DNA from: Candidatus Fermentibacterota bacterium
GTDB taxonomy: Bacteria > Fermentibacterota > Fermentibacteria > Fermentibacterales > JCC-6
Reading direction: 5' to 3'
NCBI GenBank assembly: GCA_963845085.1
Contig: CAWJQI010000004.1
Span: 672,001-736,000, forward strand
DNA length: 64,000 nt
In this document: piece by piece, positions 1 to 64,000 of the stretch
Numbering within the stretch: position 1 is the stretch's first letter
How the letters are laid out: every line of letters starts with the position of its first letter
Made by a program: the position numbers and the translations under genes
The notes under the pieces: generated by a model
What the model saw: only the letters and a program-made list of their open reading frames with translations
What the model was told of the DNA's origin: nothing
The model's database searches: none

Positions 1-697
1 GTACATGTGCCTGTAGTCGGCCTCGGTCTTCGCCACCACCACGCCGCCGACCACATCAGCGTGCCCGTTGATGAACTTGGTCACGGAGTGAAGTACAACG
101 TCCGCTCCAAGTTCAAGGGGCCTTTGCAGATAGGGCGAACAGAAGGTGTTGTCGACAACAAGCCTGATGCCGTGCCTGTGGGCAAGCCCGGCGCATGCGG
201 CGATGTCGGTGATCGAGATGGTCGGATTTGCCGGTGTCTCCACGAAAAGAAGCTTCGTGTTCGGACGGATCGCTTCTTCGACAAGCTCTATCCGGCTGGT
301 GTCGACGAAACGTGGCCTCTACTCCGAATCTCGAAAAGTGTTTCTCGAGAACGCCTCGCGATGCGCCGTATACCGCGTCGGTGGAAACGATGTGACTGCC
401 GGCGCCGAGGAATGACATGTAGACGGTTGTGACTGCAGCCATGCCGCTCGCGACGGCTATTCCCCCGAACCCGCCCTCGAGGGCCGACACGGCGTCTTCC
501 AGCACCCGGATCGTGGGATTTCCCAACCGTGTGTAGATGAAGCCGTCACTTTCCCCGGCAAAACAATCCGCTCCATCCTGGGCATTCCTGAAGGCAAAGG
601 TCGAGGTTTGATATATGGGTGGGTTTACGGACATCAGGGAATCAGGCTTCTGCCCGCCGTGAACGAGTATGGTGTCGAATGCGGAGTGCTTATTCAT
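1..697 (-). CDS. PLP-dependent trans-sulfuration enzyme, methionine gamma-lyase-like; one frameshift near 308-310; 3' end lies outside the window
   Basis: PPIYQTSTF and YTRLGNPT motifs. Removing one base near 309 gives ...[31 protein letters not shown]...VVDNTF...[20 protein letters not shown], which includes the PLP lysine. RBS AAGGAG precedes ATG 697. Confidence 0.85.
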
Positions 698-949
698 CTC
701 ATCCTTCTCCTTGGTCGCGGATCCATCATGAAGTAAAATGTTCTGCGAAATGCGGCGTCCGGTATTCACGGACCCCGCCGGTCAGCAAGCGGTTATCACA
801 CGTGCGGAGCAGTGGGCCTTGAGACAGTGCCATCCAGACCCACAGGCAGCAGTGCCGAAAGCAGCCGCACTGCACGCGGTAACATAACACCTGCGGGCCC
901 GGTGCCTTGAACCGCGCCGGATCCTGTCCCGTGGTTCAGGTGGCCGTCG

Positions 950-1780
950 TCAGCCGATTGAGCGATCCCAGGAGACGGGGATCTCGGCGGGGTAGTGCCA
1001 GAGGCCGATCCTGCCCTGATCGGCGACGTACAGGCCGCATTTCCTTCCCTGGCCGTACCCGAGCCATGTATGGAACGGCACCTCGTTCATGCAGTCGCCC
1101 GAGAAAATGGTCTTGGTTTTCTTGTCGGGCTGTGACTCGAGTTCCTGCCGTGCATCGCTGAACCGGCTTTGCGCAGCGAGCTGCAGCTGTTCGGTGTGCA
1201 GCTCGGTGAAGACCACCTGGCGGAAGACCTTTCCAGGGCGGTGCGTGGCGTACCATGCATATTCGATCGGGGTCAGGTTGGACAGCAGAAGGAGCTGGAT
1301 CGGACACATGACGAGATAGAGCCTTCGATCCCGCACGGCAGGCTCAGGGCTGCCGGCTGCGGAAGCAACCTCGGCGGGCGACATCTCCTCGCCGCAACTG
1401 CTTGACTTGAACGCATGGATCTGGCCGCCATTCTCAAGCTCCATCACCTCGCCGCCGGTCTTGACCAGGAATACCCGGCGGTAAGCCTTGATCGGTGTGC
1501 AGGAGAAAGCGTTGTTGGACAGCGCCGTCTTGGTCCGCTTGCCGGTGGAAGCTGCGGCAAGCGCGCTTGCCGTGTCACCGCCTGCATCGCGCCAGCCCCC
1601 TTCGTCAAGATACTCGAAGTCGGGCCGGCCATCTTTTATGGCAAGGTCCACGAACAGTTTGCGACCCTTGAAGTGCTTGCCTGAACCTGGGCTTGTATGC
1701 CTGGCAAGACCAGAGATTCCGATCGAGGTCGCTGTGATCGCACCCTGTGGGATGGACAGAACGAGGTTGATTTCAGGCAT
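950..1780 (-). CDS. Hypothetical protein with an internal two-domain duplication
   Basis: 276-aa ORF with AAGGAG RBS. The halves echo each other (GKHFKGRKLFVDL/GKVFRQVVFTEL; GKRTKTAL/DKKTKTIF). Confidence 0.75.
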   Translation of the reverse strand: MPEINLVLSIPQGAITATSIGISGLARHTSPGSGKHFKGRKLFVDLAIKDGRPDFEYLDEGGWRDAGGDTASALAAASTGKRTKTALSNNAFSCTPIKAYRRVFLVKTGGEVMELENGGQIHAFKSSSCGEEMSPAEVASAAGSPEPAVRDRRLYLVMCPIQLLLLSNLTPIEYAWYATHRPGKVFRQVVFTELHTEQLQLAAQSRFSDARQELESQPDKKTKTIFSGDCMNEVPFHTWLGYGQGRKCGLYVADQGRIGLWHYPAEIPVSWDRSIG

Positions 1781-2005
1781 CGGACACTCCTTTGCGTTCG
1801 CCGTGTCAGACGGAAGGAACCCTCACTTAAAACCTCTCCGGCGGCACATTCCGGATTCTTTCGCCGCCGGGGCGTTCTGCTGCTCTTCTATCCGAAAATG
1901 AGCATACCGCGTGAGCTTCCACCCGTCAAGGAAACCATGAGTTCAGCAGGAATCCCCGCCCGGTGATCGCCGGAAGAGCCGGATGGTTGCAGCCGGTCTC
2001 GGGCC

Positions 2006-2152
2006 TCAGTCCGCCTGGTCCCCTTCGCCGGCATCGCCGGGAAAAACCTTGTCGAGCACCACGAGAAGGATGAAGAACAGGAACATGAAGAGAAAGAGCG
2101 CCGCCATGCCCTTGCCGGTCACCGCGAGCGCCTCGCTGAAGATTGTCTGCAT
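2006..2152 (-). CDS. OadG/gamma-subunit-like small membrane protein (48 aa; alternative TTG start at 2164)
   Basis: Hand translation MQTIFSEALAVTGKGMAALFLFMFLFFILLVVLDKVFPGDAGEGDQAD. Single TM helix with a GM..F pattern, directly after the oadB-like gene. Confidence 0.75.
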   Translation of the reverse strand: MQTIFSEALAVTGKGMAALFLFMFLFFILLVVLDKVFPGDAGEGDQAD

Positions 2153-2176
2153 CGCCGTGGACAAAAGAGCCCTCCC

Positions 2177-3305
2177 TTACTTGACCAGCGTCAGGATCAG
2201 GCCGCCGGCCAGAACGGAACCGATCTGCCCTGAAACGTTCGCACTGACGGCATACATCAGGAGGAAGTTGGAGGAGTCTTCCTTCCTGCCCATGGTGTGC
2301 ACCACACGCGCCGACATGGGGAAGGCCGAGATGCCTGCCGCCCCGATCATGGGGTTTACCTTCCGCTTTATGAAAAGGTTCATGAACTTGGCGAAGAGTA
2401 CGCCTCCCGCGGTATCGAAGATAAAGGCGCCAGAGGCCCAGCGCGATGATGAACAGGGTGGATACCTGAAGAAAACGGTCCGCGGTCATCGTCGACGCGA
2501 TTGTGATGCCGAGCAGAAGGGTGACAAGGCTTGCCAGCTCGTTCTGGGCCGCAAGCGATAGCTTTTTGAGCACACCGCATTCCCGCACCAGATTGCCGAA
2601 CATCAAAAACCCGATCAGCGCAACTGCAGTGGGTGCGAACATGCCGATCAGGATCGTTACAAGTATCGGAAACAGGATGAGGGTGGTCCGCGAGATCTTC
2701 TTCTGGCTGCCGTCCATTCTGATCAGGCGCTCGCGTCTTGTTGTGAGCATCCTGATCACCGGCGGCTGGATGATGGGAACCAGCGCCATATAGGAGTATG
2801 CTGCAACCGAGATCGGTCCGATCAGGTTCATGGCGAAGCGGCTGGCGACATAGATGGATGTGGGGCCGTCGGCCGAGCCTATTATGCCGATCGCCGCAGC
2901 CTCCCTCAGGTCAAAACCGAGAAGCGTGGCGGCGGTCATGGTGAAAAAGATGCCGAACTGAGCGGCGGCACCGAAAAGCAACAGGAGCGGCCTGCGGAAC
3001 AGCGGGCTGAAATCTATCATGGCGCCGATGGCCACGAAAATCAGAAGCGGGAATATCTCGGTGAGGATGCCGGCCCTGAAGAAGATCGACAGCGCCCCGG
3101 CGATCTGCCTTCCTCCCTCAACCTGGTCGAGAACCGAAGAAAAGGGAATGTTGACCAGGATGGTGCCGAAGCCAATAGGAAGAAGAAGAGCAGGCTCATA
3201 TTCCTTCTTTATTGCAAGATAAATAAGCACACCGCCGATGGCCATCATAAGCAGGTTCTGCCAGGTGATCGCCGTGAATCCTATGAAAAGGCCTTCCATC
3301 TGCAT
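2177..3305 (-). CDS. oadB: Na+-translocating decarboxylase beta subunit; frameshift near 2430
   Basis: YEPALLLPIGFG, GAMIDF, IGIIGSADGPTSIY and YSYMALVPIIQPP. The C-terminus (NPMIGAAGISAFPMSARVV...SANVSGQIGS) is in another frame ending at 2177. Confidence 0.9.
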
Positions 3306-3348
3306 CCCTCACGAGTGTTTCGGTCGTTCCACCTCTGCGGCCGCACGG

Positions 3349-5640
3349 CTACATTATGCTCCACATCACGGTAAGGCCGGCAAGCACCACTGATACCATT
3401 GACATGAGTTTGATCAGGATGTTCAGCGCCGGGCCCGAAGTATCCTTGAAGGGGTCCCCTACCGTATCCCCGACGATGCCCGCCTTGTGGGCGTCGCTCC
3501 CCTTGCCGCCGAAATTGCCCTTCTCGATGAACTTCTTGGCATTGTCCCACGCGCCGCCGGCGTTGTTGAGCATGCTTGCCAGGGTGAACCCGGCTGTCAT
3601 CCCGCCAACGAGAAGACCCACCACGCCGGGAACCCCGAGCACGAGCCCCACGGCCAGCGGTACTGCGATGGCGAGCAGGGAGGGCAGCAGCATCTCGCGC
3701 TGCGCGCCTTTGGTCGATATTGCGACGCACTTCGCATACTCGGGTTTTCCAGTGCCCTCCATGATCCCCGGGATCTCACGGAACTGGCGCCTGACCTCGT
3801 CAACCATGCTTCCGGCAGCCCGGCCGACAGCCTTCATGGAGAGGGCGCTGAAGAGGAACGCCATCATCGCGCCGATGAAAAGGCCGCCAAGGAGCAGCGG
3901 GTTGAAAACCGAAAGATCATATGCGTTGATGAAATCCTTGATGTGGGCGACATCAACGCTGACGGCGGACATGCCGTCGGGAACCGACAGGGGTACGGTG
4001 CCCCTGTAGAAGAGGACATCTCCGATCTGCTTGAACCCTTCGGCGGAGTTGTCGGCGATTCGACCCAGCCACAGCTTAACCTCTTCGATGTAGGCCGCCA
4101 CAAGGGCCATCGCCGTAAGTGCTGCCGAGCCGATAGCGAAACCCTTGCCGGTCGCGGCCGTGGTGTTTCCCAGGCAGTCGAGCGCGTCGGTTCTCTCCCT
4201 GACCTCCTTGGGAAGGTGCGACATCTCGGCATTGCCGCCTGCGTTGTCTGCGATCGGGCCGAACGCATCTGTTGCAAGGGTGATGCCCAGGGTGGACAGC
4301 ATGCCCACCGCGGCAAAACCGATGCCGTAGACGCCTGAGGCAAAGCTCTCGAAACCGCCCGCAAAAGCGTACGCTGCTATGATCGCCGCCGATATCGTGA
4401 GCACGGGCACCCATGACGAAAGCATGCCGACCGCCATCCCCTCGATAATCGTCGTTGCGGGCCCCTGGTTGGTCTGCCGTGCAATTCCCCTGGTCGGAGA
4501 GTACTCATCCGACGTGAAGTATTCGGTCGACTGCCCGATGATCACGCCGGCTGCCAGGCCGGCGACGACTGCGCCGAAGACCCCCCATGTTATCCAACCG
4601 GAAGAGGCCATCACGGCAAGCGCGACAAGAATCAGCGCCGAACTGCCCCCGGTGCCGAGCAGAAGCGCCCGGAGCAGGTTTTTCTGCGTTGCGGACTCCT
4701 TGGTGCGCACCATGTACACACCCGCGATCGAAAGAAGTATCCCTATCGCGGCCACTATCATCGGGGCGATGACGGCCTTCATCTGATCCGCGGCAGAGAT
4801 GGCGGGCAGGGCGGCGCCGAGCGCGGCTGTGGCGAGTATAGACCCCGCGTAGGATTCGTACAGGTCAGCGCCCATCCCTGCAACGTCACCGACGTTGTCA
4901 CCGACGTTGTCGGCGATCGTCGCCGGATTCCGGGGATCATCCTCGGGGATGCCCGCCTCGACCTTGCCCACGAGGTCCGCGCCCACATCGGCGGCCTTCG
5001 TGAATATGCCGCCGCCCACTCTGGCAAAAAGCGCCTGCGTGGAGGCGCCCATGCCGAACGTGAGCATCGTGGCCGTTATTTCGATCATCTTCTGATGGTC
5101 GTCGGTACCCGCCTGGACAAAGGTGAGACCAAGCCACTTGAGCCCGCCGGCCATGTGCTCGGGCGTGAAGATCACGTTGTTGAGAAGGAGGAACCAGATC
5201 GCGATGTCGAGCAGCCCGAATCCCACCACAACGAGCCCCATGACGGCCCCGCTGCGGAATGCGATCTGCAGCCCCCTGTTGAGTGAGACCGATGCGCCCT
5301 GGGCGGTTCTCGAAGAGGCGTTCGTGGCCGTCTTCATCCCCAGGTACCCGCAAAGGCCCGAGAAAAAGCCTCCGGTGAGGAACGCTATCGGGACGAACGG
5401 GTTTTGAACCCCAATGTAGGCCAGTATCGCAAGCAGTACAACAAGGATTATGAAGACCCTTCCGACGACCCTGAACTGGCTTCCGAGGTAGGCCATCGCT
5501 CCTTCCCGCACGTATTGCGCTATCTCCTGCATCCTGGCGTTGCCGGCAGGTGCTTTCATCATGCCCCGGTAGAAGATCCATGCGAAAACCAGGGCGAGCA
5601 ATGCCGATATGGGAGCGATCCAGAACAAAGTGCTGATCAT
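3349..5640 (-). CDS. hppA: Membrane-integral K+-dependent Na+(/H+)-translocating pyrophosphatase
   Basis: DVGADLVGKVE, DNVGDNVGD, GNTTAATGKGFAIGS and GDTVGDPFKDTSGP motifs; many TM segments. Confidence 0.97.
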   Translation of the reverse strand: MISTLFWIAPISALLALVFAWIFYRGMMKAPAGNARMQEIAQYVREGAMAYLGSQFRVVGRVFIILVVLLAILAYIGVQNPFVPIAFLTGGFFSGLCGYLGMKTATNASSRTAQGASVSLNRGLQIAFRSGAVMGLVVVGFGLLDIAIWFLLLNNVIFTPEHMAGGLKWLGLTFVQAGTDDHQKMIEITATMLTFGMGASTQALFARVGGGIFTKAADVGADLVGKVEAGIPEDDPRNPATIADNVGDNVGDVAGMGADLYESYAGSILATAALGAALPAISAADQMKAVIAPMIVAAIGILLSIAGVYMVRTKESATQKNLLRALLLGTGGSSALILVALAVMASSGWITWGVFGAVVAGLAAGVIIGQSTEYFTSDEYSPTRGIARQTNQGPATTIIEGMAVGMLSSWVPVLTISAAIIAAYAFAGGFESFASGVYGIGFAAVGMLSTLGITLATDAFGPIADNAGGNAEMSHLPKEVRERTDALDCLGNTTAATGKGFAIGSAALTAMALVAAYIEEVKLWLGRIADNSAEGFKQIGDVLFYRGTVPLSVPDGMSAVSVDVAHIKDFINAYDLSVFNPLLLGGLFIGAMMAFLFSALSMKAVGRAAGSMVDEVRRQFREIPGIMEGTGKPEYAKCVAISTKGAQREMLLPSLLAIAVPLAVGLVLGVPGVVGLLVGGMTAGFTLASMLNNAGGAWDNAKKFIEKGNFGGKGSDAHKAGIVGDTVGDPFKDTSGPALNILIKLMSMVSVVLAGLTVMWSIM

Positions 5641-5852
5641 AGTACTGCTTTCATTCGTTGGATGACCATCATCGATGCATAGATCCAACAGGAAACCGGT
5701 TTTTCACCGTTCCGTCAACGGCTCAAACTGAGCAGCGCGTGCAGAGAAAAAATGCAACCCTGAGATGGATGCAACAATACCCACCCGTGTCCGTTCGCGT
5801 CAATGAAAAAAAGGGGTCGAACACCCGGAGAACTGGCTGATCCCGGCGAGTG

Positions 5853-6605
5853 CTACCCGTTCCCCGGTTCTTTCCCGGAACGATCCTCGACTATCACGAA
5901 CCTTCGGCCGCCGATGCTGAAAAAGGGCGGTGGAAAGGGAGGAAACGACAACGCCCTCACGCTGTTACGGAGCGAGTCGGGAGCCTCCACTTCGTGGGAG
6001 ATCTCCCTCCTGAAATGAGTTTCGGCGTTACTGCCGTCCTGGGGACGGGTTTTTGAAAGGGCTGCACCGCTTGCAAGCATGCCGAAGCAGCTCTTGAACA
6101 GCTCGAAGCCTTCAGCCACCATCCGATCGTACAGGTCGCGCCCCGTGTATTCCGGGCACAGTGGAAATGATGTCCGGGCGAGAAGGGGACCCGAATCGAT
6201 CCCCGCGTCCACCCTGTGGATGGCCACGGAGTATGAGGCGTCACCGTTCCGAAGCGCCCAGATGTTCGGATAGGCGCCCCTGTATCTTTCCGGATCTCCC
6301 AGGTGCACGTTCCAGCACCCAAGGCCTGGCGGTCCGAAGATGGCTGCAGGAAGAATGCGGTCGTAAAAAGCAACGAGAACGAGATCGGGTGAGAGCCCGA
6401 CAACGTCCTCCTCTTTTATCTCCCGGATCCGGAGTTCTCGGGGAGAGCGGTACCATGAGCCTGTGTGTTCACCCGGATTGACTACGAACAGGGCGTTCGG
6501 CGCTTTTTCAAGAAGGAATCCGGCGATCAGATACCCGAGATCGCGGCCGCAGAAACACACGATCACAGGTTCATCCCGCCCTGCGGAGGAAAGCGGAAGG
6601 TTCAT
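5853..6605 (-). CDS. Formyltransferase (N10-formyl-THF dependent, sugar N-formyltransferase-like)
   Basis: NVHLGDPERYRGAYP and IHRVDAGIDSGP motifs; follows an aminotransferase gene. Confidence 0.85.
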   Translation of the reverse strand: MNLPLSSAGRDEPVIVCFCGRDLGYLIAGFLLEKAPNALFVVNPGEHTGSWYRSPRELRIREIKEEDVVGLSPDLVLVAFYDRILPAAIFGPPGLGCWNVHLGDPERYRGAYPNIWALRNGDASYSVAIHRVDAGIDSGPLLARTSFPLCPEYTGRDLYDRMVAEGFELFKSCFGMLASGAALSKTRPQDGSNAETHFRREISHEVEAPDSLRNSVRALSFPPFPPPFFSIGGRRFVIVEDRSGKEPGNG

Positions 6606-6609
6606 CCCG

Positions 6610-7743
6610 TCACGCTTTCCCGTAGAATTTGCGGATGCAGTCAACGACCCGCCAGACATCGGGATCGGTCAGATCGGGGTAAAGGGGGAGCGTGAGGATG
6701 CTCTCGAACGCCCTTTCCGCAACCGGAAGAGGTTCCTGACTTCCGTAGCACCTGTAGAGATGCAGCGGTTTGTAGTGAACGCTCGTCGAAATTCCCCTAT
6801 CGCCGAGGTAAACGTTCAGATCGTCACGCCTTTCCGCACGGATTGAGAAGATGTGCCAGGAGGACAGGCAATCCGGGGTGTCCACGGGCGGCATCACCAC
6901 CTCATCGAGGTCGGCCAGGCCTTCCCTGTACATCCCGGTGATCAAGCGCCTTCTTGCATTCGCCCCTTCAAGCTTTTCAAGCTGAACAAGGCCGATGGCT
7001 GCGTGAATGTCGTCGAGAGAGGTCTTGAACGCCACCTCATCGATGCTGTACTCCCACCAGTAGGCGCGGTCAAGCTTCGAGCGGTCCCAGGTGGACCTGT
7101 CCATCCCGAGGCTTCTCTTCCGCCTGGCCCTTTCGGCCATTTCACCGTCGTTCAGCGTCAGAGCCCCTCCCTCGCCCATTGCAAGGTTTTTAACGGCGTG
7201 GAAACTGAAACATCCCATGGTGCAAAGACCGCCCACCGGCCGCCCGCAGTATCGGGCTCCCGCTGCATGCGCGCAGTCCTCGACAACGGGGATGCCGCCG
7301 GCGGCCTCCCTCACAAGGTCGAGATGTGCCGGACGGCCGGCGAAATGAACAGGGATGACGGCTTTCGTCCTGTTCGTGATCCTCTTCCTCATGTCATCGA
7401 TATCGATGTTCAGCGTTCCGGGATCAACATCGGCGAACACCGGCCTGGCCTTGTTGAAAGCCACACAGTGCGCCGTCGACACGTAAGTCATCGTGGGGAC
7501 GATTACCTCGTCGCCCTCTTTGATTTCGAGAAGCTTCACGGCCATGTCGAGGGCTGCAGTTCCGGAATTGAGCCCAATGCAGTGTTCGACCATGCAGTAC
7601 CGTGCGAAGGCTTCCTCGAATTCGGCCACCCGCGGGCCGAGCCCGACCCAGCCCGATCCGATGACCGCGGCGACCGCATCGATCTCCCTCTGGTCGAACG
7701 ACGGTTTGAAGACCTGTATCGCTGCTTCCTCCCGAAGGTTCAC
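6610..7743 (-). CDS. DegT/DnrJ/EryC1/StrS family sugar aminotransferase
   Basis: NSGTAAL, EDCAHAAG and FSFHAVKNLAMGEGG motifs. The GTG start overlaps the upstream stop (GTGA). Confidence 0.95.
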   Translation of the reverse strand: MNLREEAAIQVFKPSFDQREIDAVAAVIGSGWVGLGPRVAEFEEAFARYCMVEHCIGLNSGTAALDMAVKLLEIKEGDEVIVPTMTYVSTAHCVAFNKARPVFADVDPGTLNIDIDDMRKRITNRTKAVIPVHFAGRPAHLDLVREAAGGIPVVEDCAHAAGARYCGRPVGGLCTMGCFSFHAVKNLAMGEGGALTLNDGEMAERARRKRSLGMDRSTWDRSKLDRAYWWEYSIDEVAFKTSLDDIHAAIGLVQLEKLEGANARRRLITGMYREGLADLDEVVMPPVDTPDCLSSWHIFSIRAERRDDLNVYLGDRGISTSVHYKPLHLYRCYGSQEPLPVAERAFESILTLPLYPDLTDPDVWRVVDCIRKFYGKA

Positions 7744-8741
7744 AATGCCTCCCCGCATTCGCCTGAATGTCTCTTTACAGGCTTCGCCACGCCGGAGAAG
7801 CCTTCGAGGCAACCCCCGGGGAACCCCTCGCCGGGACGCGGTTCCCGCCACAGGGCTGAGAACGCGCTGCGAATTGAGCGCGGCCCATCATCGCCCCCCC
7901 GCTCTCCGGGGGTCAGCTTTGTTCCAAGCAGGCGAATGGCAAGCAGGCCCGACATCAGAACGCGAAAAGCCGGCACAGAAAGAAAGCCGCCGTATTTTCG
8001 CAAAAAAAGCAGTTTGGCGGGGATGTACCTCACCTGTATCGAACCCTCGTAAACCCTGCGGGAGGTTTTGCCGCAGAAGTGCACCACTTCCGCGGAGGGT
8101 TCGAACCATACCTTCCAGCCAAGGCGGGCCATCCTGAACATCAGGTCGGTCTCCTCGTGAAAAAAACCGAAATCCCTCGAGAACCCTCCGGACTCCTTGA
8201 AGGCTTCAACCCTAACGACCATAACGGCCCCCACAAGCCAGTCCGCGTATGTTCCCCGGTCGTGGCGGGAGCATATTGCGCTGCTGCGCCTGAGCAGGGG
8301 AATGCGTTCGGCAAGGAGCTTTCCGGGGAATGGGAAGTCCCTCTGAGAGGGCTGAAGGCGGCCGTCGGGCCAGAGCAGCCTGGGGCCTGCGATACCGACG
8401 TCGGGTTTCGATTCTATGCTCGCGAGAAGGCACTCGAGCGCTCCGGGTCGAAACACTGTATCGGTGTTGACGAGCACGACGAACGGTTCCACCGCCGAAC
8501 CGATTATGATGTCGGCCGCAGCTCCGAAACCCGCGTTCGCACCGTTCCTGACAAGGGAAATGTCTTTCGTTCGCGCCGCATACTTCTCAACGTACTCGGC
8601 TGATCCGTCGTGCGAGTCGTTGTCGAACACGATCATTCGGCAGGAGGTCTCAGTTACCTGGGGCGCGAGTGAGTCGAGCATGCCCGGGATGACTTCCATC
8701 CCGTTCCAGTTGATCGCGGCAACCAGCGCACGGTGGGTCAT
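7740..8741 (-). CDS. Glycosyltransferase family 2
   Basis: FDNDSHDGS, NAGFGAA, LVNTDT, GAVMVVR and EETDL motifs. Confidence 0.92.
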   Translation of the reverse strand: MTHRALVAAINWNGMEVIPGMLDSLAPQVTETSCRMIVFDNDSHDGSAEYVEKYAARTKDISLVRNGANAGFGAAADIIIGSAVEPFVVLVNTDTVFRPGALECLLASIESKPDVGIAGPRLLWPDGRLQPSQRDFPFPGKLLAERIPLLRRSSAICSRHDRGTYADWLVGAVMVVRVEAFKESGGFSRDFGFFHEETDLMFRMARLGWKVWFEPSAEVVHFCGKTSRRVYEGSIQVRYIPAKLLFLRKYGGFLSVPAFRVLMSGLLAIRLLGTKLTPGERGGDDGPRSIRSAFSALWREPRPGEGFPGGCLEGFSGVAKPVKRHSGECGEAL

Positions 8742-8768
8742 CTTGCAGCGCCGCCGGCTCGAATGATG

Positions 8769-10193
8769 TCAGTCACTCCGACCCCGCAGCCCCCGGAGGA
8801 CCCTGCCTGCATTCCTCAACGCCCGGCCGGGGTGGGAAACCAGGTCGCCCGCCCAGCTGCCGATGTTGGCGGGGCTTGTAAGCTTCCTGTAACTCCTGTA
8901 GCGCTCCATTTTTTTCTTCCAGCGTATCACATCTTCGACCGACAGGTACGGAAGGCGCATGTTCAACACCTCGCGCGCCCGGTTCCTGGCCGGGTCGAGA
9001 ACATCAGGGTCTGTGTCGTCGATGAGGTATCCGTTCTCCCTGGCCCAGTCGTGTATGTCCCTGCCTGGTATTGCAGTTGAGAAGTACACTACAATGTCGT
9101 CGGGCTTGAGCCGCCTGAGAAGGGAAAACGTTGCGGCAAGGTCCTCCTCCTTCTCCATGGGGCACCCGATCATCACCATGGCGGTGGCCTCAATTCCGGC
9201 GCTGTGGCAGAACCTGAAGGCCGCCTCCGCCTGCTCCGTCGTCGTCGTTTTCCTGTAGAAATCAAGGATCCTTCTGCTCCCGCTCTCCACACCGAATGAA
9301 ACGCAGTGGCAACCGCTCTCGGCCATCACTTCGGCCTTCCTCGCGGTTATGGAGTCAACACGGCTGGCGCAGTGCCATTTCAGTTTCAGACCCTCGGCCT
9401 TCAGCAGATCACGGAACTCTTCGAACCAGCCTGTGGGGTGGAGGGTGAGCGAGTCATCCTTGAAGAACACAGGCAGCATGTCGGTGTTTCTGAGCACAGC
9501 CAGCCCCTTCAGTTCAGCCACGATGCCCGACGCGCTCCTGAAGCGGATGCCTCCGCCGAATATCCTGTCGGTGCTTGGCTTGCAGTACATGCAGTTGTAT
9601 GGGCAGCCGCGGGAGGTAACCGCGCCGAACTCGCTCATGCCATTGGACAGATATGCATCGTAGTCAACCAGATCCCGCGCCGGGTGCGGAAGCGAGTCGA
9701 GGTCCTGCGGTACCGGCCTGCGCGGGTTCACGCGGATCCCGCCCGAACCGTCCCGGAAGACGAGGTTCTGGATGCCTGATGTGTCCCGGCCGGCTTCGAG
9801 CGAGTCTGCCAGCTCGACTATTGACGATTCGGCCTCGCCGGTCAGGACGAGGTCGAAGTTGATGAGGTCCATTGTCTTCTCCGGGAAGATGCTGGGATAG
9901 GCACCCCCGGCGAGGAACACAGCGCCGGGATTGACCGTGCGGAGATGGTCTGTCACAAGGGCGGAGCGACCCAGCTTTGCGGCGGATGAGATTGCCACGC
10001 CGATGAGATCGGCACTCCTTGCCTGTGAATCCAGCTGGTCGATTGAACTGCAGAAGGAATAGTCGAGGTAGGCAACCTCATGACCGGCGTTGCGCAGGCA
10101 GGCTGCGAGCTGCAGCAGTCCGAGCGGCTCGGCCAGCCCGTTGTACTCGACCCAGTCCCACCTGGGGTAAACCAGCGCAACCCTCAAGAACAC
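8769..10193 (-). CDS. Cobalamin-binding radical SAM protein
   Basis: N-terminal PLGLLQLAACL B12-binding domain; SRGCPYNCMYC; FGVESGS. Confidence 0.93.
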   Translation of the reverse strand: MFLRVALVYPRWDWVEYNGLAEPLGLLQLAACLRNAGHEVAYLDYSFCSSIDQLDSQARSADLIGVAISSAAKLGRSALVTDHLRTVNPGAVFLAGGAYPSIFPEKTMDLINFDLVLTGEAESSIVELADSLEAGRDTSGIQNLVFRDGSGGIRVNPRRPVPQDLDSLPHPARDLVDYDAYLSNGMSEFGAVTSRGCPYNCMYCKPSTDRIFGGGIRFRSASGIVAELKGLAVLRNTDMLPVFFKDDSLTLHPTGWFEEFRDLLKAEGLKLKWHCASRVDSITARKAEVMAESGCHCVSFGVESGSRRILDFYRKTTTTEQAEAAFRFCHSAGIEATAMVMIGCPMEKEEDLAATFSLLRRLKPDDIVVYFSTAIPGRDIHDWARENGYLIDDTDPDVLDPARNRAREVLNMRLPYLSVEDVIRWKKKMERYRSYRKLTSPANIGSWAGDLVSHPGRALRNAGRVLRGLRGRSD

Positions 10194-10390
10194 CCCCCAC
10201 GATAAGATGAATGTGACACCGCCCGCGGATACAAAGCACGATTGGAACGACCCTGGCGAATGATAACAGGATCATGGTTCCTCTATGCGACAATACCCGC
10301 CGGTTGTCTCATCCGTCAATGAGAATGGTATTCCGACGCGCACACTATTGTTTCATTGCGCAGAAGTTTTGCCGAATGCAAACAGAGCCC

Positions 10391-11431
10391 TCAGGGCCGC
10401 AACACCCTGATGGGTATGAACACGGACTGCGGCCCGTCGACGTACGAAGCAACACTGTACGACTGGAAATCGATCCCGAAACCGGCAATGCCCCCCAGGG
10501 GATCGGGAATTGGCATGAGGTCCGCGTAGTTGGCCCATTCAGGTCTGGCGGCTGACCTGATCCTATCCATGTCAGCCCCGGGACCGAGCACTTTCGCAAG
10601 GCTGTCGACTACCAGCGCCGACAGGCGGACAAGCTCTGTCGAATCCGCCAGCAGATCCCTTGCGCTGAGCGCCCTGTAGCACACAGTTCCGTCCGGACCC
10701 ATCTCCTCGCCGAACAGATGGTATTCGCTGCCTTCGTTGCAGTGCGCACCGCCGGTATAGTCCGACCAGAGGCATTCATAAGCCGCAAATCCGGAAGGCG
10801 AGGGGAGAGCATACATTCTGCCTTCCAGCTCCCAGTCGCTGTATCCGGTTTCCATTCCGTACAGGCGGTAACTTTCCAGGGCGCTTGATGCAAAATGGGC
10901 CTTCCACTCCGTGAATCGCTCGACAACAGCGTCCCTGAAGAAGTCCAGGCCGGGAGGCACATGCGGGCATACGAAGCAGAAGCGCCATCCGTGGCCCCAG
11001 CCCGCAATGAGTGTGTCGCTGTATTCGGTTGAACCGCCGGCCTGAAGGTAGTACCTGGGAAAAAGATGCATGGGCGGTTCGGGAGCGTTCGGATCCTGCC
11101 TTTGGTGCTCTGTGTTGTAGCGGTACCAGGAGCGCCTTTCCCGCTGGAAATACATTGTGGTCATGTTGTCACTGCAGTAAAGCCAGGCACGGTTGTCGTC
11201 ATCCCAAGCCCAGTACAGAGTATTCCCGCAGCTGAACTCAGGTTCATGCTCATGGTAAACCAGTGCACCTGTGGAATCGTAAATCATCACTGCCTGCATG
11301 TTTCCGAAGTCGTATACGTATTCCTCTGCGATCGTGAAGATGAACGCTCCGTCGGGGGAGGGCATTGGCATGACCTGATTCGGCATGATGGTGCCAAGAA
11401 ATACCATAGACAAGAATGAATACATGATCAT
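10391..11431 (-). CDS. Secreted protein with an RsiV/DUF3298-DUF4163-like C-terminal region
   Basis: Hydrophobic N-terminus. YTGGAHC and FQSYSVASYVDG resemble the YTGGAHG and FxxYxIAPYAxG motifs of that family. Confidence 0.55.
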   Translation of the reverse strand: MIMYSFLSMVFLGTIMPNQVMPMPSPDGAFIFTIAEEYVYDFGNMQAVMIYDSTGALVYHEHEPEFSCGNTLYWAWDDDNRAWLYCSDNMTTMYFQRERRSWYRYNTEHQRQDPNAPEPPMHLFPRYYLQAGGSTEYSDTLIAGWGHGWRFCFVCPHVPPGLDFFRDAVVERFTEWKAHFASSALESYRLYGMETGYSDWELEGRMYALPSPSGFAAYECLWSDYTGGAHCNEGSEYHLFGEEMGPDGTVCYRALSARDLLADSTELVRLSALVVDSLAKVLGPGADMDRIRSAARPEWANYADLMPIPDPLGGIAGFGIDFQSYSVASYVDGPQSVFIPIRVLRP

Positions 11432-11473
11432 CTCACCACAACCTCCGGCACTGGCGGTGTTTACCAACGGGAA

Positions 11474-11496
11474 GGGGCGGCCCCGAAGGCCGCCCC
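11474..11496 (-). terminator. GC-rich hairpin after the Omp28-like gene
   Basis: Inverted repeat ggggcggcc/ggccgcccc with a UUCG-containing loop on the minus strand; weak U tract. Confidence 0.6.
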
Positions 11497-11513
11497 CGAG
11501 AACTCCGTCGGCG

Positions 11514-12491
11514 CTATCTGATCAGAACGACCGGACGGCACTGGCTTACCCCCTGGGGGGATTCATGCCTGAGGATGTAAAGACCCGGAACTTCCGGCAT
11601 GAAGACTCCGCTGCCGGACCTGACGATCCGCATCGAATCGACAAGCCGGCCGTCCAGTGAGAACAGGCTGACCGTACCGTCGGCCGCTGTAAAGCTTATT
11701 GCGCCCTCGGCGGGCGAGTTGACGATGAAGGCGGAATTCGGGACCGGAGAGCCTTCCTCTTCGATGCCTGTAGTGATGATCTCGGAAAGCTTCACCATGC
11801 GCGAGTTGAGGATTTCATCGGTGGCGTTGCTCTGTACGAAAGTGGTGAGGTAGAGCTCTTCCCAGTCCCAGGAAGGGTTGATCGTGTAATCCGCGCTGAG
11901 TTCAATGGTTTCACCTGAAGACCCGAAATCCACAGCGGTGCCGTTGGCGCCGAACATGTTCCAGCGGAGGGCGTAGTTGAACTCGCTGCCGGTGTAGGTT
12001 CCCGTGCCGGGTATGCCGCACTCGTTGATTATGGCATGGATCGTGGCGTCGGTATCGATCCCGGTGTCGGTGGTCAGAGTGAAGGTGATGGTTCCCTCGG
12101 TTGGATCTGACTCGACCGAAGGGGTAAGAGTGATGTCGAGATGGCACGGAACCGCCATTCTCGTTTCGTAGTAACCGAGCATGGTGGACAGCGGCCATGC
12201 GTCGTAAAGGCCATCCACCATCACGGTCGGGTATGCGGTGATTCCGTAATAGCTCTTCCGTGCCGTGTTGTGGGTGGGATTGGCCTGGTAGACGGGATCC
12301 GTTGCGCTCGAGTTGTGGATCGCCACCAGTGACACGGTTCCTGGATGGCTGTCGAGAAACTGGGTGACAGTGACCTCACTGCCAGGACATGTCCCTCAGC
12401 CGTCCCATGTAAAAAACTCGAGCATTACTGCACGGTCAGCCGCAATGGCAAAAAGCGGCAATGCCAACAGCACGGCAAGGCAGAACTTCAT
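11514..12491 (-). CDS. Omp28-like thioredoxin-fold secreted selenoprotein (Sec32, UxxC) with T9SS-like CTD, 325 aa
   Basis: MKFCLAVLLALPLFAIAADRAVMLEFFTWDG-UGA-GTCPGSEV... is in frame with ORF 11514-12335. Signal peptide, RBS, YYGITAYPTVMVDG motif, and a C-terminal sorting-like domain. Confidence 0.88.
12366..12383 (-). promoter_or_regulatory. Candidate bacterial SECIS hairpin
   Basis: GGCAGUG-AGGU-CACUGUC, a 7-bp stem whose loop lies +20..+23 after the UGA at 12396-12398. Confidence 0.75.
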
Positions 12492-12526
12492 ATTCGTCCT
12501 CTTTTCATGAAACTTGCACACTTTTT

Positions 12527-12555
12527 AGTATTGTTTTGGCGCCGACGGCTGTCAA
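12527..12555 (-). promoter_or_regulatory. Sigma70-like promoter of the Omp28-like gene
   Basis: TTGACA-17 bp-AATACT on the minus strand. Confidence 0.55.
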
Positions 12556-12573
12556 GCCGCCGGCTCATGAATC

Positions 12574-12619
12574 TTGACGTTCGCCTGCACTCCCTCATAT
12601 TTCCTTACCGAACGGTCAG
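12574..12619 (+). promoter_or_regulatory. Promoter and probable TetR operator
   Basis: TTGACG-16 bp-CATATT followed by the imperfect palindrome CTTACCG-AA-CGGTCAG (12604-12619). Confidence 0.55.
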
Positions 12620-12630
12620 TCAGGGGGAGT

Positions 12631-13236
12631 ATGAACAACAGGGAGCGAATACTGAAGGTGGCGGAGGACCTTTTCTGCGAGAAGGGCTTCAGCGGCACCT
12701 CGATGAGCGAAATTGCCGAAAAGGCAGGTGTGGCCAAAAGCCTCATATATCATCACTTCGCTTCCAAGCAGGCCCTTTGGTCGGGAATCGTGCAGCGTTT
12801 TCATGAAGAGTCGGGCATCCTTGTGAAACTGAAGGACGCCCTCGCGGGAACCGATCCGGCGCAGATAATCGAAATGGTCAGCGGCCCCGGCGGATTCTTC
12901 GATTTTCTTCGGAACAACCCCCGCCTGGTCAGGCTGTTCTCATGGGTGAACCTGGACCGGGAGTTCGAGCCGGAGTACCCCGATGACATACTCAGGTGCG
13001 AAGTCGTTGAAAGCCTTCGACAGCATCAGGAGGCGGGGTGGATCCGGAAGGACATCGATGCAAGGATCATTCCCGTCGTCCTCCTTTCCGTCATGGTGAA
13101 CTGGTTCAGCTCGAAGTGGACCCTTTCAAAATGGTTCGACTCCGGCCTTTCCGACACTGAGATGGACAAGGCATACCTCAGCGGAGCCATGGAAATCCTT
13201 CTGAAGGGAATCGGCCCCGGTGCGCAACCCAGCTGA
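12631..13236 (+). CDS. TetR/AcrR family transcriptional regulator
   Basis: RERILKVAEDLFCEKGFSGTSMSEIAEKAGVAKSLIYHHFASK helix-turn-helix. Confidence 0.95.
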   Translation: MNNRERILKVAEDLFCEKGFSGTSMSEIAEKAGVAKSLIYHHFASKQALWSGIVQRFHEESGILVKLKDALAGTDPAQIIEMVSGPGGFFDFLRNNPRLVRLFSWVNLDREFEPEYPDDILRCEVVESLRQHQEAGWIRKDIDARIIPVVLLSVMVNWFSSKWTLSKWFDSGLSDTEMDKAYLSGAMEILLKGIGPGAQPS

Positions 13237-14287
13237 CCGCGGTCTGGCTGTTGCAGCCCTCATGCTCCTTCTCGCGTGCGGCAGTGGGGCGGACCGCGCT
13301 GAAAGAATCGTCACGGTTCGCACCGCCGTTCTCGAACACGGGCCGATCTCGTCCACCGTCATGCTGCCGTGCCGTCTGGAGGGCGCTGACGAGGCGGTCA
13401 TTTCCGTGCCGGAACCGGTCATGGTTTCGCGGGTGCTGGTTTCGGAGGGTGATCCCGTGATCGCCGGTGCGGTCATGGTCGAGCTTGAGACAGACATGGC
13501 CCGTTTCTCGGCAGTTTCCGCTGCGGCAGCGCGTGTTGCTGCTGCAACTGCGCTTCATGATTACTCGCTGGCCGGCCTTGAAAGGGCGTCTTCACTCCTC
13601 GATGCCGGAGCGATGTCGGAAAGTGGGCACGAGGCTGCACAGCAGCAGGAGGCTGCATCGGAAGCCGCCCTTCTGGCTGCGCGCTCGGGTTACGAACGGG
13701 CCGCTGCTGACGCCTCCACAGGAATTGTCCGGGCGCCGTTCAGCGGCACCGTCACACGTGTCTGGGCCAGACAGGGCAACCCGGCCTCAGGTGGTCTTGT
13801 GGCGATCTCGGGCGGTCGGACCGTCCAGGCGGAACTGCTTTTCCCGCCCGGAAGGCTGCCCTTTCTGAAAGCAGGCCTGCCGGTCTTTCTGCATGCGTCG
13901 ATATACCCCGGTGAGATCTTCCCCGGTGTCATAACCGAGGTCTCGCCATCGGTCGATCCGCTCTCGGGGCTTGTGGCGGCAAGGGCACAATTCCAGAACG
14001 AAGACCGCAGGCTTGCAGCAGGCCTTTCCGGCATTGCCGAAACAGCGCTCGAAACCTGCGACTCTGCACTGGTCCTTCCCCGGTCTTGCCTTGAGAGGAA
14101 TCCCGACGGAGGCTGGCGGGCGGCTGTCGTTGAAGGCGGGCGGGCTGTTTTCAGGAGCGTTGAGACTGGGCTGCAGAACGGTTTTCGCATGCAGATAACA
14201 TCGGGTTTGTCGGCCGGCGACAGCGTAATCGTCTTCGGCATAAACACGGTGCGCGAGGGCGACAGGGTGAGGGAGGCAGCCCGATGA
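13220..14287 (+). CDS. RND efflux membrane fusion (adaptor) lipoprotein
   Basis: LLAC lipobox, lipoyl-like VSEGDPV and VRAPFSGTV segments, alpha hairpin. Confidence 0.92.
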   Translation: MRNPADRGLAVAALMLLLACGSGADRAERIVTVRTAVLEHGPISSTVMLPCRLEGADEAVISVPEPVMVSRVLVSEGDPVIAGAVMVELETDMARFSAVSAAAARVAAATALHDYSLAGLERASSLLDAGAMSESGHEAAQQQEAASEAALLAARSGYERAAADASTGIVRAPFSGTVTRVWARQGNPASGGLVAISGGRTVQAELLFPPGRLPFLKAGLPVFLHASIYPGEIFPGVITEVSPSVDPLSGLVAARAQFQNEDRRLAAGLSGIAETALETCDSALVLPRSCLERNPDGGWRAAVVEGGRAVFRSVETGLQNGFRMQITSGLSAGDSVIVFGINTVREGDRVREAAR

Positions 14288-17200
14288 GTCTTCCCGGTCT
14301 GGCGGCAAGGCGCAGGATAACATTTCTGATGATCTTTCTGCTCATGGCCGGGGCCGGTCTGTTCGGCCTCTCGCAGATGGGAATCGACTACACGCCGGAG
14401 GTCGACCTTGGCGAGGTAATGGTCGTCACGGTCCTTCCCGGATCAGGCCCGGAGGAGGTTGAGAGCCTCGTCTCGAGGGTGATCGAGGATGCAATTTCAG
14501 GAGTCGAGGGTGTCGAGACGATCGAGTCTGACAGCAGGGCATCCATCAGCACGGTGACCGCGAAACTGACCCTTGGCGCCGACATTGACAGGGTTGAGCA
14601 GGACATCACCGATGCGGTGAACAGGGCCGGTTCACTGCTTCCAACAAGTTCCGTCGATCCGCGGGTGTTCGCCCTGGAGAGCAGCATGAAGCCCCTTGTG
14701 ATAGCAAACTTCTCGAGCGAAGTTTTGAGCTCCCCGGAGCTCAGGCGCCTGCTCGAGGACGAAGTACAGCCTGTGCTCGCAAGGGTGGAGGGCATCTCGA
14801 GCGCGGAGATCTCGGGCGGCGAGCAGAGGCAGATCAACGTCGAGGCCGATCCCGTTCAACTCTGGGAGAGAGGAATCACACTTTCGCAGGTATACGGGGC
14901 CCTGTCCGCGGTGCAGGCCGACCAGCCAGGCGGCGAGATCGACAGCGACGGACTTGTTGTGCCCCTGAGCGTTAGAAGCAGTTTCAACAGCCTCGACCAG
15001 ATCAGGAGGCTGGTCGTGGGGCGGCACGGCGGGGTTCCGGTCCTGCTTGGTGATGTTGCCACAGTCCAGGACGGATTCCTCGAGCAGACCGACATCACAA
15101 CCCTCAACGGCGTCAGTACGGTCCTGCTCGTCTTCAGGAAAAGCTCCGACGCAAACACCGTGAACACCTGCCAGGCATTGAAAGAATCCCTTGACAGGGT
15201 TGCACTTGCCTACGCCGGGCAATTCACCGTCGATGTTGTTTACAGCCAGGACGGGTACATCACTTCGTCGATGAACTCACTGGTGGAAACGGGCATCCAG
15301 GCGATCGCCCTGGCGGCCTTCGTACTCCTGTTGTTCCTTGGTTCTCCGGTGAATGCCGGCATCGTCAGCATCTCGATGCCGCTCAGCTTCATAACCACGT
15401 TCGCGCTGATGCGCCTGTTCGGGGTGAACCTGAACATCATGTCGCTCGCGGGGCTTTCCATCTCCATTGGCATGATCGTGGACAACTCGGTCGTGGTCCT
15501 CGAAAACATCCACAGGCTGCGCCGTGAAGGGGTTGGGACCCTTGAAGCGGCGGAAAAGGGAGCGTCACAGGTTGGAATGGCGGTTACGGCATCTACTCTC
15601 ACCACGGTGGCCGTCTTCATCCCGATGCTTTTCGTCAAGGGCACCACGGGCCAGGTCTTCAGGGACCTGTCCATAACCATCGCAAGTGCATTGTTCATAA
15701 GCCTTTTCGTCAGCATGACGCTGATCCCACTGCTCGCAGGAATGTCGCCCCGACTGGTAAAGGTACACCGTAAGGGGTCCCTGCTGCTCTCGGTTCAGAA
15801 CCGGATCGACGGCCTTGAGGGATTCTATGGAAAAGCTGCCGAATGGTGTCTCGGGCACAGGTTCAAAACCGTTGGTTCGCTTGTCCTTCTCTTCGCGGTC
15901 TCGGTGGTTCTCTCCAGGTCCATACCCGCATCATTCCTTCCCGACATCAGGGAAGGCACGATGAGCATCCTCGCATCGACACCTCCCGGCACGAACCTGC
16001 ACACGACTGACAGCATAGCAGGCGCGCTCGAGAACTCCATTCTGGCCTCAATAGCGGAAGGCGATCTTCGGTACTCAAGAATGACTGTAGGAAGGAGCGG
16101 CGGGCTTGCCGCGGCCTTTGGCTCCGATGCCCCGGGAAGGATAGACCTGAACCTGTACTTCGCCGATGAATCGTCCCTGCAAACCTCAATGGAAGGATAT
16201 GCCGAGACCGTGAGGGGCATACTCGAGGGCTTCCCGGGGCTTTCGTACAGCATCACTTCGGGCCAGCCGATAGGGAACGAGTTCCCGATACAAGTGGCCG
16301 TTTACGGCACCGACCTTGTCGAACTCGCGGAAAAGGGGGCGATCCTCAAGGAAGCGATGGAGGGCATCGGGGGAACCGTCGACCACACCTCTTCGCTGGA
16401 CGGGTGGGTCGACCGTATCGAGTTCGTGCCCGACCCGGCCGTACTGTCACAGCGCGGAACCAGCCCTGCACTTCTGGCCGCAGAGATCACCCTTGGGCTT
16501 CAGGGACTCGATGCATCCACCTACACCGAGGGCGGGACCCGGTACGACATCCATCTCAGCTACCCCTTGCGTGTCACGTCGAACCGCGAGCAGGTCATGG
16601 GGCTTCCCGCAGCAGGCGCTCCCCTTGAAAGCTGGGGCGAGTTCCGCACAAGCCAGGTCCCACAGAGGATCTGGCGAAGGGACAGAAGCAGAAGTGTGCT
16701 CGTTTCATGCAAGATCGACGGGCGGGCGCTTGGGGACGTGGGCGCCGACCTTGCCTCCCTGATGGACACCCTCGATCTGGGCGGAAGTCGTTGGGAGCTT
16801 CTGGGCGATATCCCCGACCAGCGGGAGGCGGCATCGAGCATGTCACTCGCCATCCTGGTGGCCGTAATCCTGGTCTTCATGGTCATGGCAAGCCAGTTCG
16901 AGTCGCTGCTTGAACCCTTCCTTCTGGTCTTCGAGATCCCGATGGCTTTCATCGGGGTGATCCTGATCCACCTGGCGACAGGAACCACCATGGGTCTTAC
17001 ATCGCTGGTGGGCATCCTGATGCTGTCGGGCATCGTGGTGAACAACGGCATTCTGCTCGTCGATTTTGCGAACCAGATAAGACGGGAAACAGGGCTTTCC
17101 CCCGAACAGGCCGTGCTTGAGGCGGGTAAAAAGCGTCTCAGACCCATCCTGATGACCGCCGGAACGACGATACTCGCCCTGGTCCCCCTCTCGATCGGCA

Positions 17201-17352
17201 CCGGCAGCAGTTCCGCGATGTGGTCGCCCATGGCGCTCTCCGTGATAGGAGGAATGATTGTTGCCACACCGCTCACCCTTCTCGTACTTCCGGTTCTCTA
17301 TGTGGCCCTTGACGGATGGCACTCGGGACGAAGGGCGGGCGGTCGTGCATAG
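14284..17352 (+). CDS. RND efflux transporter permease (AcrB/AcrD/AcrF family)
   Basis: 1022 aa; GMIVDNSVVVLENI, GIVVNNGILLVD and RLRPILMT motifs. Confidence 0.96.
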   Translation: MSLPGLAARRRITFLMIFLLMAGAGLFGLSQMGIDYTPEVDLGEVMVVTVLPGSGPEEVESLVSRVIEDAISGVEGVETIESDSRASISTVTAKLTLGADIDRVEQDITDAVNRAGSLLPTSSVDPRVFALESSMKPLVIANFSSEVLSSPELRRLLEDEVQPVLARVEGISSAEISGGEQRQINVEADPVQLWERGITLSQVYGALSAVQADQPGGEIDSDGLVVPLSVRSSFNSLDQIRRLVVGRHGGVPVLLGDVATVQDGFLEQTDITTLNGVSTVLLVFRKSSDANTVNTCQALKESLDRVALAYAGQFTVDVVYSQDGYITSSMNSLVETGIQAIALAAFVLLLFLGSPVNAGIVSISMPLSFITTFALMRLFGVNLNIMSLAGLSISIGMIVDNSVVVLENIHRLRREGVGTLEAAEKGASQVGMAVTASTLTTVAVFIPMLFVKGTTGQVFRDLSITIASALFISLFVSMTLIPLLAGMSPRLVKVHRKGSLLLSVQNRIDGLEGFYGKAAEWCLGHRFKTVGSLVLLFAVSVVLSRSIPASFLPDIREGTMSILASTPPGTNLHTTDSIAGALENSILASIAEGDLRYSRMTVGRSGGLAAAFGSDAPGRIDLNLYFADESSLQTSMEGYAETVRGILEGFPGLSYSITSGQPIGNEFPIQVAVYGTDLVELAEKGAILKEAMEGIGGTVDHTSSLDGWVDRIEFVPDPAVLSQRGTSPALLAAEITLGLQGLDASTYTEGGTRYDIHLSYPLRVTSNREQVMGLPAAGAPLESWGEFRTSQVPQRIWRRDRSRSVLVSCKIDGRALGDVGADLASLMDTLDLGGSRWELLGDIPDQREAASSMSLAILVAVILVFMVMASQFESLLEPFLLVFEIPMAFIGVILIHLATGTTMGLTSLVGILMLSGIVVNNGILLVDFANQIRRETGLSPEQAVLEAGKKRLRPILMTAGTTILALVPLSIGTGSSSAMWSPMALSVIGGMIVATPLTLLVLPVLYVALDGWHSGRRAGGRA

Positions 17353-18184
17353 AAGCAGAATCCTTTTGATCCTTCTCGCCCTGACTGCATGCGACAGGGC
17401 TGAGCCTGAGCAGGCCATTCCCGACCATGCAGAAAACTCCTCACCCGGTTTCGGCCCCGAGGTTTCAACAAGCGGTTGCACACGCCTCGAGGCCTCGAAC
17501 GAGGCGCTTCTCTTCGCAAGCGGACGGATCCTTTCAGTACTCGTCTCCGAAGGCGATACGGTTGCGGCAAACCAGACCCTTGTGGTTCTTTCAGGTGATC
17601 GGACCATGCAGACAACGGCGTCGGCGACGTCCCGCGCAGTTGAGGCGGCCACGCTCGCCCTCGGCAATGCCGAGGCCGAGTACGGAAGGTGTCTTGAGCT
17701 GTACGAGGCGGGAGCCATCAGCCTTCAGGCCCTGGAAGGCGCCGAGGCCGTACTGCGTTCGGCGGAGGCTGCAGGAAGCGAGGCAAGGGCCGCCGATGCG
17801 GGCGCCCGTGCAGGCGCAGTGGCCACGAGGGTCGAGGCTCCATTCGACGGGGTCGTGGGCAGGGTTTGGGCGCGGGTGGGGGATTCGGCAGGATCGGAAC
17901 CCGTTCTGATGATCACCGGGGGCTCCGGCTACAGGGCGCTTCTGCTTCTTCCGGAGCGCGAGATGGGTCGAATCGGGACCGGTGACAGGGCTGTATTCGC
18001 AACATCCGCACTGCCGGGGATGGTCTTTGAGGGGATCGTGGTCGCGGTTGCTGCGGCTCTTGACCCGGTGACCTGCCTGCTTCCCGTCACTGTTCGTTTC
18101 GAGGACCCCGAGGGTCTGATGGCTCCGGGTCTTTACGGAACGGTCACCGTTTTCCCGGGACCTGTCCCGCAGGGGGAGCGTTAG
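17345..18184 (+). CDS. Second, shorter RND adaptor lipoprotein
   Basis: LTAC lipobox; VSEGDTV and VEAPFDGVVG; ends after the beta-barrel domain. Confidence 0.88.
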   Translation: MHRSRILLILLALTACDRAEPEQAIPDHAENSSPGFGPEVSTSGCTRLEASNEALLFASGRILSVLVSEGDTVAANQTLVVLSGDRTMQTTASATSRAVEAATLALGNAEAEYGRCLELYEAGAISLQALEGAEAVLRSAEAAGSEARAADAGARAGAVATRVEAPFDGVVGRVWARVGDSAGSEPVLMITGGSGYRALLLLPEREMGRIGTGDRAVFATSALPGMVFEGIVVAVAAALDPVTCLLPVTVRFEDPEGLMAPGLYGTVTVFPGPVPQGER

Positions 18185-18220
18185 CGCAACGGCCGCTTCA
18201 TGCCCCGCGAAGCCGCAGAG

Positions 18221-19654
18221 TCATGGTTTGGCCCCGCTGGCGACCTCCCTGCAAACCTCCATGACAGCATCGTCCGGAACATCGGCCAGAAGCCCGGCCT
18301 CGAGAAGGGCACGGTGGGAATCCCTCACCGCCGTGATGTCTTTGAGGGCGGAATGGAAAACAGCGTCAGGGTCGACCGGACCGGAGGCGATACCTTCAGC
18401 ATGCGCCCGCGCAGCCACTGCTGAGGCCACGGCAGCGTGAACCGCGGGATCATCAACCCCGGGCATGATCCTCATCGGGTCGAGGCCGTTCCTCCTTCCC
18501 TCCCGGGCGAGTGCATTCGCTGCGGCGATCGCCATCCCATCGCTTATCGCGGATGCCCCGGAAAGCAGAACACCTTTCAGGATGCCCGGAAAACCAAGGC
18601 AGTTGTTGACCTGGTTCGGAAGGTCGCTCCTGCCCGTTGCAACAACTACAGCACCGGCTTCCAGGGCGGCTCGGGGATAAATCTCGGGCACAGGGTTGGC
18701 GCATGCGAAAACTATCGCTCTCCCGGCCATTGAGGCGACGTGTTCTCCGCTGACCAGACCCGGAGCCGAGGCAGCGATCAGAACGTCGGCACCCCTTACC
18801 GCCTCACTGAATCCGCGGAAGCCTTCAGGGTTTGTGCTCGAGCACAATTCCCGATGCCAGGCGAAGCCGTCACCCTCGAAGTCCGTCCGGGTGGGCGAGA
18901 GGCTTCCCTTGTCATCGTGGAGCGAGATCATCGCGGGTTCAACCCCTGCGGCGACAAGCAGCCTTGCCGCCGAGGAACAGGCTGCGCCGGCGCCGAGGAA
19001 AACTATCCTTACGGACTCAAGCTTTTTTCCGGCGCACTCCAGCGCGTTCATCAGGCCGGCCAGGATAACACAGGCCGTCCCCTGGGCGTCATCGTGCCAG
19101 ACCGGGATCCCGCACCGTTTCTTCAGTTCATCCAGAACGATGTAGCAGTTGGGCTGGGAAATGTCCTCCAGGTTCACGGCACCGAACGACGGTGATGCCG
19201 CCATCACAAAATCCACAAGCCTGCGGGGATCGCTGCGGCCGGCTTCGTCACGGGTGTCAACGCAGAGCGGAACGGCGTTCAGCCCCCCGAGCCAGCTCAT
19301 CAGAAGCGCCTTTCCCTCCATCACACCCATCCCCCCCGGGGGGGTGCAGTCTCCGTCTCCCAGCACCCGTGTGGAATCGCTGACCACGGCCACCGTTGCG
19401 CCCCTGGAAGTAAGTGTGCGGCTGGCTCCCGCGTCGGAACGGATGGCCGTGGAAACGGCGGAAACTCCGGGAGTGTACCAGACGCCCAGCCACTCCTGTT
19501 CCATTCGTGCGACCGAGGGAAGCACCATTGTCTTGCCGTGTGTGATGCGATGGGCCCTGAGGGCAAGGGCCTTCAGAAACCTCGTCCTCGCAGCCTCGGG
19601 ATCCGGCAGGTCATCAATGAGGGCAAGGGCTCTAAGCAAAACGGCCTTCTTCAC
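18221..19654 (-). CDS. NAD(P)-dependent malic enzyme
   Basis: WYTPGVS, GVMEGKALL, NLEDISQP, WHDDAQGTA, GAGAA and ATGRSDLPNQVNN motifs. Confidence 0.93.
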   Translation of the reverse strand: MKKAVLLRALALIDDLPDPEAARTRFLKALALRAHRITHGKTMVLPSVARMEQEWLGVWYTPGVSAVSTAIRSDAGASRTLTSRGATVAVVSDSTRVLGDGDCTPPGGMGVMEGKALLMSWLGGLNAVPLCVDTRDEAGRSDPRRLVDFVMAASPSFGAVNLEDISQPNCYIVLDELKKRCGIPVWHDDAQGTACVILAGLMNALECAGKKLESVRIVFLGAGAACSSAARLLVAAGVEPAMISLHDDKGSLSPTRTDFEGDGFAWHRELCSSTNPEGFRGFSEAVRGADVLIAASAPGLVSGEHVASMAGRAIVFACANPVPEIYPRAALEAGAVVVATGRSDLPNQVNNCLGFPGILKGVLLSGASAISDGMAIAAANALAREGRRNGLDPMRIMPGVDDPAVHAAVASAVAARAHAEGIASGPVDPDAVFHSALKDITAVRDSHRALLEAGLLADVPDDAVMEVCREVASGAKP

Positions 19655-20187
19655 GACGAACCTGCCATTTTGAAGAGGTTTGCTCCCAAAGTGTCCAGCG
19701 CCACGAAAACCGGGTAGTCGCGAAGGATCATTTCATAGAGTGCTTCGGTGCCGAGATCGCTCCAGTCGAGAATCCTGCATGAAACAACGCATGCTCCGCC
19801 CAAGGCGGCGGTCCCCCCCGCCGCAGCCAGGTATACGGCGCCCGCTTCCACCATGGCCTTCCCAATTTCGGGGCTTCTCGGCCCTTTGCCTATGAACAGC
19901 CTCGCCCCGGCATGCAAAAGCGGAAGGGTGAACGGATCCATCCGAAGGGAAGTGGTCGGTCCGACCGAGCCGCAAACCATGCCGGGGGGGGCGGGTGTTG
20001 GAGCCGCATAGAACAGTGCCGTGGCAGAAGGTTCAAAGGGAAGAGGCATGCCGCCTGCAATCATCTCAGCGATCCTTCTGTGCGCCCTGTCCCTGCAGGC
20101 GATGACAGGGCCGGAAAGAAGAATCGACTCGCCGGCTCTCAGCGACTCAAGTTCTCCCGGGGCGAATTTCGTTTGAAGGCGTTTCAA
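19651..20187 (-). CDS. Fe-S fumarate/tartrate hydro-lyase beta subunit
   Basis: RDRAHRR, GPTTSLRMD, IGKG and DLGTEA motifs. TTG start overlaps the alpha-subunit stop. Confidence 0.9.
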   Translation of the reverse strand: MKRLQTKFAPGELESLRAGESILLSGPVIACRDRAHRRIAEMIAGGMPLPFEPSATALFYAAPTPAPPGMVCGSVGPTTSLRMDPFTLPLLHAGARLFIGKGPRSPEIGKAMVEAGAVYLAAAGGTAALGGACVVSCRILDWSDLGTEALYEMILRDYPVFVALDTLGANLFKMAGSS

Positions 20188-21044
20188 AGCGTTCTCTCGG
20201 CAGTACGGTGGACATGACACTCGATGCTCAACGCCACTGGAAGCGACGCCATGTGACAGGGACGGGATTCCACCCTTGCCTCCAGGGCGGTCACAGGCCC
20301 TCCGAACCCCTGGGGACCGATGCCCGTCGAGTTCACGGCGGCAAGGATGCGTTCCTCGAGCTGTCTGATGCGGACCGTTCTGCCCGGTGTGCCGAAAGGG
20401 CGGAGAAGAGCCTTCTTGGACAGAATGCCGCACACCTCGAGGTCACCGCCGAGGCCTATCCCCAGGAACAGGGGAGGACACGCCCCCGCAGCCCTCTTCG
20501 TGACGGTTTCAAGAACGAAGCTCACTATCCCGTCCTCCCCGGCCAGTGGTGGCAGCATCGCTACGGCGGACACGTTCTCGGACCCCGCTCCCTTGACAAG
20601 GAGCCTGAGCTTCAGGGTATGCCCCTCCACCTCTTCGATGTGCAGCACGGCCGGGGAGTTGGACCTGAGCGGTCTTCTCTCCATCGGGTCGGCCACAAGC
20701 GAGTTTCGAAGAAGCCCCTCGCGATACCCCCTTTCCACGCCACGGTCGACCGCTCTTCCGAGGGAGCTTCCCTCGATCACCAGACGGTTCCCCTTTTCCG
20801 CGAAAACAACCGCTATTCCGGTGTCCTGGCATATGGGAAGACCCGAAACGTCTGCGGCATCGATGTTCCGGATGCACAGGTCCAGCGCGGTTCCGCCTGG
20901 TCCGTCCGGGGAAAGGTTCCGGGCTGCCACGAGAAGTTCCCGGAGACATGGCGACGGCCTGGTGCAGGCCTCGATACACATGGCGGCAACAGCGTCCTCA
21001 ACCTCGGCGGCGCAAAGAAACCTTGCCTTAGACACCCGTTTCAC
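20184..21044 (-). CDS. Fe-S fumarate/tartrate hydro-lyase alpha subunit
   Basis: PICQDTG, KGAGSEN, ACPP, GIGPQGFGG and CH...ECH motifs. Confidence 0.93.
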   Translation of the reverse strand: MKRVSKARFLCAAEVEDAVAAMCIEACTRPSPCLRELLVAARNLSPDGPGGTALDLCIRNIDAADVSGLPICQDTGIAVVFAEKGNRLVIEGSSLGRAVDRGVERGYREGLLRNSLVADPMERRPLRSNSPAVLHIEEVEGHTLKLRLLVKGAGSENVSAVAMLPPLAGEDGIVSFVLETVTKRAAGACPPLFLGIGLGGDLEVCGILSKKALLRPFGTPGRTVRIRQLEERILAAVNSTGIGPQGFGGPVTALEARVESRPCHMASLPVALSIECHVHRTAERTL

Positions 21045-21351
21045 TGCGCACCCAATCCATGTAATCCGCGGAGCCCCCCGTGATCGGAGTGACTATTATC
21101 TCGGGGTTCTCGTATGTGTGGCTCTTCCTCAGGAACTCAATGAGCTTAGGAGCGGCGGTCGCGGTGGTCTTGAACACCATCACGTACTCCACCTCTCTGT
21201 TCAGGTTGTCCTTCCACCAGTAGGTGCTTGTAACGGGTCCCGAAACACTGCCGCAGGCGGCAAGCCGATCCCTGACAGCCCGCTTCACAAGCAGGGCCGC
21301 GATGTCCTCCCGGTCGACTGTACTGGTCACTTGAACAAGTTCAGTTTCCAA
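21028..21351 (-). CDS. cutA: Divalent-cation tolerance protein CutA (start uncertain)
   Basis: RLAAC, STYWWK, E..MVFKTT, HTYENPEII and YMDWV motifs. Confidence 0.88.
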   Translation of the reverse strand: METELVQVTSTVDREDIAALLVKRAVRDRLAACGSVSGPVTSTYWWKDNLNREVEYVMVFKTTATAAPKLIEFLRKSHTYENPEIIVTPITGGSADYMDWVRSETGV

Positions 21352-22046
21352 AGGCTCTTCATCCTTCCTGAAAGCCATGCCAGCATTGCAGCCGTAACAA
21401 GCAGCACCACCCCGCCCGCTGCCGGAACCGATGGTGACTCCCATCCCAGGGAAAACACGGATTCAACAAAACCCTTCAACCCCGGGAAAAGCCTGTCCGC
21501 AAAGAGTTTCAACAAAGCCCCCGCGCCGACGAAGAAAACGGCAATGAACGCGGCAAACCATTGCTGCGCCGAGCGGGAGGATCTGGCTCGCAGGGAGACG
21601 TGCATTCCGGCAACGGCACCGAATGCGCTGACAACGACGCAGATGAAAAGCACTGCCATTACGGCTGTGAATGAGGCCATCGCCATTCCCCTCGCTGCCC
21701 TGAATGCCACTGATGCCAGGAGGCTCAGTATAAGAAAGGCCGTGCCCGACGTCGTGCTGAAAAGGAACTTGCCCCAGAGAAGCGGCTTCTTCCCGGCAGG
21801 GGATGCGAGTAGTGTCTCAAGGGTTCCCCTCTCGCGCTCCCCGGCAATCGAGTCGATTCCCATCAGGCCTGCCATGTAGAGGGGAAGGAATGCAAAGGGC
21901 AGGAGTGCGAGGTTCGGGCTTTCGATCGACGACGGCAGGTAAAGCCCGAAGATGCCGACGTAGATCACCATGAGCCGGATAAAGCCGCCGCGGCCCATTG
22001 CGCCGATGAATGCAAGCAGTTCCCTGCGGAAGATGGAACCGGTCAT
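21327..22046 (-). CDS. ABC-2 type transporter permease
   Basis: SIAGERERGTLETLLASP...LWGK motif; about 6 TM segments. Confidence 0.88.
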   Translation of the reverse strand: MTGSIFRRELLAFIGAMGRGGFIRLMVIYVGIFGLYLPSSIESPNLALLPFAFLPLYMAGLMGIDSIAGERERGTLETLLASPAGKKPLLWGKFLFSTTSGTAFLILSLLASVAFRAARGMAMASFTAVMAVLFICVVVSAFGAVAGMHVSLRARSSRSAQQWFAAFIAVFFVGAGALLKLFADRLFPGLKGFVESVFSLGWESPSVPAAGGVVLLVTAAMLAWLSGRMKSLWKLNLFK

Positions 22047-22927
22047 TCCGCCCCCTCCCCGGCCAGGCTCATGAATATCCCCTCGAGATCCCTTCCGGCG
22101 GGACGGAACTCGGCCACCCTGTTGCCCGCCATGATGAGGTCATTGAGCAGCTGCGCCGGTGGAAGACAGCTTTCAACAAGTACATAGCCGTCGGACCCGG
22201 GGGTGTGGCTTACCCCTCCGTGAATCACGGTCCCGCCTTCGGTTCTTACAAGAAAGCCGGATGAGCGCATCAGTACCGGGAGCTCACCGGAGAGAACCGC
22301 TCTCCCCCTGTGAACGATCGTGACCGAGTCGCAGACTGACTGGGCCTCGGAGAGGTTGTGGGTTGACAGCAGCACAGGCCTTTTGCCTGCGGCGGCCTCG
22401 ATCATGCCCCTTACATCCAGTGCCCTGACCGGGTCCAGTGATGCCGTGGGCTCATCAAGAACCACCAGTTCGGAGGGAACCGCAAATACCCTTGCCATGG
22501 CCACGGCCCTGCGGTTCCCGGTGGAAAGCTCCTTTACGCGCTTTCCCATGCAGTCGGACATGCCGAAGGCTTCGAGCGACCTCCTGGCAAGAGTGTTGGA
22601 ATCGTTTCGGGAGCACCCGTACAGCCCGCACCAGATCGACAGGTTTTCCAGCACCGTGAGGGAGGGAAGCAGGCCGTCCTCGCTGAACAGCACCGAGAGC
22701 CTTCGCCTCGTACCGGGGCCAACGCAAGGGTCGTCACCCAAAACCCTGACCGAGCCGCCTCCCAGTTGAAGAAGGCCGACCATGGCCCTTATCGCGGTGG
22801 TCTTGCCAGCGCCATTTCTGCCGAGAAGGCCGTGCACACCTTTTGAAGGAACTTCCATGCTGAAGCCATCGAGTGCTTTGACCGGTCCGTAGCTGACAGT
22901 CACGGTTTCAAGGGAGGCGGCAGTCAT
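22043..22927 (-). CDS. ABC transporter ATP-binding protein
   Basis: GRNGAGKTT, LSTGN, VVLDEPT and STH motifs. Confidence 0.93.
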   Translation of the reverse strand: MTAASLETVTVSYGPVKALDGFSMEVPSKGVHGLLGRNGAGKTTAIRAMVGLLQLGGGSVRVLGDDPCVGPGTRRRLSVLFSEDGLLPSLTVLENLSIWCGLYGCSRNDSNTLARRSLEAFGMSDCMGKRVKELSTGNRRAVAMARVFAVPSELVVLDEPTASLDPVRALDVRGMIEAAAGKRPVLLSTHNLSEAQSVCDSVTIVHRGRAVLSGELPVLMRSSGFLVRTEGGTVIHGGVSHTPGSDGYVLVESCLPPAQLLNDLIMAGNRVAEFRPAGRDLEGIFMSLAGEGAE

Positions 22928-23637
22928 CAGGGGCTGCCGATCATCGAGCAGAGCGCCTGCACGAGATGCGCGTAAAGCAGGGCGCCTTTCTCCACGGAAA
23001 CCAGTGACATGTCGCCGCCGACCCCGCCGTCGGGGTATGCGCGCCTGAATTCCACCGGATCGCCAAAGACATCAAGCCAGGGAGGATAGATCCCCTTGAA
23101 GACACCCGGGGGCTCCTTCCCCAGAAGGAACCAGACCATCGAAACCTCGGCAGCGGTTACATGATGCCCGCTTTTCGGAAACAGCTTCCTCTCCAGGTCA
23201 TCGGCTCCCGGCAACTGCCACCATCCGAGATACAGGGCCTCGGGCAGGCCGTGCGCGCCCTTGCACGCATTCTCGGCTGCGCTTCTGTTGCCGCCGTGAC
23301 CGCTTATAATCAGGCAGCGACGGAACCCGTTGACAGCGGCCGACCGGAGGATGTCGGAATAGAGCGCGGCAAGCGTTGAGGGAGAGAGCGAAAAAGTTCC
23401 GGGAAAGCCTTCGTGCGAGCGGGAATCGCCGTAGGGCAGGCAGGGCAGAACGGGAGTTCCGGTTTTTTCCCCTGCATCCCGGCACACGCAGCGGGCAATG
23501 ATGGCATCGCAACCAAGAGGGGCTTCGGTTCCGTGTTGCTCAAGGCTGCCGGAGGGCAGAAGCACAGTGCCCGTTTTGATGCCGTCAGCCTGTGAAGAGA
23601 GCAGAAGTTCGTATTCCATGGGGGTGAATATATGCAA
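22927..23637 (-). CDS. Creatininase family amidohydrolase
   Basis: GSLEQHG..PLGCD, HEGFPGT, GHGGN and HVTAAEVS motifs. Confidence 0.88.
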   Translation of the reverse strand: MHIFTPMEYELLLSSQADGIKTGTVLLPSGSLEQHGTEAPLGCDAIIARCVCRDAGEKTGTPVLPCLPYGDSRSHEGFPGTFSLSPSTLAALYSDILRSAAVNGFRRCLIISGHGGNRSAAENACKGAHGLPEALYLGWWQLPGADDLERKLFPKSGHHVTAAEVSMVWFLLGKEPPGVFKGIYPPWLDVFGDPVEFRRAYPDGGVGGDMSLVSVEKGALLYAHLVQALCSMIGSP

Positions 23638-24321
23638 ACAGGGATCAACGCCGGGGGAAAATTGTGGATGAGGATCCCCGTCAGGACGAAGCTCATCCTC
23701 CGGGGCGACAGCCTTGAAGAAGCCATTTCAGAGGGTCTTGAGCTTGCGGGAGTGACACCGGGCAAAAGCGATATCCTGTTCGTGAGCGAGAAGGCCGTCG
23801 GTGCAAGCCAGGGGAGGTACTATCTTCTCGACGAGGGAGAGGTGAGACCCGGCAGGCTGGCCGTATTCCTCTCAAGGCACGTCACCAAAACCCCTGCAGG
23901 CATCGGTTTGGGCATGCCCGAAACAATGCAGTGCGCCATCGATGAATGCGGCTCGATGCGGATACTTTTCGCAGCGCTGGTCGGTGCGGCAGGAAAGCTG
24001 CTGGGGCGGAGGGGAGATTTCTACAGGGTTGCGGGAGCGAGGGCCCGGTCAATCGACGGCCCGACGCCGGGAACCATCCCTCCCTTCAACCGGGCGGTCA
24101 GCCTGGCTCCGAAGGATCCTGTGGGGGTGGCCCGTGCGCTGTCCGCGAGGTTCGGCTGCGGCGCCGCTGTTGTGGATATCAACGATCTCGGAGGGAACAT
24201 CCTGGGGGCCTGGCCGAAGGATACGGACAAAAAGCTTCTTGTCGAAGTTCTCTCCGACAACCCTCTCGGGCAGGGAACCGAGCAGACCCCCGCAGGCATC
24301 CTGCGACCTACCCCCGCCTGA
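23632..24321 (+). CDS. Coenzyme F420-0:gamma-glutamyl ligase (CofE)-like protein
   Basis: IPVRTKLI, VSEKAV, VVDINDLG and DNPLGQGTEQTP motifs. Confidence 0.75.
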   Translation: MQTGINAGGKLWMRIPVRTKLILRGDSLEEAISEGLELAGVTPGKSDILFVSEKAVGASQGRYYLLDEGEVRPGRLAVFLSRHVTKTPAGIGLGMPETMQCAIDECGSMRILFAALVGAAGKLLGRRGDFYRVAGARARSIDGPTPGTIPPFNRAVSLAPKDPVGVARALSARFGCGAAVVDINDLGGNILGAWPKDTDKKLLVEVLSDNPLGQGTEQTPAGILRPTPA

Positions 24322-24685
24322 TCCCGAACATCCTCTCGAGTGCCCCGTTGAGAACCGCGACGATCACGGCTGCCAGCACCGCCCACCAGAAGTTCGCAAG
24401 GTGAAAACCGGGCATCCACCACGAAGCCATCATGAGGATCAGGCCGCTCACGAGGAAACGCGCCAGGCCAAGCGTGAGGATAATCAGCGGGCACGTCACC
24501 AGGGTGAGCAGGGGACCAAGGATGAAGTTCAGCAGCCCGACCGCCAATGCTGTCAGGGCAATGCTCCAGAAACCGTCGAAATTCATTTCTGAACCGAGGA
24601 TCAGGCTGGTCAGATAGAGGCTCAATCCGGAAACTGCCCAGGCAAGTATCAGACCGCCGCTTCTCTCACCCCTCTGTGCTGTCAC
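24308..24685 (-). CDS. 4-TM phage holin family (YvlD-like) membrane protein
   Basis: GLLNFILGPLLTLVTCPLIILTLGL and GFHLANFWWA motifs; GTG start with RBS. Confidence 0.82.
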   Translation of the reverse strand: MTAQRGERSGGLILAWAVSGLSLYLTSLILGSEMNFDGFWSIALTALAVGLLNFILGPLLTLVTCPLIILTLGLARFLVSGLILMMASWWMPGFHLANFWWAVLAAVIVAVLNGALERMFGIRRG

Positions 24686-24707
24686 TCGCCCCCCTTCCTT
24701 TGCATGC

Positions 24708-24736
24708 TTGACAGGAATATACCGCTTGACGATAAT
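24708..24736 (+). promoter_or_regulatory. Sigma70 promoter of tRNA-Gln
   Basis: TTGACA-17 bp-GATAAT, 11 nt upstream of the tRNA. Confidence 0.8.
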
Positions 24737-24747
24737 CCCGACTCCAT

Positions 24748-24821
24748 TGGCGGGTCGTCCAATGGTAGGACTGCGGACTCTGGATCCGCCTATCGGGGTT
24801 CGAATCCCTGCCCGCCAGCCA
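24748..24821 (+). tRNA. tRNA-Gln(CTG)
   Basis: Acceptor stem TGGCGGG/CCCGCCA, anticodon arm GCGGA-CTCTGGA-TCCGC, GGTTCGAATCC T-arm, encoded CCA. Confidence 0.97.
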
Positions 24822-24834
24822 TCTTTTCTTACAA

Positions 24835-24878
24835 TCCCGGGGCATTGCCTTTCTGTGTGATGCCCCGGGAATTTCTTT
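24835..24878 (+). terminator. Intrinsic terminator after tRNA-Gln
   Basis: TCCCGGGGCAT.../...ATGCCCCGGGA stem followed by ATTTCTTT. Confidence 0.75.
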
Positions 24879-24974
24879 GCCGCAGCAGCCACCCCCGGCC
24901 GTCGCCGCTCCGCCATGACCCGCGCGGCTCGGGGGGCTTTCATGAAGGCCTGCGGGTTGTATCTTCAATGCCAA

Positions 24975-26726
24975 ATGAGAACGATCCAACTGCCCCTTCT
25001 GTTTGTGAAGCCCTACTGGAGGCGCTCGATCGCGGCGCTTCTGCTCCTCGCAGCCCTTGTTGCAATGGACCTTGCCATTCCAAGGCTGATCCAGCGGCTC
25101 ATCGACCTTGGAATAGCGCGGGGCGACCAGGGGGAGGTGGTGCGCACCGGGCTTCTGATGCTTTCGCTTTCAATAACAGGAACCATCTTCGCTGTTGGCA
25201 ACAACATACTTTCAGTGCGGGTGGGCGAGAGCGTGGCACGGGACCTGCGCCGGGCGCTGTTCCGCAAAATCCAAACCTTTTCCTTCGGAGAGCTTGACCG
25301 TACGGGAACGGGCCAGCTGATGGTGCGCCTGACGAGCGATACTGCCGCCCTTCAAAGGCTGACCCAGATCTCTCTCAGAATAGGCACGCGCGCGCCACTG
25401 ATGATGATCGGCAGCCTTTTCCTGATGATAAGGACGAATTCCGGCCTTGCGCTTTCAATGCTTCCCCTTCTGATAGTCACCTCCGCAATAATCCTTTACT
25501 TCGTCCCGAGAATGGAGCCGTTGTTCCGGACGGTGCAGGCCAGGCTCGACAGACTCAACACCGTGCTTCACGAAAACATCGCGGGCGTGCGGCTGGTCCG
25601 TGCATTCGTGAGGAACGAACTCGAGGACGGACGATTCGACACCGCCAACAGGGCCTTCACGGATGGCTCCGCGAATGTCATGAAATTCATGGCGGTCATG
25701 TCGCCAATGCTCACCATGTGTGTCAACATCGGCGTCGTGGTCGTGATCTGGGCGGGAGGGCTTGATGCTGTTCGGGGGGGAATGTCCGCCGGGCAGCTCG
25801 TGGCCTTCGGCAACTACCTTCTGAGCACGATGACTCCGCTGATCATGATGACCAACCTGTCCAACGTCTGGGCAGGCGGGCTTGCTTCAAGCCGGCGAAT
25901 ACTCGATGTGCTCGATTCGCGTCCGACCATGATGGAGAAGGCAGGGGCGGTTCCGGTGCCTTCCGTTTCTCAGGGTGGTGTTGTTTTCGAGGGCGTCTCC
26001 TTCAGGTACGAAGGAAGTGATTCAAACGTCCTCGAAGGAATAGATCTGGAGATCGAAGCCGGCCGGGTGACCGCCTTCCTCGGCGCGACAGGGGCCGGAA
26101 AAACCTCACTCATCAATCTGGTGCCACGCTTCTACGACCCTTCCCGGGGGAGGGTTCTGCTTGACGGAACCGATCTCAGGGAAATAAGCCTTCAATCCCT
26201 CCGCAGATTCGTAGGGGTGGTTCCGCAGGAGTCGGTGCTGTTCTCGGGCACTGTGCGGGAAAACGTCGTCTACGGCAGGCCCGGAGCCACCAATGCCGAA
26301 GCCGAGGAGGCGGCTCAGGTCGCGGATGCCCTCGGCTTCATCCTGAAGCTGCCCAACGGGTGGGATACACGGATCGAGGAGAGGGGCGTGAACCTCTCCG
26401 GAGGCCAGAAGCAGAGGATTGCGATAGCCCGGGCAGTCCTTGCACGTCCGGGGATTCTCATTCTCGACGACAGCACAAGCTCGGTAGACGTTGAAACAGA
26501 GACCAGGATCCACGGCGCCCTTTCATCGACTCTGCGGGGCTGCACTCTCATCCTGGTTGCACAGAGGGTCAGCACGGTTCTTTCCGCTGACAGGATCGTC
26601 GTGCTTGAAGAGGGGCGCATAGCAGCGTCAGGAAGCCATTCGGCTCTTCTGAAGGGAAGCCCTGTCTACAGAGAGATCTTCGACTCCCAGCTGGGGGATC
26701 CGGGGTTATCGGGAGAAGGGCCATGA
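24975..26726 (+). CDS. ABC exporter, fused permease/ATPase (heterodimer subunit 1)
   Basis: GATGAGKT and LSGGQKQR, with a degenerate Walker B (ILDD) and Q in place of the H-switch (VAQR). Confidence 0.93.
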   Translation: MRTIQLPLLFVKPYWRRSIAALLLLAALVAMDLAIPRLIQRLIDLGIARGDQGEVVRTGLLMLSLSITGTIFAVGNNILSVRVGESVARDLRRALFRKIQTFSFGELDRTGTGQLMVRLTSDTAALQRLTQISLRIGTRAPLMMIGSLFLMIRTNSGLALSMLPLLIVTSAIILYFVPRMEPLFRTVQARLDRLNTVLHENIAGVRLVRAFVRNELEDGRFDTANRAFTDGSANVMKFMAVMSPMLTMCVNIGVVVVIWAGGLDAVRGGMSAGQLVAFGNYLLSTMTPLIMMTNLSNVWAGGLASSRRILDVLDSRPTMMEKAGAVPVPSVSQGGVVFEGVSFRYEGSDSNVLEGIDLEIEAGRVTAFLGATGAGKTSLINLVPRFYDPSRGRVLLDGTDLREISLQSLRRFVGVVPQESVLFSGTVRENVVYGRPGATNAEAEEAAQVADALGFILKLPNGWDTRIEERGVNLSGGQKQRIAIARAVLARPGILILDDSTSSVDVETETRIHGALSSTLRGCTLILVAQRVSTVLSADRIVVLEEGRIAASGSHSALLKGSPVYREIFDSQLGDPGLSGEGP

Positions 26727-28564
26727 GCGGCGGCACAAGAAATTACGGGTCGAGTTTCGGGGCACCCGACGCCGGGACCATGATGAAACCCCGCCGTCCG
26801 GCAGCCATTGGGAGGGTGGAGGAAGCGCGGGATGCCAGGAACGCACTGCGCAGGCTTGCGGGGTATCTTTTACCGTTCAGGGGCGGTCTTCTGGTTGTTC
26901 TTTCCCTGGTCATCGGGTATACGGTGCTCGGTCTCGCAGGCCCGTGGCTCATGGGTGTCGCCATCGACAGGCATGTGATGCCCCGCCATCCGGAGGGCTT
27001 GCCGCTTCTCGCCATGCTCATGCTGGCCTCGTTTCTGTTTTCAAACCTGCTTCACGCGGTTGCCGGACGCAAGATGGCGTCGATTTCCCAGAATGCCCTC
27101 ATGCTTCTCAGGAGGGACCTGTTCAGAAAGCTGCAGAGCCTTCCGATAGGCTTTTTCGACAGCACTCCCGCCGGTGATCTCATGAGCAGGCTAACAAACG
27201 ACATCGACGCGATCAACCAGGCCGTCTCACAAAACGTGACTGCTCTCTTCGCAAGCGTCCTCTCACTCGCCGGGATACTCACAGCCATGCTGATCCTGGA
27301 CGTACCGCTGACACTTGCAGCAATGGCCGTTATCCCTTTCATGCTCTTCTTCACCGGATTCGTCGCCAGGTACACAAGGCGGGGGTTCAGGGACCTTCAG
27401 AAACAGCTCGGCGGGATGAACGGCTTGATGGAGGAAGCGATCGGCGGACAGAAGGTGATCACCGCCTTCGGACGGAACAGCGACGTGCAGGAGGAATTCG
27501 ATGTCAGGAACGACAGCGTATTCCGCTCCGGAGTGAAAGCCAACAGCTACGCCCTTCTTCTGATGCCGGTGAGCAATGCACTGGGCAACGTGTTCATAGT
27601 CGTGATGGCCGCCTTCGGAAGCTGGCTGGCCCTGAGGGACCTTGTGACGGTCGGAGTGATAGCCACATTCGTTACATACGGACGCAACTTCGTTCAGCCG
27701 CTGAGGCAGCTCGCCAACATGTACAACTCGATCCAGGCGGCGCTTGCCGGGGCCGAAAGGATTTTCGAAGTGATCGACCGGCCGCCGGAACCAGGCATGA
27801 CCGGCACGGGCTGGAGCGGCAGCGTGGCGGGGGATGTTGATTTCGACGGGGTTGGTTTCTCCTACGTTCCGGGAACCCCTGTGATTTCGGGTGTTTCGTT
27901 CCAGGCGGAACGCGGGCGAACCATAGCGCTCGTCGGCCCCACGGGGGCGGGCAAGACAACCATCATCAACCTTCTGGAACGGTTCTACGAGGCTGACGAA
28001 GGGCGCATATCCCTTGACGGGCATGACATCCAGGAGGTCGACAAGACCTGTTTGAGGAACAGCCTGGGACTTGTCCTCCAGGATACATTCCTCTTCGCCG
28101 ACAGCGTGATGGAGAATATCCGCTTCGGTCGGCTCGACGCGACCGATGAGGAGTGCATCGAGGCGGCAAGGCTCGCCGAGGCCGATCACTTCATCCGTCA
28201 GCTGCCCCAGGGGTATGCGACCGACCTTTCCGAACGCGCCGGCAACCTGAGCCAGGGCCAGAGGCAGCTGCTATCGATCTCAAGGGCGATCCTTGCCGAG
28301 CCTGCCGTACTCATCCTTGACGAGGCGACCAGCAGCGTTGACACGAGAACCGAGATGAGGATACAGAACGCCCTTTCACGGCTGCGGGCCGGCCGTACCA
28401 GCATCGTCATCGCCCACCGTCTCAGCACGATCCGCGATGCCGACCTTGTTCTCGTTCTCGACGGAGGGTGCATTGTCGAAAGGGGCAGCCATCGCGAGCT
28501 TCTGGAGGAAAAGGGTCTCTATTACTCTCTCTACATGTCCCAGTTCAAGGGCATGCAGATCTGA
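26723..28564 (+). CDS. ABC exporter, fused permease/ATPase (heterodimer subunit 2)
   Basis: GPTGAGKTT, LSQGQRQ, LDEATS and IAHRLST; an asymmetric pair of the TM287/TM288 type. Confidence 0.95.
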   Translation: MSGGTRNYGSSFGAPDAGTMMKPRRPAAIGRVEEARDARNALRRLAGYLLPFRGGLLVVLSLVIGYTVLGLAGPWLMGVAIDRHVMPRHPEGLPLLAMLMLASFLFSNLLHAVAGRKMASISQNALMLLRRDLFRKLQSLPIGFFDSTPAGDLMSRLTNDIDAINQAVSQNVTALFASVLSLAGILTAMLILDVPLTLAAMAVIPFMLFFTGFVARYTRRGFRDLQKQLGGMNGLMEEAIGGQKVITAFGRNSDVQEEFDVRNDSVFRSGVKANSYALLLMPVSNALGNVFIVVMAAFGSWLALRDLVTVGVIATFVTYGRNFVQPLRQLANMYNSIQAALAGAERIFEVIDRPPEPGMTGTGWSGSVAGDVDFDGVGFSYVPGTPVISGVSFQAERGRTIALVGPTGAGKTTIINLLERFYEADEGRISLDGHDIQEVDKTCLRNSLGLVLQDTFLFADSVMENIRFGRLDATDEECIEAARLAEADHFIRQLPQGYATDLSERAGNLSQGQRQLLSISRAILAEPAVLILDEATSSVDTRTEMRIQNALSRLRAGRTSIVIAHRLSTIRDADLVLVLDGGCIVERGSHRELLEEKGLYYSLYMSQFKGMQI

Positions 28565-28645
28565 CGATCCCCGCACCGCGGAATACTCCGGTCGCTGGTT
28601 TGTAGAACAGCAGTGAGCAAGCAGCCCGTTACGGAAGGAGCAGAG

Positions 28646-29368
28646 ATGTTTTCAGGAAATCAGTGGTTGCAGGCGGTATGCGCCTGCACGTTTCTGATCT
28701 GCGGATGCGGTCAGGAGCCCCCCGCCGTCGTCAGGCAGATCTCGGTGACAGGCACCGGGCTCGCCAAGGCCGATCCTGACATCGCCACGATCGTTTTCGG
28801 GGTCGATATCAGTTCCGAAGATCCCGCCGAAGCGGTCTCCGATGCCGCAGCCCTTGTAAACTCCGCTGAAGCGGCGGTTTTCGAGGCCGGGGTGGCAGAG
28901 GATGACATCAGTACTCAGAGCTACAGCCTCTGGATTGAGAACGTCTACGATCCGATCACCTACCAGTATACCGGCGAGCGCGTCTTCCATGTATCCCACT
29001 ACGAGACGCTCGAGGTGCGCGATCTCGAAACAGTGGGGGATCTGCTTGCAACCCTCGTCGAGTCCGGGATCAACACGATCAGCAGCGTAACCTTCCATGT
29101 CGAGGACCAGACGGCCCTCTACGACCAGGCCCGCCAGGCAGCCCTTGCGGATGCCGTAAGACGTGCCGAGGCGATCGCTGAAGGTCTCGGTGCAACTCTT
29201 GGCGAACCGGTGTACGTTTCCGAGTACGGTGGCGGATACACTGAGTTCGACCAGACGACCCTTGTCGCCGGATCAACCGGTTTGAACCGGATGGAGAACG
29301 CTCCGGTGTTCTCGCCGGGTTCCTTCTCAGCTTCGGCCAGCATGACTGTAACTTTCGAAATAGAGTAG
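28646..29368 (+). CDS. SIMPL (DUF541) domain protein, probable lipoprotein
   Basis: ISVTGTG..ADPD and ARQAALADAVRRAEAIA motifs; ends VTFEIE; ICGC lipobox-like. Confidence 0.88.
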   Translation: MFSGNQWLQAVCACTFLICGCGQEPPAVVRQISVTGTGLAKADPDIATIVFGVDISSEDPAEAVSDAAALVNSAEAAVFEAGVAEDDISTQSYSLWIENVYDPITYQYTGERVFHVSHYETLEVRDLETVGDLLATLVESGINTISSVTFHVEDQTALYDQARQAALADAVRRAEAIAEGLGATLGEPVYVSEYGGGYTEFDQTTLVAGSTGLNRMENAPVFSPGSFSASASMTVTFEIE

Positions 29369-29431
29369 GCGCAACCCCCACGAACAGCTGAGCGGGGGCT
29401 TGGTAAACATCGGAAAACCTCCGCCTCGTCT

Positions 29432-29461
29432 GCGGGCCCCCGGGATCAACCGGGGGCCCGC
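29432..29461. terminator. 12-bp GC-rich inverted repeat, possible terminator
   Basis: GCGGGCCCCCGG-GATCAA-CCGGGGGCCCGC between two plus-strand genes; no clear U tract. Confidence 0.5.
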
Positions 29462-29538
29462 TGTGCATAACAAGGCGTTCGTCATATACTTACATTGGTT
29501 TTCTAATATAACTTAGTCCGTCCCCGGAGGTGGTAATC

Positions 29539-31719
29539 ATGCTGTTTGTCGTGATGATGGCGCTTGGGATGATGGATGCGGAAACCGGCTCACCGGTCGC
29601 CGCGAACATGTTCGGGTACGGAATGGCTGCCACACCAGCGCCTTTCGTGATGGGTGAGGGTGAGTGGACAGGCAACGGTCCATGGGGAGGAAACCTCAAG
29701 GCACTGGTTGCATCCCCCGAGGACAACAGCATCGTCATTGCGGCCTGCGGTTTTTCCATGGCGGCGGATGCCGGCGGCGTGTGGAGGAGCACGGACGGGG
29801 GCGTAACCTGGTCAGCCACAAGCCTGTCCGGCATACAGGTGAACGATGCGTGCGCCGTTCCTCCTTCAACCTTCTACGCGGCAACCCGAACGGGTCTCTA
29901 TGTCTCGACGGACAACGGCGAGAACTGGGAAGTCGTCTCCGGGATGCCGACTCAGTACGTTATCAAGATCGGTGCATCCCCGTCCGACCCCGACCTTCTC
30001 ATAGCCGGCCTCTCCTCGAACACTGGAATCAGGCGCTCGACCGACGGGGGCGAAACCTGGCATGAGGTCGGTCTGAGCACCGGTTTCATGAAGGGCTTCG
30101 GCTGTGATCCGGACCATCCCGACACTCTGTATGTTGCCATGTCAGGCCTGTCCCAACCGCTTTACCGGAGCACCGACGGCGGTGCGAACTGGAGCCCTGC
30201 GGGGCCTTCCGGCTCCGGCTGGGGGCTGCTCGTGGCACCGTTCGGTTCCGGTGAAACGATCATTCTCACCCATGGCGACGGTTTCTACATGAGCGGGGAT
30301 TACGGTTCCACGTGGGATCTTGCGGTCACGGGCACGAGCTACGCGCCGGCGGTCTGCGACGGCGTCAACCTGTTCGCACCGGTCATTACGGCGGGCGGCG
30401 TTTATGAAAGCACCGACGGCGGTGCCACATGGAACCTGAACACTTCCGGAATAGTCGCTTCGTACTGGCAGGCCGGGTGTGCATCATCCGCAGGCTACCT
30501 TGCCGGTCATTACGGCGGCATCTACAGGTCCGGGACGCCGGGTGGCGAGTACACAGTGTCCCAGCACGGCATCGGGAACGCATTCATCCACAGCGTCTCG
30601 TACCTGTCAGCGACCGGTACGCTCTACGCCGGCGGCGAGTATCACGGCCTGTGGAAAAGCACCGATTCCGGGGAGAACTGGAACATCATCACACCCGGTC
30701 CCGCCAACTGGGTCATCTACGACATTCAGCCCAGGTCGGACCTCCATTACCAGGGGCCGGTGATGTACCTTGCAACTGCGGGCGGCGTGTACAGGTCCGA
30801 TGACTACGGTGACAGCTGGGCTCAGGCGGGTTTCCCGGGAACCCAGATATCGAGCGTTGCCTTCGATCCCGAAGATCCGCTCACCGCATGGGCAGGGGCA
30901 GCGACCACAGGGGTTTACTACACCTCGGACGGCGGCCAGAGCTGGACGGCGGGTTCGGGTCTTCCGTTCGCGCTCTATCCGATGATCGAACTTGTCGATC
31001 GGGAGGGCGGCGGGCTGAGGGTGCTCGTCTCGTTCCAGCAGAACGGGACGGGAGTGTTCTGGTCCGATGACGGGGGTATGAACTTCAGCCCCGCCCCGGT
31101 TCCGGGGTCGTATCACACGGGAATTTCAGCCCGATGGGGGGACGATGCCGTTGCGTACCTTTCCACCGACGGCGGGGTCTACCGCTCCTGGGACAGGGGC
31201 ACTTCCTGGGAACCATGCCCCGGTTCATCGGGCCTCTCCTGGGCTGTTCTCGGGGATGTCGATGAAAACGTGTTCAGCGCATCCAATGCCACCGGGGTGT
31301 GGTGGAGCCCCGACGAGGGCGGCACATGGCAGCCGCTGAACACCGGTATCGGGAACCGGTGCGTGTGGGACGTGGCCTACGGGGAGACACCCGGGCAGCT
31401 GTTCGCCGGTCTGAGGGGTTTTGGAGTGGTTGAACTCACGGATGACCAGCTCGGGATCCGGGAGCTGCCGTCGGCGCTTTCCGTCGCCGTCCGTCCAAAT
31501 CCTTCCCGTGGAAGCGTGACATTCACGGTCGGCGGAGCACGCTCAGGCCCTGTCACTCTCGGTGTCTACGACACGGCGGGGCGGCTTGCCGCCACCCTTG
31601 ATGCCTCCGACGGATCAACGACATGGGTCCCCGGCGCCGGGATACCTTCGGGCCTGTACCTGGTCAGGGTTTTCGACGACGGCGGGGCAGGGGTTGCACG
31701 GGTGGTGCTGCTTCAGTAG
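29539..31719 (+). CDS. Secreted BNR/Asp-box (VPS10/YCF48-like) beta-propeller protein with T9SS-like CTD
   Basis: More than 10 SxDxGxxW repeats; CTD RPNPSRG...VYDTAGR...SGLYLVRV...RVVLLQ. Confidence 0.88.
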   Translation: MLFVVMMALGMMDAETGSPVAANMFGYGMAATPAPFVMGEGEWTGNGPWGGNLKALVASPEDNSIVIAACGFSMAADAGGVWRSTDGGVTWSATSLSGIQVNDACAVPPSTFYAATRTGLYVSTDNGENWEVVSGMPTQYVIKIGASPSDPDLLIAGLSSNTGIRRSTDGGETWHEVGLSTGFMKGFGCDPDHPDTLYVAMSGLSQPLYRSTDGGANWSPAGPSGSGWGLLVAPFGSGETIILTHGDGFYMSGDYGSTWDLAVTGTSYAPAVCDGVNLFAPVITAGGVYESTDGGATWNLNTSGIVASYWQAGCASSAGYLAGHYGGIYRSGTPGGEYTVSQHGIGNAFIHSVSYLSATGTLYAGGEYHGLWKSTDSGENWNIITPGPANWVIYDIQPRSDLHYQGPVMYLATAGGVYRSDDYGDSWAQAGFPGTQISSVAFDPEDPLTAWAGAATTGVYYTSDGGQSWTAGSGLPFALYPMIELVDREGGGLRVLVSFQQNGTGVFWSDDGGMNFSPAPVPGSYHTGISARWGDDAVAYLSTDGGVYRSWDRGTSWEPCPGSSGLSWAVLGDVDENVFSASNATGVWWSPDEGGTWQPLNTGIGNRCVWDVAYGETPGQLFAGLRGFGVVELTDDQLGIRELPSALSVAVRPNPSRGSVTFTVGGARSGPVTLGVYDTAGRLAATLDASDGSTTWVPGAGIPSGLYLVRVFDDGGAGVARVVLLQ

Positions 31720-33119
31720 TAGCGGCTTCGGAAGTACTGGGTTATGTCGCGGGCGTACTCCCCGACAGTCATCCTGTAGGGGAATTCGCGCCGTTTGATG
31801 CAGTAGCCCTTCCAGAGCTTGTCCGCAAAGTCGTACAACCGGTCGAGGGGAAGCTTCATAAGCAGGGGCAGCATCCATCGCACCACTGGAAACTCTACAG
31901 CCAGGGCGAACAGCTTGCGCAGCCTTCCCACCCGGTTACCGTGGGGAAGCCTGAGAACTGAACGGTCGAAAAACGAGTCGGGGATCGTGTTTCCGGGCTC
32001 GAGAAAACCCTTCTCCACGCAGTAGTCATGAATGACGGTCCCCGGATAGGGCTGCAGAAGCGTGGCAAAACAGAAGGAGGGGCGGATCCGTCTGTTGAGG
32101 TCGAGCGTATCGATATCGTTGGCCATGTTCGAGCCCGGTATTCCCAGGATGTTCTGGGTCACAAGAACGATTCCCGCATCCTTCACCGCCCTGCAGGCGT
32201 CGGTCATGGTCTCGACCGACATGCTCCTCCGCAGAACATCGTTACGAAGGTGGTCGTCACGCGTCTCGATAGCCATTTTCACGCTGATGCACCCTGCGTC
32301 CGCGAGTGCCCTGGTGATCGCGGGGGTGACCAGGTTCGCCCTGAGATGACAATGGAAGGGCAGCCCGATCTCCCCGGGGTACCGTTCGCAGAACTCGCTG
32401 ACCCATTCCGGTTCCATGATGAAGATGTCGTCCTGGAAGACGATCATCTGCAGTCTGTCCATGGACGCCCTGAGTTCGGCCAGCTCGCCCAGAACGTTGC
32501 CCACGGAACGCCTGCGCCTCATTTTCCCGAGATTCCTGTAGAGACCCCTGTAGCTTTCGTTGAAGCAGTATGAGCACCCGTACGGGCATCCCCTCCCTGT
32601 TATCACGAAAACGGCATTTCTGTTGGCGCCGGGCAGAAGAAAACGGTCCGGAAAGGGAATTGAGTCAAGTTCCGCAACGAGCGGGAGCATGGGGGTCTCA
32701 CGGCATGTTCCGTTGTCCCGGTACATGAGGTTGCCGACCTCATGAAAACCTCTGCGCCCTTCAAGTGCATCAAGGAACTGGAGAAGCGACTCCTCGGCCT
32801 CACCCCTCATGGCGAAATCGAGTTCCGGGTGCTCCTGCATGACACCGGGGAAGAAGGTGGGATGCGATCCCCCCATGATGGTGGGAGCGTCCACCGACTC
32901 CCTGAGCCGGGCCGCAGCCTTCATGTACATTCCGTGGAAACCGGTCGTGCATCCGAACGCGATCAGGTCGGGCGACGCCGCACAGGCTTTCTCAACAAGC
33001 TCCCCGTCGCCTGTCACGAGGGCGGTGACCTCATGACCGTGCGCCTTGAGAATGGATGACAGGTAGCTTATTCCCAGGGGGAGCGTAATGTTGTCGTGGA
33101 CAAGAAACAGCACACGCAT
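31713..33119 (-). CDS. Cobalamin-binding radical SAM protein
   Basis: PLGISYLSSILK, GGSHPT and GRGCPYGCSYC motifs. Confidence 0.93.
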   Translation of the reverse strand: MRVLFLVHDNITLPLGISYLSSILKAHGHEVTALVTGDGELVEKACAASPDLIAFGCTTGFHGMYMKAAARLRESVDAPTIMGGSHPTFFPGVMQEHPELDFAMRGEAEESLLQFLDALEGRRGFHEVGNLMYRDNGTCRETPMLPLVAELDSIPFPDRFLLPGANRNAVFVITGRGCPYGCSYCFNESYRGLYRNLGKMRRRRSVGNVLGELAELRASMDRLQMIVFQDDIFIMEPEWVSEFCERYPGEIGLPFHCHLRANLVTPAITRALADAGCISVKMAIETRDDHLRNDVLRRSMSVETMTDACRAVKDAGIVLVTQNILGIPGSNMANDIDTLDLNRRIRPSFCFATLLQPYPGTVIHDYCVEKGFLEPGNTIPDSFFDRSVLRLPHGNRVGRLRKLFALAVEFPVVRWMLPLLMKLPLDRLYDFADKLWKGYCIKRREFPYRMTVGEYARDITQYFRSRYY

Positions 33120-33224
33120 TCTTCCTCCCTCGCCTTGCACTTCGGCGTACAATAATCGCCGGGCGTGACGATGGCTATCGTTCTTCGGGAGGATGTGAAA
33201 ACGGGAATAATGCCTTCCGCGCTG

Positions 33225-34979
33225 TCAGCGTGGAGGTTTCGGAACCCTGGGTTCCGATGTGCCTTCCGGGGGAGTGTCTCCGCCTGCCTGCTCGATGGCG
33301 ATCATCCCGAGAAGCCTGCCCGGCGCATCGCGCAGGGGCTGGGCGCTCACGGTGCACGTGCCTGCGAGGATCCGGAGAAGGACAGCCCGTGCTCCGCCCC
33401 GCTTCCAGCTTTCAACCGCTTCCGCGAGGGGAATGTGGTCTTCCGGATGGAGTATCACCGAGAGCTCCCTTCCCCTGACATCCTCGGGGGGGATCTCCAT
33501 CTCCCTTGAAAGCACAGGGTTGATGTAGACGACCGTTCCGTCGGAGTCAGTCACGATGATCCCGCGGTTCTCGGCTTCAAGCACAGCCCTGAAGAGGGCG
33601 CCGTTCCGCCTCAGTTCCTGCTCGGTCCTGTGTCTGCTGATCGCCAGGGCTACGTGTTCGGCGATCCGTGCGAACAGGTTGAGGTCGCCCGGAGTGTAGG
33701 CGTTAATGATGTCGTAGCTCTGCGTGGCGAGCACTCCCCACACCCCGGAGGAGTCCCTCAGCGGAACGCCCATCCACTGCTCGGAGGGGGAACCGACATC
33801 CCGCACCTGACCCTTGGAGATCATTTCCCTGTGAGCATTCTGATCCACAAGCCTTGGCTCGCCGCCGGTCCGGATCAGGTCGGTGAGGGTTCCGTCCATG
33901 TAGCCCGGAATCGTGAAGCCGACTGCTCCGTCATGCTGGTCGACAGCATACGGGAAGGAATAGGAGTTGTCCGCAGGATCGTAGAAGGCGAAATACAGGT
34001 TCGGCGTGTAGAAAAGCCGTGACAGCTGGGCGTGAATCTCCTCGAGAAGCCCGAACAGCGACTGGGCTGTGACTGCGGCATCGGTGATGGCGTGAAGAAC
34101 GGCCTGGATGGTCTCCGCCTTCTGTCTCTCCGCCACCTCCATGAGAAGCAGGTCATTGGCACGGGTGAGTTCCACGGTCTTCTCTTCCACCATCTCCTGA
34201 AGACGGTTCCGGTAGCGTCTGAGTTCCTCCTCGGCTTCCCTGCGCTGCGTGATGTTCAGCACCACGGCGTCGAACAGAATGGTTTCACCCGAGTCGCCCG
34301 ACACGCCGTAGGCGCTGATCGACACCCAGATCCTGCTCTTGTCACGACGCATCCAGCATGCCTCCATGCCCGAAACCGTGTCGTTGTCCATCAGGGCCTG
34401 GAGCATGCGCTCCCGGTCCGACGGATCGACCCATGTATCGGGAATGGATGCGTTGAAAAGCTCGTACTCGTTCTCGTATCCGAGCATGTCGACGAGAGGT
34501 CTGTTCACCGAGATGATGTTGCCGGAACGGGCGGCCCTGAAAAAACCCACCGGGATGCCTGGCGAAATGGTCACAAGGGACAGGTTCCTGTCGCGCAGGG
34601 TCTGCTCCATGAAACCCTTTTCGGTTTCATCCCTGAAGCTTGCGAGAACCATGCTTTCGCCCGCTTCATCAACCCTGAACAGCGACACCCTGTAGAGAAA
34701 GCGGAACTTGTCGGTATTGAGGGCAAGGCTGACCGGGGAGGTCCGGCCCTGAAGCTCAAGTTCGTAGAGCAGAGAGGGCAGAACCCCCTCGGACTGCTCC
34801 ATGACGGCGAGAACCCTGTCGAGGGACAGGTCGGGCTCCCTGCCGAAGGCGGCTGCGAATGCCTGGTTTGAATCAACGAGCTTCAGACGCCGGTCGAACA
34901 CCGCCAGGGCGGTGTCGTCCATGGTTCTGGCGTAGTGTTCGAGCGGATTCACCCCGGTCCCCCTTAAGCTCGAATCCAA
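33225..34979 (-). CDS. PAS/PAS/GAF/PAS sensor protein without a recognisable output domain
   Basis: PAC-like NITQRREAE, coiled coil, GAF (WMGVPL...GVLATQSY), and a terminal PAS (LHPED). Confidence 0.85.
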   Translation of the reverse strand: MDSSLRGTGVNPLEHYARTMDDTALAVFDRRLKLVDSNQAFAAAFGREPDLSLDRVLAVMEQSEGVLPSLLYELELQGRTSPVSLALNTDKFRFLYRVSLFRVDEAGESMVLASFRDETEKGFMEQTLRDRNLSLVTISPGIPVGFFRAARSGNIISVNRPLVDMLGYENEYELFNASIPDTWVDPSDRERMLQALMDNDTVSGMEACWMRRDKSRIWVSISAYGVSGDSGETILFDAVVLNITQRREAEEELRRYRNRLQEMVEEKTVELTRANDLLLMEVAERQKAETIQAVLHAITDAAVTAQSLFGLLEEIHAQLSRLFYTPNLYFAFYDPADNSYSFPYAVDQHDGAVGFTIPGYMDGTLTDLIRTGGEPRLVDQNAHREMISKGQVRDVGSPSEQWMGVPLRDSSGVWGVLATQSYDIINAYTPGDLNLFARIAEHVALAISRHRTEQELRRNGALFRAVLEAENRGIIVTDSDGTVVYINPVLSREMEIPPEDVRGRELSVILHPEDHIPLAEAVESWKRGGARAVLLRILAGTCTVSAQPLRDAPGRLLGMIAIEQAGGDTPPEGTSEPRVPKPPR

Positions 34980-35003
34980 GTTCGGCGGGTCAAGGAGTCA
35001 CAC

Positions 35004-36269
35004 CTAGATATAGCCAAGATCCTGAAGGATCTCATCCACCCTTGCCCTGTCGACGGGCAACGGGTCGTAGAGCGCAGGCGCAGACCAGTAGAGAAGTGCG
35101 GTATTGATCGCAGTCGAATCCGGCTGGACCGGATAAAACCCCTCTGGGCCGGCATCGAGGTCACAGGCCTCCCAGGTGTCGGTTACGGTTTCCCAGACTG
35201 TTTTCCTGCCGTCGTACAGAACCGCCACCGGCCAGAACGGACCTGAGTTGAGGTTGGATGCGATTACCGGCACGGGCGGGTTGCCCGCAAGAAGATCGAC
35301 CCCTTCGACGGGACCGGGCCAGGAAAGCCCGACAAGCGCGGCGAGGGTCGGAACGATGTCCACCTGGCTGACCGGATCGGAATGACGGCCCGGCGCGACC
35401 CCGGGACCGGAGATGACAAGGGGGACCCTGAGCACGGTCTGGTTCAGTGATTTGCCGTGCCAGATGCAGCCTCTCTCCAAGAATTCCTCGCCGTGATCAG
35501 CAACAACAATCACGATGGTGCCTTCCGCAAGACCGATCTCCCTCAGACCCGACAGGAGGCGCCCGAGCTGGTGGTCGACGTTCGCTATATCGCCGTCATA
35601 CAGGTCGATCAAATGGGACCTGAGATCGGGATCAGGCGCTTCCCCGCCTTCTCGGGTGTTCCAGTTGAAGGGAGGCCCCCCGGAACCGAACAGCGTGTCG
35701 AACGGCGCGGGCGGGTCGTAAGGGTCGTGGGCGTCGAAGAGGTGGACCATGACGAAGAACTCTTCGCCCTCCCCGAGTCCCGAAAGCCACGAAAGGCACG
35801 AATCTACCGTGGGGCCGGCATTGCTGAGCCCCAGGTGAGTGCTCTCGAAGCTTTCGTAACCCACATGCCAGCCGAACTCCTCTCCCAGCAGATAGTTGTT
35901 CACGAAGCCCGCCGTCCTGTAACCGGCGCTTTTCAGAACGACAGGAATGGTGGGCATGAGGGGATCAGCCCCCATTACCCTGCCGTCGGAGTAACGTCTT
36001 GCCCCGTGGCTCCTGGGGAGAAGGCCGGTCAGCACGCTTGCGCCTGCCGGGAGGGTCCAGGGAGCCGCAGCCTGGCACGCCGTAAAAGCGGCGCCCGTTC
36101 CCGCAAGACTGTCGAGGAACGGGGTGGTGTTCCTCTCGTACCCGCAGTATCCCACGTGGTCCGCTGCCACCGTATCAAGGATGACGAGGAGCACCGAAGG
36201 CCTGTCCCCGCCGGCGCAGGAAGCCAGCGCCGCCAGAAGAAGCAGGGCGAACGGACTACTCCTGTGCAT
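35004..36269 (-). CDS. Sulfatase-like (alkaline phosphatase superfamily) lipoprotein
   Basis: LASC lipobox; ILDTVAADH, PWTLPAGASVLTG, DAHDPY and ADHGE motifs; C-terminal LQDLGYI. Confidence 0.88.
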   Translation of the reverse strand: MHRSSPFALLLLAALASCAGGDRPSVLLVILDTVAADHVGYCGYERNTTPFLDSLAGTGAAFTACQAAAPWTLPAGASVLTGLLPRSHGARRYSDGRVMGADPLMPTIPVVLKSAGYRTAGFVNNYLLGEEFGWHVGYESFESTHLGLSNAGPTVDSCLSWLSGLGEGEEFFVMVHLFDAHDPYDPPAPFDTLFGSGGPPFNWNTREGGEAPDPDLRSHLIDLYDGDIANVDHQLGRLLSGLREIGLAEGTIVIVVADHGEEFLERGCIWHGKSLNQTVLRVPLVISGPGVAPGRHSDPVSQVDIVPTLAALVGLSWPGPVEGVDLLAGNPPVPVIASNLNSGPFWPVAVLYDGRKTVWETVTDTWEACDLDAGPEGFYPVQPDSTAINTALLYWSAPALYDPLPVDRARVDEILQDLGYI

Positions 36270-39200
36270 CACACTCCAGCTTCGCCTTCTTCGCAAGCTT
36301 CGTGCCGAACACCACGTAAATGCAGGGTTCCACGAGCAGAGTGAGGACGGTTGCTGCGACCATGCCGAAGATCACGGTGACGGCCATGGGTGCCCAAGAC
36401 TCGGCGCCCTCGCCAATCCCCAGCGCAAGGGGCACCATGGCGAGGATCGTGGTGAGTGCCGTCATGAGTATGGGGCGCATCCTTATGCGGGCGGCGTCGG
36501 TCACGGCTTCCTCAATGCTGCGCGCCCCCTTTCGGAGGAGCTGGTTTGCGTAGTCAACGAGAACAATGCCGTTGTTCACAACGATGCCGGCCAGCATGAG
36601 CACTCCGATCAGCGACATGACCGACAGCGGGGTTCCCGTGATAAGCAGACCGAGGACGACGCCGATGATCGACATGGGAACCGTGAAGATGATGATGAAC
36701 GGCTCCAGAAGAGACTCGAACTGGCTCGCCATGACCATGTAGACAAGAAGGGCCGCAACCACGATCGCGATGCCCAGGTAGAGGAAGGTTTCCTGCTGGT
36801 CCTTCATGTCGCCGCCGAACTCAACTCTGAGGTTGTTTACGTTGGCCTCTTCAACAACGCTCCGCACATCGGCGGCCACCTGTCCAAGGCTCCGCCCCGC
36901 AACGTCGCAGTTGATGGTGATCGAGCGCTGCTGGTTGGTGCGCTGGATGCTGGTCGACACCATCCTCTCCATGAAGTTTCCCAGGTTTGAGGCGGGCACT
37001 CCTGCGACCGACAGGTATTCGAGGTCTTCCCGTGAATCCCTGAGGTACTCGGGGTAGTTGACGAGAATGTTGTACTCGTCGCCCTCCTCCCTCAGAACCC
37101 CGGCATTGCTTCCGCGCAGGGCCGTGCTCATCTCGGAGGCAACGAACGACGGGCTGAGCCCGTAAAGGGCAAGGGAGTTCACGTCCGGCCTGAAGGAGAG
37201 TTCGGGCATCATGTCCTCCATTGAGGTACTCACGTCCCTGACACCATCTATCTCGGCGATGGCGTCACGGATCCGTTCCCCTTCCGCGGCGAGCTGATCC
37301 AGATCATCGGAGAACACCTTCACCTCGATCGGGCTGCCGCCCATGAAGTTGCCTCCCGAAATATCGTATGTGAGCCCCGGAACCTCGTCGAGGACGGCCC
37401 TGATCCTCTCCTCGTATTCCTCCTGGGTGAGGCTTCTCTCGTTCACGGGGATCATCCGGAACATCATTTCGCCGGACCAGCTTCCCGATGAACCCCCGAA
37501 GACAGCCCCGATCCCATCCTCCTGGCCCACCTGCGCGTACCAGGTGATGAGGTCGCCCTCCGCGAACAGTTTTGGAAGGGTGTCTTCAAGCGCCCTTATC
37601 ATCGCATCGGTTTCATCGAGGCCCGTTCCGATGGGAGCAGTGAGGTCGATGCTGATGAATCCGTTGTCGTTCTCGGGGATGAACTCGGTCTTGAGCAGGG
37701 GGGACAGGGCAAGGCATACCACAAGCAGCCCCAGTGTCGAAAGGATGACGACCTTCCTCTTCTGGACCATCTTTACAGCCAGCCTGTGGTAGGCTTCCTC
37801 GCGGTCGTTGTACCACTTTTCAACACGCTCCCCGAGGCTGCCCTCCTTGTGCTTGGGCACAAGCCGGGCGGCAAAGGAGCTGAGCAGGGGGACCAGACTG
37901 AGGGCGACGAAGAGGGAAACGATCAGGCTGAAGACGATGGTGAGCACCATCTCCTTGAACATCTGGCCGGCGAGCCCCGGAACGAAAAGAATGGGCACGA
38001 AAACGGCCAGGGTGGTCAGGGTAGATGCCGTGATGGCCATCCCGACCTCCTGGGAACCGAGCACCGAGGCCGCACATGCGCTCTCCCCGAAGGTCCTGTG
38101 ACGGTAGATGCTCTCGAACACGACGATCGAGTTGTCGACCAGCATCCCCACCGCCAGTGCGAGCCCCGCGAGGGAGATCATGTTCAGGTCGACGTTGGAA
38201 AAATGCATGACCGCGAAGGTTGCAATTATTGACACGGGGATGGCCGCCCCGGTGATCAGCGAACCCCTGGCCGACCGAAGAAAGAACAGGAGCACAAGAA
38301 AGGTCAGGATGGACGCCTGAACCGCCGTGTTGGCGAGGTTCGAGATGGACTGCTGTATGAAGTCGGACTGGTCCCACATTATGTAGGGAACCACCTGCCC
38401 CGCATACTCGGCTTCGATCAGTTCGAGTTCCGCCCGTATCCCGTTGCAGACGTTTACCGTGTTGGCGTCGCTTCTTCTCTGAACGATTCCGAAAAGGGAC
38501 GGCTGGCCGTCCATTCTGATGTGCTGGGAAATCTCGGCCTCACCATCGATGATGTCCGCCACGTCGCGGAGGAGCACCGGCCCGTGCATGCCTCCACCGA
38601 CAACGAGCTGTTCGAGTTCCGGGACCCCGGAAATACTTGACTCAACGCGGATGCTCATGCTGAGCCCGCCCGTTTCAAGATCCCCGGCCGGCATGTCGTT
38701 CCTGACCTGGGCAATTGCGCCGGTCACCTGTGCAAGGGTGACTCCCGCGGCTGCAAGCCGTGCGGGATCGACTTCGACCTTGATCTCCCTGACCAGTCCG
38801 CCAAGCGTGCTCACCGAACCAACCCCGGGCTGCCTTGTCAGCCTGGGCTCGACCTCGTTCTCCAAAAGCTGCCTGAGGGCGAAATCATCGAGCAGGGGGC
38901 TGGAAAAACCAATGAACATGATGGGCTGAAGGCTGGGATCGAGGGCCAGCACAAGCGGATCGGAAGCATCCTCGGGAAGAAGGTCCTCGTACATGTCGAG
39001 CTGCCTTCGGATGTCGGTTTCCGCCTGGTCGAGGTCGTGCCCCCACTCGAATTCAGCCATGACCACGCTGATGCCGTTCGATGACGAGGATGTGATCTTT
39101 TTTACGCTCGCCACCCTGGATGCCGCTTCCTCGAGGGTGCTCGTAACCAGGTTCTCCATTTCCTCGGGGCCTGCCCCGGTCATGGAGCTCATTATGACGA

Positions 39201-39333
39201 TCATCGGGAACTGGACCTTCGGGTAAAGGTCGATGCCAAGCTGCGTCAGCCCGAAAAATCCGATTCCGAGCACGAAGATGAACACCATCAGAAAGGTTAT
39301 GCGCCGGCGGACCGATACACCTGAAAGGCTCAT
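36256..39333 (-). CDS. RND efflux transporter permease
   Basis: 1025 aa; GMLVDNSIVVFESI, GIVVNNGIVLVD and RMRPILMT motifs; resembles 14284-17352. Confidence 0.96.
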   Translation of the reverse strand: MSLSGVSVRRRITFLMVFIFVLGIGFFGLTQLGIDLYPKVQFPMIVIMSSMTGAGPEEMENLVTSTLEEAASRVASVKKITSSSSNGISVVMAEFEWGHDLDQAETDIRRQLDMYEDLLPEDASDPLVLALDPSLQPIMFIGFSSPLLDDFALRQLLENEVEPRLTRQPGVGSVSTLGGLVREIKVEVDPARLAAAGVTLAQVTGAIAQVRNDMPAGDLETGGLSMSIRVESSISGVPELEQLVVGGGMHGPVLLRDVADIIDGEAEISQHIRMDGQPSLFGIVQRRSDANTVNVCNGIRAELELIEAEYAGQVVPYIMWDQSDFIQQSISNLANTAVQASILTFLVLLFFLRSARGSLITGAAIPVSIIATFAVMHFSNVDLNMISLAGLALAVGMLVDNSIVVFESIYRHRTFGESACAASVLGSQEVGMAITASTLTTLAVFVPILFVPGLAGQMFKEMVLTIVFSLIVSLFVALSLVPLLSSFAARLVPKHKEGSLGERVEKWYNDREEAYHRLAVKMVQKRKVVILSTLGLLVVCLALSPLLKTEFIPENDNGFISIDLTAPIGTGLDETDAMIRALEDTLPKLFAEGDLITWYAQVGQEDGIGAVFGGSSGSWSGEMMFRMIPVNERSLTQEEYEERIRAVLDEVPGLTYDISGGNFMGGSPIEVKVFSDDLDQLAAEGERIRDAIAEIDGVRDVSTSMEDMMPELSFRPDVNSLALYGLSPSFVASEMSTALRGSNAGVLREEGDEYNILVNYPEYLRDSREDLEYLSVAGVPASNLGNFMERMVSTSIQRTNQQRSITINCDVAGRSLGQVAADVRSVVEEANVNNLRVEFGGDMKDQQETFLYLGIAIVVAALLVYMVMASQFESLLEPFIIIFTVPMSIIGVVLGLLITGTPLSVMSLIGVLMLAGIVVNNGIVLVDYANQLLRKGARSIEEAVTDAARIRMRPILMTALTTILAMVPLALGIGEGAESWAPMAVTVIFGMVAATVLTLLVEPCIYVVFGTKLAKKAKLECDAQE

Positions 39334-40400
39334 TATTCCACCACTTCCACGGGGCTTCCGTCAATGATGCTGTTCTGGCCCATCACGATGACGCTGTCGC
39401 CCGCGGCGATCCCCGACACTATTTCAACCATCCCGTGGCTTCTGATCCCGAGTGTCACTTCCCTGAGTTCCGCCCTTCCATCCTTCACCACGGCGAGTTG
39501 AAACCCCGTCCGGGTGCGGCGGAGCACGTTTTCAGAGTAGATGATGGCGTTCTCGGAAGTGCGCGTGACGATCGCCACCCTGCCGCTGAGCCCCGGTCTG
39601 AGCACACCCTCGGCGTCGTCGAACCTCACTTCGACAGATACAAGGCCGCTGAGCGGGTCCACGGAGGATGACACGGCGGTGACCACGCCCGGTACGGACA
39701 TGTTGTCGAGCGCACCGACCGTCACATATGCGGGTTGACCCTCGGCAAGGTTGAAGATGTCACGCTCCGGAAGGAGAACCCTCGCGAGAACGCCTCCGTT
39801 CCCCGTGATGGAAAGAAGCGGAGTGGCTCCTGTGGCACTGTTTCCGGCCCTGGCCCAGACCCTTCCGATCCTGCCGGAAAAAGGTGCGGCTATCCAGGCG
39901 TTGTCCCTGGCACTCCTGGCCTGCGTGTAGCCGGCCTGCGCCTGGGTCATCTGGGCTCTTGCCGCCTCGAGCCCTGTCCTTGCTGCGTCGATGTCCTGCG
40001 CACTCACCGCTCCGGCGTCGTACAGCGCCTCCAGCCTCTCGAAATTGGACTGGGCGTTTTCGTGGTTCGCCCTGGCGGCGCTGAGGGCCGCAAGTGCTGC
40101 GGAAGAGCCGGCTCCCGCCTGCTGGTCGGTGTCCATCTTCACAAGCCGCTGGCCGGCCTCGACATAGTCGCCTTCGGAGATTAAAAGCTCTTCCACACGC
40201 CCCGGCATGGAGGGGTAGATCAACGCCTCCTCGGCTCCTTCGAGCCTCGCACTTGCATACGATTCGGTGGAAATGCTTCCGGCCGTTGCGGTCTCGACCC
40301 TGATCCTCACAACCCGTTCAGCCGTCTCGTCGCCCTGGGGACCGCAGGCGGCCAGAAGCGTCAACATGGAGATGCAGCCCAAAGCAAGTGTCTTTTTCAT
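39333..40400 (-). CDS. RND adaptor (MFP) lipoprotein
   Basis: LAAC lipobox; ISEGDYV and IAAPFSGRI segments. Confidence 0.93.
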   Translation of the reverse strand: MKKTLALGCISMLTLLAACGPQGDETAERVVRIRVETATAGSISTESYASARLEGAEEALIYPSMPGRVEELLISEGDYVEAGQRLVKMDTDQQAGAGSSAALAALSAARANHENAQSNFERLEALYDAGAVSAQDIDAARTGLEAARAQMTQAQAGYTQARSARDNAWIAAPFSGRIGRVWARAGNSATGATPLLSITGNGGVLARVLLPERDIFNLAEGQPAYVTVGALDNMSVPGVVTAVSSSVDPLSGLVSVEVRFDDAEGVLRPGLSGRVAIVTRTSENAIIYSENVLRRTRTGFQLAVVKDGRAELREVTLGIRSHGMVEIVSGIAAGDSVIVMGQNSIIDGSPVEVVE

Positions 40401-40402
40401 TC

Positions 40403-41707
40403 CTACTCTTCTCCGCCAATGGCAAGAATGCCCATGGCAGCCGCAAGCCCGGCCTCGGCGGATTTCATTCCGTACAGGGCCGATGCGTAGTTCGTTCTGG
40501 CCTGTGTGTGTGCCAGGAATGCCTGGTCCATTTCCAGCCGGGTAATCAGCCCGGCTTCATATGAGACAACCGCAATATCCAGGGCTTCGCCGGCCAGTTC
40601 CACGGTTGCCGAGGCCGCGCCGACCGTCTCCCTTGCCTCGGCAAGCCCGTTCCAGGCCTGCACCAGCGCCAGCTCGGAGTATCTTTCAAGGTCTGCGGCC
40701 TGTGAATGCATGGCCATGCGATCCGATCTGGCTCCCCTGTAGCTCGCGTAGTCGGATATCCCCCGCACCACGGGGATCGAAACAGAGATGGAATGGGTGA
40801 GGTTTCTGCTGTAGATGGTGCGGTCGATGTCTTCGATCTCGTCAGCGCCGCCCTGGTACATCAGGGAAGTCTGGAAGGCGACCGTCGGACCGAACGCCGC
40901 AGTCGCATGCCTGACTCCCGCGTCACCGAGTTCGCGCAGGGTGCCGGCGGTTGCCAGCTCGGGGCTGTTCGCAAGCATGACGGTCCGTGCCTCTTCAAGG
41001 GAAGCGGGGAGGGTGACCGGAAACGGGTCGGTCAGCTCGCCCTCAACAACGATCGCTGCATCACAGCCGGTTCCGATGGATGCGGAAAGGTATGCACAGG
41101 CGTTCTCCAGACCGGAGGCCGCAGCTATCGAGTCGGGCTTCCTGTTTTCGTAGGCCACCTGGTTCTGGAGCAGCTCGAACCTGCTTATCGTGCCGGCGTT
41201 ATACCTTTCCTCGGCAAGCCTGTAGCCTTCCCTGGCGACTTCAAGGGCTTCGGTGGAAACGTCCAGCAGCATCTCGGAGAGAAGGACCCCGTAAAAGGCC
41301 GAAACAACCTGCCGGACCGCCCCGATTTCCGTCGAGGCAAGCGTGCTCTCCGACAGGTCCCGGTTGATGCCCGAAAGCGATGATCCCGAGATGGCCTGCG
41401 GTACGAACAGCGGCACGGAAGCGGTGATCCCGTACTGGCTCTGGTATGTAGTGCCGGTGCTGATCTCGCCGACTCCGGGGATGGTGATTCCGGCAACATC
41501 CTCATTCTTCTGGTACACGAGCATCGCGCTCACCTGGGGAAGGAACCACGTTGAGGCGGCCCTGCTGCTCCATCGTGAGCTTTCCAGGGTTTCCCTGGCG
41601 GCGGAGACGTCTCCACGGTTTGCAAGCGCGATTTCCACCGCTTCGGGCAGTGTGAGGGCCAGGACCGGGCCGGACAGGCCCAGAAGGATCAAGGCTGTTC
41701 TAATCAT
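40403..41707 (-). CDS. TolC family outer membrane efflux protein
   Basis: LTLPEAVEIAL plus two OEP repeats (RYNAGTISRFEL; SYEAGLITRLEM). Confidence 0.92.
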   Translation of the reverse strand: MIRTALILLGLSGPVLALTLPEAVEIALANRGDVSAARETLESSRWSSRAASTWFLPQVSAMLVYQKNEDVAGITIPGVGEISTGTTYQSQYGITASVPLFVPQAISGSSLSGINRDLSESTLASTEIGAVRQVVSAFYGVLLSEMLLDVSTEALEVAREGYRLAEERYNAGTISRFELLQNQVAYENRKPDSIAAASGLENACAYLSASIGTGCDAAIVVEGELTDPFPVTLPASLEEARTVMLANSPELATAGTLRELGDAGVRHATAAFGPTVAFQTSLMYQGGADEIEDIDRTIYSRNLTHSISVSIPVVRGISDYASYRGARSDRMAMHSQAADLERYSELALVQAWNGLAEARETVGAASATVELAGEALDIAVVSYEAGLITRLEMDQAFLAHTQARTNYASALYGMKSAEAGLAAAMGILAIGGEE

Positions 41708-42305
41708 TCTCTCTGTCACCCTTTTCGCATTTTATGCCATTGAAGACCATGTCCGTAACTTCTTCAACAAGCCGTTCCATCAGCCTGTCGTTCGAGGTGT
41801 CGACATGCTGTTTCTCAAGGGCGCCCTCGATCACCGAGGCCAGCACAGCAAGCACCAGGCCGGGCTTGATGTCGGGCCTTATCTCACCCTTTTGCACAGC
41901 CCTGTCGAAAACCGGCTGAAAGACTTCCTGGAAAAACCTCTTGCCCGACACCTCCATGTCCGACAGCCTCCAGCTCTCCTGCAGGAGGTTGTCCCATGCC
42001 TCGGCATACCTTGTGTTCTCGCGCTGGAGCCTCAGGCGGGTCAGCATGAACTTTCTCAGCGCCTCACGAACGGTGATGTCGGGCGGGAACACCCCCCTGA
42101 AGGTTTCCCTTGCGATGTCGAACATGTGGTCAACGAGAGCGGTATAGAACCCGCTCTTGCTGCCGAAGTAATAGTATACCATTGGTTTGGTGACACCGCC
42201 GAGGGCGGCCACCTCTTCCATTTTGATATCGGTGAACCTTTTTCTGGAGAGGAGCTCGACTCCGGAGTCAAGAAGCTTCTCGCGGTTCCCCAATGGATCT
42301 GCCAT
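41700..42305 (-). CDS. TetR/AcrR family regulator
   Basis: EEVAALGGVTKPMVYYYFGSK helix-turn-helix. Confidence 0.93.
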   Translation of the reverse strand: MADPLGNREKLLDSGVELLSRKRFTDIKMEEVAALGGVTKPMVYYYFGSKSGFYTALVDHMFDIARETFRGVFPPDITVREALRKFMLTRLRLQRENTRYAEAWDNLLQESWRLSDMEVSGKRFFQEVFQPVFDRAVQKGEIRPDIKPGLVLAVLASVIEGALEKQHVDTSNDRLMERLVEEVTDMVFNGIKCEKGDREND

Positions 42306-42322
42306 CGAACCTCCACGCTTTC

Positions 42323-42366
42323 TTACTTACCCGTAAGTAACATACGCCGGGGTTACCGACTGTCAA
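42323..42366 (-). promoter_or_regulatory. Promoter with a perfect palindromic TetR operator
   Basis: TTGACA-16 bp-TATGTT on the minus strand. TTACTTAC-CC-GTAAGTAA (42323-42340) overlaps the -10/start region. Confidence 0.75.
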
Positions 42367-42475
42367 GAAAGGGGAACGCTTTTGGCGGGCATGTGCTATA
42401 TTAACAGTTAATGCCTCTTGAACCGTTTCATGAAATGCCCGTGTGACGGGCGCTACCTGATTGGGGACCAAACCG

Positions 42476-44494
42476 ATGAAGTTCTTTCTCCTGGCCCTCG
42501 CGGCTGCAACAACGTATGCCGCTTCGTATCAAATCCAGTTCTCCCTGGATCCCTCCGTGGTTGAAACAATGGATTTCAGGGGAGAGACGGTCCTGTTCAT
42601 CCCGGGAGGGGCCATCGCATTCGAAAACGGTCTCCCTTCCCTTCCTGCCGTTTCCCACAGTTTTGTAATACCCCAGGGCGAGACCCTGGAAAGCGTTACC
42701 GTCGAGGTGGTCTCCTCCGAAAACCTTGGCACGTTCCAGATCGCTCCGGCATTCACCGGCCCACTGTCCGCCCCGATCCCCTCAATGATCGAGCGCTCAT
42801 CAGTCTACAGCGGCTTTGAGCCTTTCCCGGCCGATCGGATCCTGGGTTTCCAGACCGGAAACAAATCCGGCTTCAGGGTGGCATCGTTCGATTTTTCGCC
42901 ATTCTCCTGGAACCCGTCCAACGGCTCACTCACCCTTGTCACCAGCGCTGTCGTCACCATGACAACCATTGCCGATCCCTCGGTTGAACGCCTTGCCCTG
43001 TCCCCCCGCCAGGTGGAAACGGCTGCTTCAGGGCTTTCCGGGATAGTCGACAACCCTGAAATGCTCGCTTCCTGCGCACCGGAAACCCGCGGCACCGACG
43101 GCCCGGTGTGGGTTGTTATCGCCGACGAGGAACATGAGAGCATTCTGGCTCCCCTTGTGAACCACAGGCTTGCCACTCACGGTTCGGCCACGCTTCGAAC
43201 CCTTCAGTGGATCTACGCCAACTACACCGGTGCCGACACGCAGGAACAGATCAGGAACTACCTGATCGACGCCTTTGAGAACCAGGGCCTTGTGTACGCC
43301 CTCATCGTCGGTGATTTCGGCGAGACTAACCGGGTGAGCAGCCTCAACATCAGCGGCAACGTGCTCAACTCCACGTCCGACCTTTACTACAGCGATCTTG
43401 ACGGCACCTGGGACGGAAACGGCAACAGCCTCTACGGCGAGCTCTCCGACGGGCTCGACTATCTCTCGGACATCTATGTGGGGCGTTTCAGCACCGACGT
43501 TCCCTCCAGAATAACCACCATGGTTGACAAGACCATCGCCTATGAAACAACCGCCCCTCAGGGCGCATGGCGCACCACCGCGCTTCTCGCCGGCGCGGGC
43601 CTCTGGCCCGAATCAAGCTACTGGGGAAGCTTCATCTGCGACACCATCGCCGCAAGGATCCCCTCCAGCTGGACCATTCACAAGCTCTACGAAACCTACG
43701 CAAGCCATCCCAACAACCAGATCGACCTCGTCAACCTTGGAGTCTCCTTCGCAGCCCCGCAGGGCCACGGCTTCAACAACGGCGTTTTCTGGTACTACAA
43801 TGAACCCACCGACATATTCAGCTCGGCCAACTACACCGGCATGACCAACATTGACATGCTCCCAGTCTTCCACAGCATCGCCTGCCTTGCAGGCAAGCTC
43901 TCCTCGCCGGCATGCATCGCCGAAAGGCTCATGTTCCTCACCACCGGCGGAGCGGTTGCCGTGATGTTCAACAGTGACAACGGGTGGGGCAGCCCTCCGA
44001 ACATGGGTGCGAGCGAGTGGCTTGAGCTCTTCTTCGCCGACGAGCTCTTCGTGAACAGCCAGAACGAGATCGGCGTGGCCCAGGCCCTCGCGAAGGATGC
44101 CTTCAAGGTGGGTCCCGGCGTTCCGATGAAGTTCTGGGTTATCCAGGAGAACAACCTTCTCGGCGATCCGGCTCTTCTCTTCGCCCCGGCCCAGCTGGGT
44201 GTCGAGGAAGGTGAGGGATGGGTACAGGATTCCAGCCCGATGCTTGGAAGCCCCTACCCCAACCCCGCCAGGAACGGTGCATCGCTCACCCTTACAATGC
44301 CGGTTCAGGGCGTCGCCGAACTCACGTTGTTCGACATCTCGGGGCGTGCTGTCAGAAGCCTTGGCAGGGAATCCCTCACACCTGGTGCCCATACATTCCA
44401 GGTGAACACCGCCGGCCTTCCCGCCGGGCTTTACAAGGTCGTTGTCGAGACGGTTTCGGGAATGGACGCTGCTTCCCTCGTTCTGCTTCCCTGA
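42476..44494 (+). CDS. C25 (gingipain-like) cysteine peptidase with propeptide and T9SS-like CTD
   Basis: Signal peptide; LIVGD, SDLYYSDLDG, VGRFS, catalytic GHG and IAC, NLLGDPAL; YPNP...FDISGR CTD. Confidence 0.92.
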   Translation: MKFFLLALAAATTYAASYQIQFSLDPSVVETMDFRGETVLFIPGGAIAFENGLPSLPAVSHSFVIPQGETLESVTVEVVSSENLGTFQIAPAFTGPLSAPIPSMIERSSVYSGFEPFPADRILGFQTGNKSGFRVASFDFSPFSWNPSNGSLTLVTSAVVTMTTIADPSVERLALSPRQVETAASGLSGIVDNPEMLASCAPETRGTDGPVWVVIADEEHESILAPLVNHRLATHGSATLRTLQWIYANYTGADTQEQIRNYLIDAFENQGLVYALIVGDFGETNRVSSLNISGNVLNSTSDLYYSDLDGTWDGNGNSLYGELSDGLDYLSDIYVGRFSTDVPSRITTMVDKTIAYETTAPQGAWRTTALLAGAGLWPESSYWGSFICDTIAARIPSSWTIHKLYETYASHPNNQIDLVNLGVSFAAPQGHGFNNGVFWYYNEPTDIFSSANYTGMTNIDMLPVFHSIACLAGKLSSPACIAERLMFLTTGGAVAVMFNSDNGWGSPPNMGASEWLELFFADELFVNSQNEIGVAQALAKDAFKVGPGVPMKFWVIQENNLLGDPALLFAPAQLGVEEGEGWVQDSSPMLGSPYPNPARNGASLTLTMPVQGVAELTLFDISGRAVRSLGRESLTPGAHTFQVNTAGLPAGLYKVVVETVSGMDAASLVLLP

Positions 44495-46162
44495 TCAGAA
44501 CAGCCCGGTAACCTCGCCTGCGGCGGAGATCTCCATGGTCTCCGCCGCCGGTGTTTTCGGCAACCCCGGCATCCTCATGATGTCGCCCGTGATGGGCACC
44601 AGGAAGCCCGCTCCTGCGCTGATCACTATCTCCCTGACCGTAACGATGAAATCCTTGGGCCTTCCCAAAAGGTCGGGGTTGTCCGACAGGGAGTTCTGGG
44701 TCTTTGCGATGCAGACCGGAAGACCGGCATACCCGAACTTCGTGAGAAGGGCGAGGTCATCCCTTGCATCGGGCGTGAAATGAATGTGGGAGGCCCCGTA
44801 TATCTCCCTGGCAATGATACCGATCTTGTCCTCCACCGGAAGTTTCCAATCATAGAGAGGCTTGAAGCTCTTTCCGGGGCATCGGGCTGAATCCATGACC
44901 TTGGACGCAAGGTCGGTCATGCCTTCGCCGCCCCTCAGGTAGCCTTCGCCGAGGGCAACGGGAATCCCGAGTGCAGCACATCGTTCAGTGACTACCTGAA
45001 GCTCCTCCGGCGTGTCGCCGGGAAAACGGTTGAGGCAGACCACTGCAGGCACATGGAATTTGCCGATGTTCTCAATGTGTTTCTCGAGGTTCGCAAGACC
45101 CCTGTGGACGGATTCGGGATCGGTGATCGACAGGTCTTTCTTCTTCACACCGCCATGCATCTTCAGGGCCCGGCAGGTGGCGACAAGAACAACTGCGCAG
45201 GGCGCGAATTCCCCGTAGGGGCAGGTGATGTCGAAGAACTTTTCCGCCCCGAGGTCGAAGCCGAACCCTGCCTCGGTGACAGTCCAGTCCGCATGCGCCA
45301 TGGCCATGCGGGTGGCAATTATGGAGCTGCATCCGTGAGCGATGTTCGCAAAGGGGCCGCCATGCACGAAGGCCGGCGATCCTTCGATGGTCTGGACCAG
45401 GTTCGGCCTGATCGCATCCTTCAAAAGGAGGGTCATTGCGCCGGCGACACCAATGTCCTTCGCCATCACGGGCTGGCCTGAACTGGTATACCCGACCAGC
45501 ATCCGGTCGAGCCTTTCATGAAGGTCTTCCAGGCTGCGGGAAAGGCAGAGGATTGCCATGACCTCGCTGGCTGCCGTGATGTCGAACCCTGTCTCCCGCG
45601 GAACTCCCTGCCTTCTCCCCCCAAGACCTATCACGGCGGAGCGCAGTGATCTGTCGTTCATGTCCATGACCCTGCGGAGGTTCACCGTGCGCGAATCGAG
45701 CCCCGAAGGACTTCCCCAGTAGAGATGGTTGTCCAGCGCCGCCGCCAGCAGGTTGTGCGCGGCACCGACGGCGTGGATGTCACCAGTGAAGTGAAGGTTT
45801 ATGTCCTCCGCCGGGACGACCTGCGAATACCCGCCTCCGGCTGCTCCTCCCTTCATGCCGAAAACCGGTCCCAGTGATGGTTCCCGGATGGCGCAACACG
45901 CGGATTGCCCCAGTTTTTTCAGCCCGTCGGTCAGACCGATCGTGGTCGTTGTCTTCCCTTCGCCGGCCGGAGTCGGCGTGATGGCGGACACCAGGATGAG
46001 GGTGCCCGGCGTACCCGATCCCGTTGCATCGAGGTCGACCTTGGCCTTGTACCTGCCGTAGTTCACCAGGTGTTCCGGGGATATGCCGAGAACCCCTGCG
46101 ATCTCTTCTATCGGCCGCATTTTTACACCCGCTGCGATCTGTGAATCGGTTGGAAAAGCCAT
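44495..46162 (-). CDS. fhs: Formate--tetrahydrofolate ligase
   Basis: TPAGEGKTT, GGAAGGGYSQV, INLHFTGD, HGGPFANIAHG and MPGLPK motifs. Confidence 0.98.
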   Translation of the reverse strand: MAFPTDSQIAAGVKMRPIEEIAGVLGISPEHLVNYGRYKAKVDLDATGSGTPGTLILVSAITPTPAGEGKTTTTIGLTDGLKKLGQSACCAIREPSLGPVFGMKGGAAGGGYSQVVPAEDINLHFTGDIHAVGAAHNLLAAALDNHLYWGSPSGLDSRTVNLRRVMDMNDRSLRSAVIGLGGRRQGVPRETGFDITAASEVMAILCLSRSLEDLHERLDRMLVGYTSSGQPVMAKDIGVAGAMTLLLKDAIRPNLVQTIEGSPAFVHGGPFANIAHGCSSIIATRMAMAHADWTVTEAGFGFDLGAEKFFDITCPYGEFAPCAVVLVATCRALKMHGGVKKKDLSITDPESVHRGLANLEKHIENIGKFHVPAVVCLNRFPGDTPEELQVVTERCAALGIPVALGEGYLRGGEGMTDLASKVMDSARCPGKSFKPLYDWKLPVEDKIGIIAREIYGASHIHFTPDARDDLALLTKFGYAGLPVCIAKTQNSLSDNPDLLGRPKDFIVTVREIVISAGAGFLVPITGDIMRMPGLPKTPAAETMEISAAGEVTGLF

Positions 46163-46176
46163 GGTTTCCTTTCTGC

Positions 46177-46410
46177 CTAGAAGCCGTTCGTACTGGTCTT
46201 CTCCGGCGGTTCGACAGGGATCCGCTCGCGCGAGGGGTACACCACTTCCTCCAGCGTGGCCCCGGCGGGCAGACCGAACGCGGCCAGGGGAATCACGGCA
46301 AATGCTGGAACCCCCCCGATCCTGCCGGATACCACACATTGAGGCGTACCGGACGATTCGGCACGCTGTCTTGCTTTCTCCAGGGCAGATGTTCTTTCGT
46401 AAAGGATCAT
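46177..46410 (-). CDS. Small hypothetical protein (77 aa) upstream of fhs
   Basis: GGAGG RBS; ends 14 nt before the fhs start. Confidence 0.65.
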   Translation of the reverse strand: MILYERTSALEKARQRAESSGTPQCVVSGRIGGVPAFAVIPLAAFGLPAGATLEEVVYPSRERIPVEPPEKTSTNGF

Positions 46411-46467
46411 GCCGCCTCCCTGATCATATCATGGGCATGAACAGGCAAACGGGCAAGAAAGGGTTGC

Positions 46468-46602
46468 ATGAAGAAGACCGCGGTTCTGCTTCTGGTCCTT
46501 CTGCTTCTTTCCGCAGGATGCATTCCGGGGGATGGCGGGGGTTGAGGCGCGCTTCGGGCTTCAAGGGTTCTTGAGCCGGAAACGACGGAAACCACGGAGT
46601 AG
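46468..46602 (+). CDS. Candidate mini-selenolipoprotein (44 aa; 25 aa if UGA is a stop)
   Basis: MKKTAVLLLVLLLLSAG-C-IPGDGGG-UGA-GALRASRVLEPETTETTE-TAG. Clear lipoprotein signal; SECIS-like hairpin after the UGA. Confidence 0.65.
46553..46581 (+). promoter_or_regulatory. Candidate bacterial SECIS hairpin
   Basis: UUC-G-GGC-(bulged U)-UCAAG-GGUU-CUUGA-GCC-G-GAA; loop +21..+24 after the UGA at 46543-46545. Confidence 0.6.
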
Positions 46603-46609
46603 GTTTGTG

Positions 46610-46634
46610 GGAGGGAGGGTGAGCCCCTCCCTCC
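46610..46634. terminator. Hairpin between convergent genes
   Basis: GGAGGGAGGG-TGAGC-CCCTCCCTCC. Confidence 0.65.
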
Positions 46635-46645
46635 GCAGGCCTTTC

Positions 46646-47137
46646 TCAGCGCATCCCCGGGCAGGGTGGTGCCATGTCCCCCCCCGGGGGAACCATGAAA
46701 TGGTCCCGCTCTCCAGGCCTTCGTCCATGTTCCTCGACCATTTGCGTAAGCTCGTCGAGCTGGTCTGCTGTGAGCAGCGAATGGACCTCATCGAGCGCTG
46801 TCGACACGACTGAGTGCACCCTGCCCATCCTCTCAAGCCGCCCGTCCAGAAGCTCCATAAGCCCCGTCCCGCTGAATTCCGCAGAGCAGAAGTACTCCAT
46901 GAACCCCATTTGCTCATCGTCAGCGCTTTCGATCTCGAGCAGCCTGACCCCGGCATCCTCCATTATTCGGTGGATCCCGCTTCTCTGGGCATCGGACAGT
47001 TCGAGCCTCATCACTGCATGAATAAGCCCGTCCATTACCGGATGCCCGTGACCCTGCCCGAAACCGGGGGGCTGTGCCGATGCCCCGGAGGCAGCCAGCA
47101 GTACCGCTGCCGATGCCATCCACAGTGTTCCTTTCAC
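46646..47137 (-). CDS. Spy/CpxP-like periplasmic protein
   Basis: Signal peptide; LELSDAQ and LLTADQ (LTXXQ) motifs; His/Met-rich. Confidence 0.8.
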   Translation of the reverse strand: MKGTLWMASAAVLLAASGASAQPPGFGQGHGHPVMDGLIHAVMRLELSDAQRSGIHRIMEDAGVRLLEIESADDEQMGFMEYFCSAEFSGTGLMELLDGRLERMGRVHSVVSTALDEVHSLLTADQLDELTQMVEEHGRRPGERDHFMVPPGGDMAPPCPGMR

Positions 47138-47430
47138 AAAATCTCCTTTCATTCGACTGGCGCACTGGGAACATGGGGTCATGGTCATGCCGTCATGTTG
47201 CATCGATGTAACGGAATGTAACAGCCCGACTTTCCCCGAATTGCCGCATTCAGGGCCTTTTCTTATGGTACGGGGCGCAGCCGCTGAACAGGAGCAACCC
47301 CGGCGGGAAGGTTCGGATTGAGCACCGGAATCTTGTGGAAGGCATTCGCCGGGCTGTTCCCGCTTGAGGATTGCCTGTTCCCTGGTACTGGAGTTGTCTC
47401 AGGCACCCCGTTCGAAAGCGAAATTGATTG

Positions 47431-47943
47431 ATGACGGACGAACGGAGCTGGAAACCCAGGGTGTTCATCGACGCGGATGCATGCCCGGTGAAACAGGAGA
47501 TCTACCGGGTTTCGGCCAGGTACGATCTGATGGTGATCGTGGTATCCAACTCCTGGATGCGCATACCCGACTCGGGCAGGATCGAGCTTACGGTCGTGGA
47601 CAAGGGCGAGGGGGTCGCGGACGACTGGATCGCAGAGCGTTCAGGGCCGGGGGACATAGTCGTTACGGGTGACATACCCCTCGCATCGAGATGTTTGAAG
47701 AACGGCTCGTCGGTGCTCGGCAATACGGGAAGACCCTTCACCGAGGACAACATAGGTGATGTGCTCGCCACACGGAACCTTTTCGCCGACCTCAGGGAGC
47801 AGGGGATGTTGATAAGGGGTCCCTCCCCGATGAGCGGTCCCGACCGTTCGAGGTTTCTTCAGGCGCTCGATGTGCTTGTCAACAGGCTGATCCGGGAGGC
47901 TTCCCGGAGGGGCGGGGCGCCCATTGACAGGGGCGCCCCGTAG
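47431..47943 (+). CDS. YaiI/YqxD (UPF0178) family protein
   Basis: FIDADACPVK, ADDWI, DIVVTGDIPLA and FTEDNI motifs. Confidence 0.93.
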   Translation: MTDERSWKPRVFIDADACPVKQEIYRVSARYDLMVIVVSNSWMRIPDSGRIELTVVDKGEGVADDWIAERSGPGDIVVTGDIPLASRCLKNGSSVLGNTGRPFTEDNIGDVLATRNLFADLREQGMLIRGPSPMSGPDRSRFLQALDVLVNRLIREASRRGGAPIDRGAP

Positions 47944-47952
47944 GAAACCGGG

Positions 47953-49224
47953 TCAGAACGAGGCGGTCACCCCGAGCGCCACGAACGAAACGTTCTTTTC
48001 GTACTCATGACCGGTGAAGTTGCCGGCGCCCTCGCCGTCCTCGAGGAAGGCGTGCGCTGCGGACAGCACGATCCCGGTGCTCTCTGTCGCCGACCAGCGG
48101 ACACCGCCGCCGATCATGCCTGAATTAAGCATGTACTCGAAATCAGTGAAGGTCTCTGTGCTTCCGCCGTTATCGGCGTAGATGTAACCCATGCCGAGCT
48201 CCACACGGGGGCTCACCTTCCATTCTGCGCTGCAGCCGGCCTCCCAGCCGTCTTCGTACTCGTCGGAAAGGCCGTCATCAGAGCCCTGGTCGGCATCGCC
48301 GGTAAAGTAGACGTTGCCTGTGACACCGAGCGTCACGCCTGAACTGACGTCGAACTGCATGCCCAACCCCAGGACCGAAGGAAGGTCCCTGCGCTGAAGG
48401 GCACCGTCGGCGAGTTCGGGAAGCAGGGGGGCCCAGGTGTTCTGTTCGGTCTCGGCCTCCCATTCAAGCGGAGTGGCTGTCTCGTAACGCACTGCAACGT
48501 TCACCCTGTTCGACGGCATGTAGCTGAGGCCGATGATCCCGGCAAAGCCCGAAGCTTTCCGGGTGCAGTCAAGAACCGCCTCCGTTGAACCAACGACCGC
48601 TCCGGTGGAAAGGTCGACAATGGCGAAGTCTGCATTGGCCTCGTAATCCCTGACGCCGCTGGTGAGCCTGCCCGCCAGGGAGGCTGAAAGTGCGGGGGTG
48701 ATTGCGTACGATGCTCCCATCGTTCCGGCGTAGTATGCGGCGCCCGCTTTGATGTACCCGTCGGTCATGATCGCGGCAAAGCCTGTCCCGTACTGGGCCT
48801 GGACAAGGCCTGTCTGAAGCACCGGCATGATGGGAAGCCCGTCCTCGTACTCGAGCGTACCGCCGCCAGCAGGAACGGTAAAGGCGCCGAATGCCGCGAA
48901 ATCGCCGGTCCGGTACACCGCGTATACGTTGGGCAGGAATGATGTCGGTTTGGTCGTCTCGAATTCTGCGGCCTCCTCGGAACCCAGCGGCACTGCGGTG
49001 ACGACGTAGTCCTTGGCTATGTACTGGGTGCTCGCGTTCACATGGAAGCCCTCGGTCAGGTGAACAAGCCCTGCGGGGTTGTAAGAGACCAGGTCGGCAC
49101 CGTCTATCGCGGCGTTCCTCGCCACCGCCATGAAGTAATCGGCGCTCCGTCCGCCAAGGTAGTCGATATGCCCGGCAAAGGCTGCGGAAGCGAGCAACAG
49201 GACAAGTACGGTAACCCTTTTCAT
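47953..49224 (-). CDS. OmpP1/FadL-like outer membrane beta-barrel
   Basis: Signal peptide, YNPAGL motif, alternating beta strands, C-terminal F. Confidence 0.82.
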   Translation of the reverse strand: MKRVTVLVLLLASAAFAGHIDYLGGRSADYFMAVARNAAIDGADLVSYNPAGLVHLTEGFHVNASTQYIAKDYVVTAVPLGSEEAAEFETTKPTSFLPNVYAVYRTGDFAAFGAFTVPAGGGTLEYEDGLPIMPVLQTGLVQAQYGTGFAAIMTDGYIKAGAAYYAGTMGASYAITPALSASLAGRLTSGVRDYEANADFAIVDLSTGAVVGSTEAVLDCTRKASGFAGIIGLSYMPSNRVNVAVRYETATPLEWEAETEQNTWAPLLPELADGALQRRDLPSVLGLGMQFDVSSGVTLGVTGNVYFTGDADQGSDDGLSDEYEDGWEAGCSAEWKVSPRVELGMGYIYADNGGSTETFTDFEYMLNSGMIGGGVRWSATESTGIVLSAAHAFLEDGEGAGNFTGHEYEKNVSFVALGVTASF

Positions 49225-49249
49225 TCGATCCTCCCCTTTTGTTGGAACA

Positions 49250-50395
49250 TCAGAAATTCAGCAACACGATCCTCGGGTAGTCCAGCGGGTCCTCCTCGTA
49301 GGCGGCGATGCCGTACCGGGTGACGACAAACGTCCAGGAATTCATTTCGGAAGGCCCTTCCGCCAGGCAGAGCCACTCCCCGGTTTCGGGATTGAAAAGG
49401 TCGAAAAGGGGTCTGTCAGCGTGCCCCCTCCTGGCCCACAGCCTCCCCTCCCTGTCGAGACCGAGCGATGCCACGGCATAGTGGTACTCGGACGGCGAAT
49501 ACTCCTGGCCCGCCATGGCCCGTCCGCCCCTTCCCATTGCCAGCATCTGCGCGCGTCGCTGCTCGAAAAGTTCGGTTTCTCCGGCCAGTTCCTCGGGTGT
49601 TTTTCGCACCGGCGAGTAGCCGGGTCTTTCGAGCGTGGTCCGGCTGTTTCCTTCCGCGTCGTAGACCATTATCCCGTAACGCTCCCATTCGAGGGGAGCA
49701 TAGAAAACAAGCGAGCCGGAAATCTCCATCGGGGGATCCGGCTCCATGAACCTGGCGGCCATGTCGTCGGGGTCGAAACGGCTCCACTCCTCGATGAAAA
49801 CCACTGCGGGCCGGGCACTTTCGGGACTCCACGCGGCCAGTGACTCCCCCGTTCTTCCCTGTTCGCGGTCGAAGAGACCCTGGTGGCCAACGATCATTCC
49901 ATCGCCGCCGTCGATTATGAAAGGAGCACGGGGGCTGAATCCCGCCAGGGTTCGCACGAACCCGGTATCGGCATCGAAAAAGTCGAACTCGGATGCACGC
50001 GGGTCGGTGACAACAACGAGGCCTTCATCCAGAACGGCAATGTCACCCGGGCTTAAAAACTCGCCGGGAGCTTCACCGGGCCCGCCGTATTCAGACATGT
50101 ATTCACCCCCCGGTGAATACACCCGAAGCGTCTGGCTGTTTGCATCGAGGACAAGAAGGCGCCCGTCCGGCAGAAACTCGACCGATGCGATCACCCCGAA
50201 AACGTATCTCGCATCTCCAAGTTCAATGCCCACCGAATCGACCGGGACAAGGGAGACCGAGGCAATCTCACCGGAGTCGGGGCCTGCTCCGCCGCAGCCC
50301 GCTGCAAGAACAAGAAGGGTCATGACTAAAGCCCGTTCAAGCGGCTGCACGGGCAGTCGCACGAAAGACCGGGAGGCCGGTATGAATCGTGTCAA
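49250..50395 (-). CDS. 6-bladed beta-propeller (TolB/NHL-like) lipoprotein
   Basis: AAGC lipobox; GGPGEAPGEF and DREGRLW motifs. Confidence 0.82.
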   Translation of the reverse strand: MTRFIPASRSFVRLPVQPLERALVMTLLVLAAGCGGAGPDSGEIASVSLVPVDSVGIELGDARYVFGVIASVEFLPDGRLLVLDANSQTLRVYSPGGEYMSEYGGPGEAPGEFLSPGDIAVLDEGLVVVTDPRASEFDFFDADTGFVRTLAGFSPRAPFIIDGGDGMIVGHQGLFDREQGRTGESLAAWSPESARPAVVFIEEWSRFDPDDMAARFMEPDPPMEISGSLVFYAPLEWERYGIMVYDAEGNSRTTLERPGYSPVRKTPEELAGETELFEQRRAQMLAMGRGGRAMAGQEYSPSEYHYAVASLGLDREGRLWARRGHADRPLFDLFNPETGEWLCLAEGPSEMNSWTFVVTRYGIAAYEEDPLDYPRIVLLNF

Positions 50396-51756
50396 TTCCG
50401 CCCAGCCGGAATTCTGTTGAGAAGCTCTGCCACGAGGCTGTCTGCAACGATTTCGTCTGCTGCCGGCGTCATGTGGGCTCCGGAGTAGTCGCTGTAGACT
50501 GTCTCGGAAACACCGTCGAAAATGCCGGAAAAGGTCAGGAACTGCGCGGAGTCGGCCACGCTCAGCTCAAAAAGGTCGTATGTGGCGGTGTACAGCTCCT
50601 TGAAGGCGGGGTCGCCCCCTGCGAGAAAGAACTCGAAACCCCCCTCGAAAATTTCCTGTTCAGACTCGGTCAGAACCTTGTTTCCAGTCCAGATACTCGG
50701 CTGCAGCACGAAAAGGCAGGTGAAATCAAGCTGTTCCGCAAGCGCTGTAACGATCCTGCTGTTTCCCAGATAGGTGTCGACTATGTCGGAGGCCAGAACT
50801 TCCGCAGGCACACCCATCGTACGGAAGGTCTGCAGGTCGGCCACCCTCGATGAACGACGGTCCAGGTTCCCCCGCAGAGCCGAGATGAGAATGTATGTGT
50901 TTGTTCTTTGAAAAAGCGCCTGAAGCGGCGGAGTGGTCGTGAACGCTTCGGGACGGCCTTCGACCCGGGCTGCTATCTGCATCTGCGAGTGGTGCCCGCC
51001 GGCCCTTCCCGATTCATACCCTCCCCAGATGTCGTTGAAGCCGTCAAAGTAAACGACCGCATCGGGAACGTTGCCGCTCCTTATCTGGATGATGAGCTCG
51101 ATCACTTCCTGGGTGGAGGAGTGGGCGATCTGACCGAAGTTGTACACCGCGACCGGAACCCCGAGCCTTTCTGTGAGTTTCTGCTGGACAAAACTGGCAA
51201 TGGTGTTGCTGTCGGAAAGATTCACTCCCCACATGGCCGATCCTCCGAAGAGGAACACCTTGAAAGCCCCGGGATCGGCGGAAGCTCCGGGAGTAACCCT
51301 GTACCCCTCTTCCGAAACCGTAACGGTATCGCTGTTGAGAAGAGGATTTGACCGCCATACCACGAACGGCGCGTAGACACCCTGCACCACTGCTGCTTCG
51401 ACTGTTTCCAGGTGGCCTTCCCTCAATTTTCTAAGATGGGTCTGCAGGATGCCGGGCGGCGCTATCTTCATGAAGGCGATTGAGAAAAGCTCGAGAAGCA
51501 CCAGTGCCACTGCTGCATTCAGCAGGATCAGGGCCACGCCTTTGTAGAAACCGGGGAACCGTCTGCCGAGAATGGCGGCGAAGATAAGAAACCCCCCCGC
51601 TGCGCAGAATCCGATCTGGTTTCTGCTGAATCCCGATCCAACACTCATGCCGGTCCGATCGGCAAAAACCGCGAGGATTACAAGAACCACTCCGAAAACT
51701 GCCGCGGTCAGCCTGAGAAGGCCCACCGCATTGTCGCTCATTTCCGTTCTGCCCAT
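50392..51756 (-). CDS. Membrane-anchored SGNH/GDSL hydrolase family protein
   Basis: Three N-terminal TM segments; FGGSAMWG, NFGQ, DGFND and D...HMT motifs. Confidence 0.8.
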   Translation of the reverse strand: MGRTEMSDNAVGLLRLTAAVFGVVLVILAVFADRTGMSVGSGFSRNQIGFCAAGGFLIFAAILGRRFPGFYKGVALILLNAAVALVLLELFSIAFMKIAPPGILQTHLRKLREGHLETVEAAVVQGVYAPFVVWRSNPLLNSDTVTVSEEGYRVTPGASADPGAFKVFLFGGSAMWGVNLSDSNTIASFVQQKLTERLGVPVAVYNFGQIAHSSTQEVIELIIQIRSGNVPDAVVYFDGFNDIWGGYESGRAGGHHSQMQIAARVEGRPEAFTTTPPLQALFQRTNTYILISALRGNLDRRSSRVADLQTFRTMGVPAEVLASDIVDTYLGNSRIVTALAEQLDFTCLFVLQPSIWTGNKVLTESEQEIFEGGFEFFLAGGDPAFKELYTATYDLFELSVADSAQFLTFSGIFDGVSETVYSDYSGAHMTPAADEIVADSLVAELLNRIPAGRN

Positions 51757-51924
51757 GTGAATCCCTCTCATGAATGAGCCGGGAGGCGTGCATGACATGA
51801 GCGGAAACCTATCCCGAAAGCGCCGGGCGGACAAGTGGGCGGAGGGACGGAAATCTGCTGACAGAAGCGCAATACAGCCTTGCACGAGCCGTTCATGTTT
51901 GGTATAGCTTCACCGTTCGGCCGC

Positions 51925-52019
51925 TTCCCGACCCCGGCTTCCTGTAGCACAGTGCCATGGAGCCCGGGGCGACAGGGTTGTACGGGAAACTGTACAGCCT
52001 CCCGTGTTTGGAAAGGGAA
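51925..52019 (+). ncRNA. Moco RNA motif riboswitch, P3-less (tungsten cofactor, Tuco) variant
   Basis: P1 TTCCC/GGGAA; P2 CCCCGG...CCGGGG; P4 AGGGTTGTACGG-GAAA-CTGTACAGCCT; conserved CCTCCCGTGTTTGGAAAGG; lies upstream of tupA. Confidence 0.88.
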
Positions 52020-52114
52020 AGGACGCCGCATTTGCATCACCCCGTACCGGGGGTGGCGTGTATTCCCCTCCAATTAGTGAGCCTGCGGTCGGGTTCATAA
52101 CCAGAAGGAGGGAT

Positions 52115-53017
52115 ATGTTTTCGAAGCTGAGGTTGATCAGCCTGGCGCTGAGTCTGGCATTTCTTCTCACGGGGTGCGGAGAACAACCCGCACCGGTCAC
52201 CACCCCTGCAGATTCCACTGCGGTTACGGAAGAGCCTGTTGGGTATCCCCCGCGCGAACGGGTTGAAAGGCTTCTCATCGCAACCACGACAAGCCTGTAC
52301 GACACCGGGCTCTGGGCCTACATGGAGCCGATGTTCGAAGAGATGTACAACGTCGAGCTCGACATTCTCTATGCCGGAACGGGCAAAGCCCTGGAGTGGG
52401 GCATGAGGGGCGACGTTGATGTGATAGTCGTGCACGACCGCGCCCGCGAGGACCAGTTCATCGCAGACGGTTACGGTGTTTCCCGCACACCGTTCGCGTA
52501 CAACTTCTTCGTCATCGTCGGTCCCCCGGATGATCCCGCCGGCATCCGTGACATGGCGCCCGAGGCCGCCCTTGCCCTGCTCAGCACGAACATGACCACC
52601 CCCTTCATCTCGAGGGGCGACGAATCGGGCACGCACGCACAGGAACAGCGCCTCTGGGCTGCCGCCGGTCTTGATTATGAAACCGTGCGCACTTCCGGCG
52701 AGTGGTATGTCGAGGCTGCCGCGGGCATGGGCCCCACACTCAACATGGCCAACGAGATGAGGGCTTACGCCCTTGCCGACATCGCCACATTCCTCGCCTA
52801 CCAGGGTGACGTCGACCTCGAGATACTCATCGGCGAAGGCGACGTCATGCGCAATGTCTACGCGGTCATCCCTCTCAATACCGCAAGAAACCCGGAGATG
52901 GCCCAGAACATGGTCACCTTCCTGACATCCCCGGAGACCCAGGAACTCATCGGCACCTACGGCGTTGAGGCCTGGGGCAGGCAGCTCTTCACCCCCTGCG
53001 CGGGCGAAGACCTGTAG
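52115..53017 (+). CDS. tupA: Tungstate ABC transporter substrate-binding lipoprotein
   Basis: LTGC lipobox; ATTTSLYDTGL (TTTS signature), GTGKAL and SRGDESGTH motifs. Confidence 0.93.
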   Translation: MFSKLRLISLALSLAFLLTGCGEQPAPVTTPADSTAVTEEPVGYPPRERVERLLIATTTSLYDTGLWAYMEPMFEEMYNVELDILYAGTGKALEWGMRGDVDVIVVHDRAREDQFIADGYGVSRTPFAYNFFVIVGPPDDPAGIRDMAPEAALALLSTNMTTPFISRGDESGTHAQEQRLWAAAGLDYETVRTSGEWYVEAAAGMGPTLNMANEMRAYALADIATFLAYQGDVDLEILIGEGDVMRNVYAVIPLNTARNPEMAQNMVTFLTSPETQELIGTYGVEAWGRQLFTPCAGEDL

Positions 53018-53021
53018 TCCG

Positions 53022-53714
53022 ATGGACAAGCTGGCGGAAGCATTTGTCATCGCCCTGAAGATGATCGCGACCGGAGACCCTCTGGTCATGGAGATCACCT
53101 TCCGGACCCTGGCGATCTCCGCCAGCGCCACCATCATCGCCTGCATCCTCTTCACCCCGCTGGGATGCTTCCTCCACTTTGCTCGCTTTCCCGGCAGGGG
53201 GTTCCTGATCGGTTTCATACAGGCCCTCTACAGCATGCCGACCGTCTTTGCAGGCCTGATAATTTTCCTGTTCCTTTCGAGAACCGGCCCTCTCGGAGGG
53301 CTCAGGCTTCTGTTCACACCGCGTGCCATAGTAATCGCCGAGGTCTTTCTCGTCGCGCCCGTAATTCTCGGTCTTGTCATATCGGCGTTGAAGGGCGTCG
53401 CGGGTGAGGCGGCCGACACCGTGCGGGCTCTGGGCGCGAGCCCGATCCAGACCGCCCGGGTGGTTCTTGTCGAAGCGAGGTTCGCAATCCTCTCCGCTTT
53501 TCTCATGGGCTTCGGAAGGGCCATTTCGGAGGTCGGAGCCGCCATGATGGTGGGCGGAAACATAGCGGGCAGGACCCGGACCCTCACCACCGCCATCTCA
53601 CTGGGCATCGGGAAAGGCGAAGTGGCCGAATCGATAGCTCTCGGAATCATTCTGATGACCCTGGCTCTTCTTGTAAGCCTGCTCGTCCACCTGGCCGGAA
53701 TGAGAAAGACATGA
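53022..53714 (+). CDS. tupB: Tungstate ABC transporter permease
   Basis: LSRTGPLG..LLFTP and GFGRAISEVGAAMMVGGNIAGRTRTLTTAI motifs. Confidence 0.93.
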   Translation: MDKLAEAFVIALKMIATGDPLVMEITFRTLAISASATIIACILFTPLGCFLHFARFPGRGFLIGFIQALYSMPTVFAGLIIFLFLSRTGPLGGLRLLFTPRAIVIAEVFLVAPVILGLVISALKGVAGEAADTVRALGASPIQTARVVLVEARFAILSAFLMGFGRAISEVGAAMMVGGNIAGRTRTLTTAISLGIGKGEVAESIALGIILMTLALLVSLLVHLAGMRKT

Positions 53715-54760
53715 GGATCGACCTGCAGGGCATCACGAAGACGGTTGGATCGAAGCGCATCCTTTCCGATCTTTCGTTCCGGGTCGATCAGGGGGATTTC
53801 TGCACCCTGATCGGACCTACCGGATGCGGCAAGACAACACTTCTTCGAATTGCGGAGCTGTTGGACAGACCCACGTCCGGAAGGGTTCTCATTGACGGTG
53901 AGGACTGCACCCGCTGTCATGGCCGTTCCCGGACGATGATGAGACGAAGGATGTCCATGGTCATGCAGCGCCCCTTCATGCTCACGGGAACGCTCGAACG
54001 GAACATTCGGTTCGGCCCTGGCGTAAGGGGAATTCCGGTAAGTGCTGCCGAGATCGGTGAGGTCCTCGATGCCACAGGACTTTCGGGAATGGGGCACCGG
54101 AATGCCCGAACCCTCTCCGGAGGGGAAATGCAGAAGGCGGCCATTGCCAGGGCCGTGATAACGAAGCCCGAACTCCTTCTGCTCGATGAACCCCTCAATT
54201 CCGTGGATCAGGGATTCAAGCCGGAGCTCAGGGCGCTTATCAGAAGGCTTCACAGGGAGATGGGAATGACGGTGCTCATGGCAACCCACGATCTTGCCGA
54301 TGCGCTTGCCCTTTCAAACCGCACAGTGGTTCTTTCGGAAGGCGCGCTCATGCAGGAGGGGGAGACCTCCGCAGTCTTCGGAAACCCTGCAAGCCTTTTT
54401 GTCGCCTCGTTCATCGGAATGAAGAACATCATCCCGGTGGAGTTCAACGGCGACAGCGCAAAGGCCGGCGAACTGGTGATCTTCCTTGCGGAGAGGGGCT
54501 CAGGCACAGGGTATGTCTGCATTCCCCCCGAGGTCATCACCCTGTCCCCTGAAAAACCTGACTCAAGCCAGAGGAATACTTTCACGGCTTCCGTGACCGA
54601 CATTGAGAGAAGCTCAATGTACGACACGATCCATCTTCTGGCTGGCGGCATACCCCTTCAATCCACGATCACGCGCCAGTCAACCGGGCACCTCGGGCTG
54701 CACGCAGGCTCTGCAGTCTGGGTTTCCTTCAAGGCCACCTCGGTCAAAATACTGGCCTGA
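53711..54760 (+). CDS. tupC: Tungstate ABC transporter ATPase with TOBE domain
   Basis: GPTGCGKTT, LSGGE and LLDEP motifs; C-terminal ITRQS..LGL..FKA TOBE domain. Confidence 0.88.
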   Translation: MRIDLQGITKTVGSKRILSDLSFRVDQGDFCTLIGPTGCGKTTLLRIAELLDRPTSGRVLIDGEDCTRCHGRSRTMMRRRMSMVMQRPFMLTGTLERNIRFGPGVRGIPVSAAEIGEVLDATGLSGMGHRNARTLSGGEMQKAAIARAVITKPELLLLDEPLNSVDQGFKPELRALIRRLHREMGMTVLMATHDLADALALSNRTVVLSEGALMQEGETSAVFGNPASLFVASFIGMKNIIPVEFNGDSAKAGELVIFLAERGSGTGYVCIPPEVITLSPEKPDSSQRNTFTASVTDIERSSMYDTIHLLAGGIPLQSTITRQSTGHLGLHAGSAVWVSFKATSVKILA

Positions 54761-54784
54761 CCGGAAACCGGGCGCCCTGAAAGA

Positions 54785-55669
54785 TCAGCTCACGAGCATC
54801 GCCCGGGCCATCCTTCCATGAAGCCTTCCCACAAGACGTGCCAGGTGCAGCACTCCCATGAACATGACCGCGCCCGCAGCAACCACCGCCGGATACAGCC
54901 AGACGGGAATCCAGATTGCCCGGGGGTAGTCTATCACCGGTTCATGGAAGAGCAGCTCGATAACGGGCGAGACGATCATGCTGAGCGAAACGGCCGAAAG
55001 CGTCAGGAAGACCGAAAAGTACAGAGCTCCAAGGGGAAGCATCAACAGCATGTAGAGCACTGCGGACCAGGTGCTTCTCGTGGTGAAGACACCCCTGATG
55101 CTCCCCCACCAGCCATCGCCCTTTCTGATGAACACCGCTCTGCGCGGCATGCGGACCCCGAGCAGTGCCTCGACGATCCTTCCCTCAACGAGAGCAAGCC
55201 CGCGGAAGGAAAGGAAAAAAAGCCATGCCACGGGAACACCGATGATAAGTACGAGAAGGCTCAGGGAAAGCGACAGGCCGTTCGCCGTCCAGGTGAAGTA
55301 AAGAATGCCCGTCACCATGGAAATTATCATGTAAAGGAAAGCTGCCCAAGCGGAAGGTTCTGTTACAACCCCCGCGAACCTGTGCAGGCCGGATCTCCCC
55401 ATCCTTCTTTTCGAGCCTGAGAGCGAGGGAATGGTGTACGCCTCGACCTTCCTGTAGTTCTCAGCCACCTCTGCCGGGCTGCCGTAGCTTTCGATTACCT
55501 TCCTGAGCGCTTCCTCCGCAGTCATCGAGGGCTGCCCGGCCTTCATCTCCTCAAGCCCGCTGACAAGGTGGTCTTCGGCGTCGGCAAGGGCGTCCTGAAC
55601 CAGCGCCTTGTCTATTCCTGCAAGCCTGCTGCGGAAGTCATCAAGATATTGCTCTATACCCTTAACCAT
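54785..55669 (-). CDS. HAAS-domain / putative sensor membrane protein, PadR partner
   Basis: IEQYLDDF...DAEDHL...YGSPAEVA followed by 4 TM segments. Confidence 0.8.
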   Translation of the reverse strand: MVKGIEQYLDDFRSRLAGIDKALVQDALADAEDHLVSGLEEMKAGQPSMTAEEALRKVIESYGSPAEVAENYRKVEAYTIPSLSGSKRRMGRSGLHRFAGVVTEPSAWAAFLYMIISMVTGILYFTWTANGLSLSLSLLVLIIGVPVAWLFFLSFRGLALVEGRIVEALLGVRMPRRAVFIRKGDGWWGSIRGVFTTRSTWSAVLYMLLMLPLGALYFSVFLTLSAVSLSMIVSPVIELLFHEPVIDYPRAIWIPVWLYPAVVAAGAVMFMGVLHLARLVGRLHGRMARAMLVS

Positions 55670-56066
55670 TCCTCGGACCTCCCAGCAACCCGTCGACAAA
55701 GACGGTTGTTTCATTCCAGATGCCCGCCCATCGGGCAAGCGTTTCACGACCGCGGTCGGTTATGGCGTAATACCTTCTTGGAGGACCGGCAACGGAGGGC
55801 GTAACGGTGCTCGAAAGAAGCCCGGCATCCTCGAGCGACCTGAGCACGGGATAAAGGGCTCCATGCTTCACGATCCTCGAACCTTCACCCCGCTCCTCCA
55901 TCAGCTTGGCGATGCTGTAACCGTAGAGGGGCTCCGATGCCCCGTCCATTATCCCGAGGAGGGCAAGCGCAGTTATACCCGCACTGAGCTCTTTCCTGAA
56001 CTTCCTGTCCTCGGATGGAATTTCATCCTCCCCCGCCAACGCGAAGGCAATCCCTGCATCCATCAT
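55662..56066 (-). CDS. PadR family transcriptional regulator
   Basis: YGYSIAK, GALYPVLRSLE and RRYYAITDRGR motifs. Confidence 0.93.
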   Translation of the reverse strand: MMDAGIAFALAGEDEIPSEDRKFRKELSAGITALALLGIMDGASEPLYGYSIAKLMEERGEGSRIVKHGALYPVLRSLEDAGLLSSTVTPSVAGPPRRYYAITDRGRETLARWAGIWNETTVFVDGLLGGPRNG

Positions 56067-56101
56067 TCGACCCGTCCTTTCAGTATGGTCGTCGCAGGTG
56101 G

Positions 56102-56138
56102 ATACTACTGCTCACTTAATACTATGTCAAGGTTAGTA
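56102..56138 (-). promoter_or_regulatory. padR promoter with a candidate operator
   Basis: TTGACA-17 bp-TAGTAT. The palindrome TACTA-N9-TAGTA (56120-56138) straddles the -35. Confidence 0.7.
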
Positions 56139-56190
56139 CGTCCGCTCTGCGGGGCTCCCCGCCCTGATCCGGCCGACCGCACCGAAACCA

Positions 56191-56219
56191 TTGACCGACT
56201 GACAATTCAGTGGTACACT
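56191..56219 (+). promoter_or_regulatory. Sigma70-like promoter of the RCC1-repeat gene
   Basis: TTGACC-17 bp-TACACT with an extended TG. Confidence 0.6.
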
Positions 56220-56299
56220 ATTCGCTGTGGGATCGAGTTCCTGTTTTTCCGGAGAGAATAAATCCTGAGTTCGCACTCGGGGAACGGGGGTTGATCACA

Positions 56300-57532
56300 A
56301 TGAGGACATGCATTCTGTTCATCTCGGCATCAACCGTTCTTTTTTCCGCACAAGTCCGGGCTTCCGACGGCGAGATCATCGGCTGGGGCGCAAACGGGTT
56401 CGGCCAGTGCACGGTTCCACTTCCCAATTCCGGTTTTGTCGCCATCTCGGCCGGCGAGAACTTCAGCCTTGCTCTCGATGCCGACGGATCGATCACCGCA
56501 TGGGGCAACGACGATGAAGGCCGCTGCAACGTTCCTCTGCCAAACCAGGATTTCGTGGCCATCTCGGCGGGTTATGCCCATGGCCTCGCGCTCAAGTCCA
56601 ATGGCTCCATCGTTGCCTGGGGGCTGAACACCTACGGGCAGTGCGACGTTCCCGAGCCAAACACCGGTTTCATTGCCGTGGCCGCAGGCGAACATCACAG
56701 CATGGGGCTGCGGGAGGACGGTTCGGTCGTTGTATGGGGGAGGAATCAGTTCGGGCAGTGCAATGTTCCTGAGCCAAACGATGACTTCATTGCCATCACT
56801 GCGGGTGTCTACCACTGCATCGGCCTCAGGGCCGACGGTTCGCTCACGGCATGGGGAGGCAACTACTGGGGCGAGTGCAACGTTCCGGAGCCAAACGATG
56901 ACTTCACTGCCGTTTCAGGAGGGTGGGGCCACAACCTCGGTCTGAAGAGCGACGGAGAGATCGTTGCCTGGGGGATGAACCATCTTGGACAGTGCAACGT
57001 GCCCGACAGCGGGCCCTTCGTTGCGATCTCGGCATCCAACAGCCACAGCCTCGGACTGACCGCGGACGGTGTGATCGCTGCGTGGGGAGCGGGCGGTCCG
57101 GGCCAGTCCGGCTATCCCCATTACGGACAGAGCATCGTGCCCGAACCGAACGAAGGCTTCAAGGCGATCGCAGCGGGCTGGTTCCACAGCCTCGGCCTTG
57201 TGGGTGAGTTCACGAACACTGATTCAGAGGCCATTCTGGTGACACCTCCCGACGGAATCACCATCATGGCGGTTGCTCCCAACCCCGCGAGTCCCACGAC
57301 CACGATCGGTTTCATGTCACCCGGCATCGCCGACATCGAGCTCGAAGTGTTCGACATCTCGGGCCGAATCGTCAGAACCGTCGAAGCGGGTGATGCTGCG
57401 CAGGGGCAGCATTCAGTCATGTGGGATGGCACTGGCAACCACGGGGAAGCACTTCCCGCCGGAGTCTACATGGTCAGGTTGACCGGAGGGGGGCAGCACT
57501 CGGATGCTTCACGGGTGATACTGGTCAGGTAG
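56300..57532 (+). CDS. Secreted RCC1/BLIP-II repeat beta-propeller with FlgD/T9SS-like CTD
   Basis: About seven 39-aa repeats (WGxNxxGQCxVPEPNxxFxAISAGxxHSLxL); APNP...FDISGR...WDG...GVYMVRL. Confidence 0.88.
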   Translation: MRTCILFISASTVLFSAQVRASDGEIIGWGANGFGQCTVPLPNSGFVAISAGENFSLALDADGSITAWGNDDEGRCNVPLPNQDFVAISAGYAHGLALKSNGSIVAWGLNTYGQCDVPEPNTGFIAVAAGEHHSMGLREDGSVVVWGRNQFGQCNVPEPNDDFIAITAGVYHCIGLRADGSLTAWGGNYWGECNVPEPNDDFTAVSGGWGHNLGLKSDGEIVAWGMNHLGQCNVPDSGPFVAISASNSHSLGLTADGVIAAWGAGGPGQSGYPHYGQSIVPEPNEGFKAIAAGWFHSLGLVGEFTNTDSEAILVTPPDGITIMAVAPNPASPTTTIGFMSPGIADIELEVFDISGRIVRTVEAGDAAQGQHSVMWDGTGNHGEALPAGVYMVRLTGGGQHSDASRVILVR

Positions 57533-57581
57533 CCCCCGATCATCCGACCGCCCTTCGACATGTGCGCCTTCGGCAGAACAG

Positions 57582-59393
57582 TCAGTTGATGATCACGAAA
57601 CGCCCGGTATCCTCGAATCCGTCCGTGAACATCCTGCAAATGTACACACCGGGTGCCAGCACGGTCGTGAGAAGCTGGTGGTATCCCGCGGTCACCGCAT
57701 CCTGCTCATGATCCCAGACGAGCCTGCCCGTGATGTCGAAGACCGCCATTCTCACCCGGGAGGCCGAGTCGAGATAGAAGTCAATCACGGGAGCGGACAG
57801 GGCGGGGTTCGGTGTGATGCCGAGCAGGGCGGACCGCTCCGGAACGGGTATGTAGCCCTCTGAAAGCCCGGTCGACACCCATGAAATCTCCACCCGCTCA
57901 AGGATGGGAGTATCACCCGGCCTGTCCGAATTGAGGAGCACCCTGTACTGCACGTATGATGAACTGTCCGCCAGGTGATCGCTCAGCCTGCAGGGTCCGG
58001 TCAGAACGACCGACCAATCGCCCATCGCCGTGTAGTCGTCAGAGGCCCTGACCTGGAATGCAACCATGGTGCCGGCAGGAGTCTCCGCCGTCCAGTCGAT
58101 CGTGCCCCACATCGGGTCGCAACCGGTGTAAAGAATGCTTGATTCCAGTGCTCCGATGCCCGGTGAACGATCCCACCATGCAACGGCGTCTCCCGTCATG
58201 GCAGCACCCACGGGATCGAGGTCGCCGTCGGAATCCATGTCGCCGGCACTCACTGCGAATGCACCGCCGAATGTGGTGCTCAGCAGGTTCTTGGTCCAGG
58301 TGCCTGCGTCGTTCAAATAAAGTATTACGGCATTTGTCGAGTTGGATGTGGCCAGAACATCACCGTCGCCATCGTTGTCGATGTCGCACCCGTGAACGCA
58401 CACCGCTCCATCGAGCGCTTCGTCAACGAAGTGTTTCTCGAACACGCCTGACCGGTTCTCCCACCAGACCACGGCGTCAGCCACCGCAGCCGCCCCGAAA
58501 AGGTCTAGGTCACCGTCGGCGTCGATGTCGAGCGAGTGAATGAAGTAAACTCCATCGAAATCAGTGTCTATGTCATGCCTGACCCAGCTGGCGCCCTGGG
58601 CGTCCGCATTTTCGAACCAGGCGACATCGTCGGCATAGAATGCGCCTGCGGCGATATCGAGGTCACCGTCGCCGTCGTAATCGCCCGGGCTTAACGTCCA
58701 TGAGCCGTCGAAGGAGGAGCCTGCGACATGCTGTTCCCACTCCTGGCCGAGCCCGTCAGTGTTTTCCCAGCAGACCACCTCGTCGCGCGACATGGATGCT
58801 CCGAAAATATCGATATCTCCGTCTCCATCAACATCACCGACGGCTGCCGCATGTGCGCCCGCGAAACCGCCGCTCACAAGATGGTACTCCCATCTGTCCC
58901 CGGCACCTTCCGTGTTTTCCCACCATGCAATGTCGTTGCCGCCGTACAGTGTCTTGCCCGCTCCGACGAGATCGGTGTCTCCGTCACCGTCGATGTCAGC
59001 GGCAACGATGCTGCACGCACCGGGAAAACCGTCGTCAACGAGGTGTTTCTCCCATGTCAAACCCAGGCTGTCACTGTTTTCCCACCAGGAGATCTCACCC
59101 GCCGTCAGCGCCGAGCCTGCAACGTCAATATCACCGTCTCCGTCGATATCGCACGGGAATACCGATGTGGCGCCGTCGAAATCGTCCTCGACGGAAAAAA
59201 AGGCAATTCCCGATGTCAGACTGATCCTGTCCGGGGTCGACCATTCGATATTCACGGAAGCGGAGAATGCCTGGCCGAAATCCCCAACCGGACCGAATAC
59301 CCTGGGACCGGCTGTCCAGTCATCCTGCTCGGCGGTCACAGCCCCTGCAACAGACACAATGCACAGCATGAACACAATCTTGATCCCTGACAT
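57582..59393 (-). CDS. Secreted FG-GAP/VCBS repeat protein with T9SS-like CTD
   Basis: Seven DxDGDGDxD repeats, most followed by WWEN; TPNP...FDITGR...GVYICR. Confidence 0.9.
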   Translation of the reverse strand: MSGIKIVFMLCIVSVAGAVTAEQDDWTAGPRVFGPVGDFGQAFSASVNIEWSTPDRISLTSGIAFFSVEDDFDGATSVFPCDIDGDGDIDVAGSALTAGEISWWENSDSLGLTWEKHLVDDGFPGACSIVAADIDGDGDTDLVGAGKTLYGGNDIAWWENTEGAGDRWEYHLVSGGFAGAHAAAVGDVDGDGDIDIFGASMSRDEVVCWENTDGLGQEWEQHVAGSSFDGSWTLSPGDYDGDGDLDIAAGAFYADDVAWFENADAQGASWVRHDIDTDFDGVYFIHSLDIDADGDLDLFGAAAVADAVVWWENRSGVFEKHFVDEALDGAVCVHGCDIDNDGDGDVLATSNSTNAVILYLNDAGTWTKNLLSTTFGGAFAVSAGDMDSDGDLDPVGAAMTGDAVAWWDRSPGIGALESSILYTGCDPMWGTIDWTAETPAGTMVAFQVRASDDYTAMGDWSVVLTGPCRLSDHLADSSSYVQYRVLLNSDRPGDTPILERVEISWVSTGLSEGYIPVPERSALLGITPNPALSAPVIDFYLDSASRVRMAVFDITGRLVWDHEQDAVTAGYHQLLTTVLAPGVYICRMFTDGFEDTGRFVIIN

Positions 59394-59593
59394 ACCGCAC
59401 CTCCATTTTGCCTGATGCTCATTCATTCATGGAGTTGTGTCAATGGCACTTCCGTGATGCCGCCATGCAGTGGCGGCATCTGCCGGGGCAGTTTCTTGAC
59501 GCGTGCCGGCACGGGCGGTATGGTCAATTTTATGTTGCCATGAATGGTATTCGCCCGGCGTTCAAACCGGATCGGTTCAGGAAGGACAACTCA

Positions 59594-60184
59594 ATGAGAG
59601 CCCTGCCGGTTTCACTTCTGCTTGCCATCCTCACATCGGCCGTACCGGGTTATTCTGATGATTTACCGGGCGTCCCGGTCGAACTGCATGCCGCACCCCC
59701 CGAACTGATCATGGGAAGGGGGCTGATGAGCAGGGAGCGTCTCGTTGAATTCTTCATGGAGAACAACCCCGATGCCGATGAGGAAAGAGTCGCACTGCTC
59801 GCTTCCCTGTACATTGAGGAAGGCAATGCGGAGGGCGTAAACCCTGACGTTGCCTTCATCCAGATGTGCCTTGAGACAGGCTTTCTGCGCTTTGGCGGCC
59901 TCGTCACCCGTGACATGAACAATTTCTGCGGCCTCGGGGCGATCAGTGTTCAGCAGCCCGGCCTTTTCTTCCCGGACGAGCGAACCGGTGTGAGGGCCCA
60001 CGTGCAGCATTTGAAGGCGTACGGCTCAACTGAACCGCTGGTGGGTGAGCTTGTCGACCCCCGGTACCAGTATGTGAATCCGAAGGGAAAATCTCCGGAC
60101 ATACTGGGGCTATCGGGAACCTGGGCTGCCGACAGGCAGTACGGGGCAAAACTCGTTGAACTTCTGGAGCGGCTCTATCTCTGA
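59594..60184 (+). CDS. Glucosaminidase (GH73-like) domain protein
   Basis: QMCLETGFL, NNFCGLGA, GVRAHVQHLKAY and LSGTWAAD..YG motifs; signal peptide. Confidence 0.88.
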   Translation: MRALPVSLLLAILTSAVPGYSDDLPGVPVELHAAPPELIMGRGLMSRERLVEFFMENNPDADEERVALLASLYIEEGNAEGVNPDVAFIQMCLETGFLRFGGLVTRDMNNFCGLGAISVQQPGLFFPDERTGVRAHVQHLKAYGSTEPLVGELVDPRYQYVNPKGKSPDILGLSGTWAADRQYGAKLVELLERLYL

Positions 60185-60409
60185 CAGTACTGTCAGCCAA
60201 TTCCATCGCCAGCCCTTTGCAGAAGTCACGGCGGGAACACAACAGCTTCCGGCCGGGTAGGAAGAATCATACCTCTCTTCACCAGCAGATTACATGTTGT
60301 GAAGGCTTCTTTCATTATGTGCTTTTCATTGACGTGCGCCATGAGCGCGATTAGAGTCCTGCAAATCATACCATTCGCTCCAACTGCTTGAATAGAAGGA
60401 CGGACGGGG

Positions 60410-61579
60410 TTGAAAAAGGCAGGCATTCATGGAGTTTTCCGTTTTGGTCTTTTCATGCTCTTTTCAGCATGCGGGGGTCCTGCAGACAGGAGTTCAGGGC
60501 AGCCCGCCGATTCATTGATCACCATAGCTCCGTCATTCATCATCGGGGAAGACTCATTCGAAGGCGACTACGCATTCGGAGCTATTTCGGATGCGGAATA
60601 TTTCCGTGACGGCAGAATCGCCGTTCTGGATCGAATACAATGCAGGGCATCGGTGTTCTCGGGAACCGGCAGTTTCCTCTACTCAATGGGTTGCAGGGGG
60701 GACGGTCCGGGCGAGTTCAACAACCCCGACTGCATGGTCTGCATGGGAGACAGCCTGGTGATCTTCGACAGGCGTGCCGGCAGGGTTTCGGTATTCGGCC
60801 CGTCCGGTGAATACCTTGGAGAGCTGACCACAGCGGCAAATACTACTGCCATACCCACATACTGCCGGTACACGGGCAATGGAATCATCGGGGGCACCAC
60901 CTCGGTTGATCCAGGTGACGGGAGCGTCCAGAATCTCGTCTACCTCGTTTCCATATACGACATGGAGCTGAACCCCGTTGACACTCTGCACGCCAACCAT
61001 TTCGCCTCCACGCCTGATGACATCTCACAAACAATACAGAACACATATTTTTCATGTTCCTTTGCAGCTGATCCCTTCGGCAATACCTTTGTTGCGCCCG
61101 TTTCCACCGATGATTACCTGGTGATCGGCATCGATGCCGACCGTGACACGCTGCTCACCATCCGGAGGAACTTCCCCCGCATTGAAAAGACCCGGGAAGA
61201 GCTTGCCGAAGAGGCGAGACGTTTCAGCAGCGTCCTGATGGCGCGCAATCCCGGCCTCATCGTCGAGTACGAACCGGTGGAGTTCAGGTACATGATCCCC
61301 CCGAACGGGCTTCATGTCGATTCAAGCCGGAGGATATGGGTGCTCAGGGGTGCAGGCGGCGAGCCGGTGTTCGATGTTTACGGCTACGACGGAGAAAAGC
61401 TTTTCTCAACAAGGATCACCGGCATCGATCCGGAGGAAACCGGCGGCCTGCTCTGGTGGATGGTTAGCGATCACGGCCTTATGGCCTTTTCCCTTGATCC
61501 CGTTGATTTCCCGAAAGTTTACGTGTTCGACCTGCCGGATCTCACTCCTGCCGGCAATTGCGAGAACCCGACCGAATGA
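60410..61579 (+). CDS. 6-bladed beta-propeller lipoprotein
   Basis: FSAC lipobox; GCRGDGPGEF and VDSSRRIW motifs; resembles 49250-50395. Confidence 0.82.
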   Translation: MKKAGIHGVFRFGLFMLFSACGGPADRSSGQPADSLITIAPSFIIGEDSFEGDYAFGAISDAEYFRDGRIAVLDRIQCRASVFSGTGSFLYSMGCRGDGPGEFNNPDCMVCMGDSLVIFDRRAGRVSVFGPSGEYLGELTTAANTTAIPTYCRYTGNGIIGGTTSVDPGDGSVQNLVYLVSIYDMELNPVDTLHANHFASTPDDISQTIQNTYFSCSFAADPFGNTFVAPVSTDDYLVIGIDADRDTLLTIRRNFPRIEKTREELAEEARRFSSVLMARNPGLIVEYEPVEFRYMIPPNGLHVDSSRRIWVLRGAGGEPVFDVYGYDGEKLFSTRITGIDPEETGGLLWWMVSDHGLMAFSLDPVDFPKVYVFDLPDLTPAGNCENPTE

Positions 61580-61595
61580 AACGGAGGTGAACGAG

Positions 61596-61733
61596 ATGAC
61601 AAGACTGGAAGCACTGGAAGCGGAGATGGTGAAACTCATCGAAAAGGAAGTTCCGGTGGAACCCGAAGTCGACGATGGCGGCCCGAAGTGCGGGGCTGTC
61701 GCCACCGCCGTCAATGTCGTCGGCATTCCCTGA
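61596..61733 (+). CDS. Putative RiPP precursor peptide (45 aa)
   Basis: GGAGGTGA RBS. MTRLEALEAEMVKLIEKEVPVEPEVDDGG-PKCGAVATAVNVVGIP lies directly upstream of a radical SAM/SPASM gene. Confidence 0.8.
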   Translation: MTRLEALEAEMVKLIEKEVPVEPEVDDGGPKCGAVATAVNVVGIP

Positions 61734-61755
61734 GTTTGCACGACTGATGAGGCTC

Positions 61756-61792
61756 GTCGGCCTGGCCGGAATGAGGTTCCGACCAGGCCGAC
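61756..61792 (+). other. Strong stem-loop between precursor and maturase genes
   Basis: GTCGGCCTGG-C-CGGAA-TGAGG-TTCCG-A-CCAGGCCGAC: 15 bp with one mismatch and no U tract. Confidence 0.8.
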
Positions 61793-61814
61793 CAATGACG
61801 ATCCGGAGTGAACC

Positions 61815-62906
61815 ATGGCAAAGGGGCCTGTTTCGGTGACTGGAATGCCGAAGGTTCTGCAGCTGGACATCACGCACCGCTGCAATCTTCGCTGCATCTA
61901 CTGCTTCAAGAAGTTCCTTCCTTCGGTGTTGCAGAACGACACGACTGACGGTCCGGGTGCCGAAATGTCTCTCGAACTGCTTGAAAGGGTGGTAAGGGAG
62001 ATAGCACCGCACGGTACGATACTCGACATAACCGGCGGAGAGCCCTTCCTGAATGAGAGGATCTGGGACCTCATTCCGCTCTGTGTTGACTCCGGCGTCA
62101 GGTTCGAGATCGTCACGAAACACTGCTTTTCGGAAGCGGAGGCGGCACGGCTGAAGGATGCCGGGCTGGAAGGCATCACGGTCAGCCTTGATTCTCCTGT
62201 TTCAGAAAAGGCGGACAGGCTCGTAGGCAAAGCCGGCTTTTTTATTGAAATGACCTCAGGAATCGGGTTTCTTCGAAAACACGGGATAGCAGTCAAGGTC
62301 AAGGCTGTCGTCTGCGACTATACCGCAGATGACGTCGGAGATTTGCTCACGCTTCTCAAAGACCTGGGAGCATCGAAGGTGATGCTTCAGGAATTCAGCC
62401 ACAGCAGCTTCTCCCTTGCGAACAGAAAGCATGACGGTGAAGTCCTCAGGAACAACGCCCTGTTGTCCCTTGGTGATCAGAACCGTTCGTCGATCAAGAG
62501 CCTGGTGAAAAGCACATCTTTCGGCGGGATGGAAGTGATCGATCACCTGAACCCCGACGGCATGCCCACGAAACCATCGCCCTGTCCCGTCCTTCTCGGA
62601 CGCATGTTTCTAAGGCCGGATGGCAGGGTGCTGTTTTGCGGCCAGATACAGGAACTTGTCGTTGGCGACGCCAGAGACAATTCCATCTTCGAGATATGGA
62701 ATTCTGAGGAGATGGGGACTCTGATGAACCCCGAAAAGAAGCTGTTCGAGGGCACTGATTGCACGGCCTGCGACAAGTTTCAAAAGTGCAGCAGCCTGGG
62801 GCGTTGTCCGGGCTACGCTCTGCTCAGGTACAAGCGCCTGTTCGCGCCGGACGAAAACCGCCTCTGCCGTTACTTCGGCAGGAAGGCTGCGGCTGACGGA
62901 GGATAG
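61815..62906 (+). CDS. Radical SAM/SPASM domain protein, putative peptide maturase
   Basis: CNLRCIYC and TGGEP motifs; C-terminal C-x17-C...Cx2Cx5Cx5C-x19-C (seven Cys). Confidence 0.92.
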   Translation: MAKGPVSVTGMPKVLQLDITHRCNLRCIYCFKKFLPSVLQNDTTDGPGAEMSLELLERVVREIAPHGTILDITGGEPFLNERIWDLIPLCVDSGVRFEIVTKHCFSEAEAARLKDAGLEGITVSLDSPVSEKADRLVGKAGFFIEMTSGIGFLRKHGIAVKVKAVVCDYTADDVGDLLTLLKDLGASKVMLQEFSHSSFSLANRKHDGEVLRNNALLSLGDQNRSSIKSLVKSTSFGGMEVIDHLNPDGMPTKPSPCPVLLGRMFLRPDGRVLFCGQIQELVVGDARDNSIFEIWNSEEMGTLMNPEKKLFEGTDCTACDKFQKCSSLGRCPGYALLRYKRLFAPDENRLCRYFGRKAAADGG

Positions 62907-62997
62907 CCCACCGAAGTGTTTTCCGATCCTTGAAGGGTGAAAGGGAACGCGCGCCTTCAGGCAGGAATGCTCCGCGATGCATGAGTGAAGCCGGGAA

Positions 62998-64000
62998 TCA
63001 GCGAACGGTCCTGACCAGCCGGAAGCCCAGGAACGAATATGTATTGCCCGAACTGATGTATTCCCGGTGGGCTGAGCGGCAGTAACGGCCGCTGATGATC
63101 CACCCGCCGCCGCGCACCAGGTGGTTTGCCGACCCCTCGATCCAGGGGCTGCCGTCGGTCGGGGCTCCGACGTAGCTGTTGTGCCAGGTATCGAGACACC
63201 ACTCCCAGCCATTGCCGCTCATATCAGAAAGACCCAGGGGGTTGGGCATCTTCTCTCCAACGGGATGGGTTTCACCGCCCGAGTTTTCACTGAACCAGGC
63301 GTACTGCCAGATCTGGCTGTAATCCGGATCGTCACCCCAGTAGAACCTTGTCGCTGTTCCCGCCCTGCAGGCGTACTCCCACTCCGCCTCGCTGGGAAGG
63401 CGGTATGCATGCACGGGGTCCAGTTCGTTCATCTCATCCACAAACAGCTGGCACTTATCCCAGAGGATGCTGTCAACGGGGCGGTCAGGCCCCAGGAACC
63501 ATGACGGATCGGAGCTGATGCCCTTCATCAGCTCTTCCCACATCGCCTGCGTGACTTCGGTGGTCATTATTTCGTAGGAGTAATCAAAGGTCACGGTATG
63601 AACCGGGCGCTCCGTTTCGAATGAGCCCGGATCAGCTGCAGGCGAACCCATCTCGAAGGAGCCTGCGGGAACCGCCACGAACTCCATGCCTTCGGGAAGC
63701 GGGACTTCCGGGGTTGCCACTTCCACTTCGCTGCTCCAGGATGCAAGCCCCTGCGTGTTTCTTGTGAGCAGTGCGTAGTGATAAACAGAGCCCCAGAGCA
63801 CCCCGTCATCGATGAACTGGGTAATGAAGGCACTGGGCTGGGAACCCAGGTTGCAGGCGCCTGCGGTATCGAGAGCAATGCCTGGGTCGGGTGAGCGGAA
63901 CAGCGTATAGCTTTCAAAATCGCTGTCAGGGCAGGTCGTCCAGTCCACGGTGACCTGGCACACCATGGGAGGGTCCTCGGTTTCCCCGGTGAATACCGCG
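62998..64000 (-). CDS. Formylglycine-generating enzyme (SUMF1) family domain protein with an FN3-like region; 5' end lies outside the window
   Basis: FEMGS, RLPSEAEWEYACRAG, DMSGNGWEWC, RGGGW and GFRL motifs. The frame stays open to the window edge. Confidence 0.9.
   Translation of the reverse strand, partial: AVFTGETEDPPMVCQVTVDWTTCPDSDFESYTLFRSPDPGIALDTAGACNLGSQPSAFITQFIDDGVLWGSVYHYALLTRNTQGLASWSSEVEVATPEVPLPEGMEFVAVPAGSFEMGSPAADPGSFETERPVHTVTFDYSYEIMTTEVTQAMWEELMKGISSDPSWFLGPDRPVDSILWDKCQLFVDEMNELDPVHAYRLPSEAEWEYACRAGTATRFYWGDDPDYSQIWQYAWFSENSGGETHPVGEKMPNPLGLSDMSGNGWEWCLDTWHNSYVGAPTDGSPWIEGSANHLVRGGGWIISGRYCRSAHREYISSGNTYSFLGFRLVRTVR

Follow-up and report, generated by a model that had tools for sequence, protein, structure and literature searches.

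A 44-codon gene missed by annotation in Candidatus Fermentibacterota very likely encodes a membrane-anchored selenocysteine peptide of 27 residues

The window analyzed here, the whole stretch of 64,000 nucleotides, holds a small open reading frame that sits between two opposite-strand genes and is apparently monocistronic (Table 1). The initial annotation, made from the sequence alone, had proposed a signal peptide II, a UGA and readthrough to a TAG, and translation with TGA as selenocysteine (Sec, U) gave exactly that product. The -10-like hexamer upstream of it may act as a promoter; a consensus promoter scan of the region returned 0 sites. The mini-gene does diverge from the fhs operon as described, but the divergent unit begins with ORF77, not with fhs itself. 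ORF77 homologues are present in other genera too. The terminator-like hairpin placed 7 nt past the stop was found there and is strong (z -4.1; 0/200 shuffles as stable), but it has no U-run and was not called in a terminator scan. This GC-rich hairpin also occurs at loci without the mini-gene.

Table 1 Features of the mini-gene locus (positions in the window).
Feature	Position	Strand	Remarks
Readthrough ORF, 44 codons	46468..46602	+	ATG 46468, TAG 46600-46602
-10-like hexamer TATCAT	46427..46432	+	From allele alignment; TATAAT at the same place in 4/7 alleles
Purine-rich ribosome-binding-like stretch GGGCAAGAAAG	46451..46461	+	In 7/7 alleles
Signal peptide II, 17 codons: basic N-terminus, Leu-rich core, lipobox	46468..46518	+	
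Lipobox Cys18, predicted lipid attachment, sole Cys	46519..46521	+	Invariant in 7/7 alleles
In-frame TGA, codon 26 (mature residue 9), predicted to be read as Sec	46543..46545	+	Context G-G-G-U-G
SECIS-type hairpin within the coding region	46555..46579	+	Loop GGTT at 46566-46569
Post-UGA codons (18) and TAG stop	46546..46602	+	Core G-x-x-R-A-x-x-V-L-x-P-E-T, then E/T-rich tail
GC-rich hairpin between mini-gene and convergent gene	46610..46634	.	
Divergent neighbor ORF77: conserved 77-aa ORF, no known family	46177..46410	-	Directly upstream of fhs
Convergent neighbor: exported Spy/CpxP/ZraP-like protein	46646..47203	-	Weak matches, all under cut-off

In RNA data, one run held 9% of the words, and one identical 170-nt contig from an RNA record covers 46352-46521; this contig ends before the UGA, is strandless and possibly DNA, and was not counted as evidence. 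No RNA record crossing the UGA of the mini-gene was found. Elsewhere in the window lie two paralogous operons for TetR, membrane-fusion and RND efflux proteins (12631-17352, +, and 36256-42305, -), the second of which includes an outer-membrane factor (all names read from translations), and what is presumably a tungstate-type, TupABC-like ABC transporter operon (52004-54760, -).

The Ca. Fermentibacteraceae (Hyd24-12) are described in passages of PMC5030696 as anaerobic, diderm fermenters and proposed reducers of S0 or polysulfide. The presence of the Sec machinery, which the initial annotation had left to be checked, was confirmed in the genome (88% complete): selA, selB and selD matched above cut-off, together with tRNA-Sec (selC), and selD itself carries an in-frame TGA. 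SelD has an N-terminal Cys-rich extension before its Sec motif (L004, G000 C5:740477-741835). Across the phylum, selA was matched in 64 of 70 genomes. For lipoprotein maturation, lgt and lspA are present; lnt (TIGR00546) was not found in the 88%-complete genome.

Besides the mini-peptide, at least 10 putative exported selenoproteins are encoded in the genome, four of them thioredoxin-fold Omp28-like proteins. The four Omp28-like U-x-x-C genes lie at 11517-12491 (-) of the window and at G000 C4:51844, C5:499622 and C5:786648; one is divergent from lgt, and for the two that were scanned the NF045500 match was far under cut-off. An exported family of ~200 aa carries P-x-C-x-x-U, with the SECIS inside RYQVVV, and had no Pfam or NCBIfam match (0/6). 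It has eight matches in the genome, including G000 C4:762479-763733 (+), C5:710722-711989 (-), C5:144976-145617 (+) and C5:289023-289562 (-) (L101-L104), and is present in 47/47 genomes searched; most of the matches listed have one in-frame TGA. A long exported repeat protein (L108, G000 C4:525662-527875, -) also has one in-frame TGA without a SECIS-type loop and could be a pseudogene, a point error or an atypical Sec gene.

Orthologues of the mini-gene were sought with a profile search of 70 phylum genomes, to which pattern scans of genomes and metagenomes were added. The profile search found the ORF in 5/8 genomes of the source genus (g1, Ca. Fermentibacteraceae). A DNA-pattern scan of metagenomes gave two further alleles on four contigs, with one of its five matches due to chance, and four of the five matches from the genome collection were true. 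None of 555 candidate stretches was confirmed in a related-locus search of metagenomes, and none of 38 pattern matches in viral contigs had a signal peptide. All seven alleles are syntenic, and the stop position is kept within three codons.

The UGA is conserved as TGA in 7/7 alleles, whereas the final stop varies (six TAG, one TGA). TGA is the commonest stop in the genome (651/996, 65%), so its conservation alone says little. The coding-type conservation expected after a readthrough codon was found, as the reading continues in frame in the orthologues. Uncorrected pairwise pN/pS over the seven alleles was 0.22 for the mature part before the UGA and, after it, 0.24 (codons +1..+13), 0.28 (+1..+18) and 0.36 (+14..+18), compared with 0.96 past the true stop, 1.06-2.8 in the two other sense frames over the post-UGA stretches, and 0.35 for fhs and 0.25 for ORF77. 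By this comparison, the post-UGA codons are under protein-level purifying selection as strong as that on the neighboring genes. Change biased to third positions outlasts the hairpin and runs through all 18 codons that follow the UGA, and an Arg after the UGA is retained through CGG, AGG and CGA codons. A frameshift in the adjacent G runs that would join a longer ORF is refuted by the alleles, all seven of which keep the frame with differing synonymous Gly codons. An antisense ORF as the source of the conservation was also rejected: the wobble-sharing frame is a shadow, because it is broken by TGA in 2/7 alleles and scores 0.47-0.54. As four of the seven alleles are close kin in the Fhs tree, they do not amount to seven independent trials.

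The mini-gene is dispensable, since it is missing at an intact locus in two congeners that carry selA. At one such locus, in G003, the upstream elements and the hairpin are kept with nothing between them. The two non-carriers form a clade (96/99) in an Fhs tree of 20 chosen rows; depending on where the genus root lies, either gain or loss would fit. G007 is uninformative on presence because it also lacks matches for fhs and ORF77.

The hairpin with a bulged U and a GGUU loop described after the UGA was reproduced on folding, with the loop at +21..+24, and the Omp28-like gene of the window does share this register, with GGT at +21. The fold has -15.6 kcal/mol for 37 nt, a stability reached by 7/200 shuffles and modest when taken alone. 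All seven alleles have the loop GGT at +21..+23, and the G at +21 is fixed despite its codon being AGG, CGG, GGG or GCG (Arg, Gly or Ala). Across alleles, 78.8% of the stem is paired, with two compensated pairs (12/500 shuffles; slid controls ≤48.5%), which gives modest covariation support. A strict hairpin test was passed by the mini-gene, by 9/11 other putative selenoprotein genes of the genome and by 10/651 ordinary TGA stops, a test tuned on the same genes it passes and from which a twelfth TGA gene without a hairpin had been dropped beforehand. The genome has 94 lipobox-like starts, of which 15 reach a stop in 40 codons or fewer; the mini-gene alone among them passes, which points to more than chance. 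The loop also lies at +21 in 36/43 UGA sites of the phylum's large exported CxxU selenoprotein family, and +21 is the register of most other selenoprotein genes in the genome. The hairpin satisfies the consensus of Zhang and Gladyshev as restated in a passage of PMC13188914: a loop of 3-9 nt starting with G, GG or GU, a spacing of 20 nt (16-37 allowed) and an MFE below -7.5.

A second group of mini-lipoproteins was entered through a weak match of the signal peptide (E 0.03). Iteration of the profile converged on 9/19 genomes of genus g8 and 5/8 of g1, with an E gap from 1.6e-11 to 4.5e-4, and the remaining 43 phylum genomes searched gave no member. The nine g8 members share a lipobox, a Pro at +3 and a TGA located 7-11 codons past the Cys. 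Each also has a hairpin whose GT lies at +24/+25, the register used by selD in the source genome, and a stop 15-30 codons later. U-x-x-C is present in 6/9 members and a C-terminal Cys in 5/9, and five share G-U-G-A with the window ORF. In the first five members the hairpin is 95% paired, with three compensated pairs (0/500 shuffles), which is strong covariation. Post-UGA pN/pS is only 0.63 in this group, versus 1.63 and 0.94 in the other frames. In g8 the UGA occupies the catalytic site of a redox motif, which gives independent support for Sec.

Comparison of the window family with the g8 group by hhalign gave 93.6% over 30 columns, signal included, and a mature-only profile beat shuffles for five of the nine members (2-14 of 300), not for the other four. 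From these alignments, common descent of the two groups appears probable. Convergence is the less probable alternative. The sequences diverge after U+2, the loci differ, and no neighbor is common to both groups or hints at function. The same design recurs whichever origin, descent or convergence, applies. In five g8 genomes (L202-L206) a divergent gene for an exported protein of ~140-160 aa stands beside the mini-gene; a homologue of it at G000 C5:232303-232629 has no mini-gene beside it.

That no known family could be assigned was borne out by the NCBIfam, Pfam and protein database searches. For either group, NCBIfam and Pfam gave signal-peptide matches only. PF08139 (LPAM_1) reached 18.3 bits (cut-off 20) on one mini-gene allele and did not match the window's own allele; among seven sequences scanned against Pfam it was above cut-off on one, a second-group member (20.8 bits). 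The lipobox signal pattern was found in all 16 sequences of the two groups. Searches of 1.84 billion protein representatives returned P0006 plus one chance repeat protein, and those of a 5.8-billion protein set P0006 only, with nothing for the second group. P0006 is a database copy of one allele, cut at the UGA and listed as a 37-aa hypothetical protein. A PDB sequence search gave three chance matches (E 0.95-2.6). In an AlphaFold prediction (pLDDT 63, pTM 0.32), only the signal peptide is confidently helical and the mature part has a pLDDT of ~50, consistent with a mature 27-residue chain that is largely unstructured and has no fold.

A Cys substitution at the UGA position, which the initial annotation had suggested looking for in relatives, did not turn up with certainty: all 16 sequences have TGA. 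The best candidates for Cys relatives are exported proteins of ~143 aa in four genus-g2 genomes (L237/L250 in G025, L251, L252 and L253). They join a Gly-rich N-terminus to an Ig-like C-terminal domain and have no Pfam match; three of the four start with C-P-(G-rich)-C-G-S-C, one having His for Cys. They are possibly metal-binding proteins and Cys relatives of the mini-gene; the similarity, for candidates picked by the same profile, is borderline against shuffles (1-40 of 300). An origin from the exported P-x-C-x-x-U ... RYQV (CxxU) family was rejected, with a hhalign probability of 7.9% and no allele beating shuffles. The Sec/Cys pair is the usual discovery criterion for selenoproteins according to passages of PMC12013277, and without a Cys form the mini-gene would be dropped by tools such as the deep-Sep presented there.

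The mini-gene shares with bacterial selenoprotein genes that have a coding-region SECIS its in-frame UGA, the consensus loop, spacing and MFE, and selA/B/C/D; it differs from them in having no folded domain and no sure Cys homologue. No sequence match was found to the 119 families as Table 1 of a 2026 review gives them (PMC13188914). The selenobacteriocin TIGR04081 (SGUG motif, same table) is alike in being a short peptide with Sec in a Gly-flanked G-U-G, but the mini-gene has a lipoprotein signal, not a RiPP leader, and one Sec. SaoX and SaoC are lipoproteins with Sec in some members, as stated in part of 10.1101/2022.07.06.499078; they are folded or ~158 aa long, belong to a nine-gene operon and have many Cys homologues, in contrast to this stand-alone 27-residue peptide. 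LptM (NF047847) and entericidin A (NF007319) resemble the mini-gene in size, signal peptide II, a short lipid-proximal functional stretch and a disordered tail, but they have no Sec and a different motif. Their matches (E 0.1 and 0.013, well below cut-off) are confined to the signal peptide, and the family HMM including the mature motif is not above cut-off. VhuU is very small and encoded in its enzyme's operon. It is a Sec-bearing subunit of the F420-non-reducing [NiFeSe] hydrogenase in the account excerpted from PMC2933860, and shares U-x-x-C with the second group, but it is archaeal, cytoplasmic and without a lipid anchor, and it has no sequence match to the mini-gene.

Taken together, the 44-codon gene that annotation overlooked very probably specifies a 27-residue selenocysteine peptide anchored in the membrane. 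The gene, its signal, UGA, hairpin and post-UGA selection, and the machinery of its host, are established to the extent that sequence comparison allows; from the same evidence, Sec readthrough at the UGA is highly probable, and lipidation of Cys18 would be expected with similar confidence. SelB would read the hairpin and Sec would be inserted at the UGA; the precursor would be exported, lipidated at Cys18 by Lgt and cleaved by LspA, leaving the anchored peptide with one Sec on a Gly-rich arm, eight residues from the lipid. Since the mini-peptide has no free Cys, Sec must react with something else. At the membrane, the exposed selenol may attack soft electrophiles (disulfides, polysulfide/S0, peroxide) or be oxidized by them; alternatively, it may bind soft metals. 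Being flanked by Gly and unhindered, the tethered Sec would suit such a mobile role. A partner would recycle it, the exported Omp28-like thioredoxin-fold and CxxU selenoproteins of the same genome being the obvious candidates. The second group would have kept a resolving Cys (U-x-x-C); in the window group its loss would call for an external Cys or a Se-Se dimer. That a lipid-tethered, unstructured selenol acts as an envelope redox or soft-metal ligand is the most likely reading, at about even odds, and the proposed chemistry and partner could equally be right or wrong. Another sulfur reducer has a Sec-dependent polysulfide reductase, as an excerpt of PMC13510729 reports, which makes sulfur chemistry plausible but shows nothing for the mini-peptide.

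Other readings account for part of these observations. The UGA could be a stop that leaves an 8-residue lipopeptide, with the downstream pattern due to RNA structure or an antisense frame; TGA is the major stop, gene callers end the protein there (P0006), and a similar hairpin occurs at some true TGA stops. This is very improbable given the third-position bias that outlasts the hairpin, the Arg kept through different codons, the broken antisense frame and an independent group that repeats signal, UGA, hairpin and U-x-x-C. Improbable as well, if slightly less so, is that the gene is the decaying remainder of a longer exported Cys/Sec protein or encodes a selenobacteriocin-like RiPP precursor. 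The mature peptide does resemble the g2 proteins, three of which have the C-P-(G-rich)-C-G-S-C start, and G003 has a hairpin-flanked locus without ORF. Selection nevertheless equals that on the neighbors, the stop is kept, and the g2 similarity is borderline as noted; no longer homologue was found among 8000 scored candidate proteins (weak evidence), neither the TIGR04081 precursor model nor its radical SAM partner TIGR04082 was above cut-off, and no modifying enzyme is adjacent. A ribosome-arrest reading of the R-A-G of the mini-peptide, which we take to resemble known arrest motifs, was rejected, the chain being too short and no co-directional gene following.

The minimal size, the missing fold, the apparently monocistronic layout and the many other putative exported selenoproteins would also suit a selenium store or sink, or a gauge of selenium through the ratio of full-length to UGA-truncated product. 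We regard this as improbable: one Sec per export event makes a poor store, the U-x-x-C of the second group indicates chemistry, and there is no downstream co-directional gene to regulate. Rather unlikely, though less remote, is a detached catalytic or ligand subunit that docks into an envelope protein or complex and provides Sec in trans as VhuU does, or a short post-lipid motif that acts as LptM does on LptD. The non-Sec residues that never vary (P, G-G-G, R-A, V-L, P-E-T) resemble a binding motif; LptM requires only nine residues from the lipidated Cys onward, in the portion of 10.1101/2025.01.03.631273 on this point. Against it, some of the conservation can be put down to the overlap of R-A..V-L-x-P with the SECIS stem, the two groups have different sequences after U+2, no partner gene is co-located, and presence is patchy among genomes whose envelope complexes should be shared.

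The words 'lipoprotein' and 'Fermentibacter' have 0 occurrences in the text of the review PMC13188914 and are absent from the BSepDB and deep-Sep (PMC12013277) main texts, whose supplements, or the BSepDB database, could hold an entry. We found no literature on Fermentibacter and selenocysteine, and none on such peptides. Our verdict is a new family and a new minimal architecture, Sec-bearing lipoproteins as such being already known (SaoX, SaoC). Its significance is limited by the narrow distribution and the inferred function.

The mini-gene and its relatives, spread over two genera of this uncultured anaerobic phylum, suggest a kind of selenoprotein without a folded domain. Tentatively, Fermentibacterota may have a class of such domain-less selenoproteins, ribosomally made lipopeptides of 23-30 residues that expose one Sec at the membrane and work as diffusible, cofactor-like redox or sulfur/metal carriers and serve the phylum's large exported selenoproteome, possibly in handling polysulfide/S0. 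As these genes go unseen by gene callers and by Sec/Cys-pair searches, the class may be widespread; the need of tools for a Cys homologue, set out in passages of PMC12013277, and the truncation or skipping of such ORFs by callers mean that catalogues of selenoproteomes and of small proteins have a blind spot here. Chemical synthesis is feasible for a chain of this length, so the action of a bare membrane-tethered selenol is directly testable. If the reading is true, the peptide would be among the smallest selenoproteins, its whole mature chain consisting of a lipid anchor, a Gly arm and one Sec.

Follow-up and report, generated by a model that had tools for sequence, protein, structure and literature searches.

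A three-gene island in a Fermentibacterota genome carries a radical SAM/SPASM enzyme without an N-terminal RRE, a candidate precursor peptide and a propeller lipoprotein

Does a small open reading frame (ORF) lodged between a propeller lipoprotein gene and a radical SAM/SPASM gene encode the substrate of the neighbouring enzyme and, if it does, what would be made of it? The locus lies in a stretch of 64,000 nucleotides (the window) from a Candidatus Fermentibacterota bacterium, an uncultured freshwater organism. An initial annotation had proposed a RiPP locus here, and the coordinates and gaps that it gave were all exact on re-reading (Table 1). Guided by a modelled complex, we consider it fairly likely that the 45-residue peptide serves as substrate for the adjacent enzyme. 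With confidence slightly above even, we favour the fuller reading that the locus encodes an RRE-less, RiPP-like maturase–precursor pair, probably yielding one thioether at Cys32, with the lipoprotein as a partner outside the cytoplasm.

Table 1 Features of the island (positions are those of the window)
Feature	Coordinates	Strand	Basis or remark
Island, ~2.8 kb, three genes	60181..62994	unstranded	Absent from the matching intergenic interval of two congeners
Perfect 16-nt palindrome	60181..60196	unstranded	Left edge of island, overlaps glucosaminidase stop codon; read from sequence
Promoter-like site TTGACG-17 nt-TAGAGT	60329..60357	+	5′ of propeller gene; 9/12 positions match
DUF5128/NHL-type six-bladed β-propeller lipoprotein (predicted), 389 aa	60410..61579	+	PF17170, lipobox, model
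Shine–Dalgarno sequence GGAGGTG of small ORF	61583..61589	+	6 nt before ATG; read from sequence
45-aa candidate precursor peptide MTRLEALEAEMVKLIEKEVPVEPEVDDGGPKCGAVATAVNVVGIP	61596..61733	+	Starts 16 nt past propeller stop
Hairpin, 16 pairs, one interior mismatch	61756..61792	+	Within 81-nt gap between peptide and radical SAM genes; no T-tract after it
Radical SAM/SPASM enzyme, 363 aa, without N-terminal RRE	61815..62906	+	PF04055 and PF13186 above cut-offs
CX3CX2C codons (C23, C27, C30)	61881..61904	+	Cysteines invariant in three homologue alignments
Codons of seven SPASM cysteines, C257 to C351	62583..62867	+	PF13186 covers residues 257–319

The three genes travel together. In two congeners (genomes G062 and G064), 6 nt separate the stop codon of a glucosaminidase gene from that of an FGE-sulfatase-domain gene; in the present genome (G000) the two genes are 2.8 kb apart and the glucosaminidase gene ends in different codons. 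Because these flanking genes stand 6 nt apart in two species of the same genus, the propeller, peptide and radical SAM genes make up a single 2.8-kb island, gained or lost together as one inserted unit. Its GC content is 55.6%, compared with 60% for the window. The island holds no protease, exporter or RRE, a lack that weighs against our reading, and export and cleavage of the peptide would be presumed steps. Two promoter-like sites were found against 1.0 expected from shuffling, which lends slight support to the site ahead of the propeller gene. Downstream of the radical SAM gene, where a terminator was sought, the fold is no better than that of shuffled sequences (z = +1.10). Four DNA runs contain short contigs that match stretches of the island at 97–100% identity; two of these, spanning 61590–61740 and 61687–61837, show zero differences, and the small ORF is free of variants. 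As to expression, the sequencing runs listed as carrying island sequence include no RNA run.

The enzyme belongs to the radical SAM superfamily: the CX3CX2C motif is present and the PF04055 match scores 63.8 bits against a cut-off of 29.5. A PF13186 match of 37.4 bits (cut-off 21.5) predicts a SPASM domain, and the seven cysteines first claimed for it were all located in the sequence (C257, C275, C316, C319, C325, C331 and C351), as predicted auxiliary-cluster cysteines. A further cysteine that never varies among the four close homologues is Cys167, located on a strand of the barrel. The first barrel strand begins at residue 14, and the only PqqD-like domains (PF05402) in the genome lie at C5:573164 and C1:393955, neither near the island. 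A Shine–Dalgarno sequence similar to that of the small ORF, GGAGTG, stands before the ATG of the enzyme gene. Among the natural differences listed for this gene in other sequencing runs, 8 of 14 are synonymous, which points to selection on the enzyme gene and counts in favour of our reading.

Enzymes of this kind are rare. Three close homologues were recovered from 5.8 billion protein clusters, and none among 70 genomes of the phylum. Two of the three share one contig of 8,727 nt, and the third is on a contig of 1,987 nt. A pattern scan of metagenome contigs confirmed 282 of 596 stretches, of which the best 80 were distant relatives only, full-length at 21–27% identity; the same scan confirmed none of 174 stretches in genome contigs and none of 126 in viral contigs. 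When 82 loci of distant relatives were searched by tblastn, the best E values were 0.27 for the propeller and 1.5 for the peptide.

The nearest solved folds are those of peptide maturases, as the first reading of the enzyme had supposed: SuiB (Z score 25.0, rmsd 3.4, 310 residues aligned), SkfB (Z score 23.9) and PqqE (Z score 23.8). Together with the seven SPASM cysteines, these nearest folds favour the pairing of enzyme and peptide. The enzyme passes no curated family cut-off in NCBIfam. Its best match is to ScmE of the SynChlorMet system (TIGR04250; 87.5 bits over residues 12–336, cut-off 400), and the island contains none of the other proteins of that cassette. Elsewhere in the genome lies a truncated but true ScmF gene (309 bits, C-terminal half), also beside a DUF5128 gene. 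The second-best match, TIGR02109 for PqqE, reaches 86.6 bits over its full length against a cut-off of 381.35. PqqE resembles the enzyme in fold (rmsd 2.8), in size and in lacking a fused RRE, and the best plasmid matches of the enzyme by tblastn are annotated pqqE at ~26% identity; yet PqqE needs PqqD, which is absent from the vicinity of the island, and the peptide lacks the Tyr that a Glu–Tyr link would require. Two other assignments were rejected. For TIGR04133, one of the Bacteroides families of radical SAM enzymes with lipoproteins, the enzyme reaches 41.7 bits where the cut-off is 425. An anSME-like identity fails because no anSME family appears among the best 25 of 65 NCBIfam matches and the neighbouring FGE-sulfatase-domain gene sits outside the island.

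The small ORF has features of a translated gene. Its Shine–Dalgarno sequence is as strong as had been proposed, with the ATG 6 nt on, and its product is present in the protein collection as a called protein of CAWJQI010000004.1. GC contents at the three codon positions are 0.72/0.39/0.65, set beside 0.56/0.46/0.65 and 0.57/0.41/0.68 for the two flanking genes, a resemblance that carries little weight over only 45 codons. The peptide comprises an amphipathic acidic leader helix (residues 3–18), a linker of Pro, Glu, Asp and Gly, and an aliphatic core, PKCGAVATAVNVVGIP, with four Val, three Ala and one Ile plus Thr and Asn. As first described, it contains a single Cys (C32) and no aromatic residue (no F, W, Y or H). 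The strong Shine–Dalgarno sequence, the tight spacing and the hairpin between the genes, all present at once, favour the pairing with the enzyme.

Searches for relatives of the peptide bore out the view that it belongs to no named family. It had no Pfam match at E values up to 10, its only NCBIfam match was BstC (E = 0.14), and an Atlas search peaked at a score of 0.88 without pointing to a family. A word-based protein search returned the peptide alone, and HMMER, run in full over 1.84 billion representatives, yielded three matches at E values up to 0.001 but no true relative: two are long repeat proteins (566 and 1578 aa), judged spurious on reading, and the third is the peptide itself. The failure of every search to find a homologue counts against the ORF as coding or as tied to the enzyme, and ORFs of this size are common by chance at 60% GC. 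These points feed an unlikely alternative, in which the ORF is no substrate, or no gene, and the enzyme acts instead on the propeller before its export, on some other protein or on a small molecule. Small-molecule SPASM relatives, AhbD, MoaA and BlsE among them, match the enzyme with sequence scores as good as those of peptide maturases, and radical SAM/SPASM modifiers of whole proteins are known, CrpC/CrpA being an example (PMC13692751). Against this alternative stand the well-spaced, strong Shine–Dalgarno sequence and the neighbour-like codon-position GC. The propeller itself would make a poor substrate, given that its only conserved Cys is that of the lipobox and that a Sec/lipoprotein signal is present.

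One proposal about the peptide found no support. The GG that ends the leader had been taken as a cleavage mark. In canonical double-glycine leaders, position −4 is hydrophobic; here that residue, read from the sequence, is Asp. The genome, 88% complete, yielded no match to the C39 peptidase family (PF03412), which likewise weighs against our reading.

Structure prediction supports the enzyme–peptide pair. The modelled complex scores 0.71 (runs of 0.72, 0.67 and 0.71), a value that expresses the model's own confidence, whereas the best of three controls scores 0.00. Calibration had put 116 of 157 solved complexes at or above the mark, along with 2 of 215 mismatched pairs; these counts hold only roughly here, as a 4-row alignment of our own was used and ligands were included. 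At least 53% of contacts are common to the runs and the pLDDT of the partner is at least 54, with the peptide reaching only 54–57; the pass may also partly reflect solved maturase–peptide complexes. In the model, leader residues 3–18 contact enzyme residues 280–282, 298–303 and 336–342 in a coherent interface, and core residues 31–36 contact residues 192–204, 244–265 and 275–277. Residue 257 of the enzyme is predicted to contact residue 32 of the peptide, with an expected error of 4.8 Å. The prediction and its controls support binding of the peptide by the enzyme and speak against a small ORF unconnected to it.

These contacts suggest how the RRE-less enzyme could act on the 45-residue peptide. 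The hydrophobic face of the leader helix (L4, L7, M11, L14 and I15) would dock straight onto the SPASM domain, threading the core segment K31–A36 into the active-site cleft and placing Cys32 beside the first SPASM cysteine, C257. In seven-cysteine thioether synthases such as CteB, one site on an auxiliary cluster stays free for the Cys of the substrate. The most likely outcome would be one thioether from Cys32 to a downstream aliphatic residue, Thr or Asn, closing a small macrocycle; taken by itself, the assignment of the product as a thioether is tentative, at somewhat less than an even chance.

A core that is nearly pure aliphatic with one Cys fits epimerization about as well as cross-linking. 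The enzyme of the same pair could then turn certain Val, Ala or Ile residues of the core into their D-forms, like those of epipeptides or proteusins, with Cys32 taking no part in a cross-link and the invariant Cys167 perhaps serving as hydrogen-atom donor. The epimerase EpeE is indeed among the structural neighbours (Z score 15.9, rmsd 4.2–5.0), but it ranks well below SuiB, SkfB and PqqE, no epimerase family occurs among the best 25 of 65 NCBIfam matches, and the modelled complex sets Cys32, rather than an aliphatic residue, beside C257. We regard epimerization as improbable.

Known maturases offer partial precedents for a thioether-forming pair. SkfB with SkfA, CteB with SCIFF, and PapB likewise combine a radical SAM enzyme bearing auxiliary clusters with a leader-bearing peptide. 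SkfB forms just one Cys thioether, and the SPASM domain of CteB has seven cysteines; the fold of CteB, like that of SkfB, resembles the present enzyme (Z score 20.4). Unlike the enzyme, SkfB, CteB and SuiB have an N-terminal RRE, and alignments with them begin only at residues 100, 82–91 and 98, respectively. Similarity in sequence to sactipeptide and ranthipeptide maturases is limited to E values of 1e-7 to 1e-10, with NCBIfam scores far under the cut-offs, and the peptide, with one Cys in an aliphatic core, shows no similarity to SkfA or SCIFF.

The cyclophane synthase ChlB, work on which is cited in PMC12912966 as Ruel et al. (JACS 2025), is similar in layout. It is a radical SAM/SPASM enzyme of similar size (372–375 residues) whose fold matches with a Z score of 21.0 and aligns from ChlB residue 3. 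By the titles of PDB entries 9gm3 and 9gmc, it was solved with the leader region of its precursor, and by analogy it may show that a leader can dock in the absence of a recognition domain at the N terminus. ChlB differs in cross-linking aromatic residues, of which the present peptide has none, and in sequence (16–17% identity).

Folding of the 81-nt gap that separates the peptide gene from the enzyme gene gives −35.6 kcal/mol (z = −3.64), with 0 of 200 shuffled sequences as stable, and a terminator scan did not call the hairpin within it as a terminator. The hairpin would probably stabilize the precursor transcript, or pass only part of transcription into the enzyme gene. An Rfam match to PtaRNA1 (RF01811; minus strand, 61755–61821; E = 0.0019 in the 3.2 kb searched) raises the thought that the small ORF and the hairpin form a type I toxin–antitoxin pair with an antisense RNA. 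That match falls short at 30.9 bits (gathering score 47), depends on the GC-rich hairpin and leaves the first helix of the model mostly deleted; the longest hydrophobic run of the peptide, 13 residues, is too short for a membrane helix. We give a toxin–antitoxin pair almost no credence.

What would the lipoprotein contribute to an enzyme–peptide pair? The PF17170 match places it in DUF5128 (26.0 bits, cut-off 22.9, over residues 57–154 only). Its model (pLDDT 82.1) has NHL domains as top Foldseek matches (E = 2e-13). The predicted lipobox, LFMLFSAC at residues 14–21, ends in Cys21, a residue retained by 15 of 15 homologues in the alignment and the sole conserved Cys. The protein is a member of a large paralogous family that repeatedly adjoins radical SAM maturases in Fermentibacterota. 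In the present genome, four of the nine radical SAM maturase-type genes adjoin DUF5128-like genes; a random-placement simulation gave P = 0.001 for three or more such adjacencies. For another maturase family, a DUF5128-like gene lies within the 1.5-kb flanks at 9 of 15 loci in 12 genomes. Both recurrences favour our reading. Within one genome, propeller lipoprotein genes sit beside three different radical SAM systems, which suggests that these peptides pass through an unstudied step outside the cytoplasm, such as binding, immunity or service as a subunit. Literature searches found nothing on DUF5128 or NVEALA, nothing relevant on radical SAM enzymes in Fermentibacteria, and a single review joining radical SAM/SPASM enzymes, β-propellers and precursor peptides; a paper on RiPP mining in Bacteroidales does not mention propellers or lipoproteins (PMC10352776).

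A second cassette in the same genome (C5:858779-861557) parallels the island. It too encodes a radical SAM/SPASM enzyme and small Cys-containing peptides, with a DUF5128-like lipoprotein gene adjoining a peptide gene, and the placing of its peptide genes between radical SAM and propeller genes further argues against the small ORF being unrelated to the enzyme. The two also differ. The enzyme of the second cassette has a long N-terminal extension before the radical SAM core, and its nearest families are FlmE/OhkG (164 bits) and TIGR04463 (146 bits). Cysteines recur periodically in the peptides of that cassette, its gene order is reversed, and it occurs in 12 of 70 phylum genomes, whereas the island occurs in one.

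Such recurrence bears on what becomes of the peptide. In quinohemoprotein amine dehydrogenase, the small subunit QhpC, cross-linked by QhpD, accompanies the propeller subunit QhpB. By analogy, the modified peptide could be a cross-linked small subunit or a ligand of the propeller lipoprotein rather than a free natural product. The peptide–propeller gene gap is 16 nt here and ~24 nt in the second cassette, the trio of radical SAM, peptide and propeller genes recurs with unrelated peptides and enzymes, and there is no exporter or protease of the sort that usually accompanies secreted bacteriocins. Yet most propeller relatives stand alone, which weighs on our main reading too (for the closest homologues, 34 of 34 loci examined have no radical SAM or peptide gene downstream), and the propeller is predicted to be exported, whereas the peptide has no export signal. 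A subunit or ligand of this kind is, in our estimate, quite improbable. We instead favour the lipoprotein as an extracytoplasmic partner of the product, for binding or immunity.

A wider and more doubtful conjecture is that DUF5128 propellers are dedicated extracytoplasmic partners (binder, immunity protein or carrier) of radical SAM-modified peptides, forming an undescribed three-part architecture assembled several times in Fermentibacterota with unrelated enzymes and peptides. The island would then be its most divergent branch, with a nearly unique RRE-less enzyme that reads the leader helix by its SPASM domain and a Cys32 cross-link in an otherwise aliphatic core. As the module has only three genes in 2.8 kb, it is directly testable by co-expression. 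If the pairing of peptide and enzyme is true, it would add a new clade of radical SAM/SPASM maturases outside the curated families, together with an unrelated precursor. It would also be the second case, after ChlB, of leader recognition free of an RRE, here predicted to proceed via the SPASM domain itself. Genome mining based on the RRE would overlook RRE-less systems of this kind.

On re-reading the sequence, we found the whole anatomy proposed in the initial annotation (propeller lipoprotein gene, 45-codon ORF, hairpin and radical SAM (rSAM)/SPASM gene) where it had been placed, within an island that carries the propeller, peptide and rSAM genes and nothing else. In two congeneric species (G064 and G062), the upstream glucosaminidase-domain and downstream convergent FGE-sulfatase-domain genes are 72–78% identical to those in the window and their stop codons are separated by 6 nt, whereas about 2.8 kb lies between them in the genome under study (G000; 2.45 Mb, 88% complete). 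Because exactly these three genes fill the stretch absent between the same flanks in the congeners, they are gained or lost together as one unit, the best evidence in our analysis that they belong together. Gain is favoured by the island's reduced GC content (55.6% versus 60% for the window) and by the absence from the genus of any close propeller orthologue (identity at most 34% there, versus 46% in another genus). A perfect 16-nt palindrome marks the left edge, the last codons of the glucosaminidase-domain gene differ between G000 and its congeners, and no integrase or transposase was seen with the island. The FGE-sulfatase-domain gene (PF03781) is convergent with the rSAM gene; its position outside the island and its conservation in the congeners make its nearness to a SPASM enzyme look coincidental. 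Upstream of the island are two large exported repeat proteins, both conserved in the congeners: a 440-aa RCC1-like protein and a 614-aa FG-GAP repeat protein with a T9SS C-terminal sorting domain (TIGR04183, 28.5 bits).

Features of the island, its surroundings and related loci in G000 (bare coordinates are window positions, the window being C4:672001-736000; C1, C4 and C5 are contigs; L148 positions count within the decayed cassette)
Feature	Coordinates	Strand	Remarks
DUF5128 paralogue	49253-50317 (C4:721253-722317)	-	26% identical to island propeller
Exported repeat proteins	56210-59426	+ (RCC1-like), - (FG-GAP)
Island	60181-62994
Palindrome	60181-60196		Island's exact left edge; overlaps glucosaminidase-domain stop codon
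Propeller lipoprotein gene	60410-61579	+	389 aa; signal peptide ending LFSAC
45-codon ORF	61596-61733	+	Starts 16 nt after propeller stop, behind GGAGGTG ribosome site
PtaRNA1 match	61755-61821	-	Sub-threshold
Hairpin	61756-61792		16 pairs, one interior mismatch; within 81-nt peptide–rSAM gap
rSAM/SPASM gene	61815-62906	+	363 aa; CX3CX2C motif C23, C27, C30
rSAM codons 286-307, 348	62671-62734, 62857		Non-synonymous variants
FGE-sulfatase-domain gene	62998-64158	-
Second cassette	C5:858779-861557	-
C5 lipoprotein, DUF5128-like	C5:858779-859912	-	377 aa; 24% identical to island propeller
C5 tandem Cys-ladder peptide genes	C5:860089-860232, 859937-860107	-	47 and 56 aa
C5 rSAM	C5:860256-861557	-	433 aa; long N-terminal extension
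Decayed cassette (L148)	C5:237084-241025		Cassette copy at 237-239.6 kb
Decayed Cys-rich ORF	L148:1332-1478	-	48 aa
Decayed propeller fragments	L148:446-1252, 136-780		Split by frameshift
Truncated ScmF and lipoprotein gene	C1:446159-448270

The candidate precursor peptide (MTRLEALEAEMVKLIEKEVPVEPEVDDGGPKCGAVATAVNVVGIP) has one cysteine (Cys32) and no aromatic residues. The initial view that it falls outside any named family held in every search: a word-based protein search matched only the peptide itself, scanning 1.84 billion representatives in full with HMMER yielded the peptide plus two repeat proteins, Pfam and NCBIfam gave nothing useful at E up to 10, and the best score in a language-model atlas was 0.88. 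The two repeat proteins were judged spurious on reading. With no homologue found by any method, comparative proof of coding is missing; four points speak for a real gene, namely the ribosome site, a codon-position GC content resembling that of neighbouring genes, the co-inherited island and a controlled complex prediction. The gap that follows the ORF folds at −35.6 kcal/mol (z = −3.64; 0 of 200 shuffles were as stable), and no T-tract lies 3′ of the hairpin. Hairpins in other RiPP operons stabilize the precursor transcript or tune read-through; this one would probably act likewise, either protecting the precursor transcript or adjusting how much transcription continues into the enzyme gene. 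An Rfam match to the type I antitoxin RNA PtaRNA1, on the opposite strand across the hairpin and rSAM start, scores 30.9 bits (threshold 47; E = 0.0019) and probably reflects only the GC-rich hairpin.

The proposed radical SAM enzyme with a 7-Cys SPASM domain was borne out by its CX3CX2C motif and seven SPASM cysteines (257, 275, 316, 319, 325, 331 and 351). It reached no curated NCBIfam cut-off, the best matches being ScmE (87.5 bits versus 400) and PqqE (86.6 versus 381), then AhbD, MoaA and GeoRSP. Tested for membership of ScmE, PqqE and the RRE-dependent maturases, it fell outside each, and it belongs to no named family among those tested. The enzyme is very rare in public data. A word-based search of 5.8 billion protein clusters found three close relatives at 48–49% identity, of which one is a fragment and the other two share an 8,727-nt contig, before matches dropped to 28% and 26%; there were no relatives at E up to 1e-30 in the other 69 phylum genomes and none in one-genome-per-species or viral contigs. 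A metagenome contig scan recovered distant relatives only, and plasmid matches were annotated PqqE genes at ~26% identity. The best structural alignments of a model built from 20 sequences (pLDDT 81.7) were to peptide maturases, among which non-peptide rSAM enzymes were interspersed (SuiB, Z 25.0; SkfB, 23.9; PqqE, 23.8; the non-peptide DesII, 22.9, Viperin-like enzymes, 22.1, and BlsE, 21.9; anSME, 21.7; ChlB, 21.0; CteB, 20.4; EpeE, 15.9). As alignments begin only at residue 98 of SuiB, 100 of SkfB and 82–91 of CteB, the enzyme lacks the N-terminal recognition domain of these proteins. PqqD domains in G000 occur only at two unrelated loci.

For the complex prediction, the enzyme input was a 4-row alignment together with three 4Fe-4S clusters and SAM, and the peptide was the partner. 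The complex scored 0.71 (runs 0.72, 0.67 and 0.71), whereas none of three controls exceeded 0.00; at least 53% of contacts were common to the runs and partner pLDDT was at least 54. This score is model confidence rather than a measurement, and solved maturase–peptide complexes may help the pair pass. In calibration, 116 of 157 solved complexes attained this mark, compared with 2 of 215 mismatched pairs; these counts apply only roughly here given the self-made alignment and the ligands in the input. The predicted contacts form a coherent interface. Leader-helix residues 3–4, 7–8, 10–12, 14–16 and 18 make up a hydrophobic face that packs on SPASM residues 280–282, 298–303 and 336–342; core residues 31–36 (KCGAVA) lie against enzyme residues 192–204, 244–265 and 275–277; and Cys32 contacts residue 257, first of the SPASM cysteines (expected error 4.8 Å).

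Short metagenome contigs 97–100% identical to parts of the island came from freshwater and soil runs of three studies; no RNA runs were among the sequencing runs listed. Two contigs spanning the small ORF had no differences. Among the differences listed, 8 of 14 in the rSAM gene were synonymous, as would be expected for a gene under selection; across the full 5 kb compared, there were 60 more differences beyond those listed. Six non-synonymous variants (A286V, M300L, G301E, N305H, E307A and N348S) cluster in or beside the SPASM surface used for the leader helix in the complex model.

We propose that the 45-aa peptide is probably the substrate of the adjacent enzyme, which, on the model, would read the amphipathic leader helix through its SPASM domain in place of an RRE and modify the core around Cys32. 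ChlB, solved with its substrate's leader according to PDB titles, may be a precedent for leader recognition without an RRE. SkfB makes a single thioether, and the auxiliary cluster of CteB has an open site. Those features, the seven-Cys SPASM domain and the modelled placement of Cys32 beside C257 together make a single thioether the most likely chemistry, a tentative assignment. Epimerization of the aliphatic core, also raised in the initial annotation, is the main rival and seems improbable. The peptide's GG, first taken as the leader end, may be a flexible linker rather than a cleavage site; the island encodes neither a protease nor an exporter, and a search of the 88% complete genome for a C39 peptidase found none.

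All 15 aligned homologues share the cysteine of the propeller's LFSAC motif. Pfam places the protein just over threshold in DUF5128, a six-bladed β-propeller (26.0 bits versus 22.9), and its model (pLDDT 82.1) best matches NHL-repeat propellers by Foldseek (E = 2e-13). The family is large and paralogous: each of the 60 genomes in the taxonomic family has between 3 and 20 copies matching at E up to 1e-20, and G000 has 11 PF17170 matches. Another paralogue in the window has no adjoining rSAM gene noted. Downstream of the closest propeller homologues, nothing resembled the island rSAM or peptide at 34 of 34 loci examined, the nearest relatives having a Mg-chelatase-like ATPase or rubrerythrin-like gene there instead. 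Taken alone, these contexts suggest that the propeller–rSAM link is coincidental.

G000 carries a second cassette, on contig C5, that combines an rSAM gene, two peptide genes and a DUF5128-like lipoprotein gene. In a decayed copy, the broken rSAM gene is now three ORFs and the propeller gene carries a frameshift; an ORF for a Cys-rich peptide is also present. On contig C1, another DUF5128 lipoprotein gene directly follows a 220-aa ORF that corresponds to the C-terminal half of SynChlorMet ScmF (309 bits on profile positions 152–352). The neighbourhood also contains two further propeller paralogues, along with phage- or TA-like genes. In all, 4 of 9 maturase-type rSAM genes in G000 adjoin DUF5128-like genes. 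The fair count is three, because two of the four pairs are paralogous copies; random placement gave P = 0.001 for at least three pairs and P = 5e-5 for at least four. Twelve of the 70 phylum genomes have relatives of the C5-type rSAM, and 9 of the 15 loci of these relatives have a DUF5128-like gene within 1.5-kb flanks, several of the remaining six ending at a contig edge. The adjacency in G000 and these loci across the phylum indicate that pairing of a DUF5128 lipoprotein with an rSAM peptide maturase is recurrent, with unrelated enzymes and peptides. Since the lipoprotein is exported and the enzyme cytoplasmic, the lipoprotein would meet only the exported product. LanI lipoproteins of lantibiotics are a precedent for binding or immunity, and QhpC with QhpB for a small-subunit role; by analogy, the propeller may serve in binding or immunity, or the peptide may become its small subunit.

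In the literature searched, including under DUF5128 or NVEALA, we found no description of an rSAM–peptide–DUF5128-lipoprotein architecture, and a Bacteroidales RiPP mining paper (PMC10352776) mentions neither propellers nor lipoproteins. In modelled fold and logic, the island is an rSAM/SPASM RiPP-like system of a known kind. What is new is an enzyme clade with almost no representatives in public data, together with a candidate orphan precursor that is aliphatic and has a single Cys, predicted docking of the leader without an RRE, and membership in this recurrent architecture.
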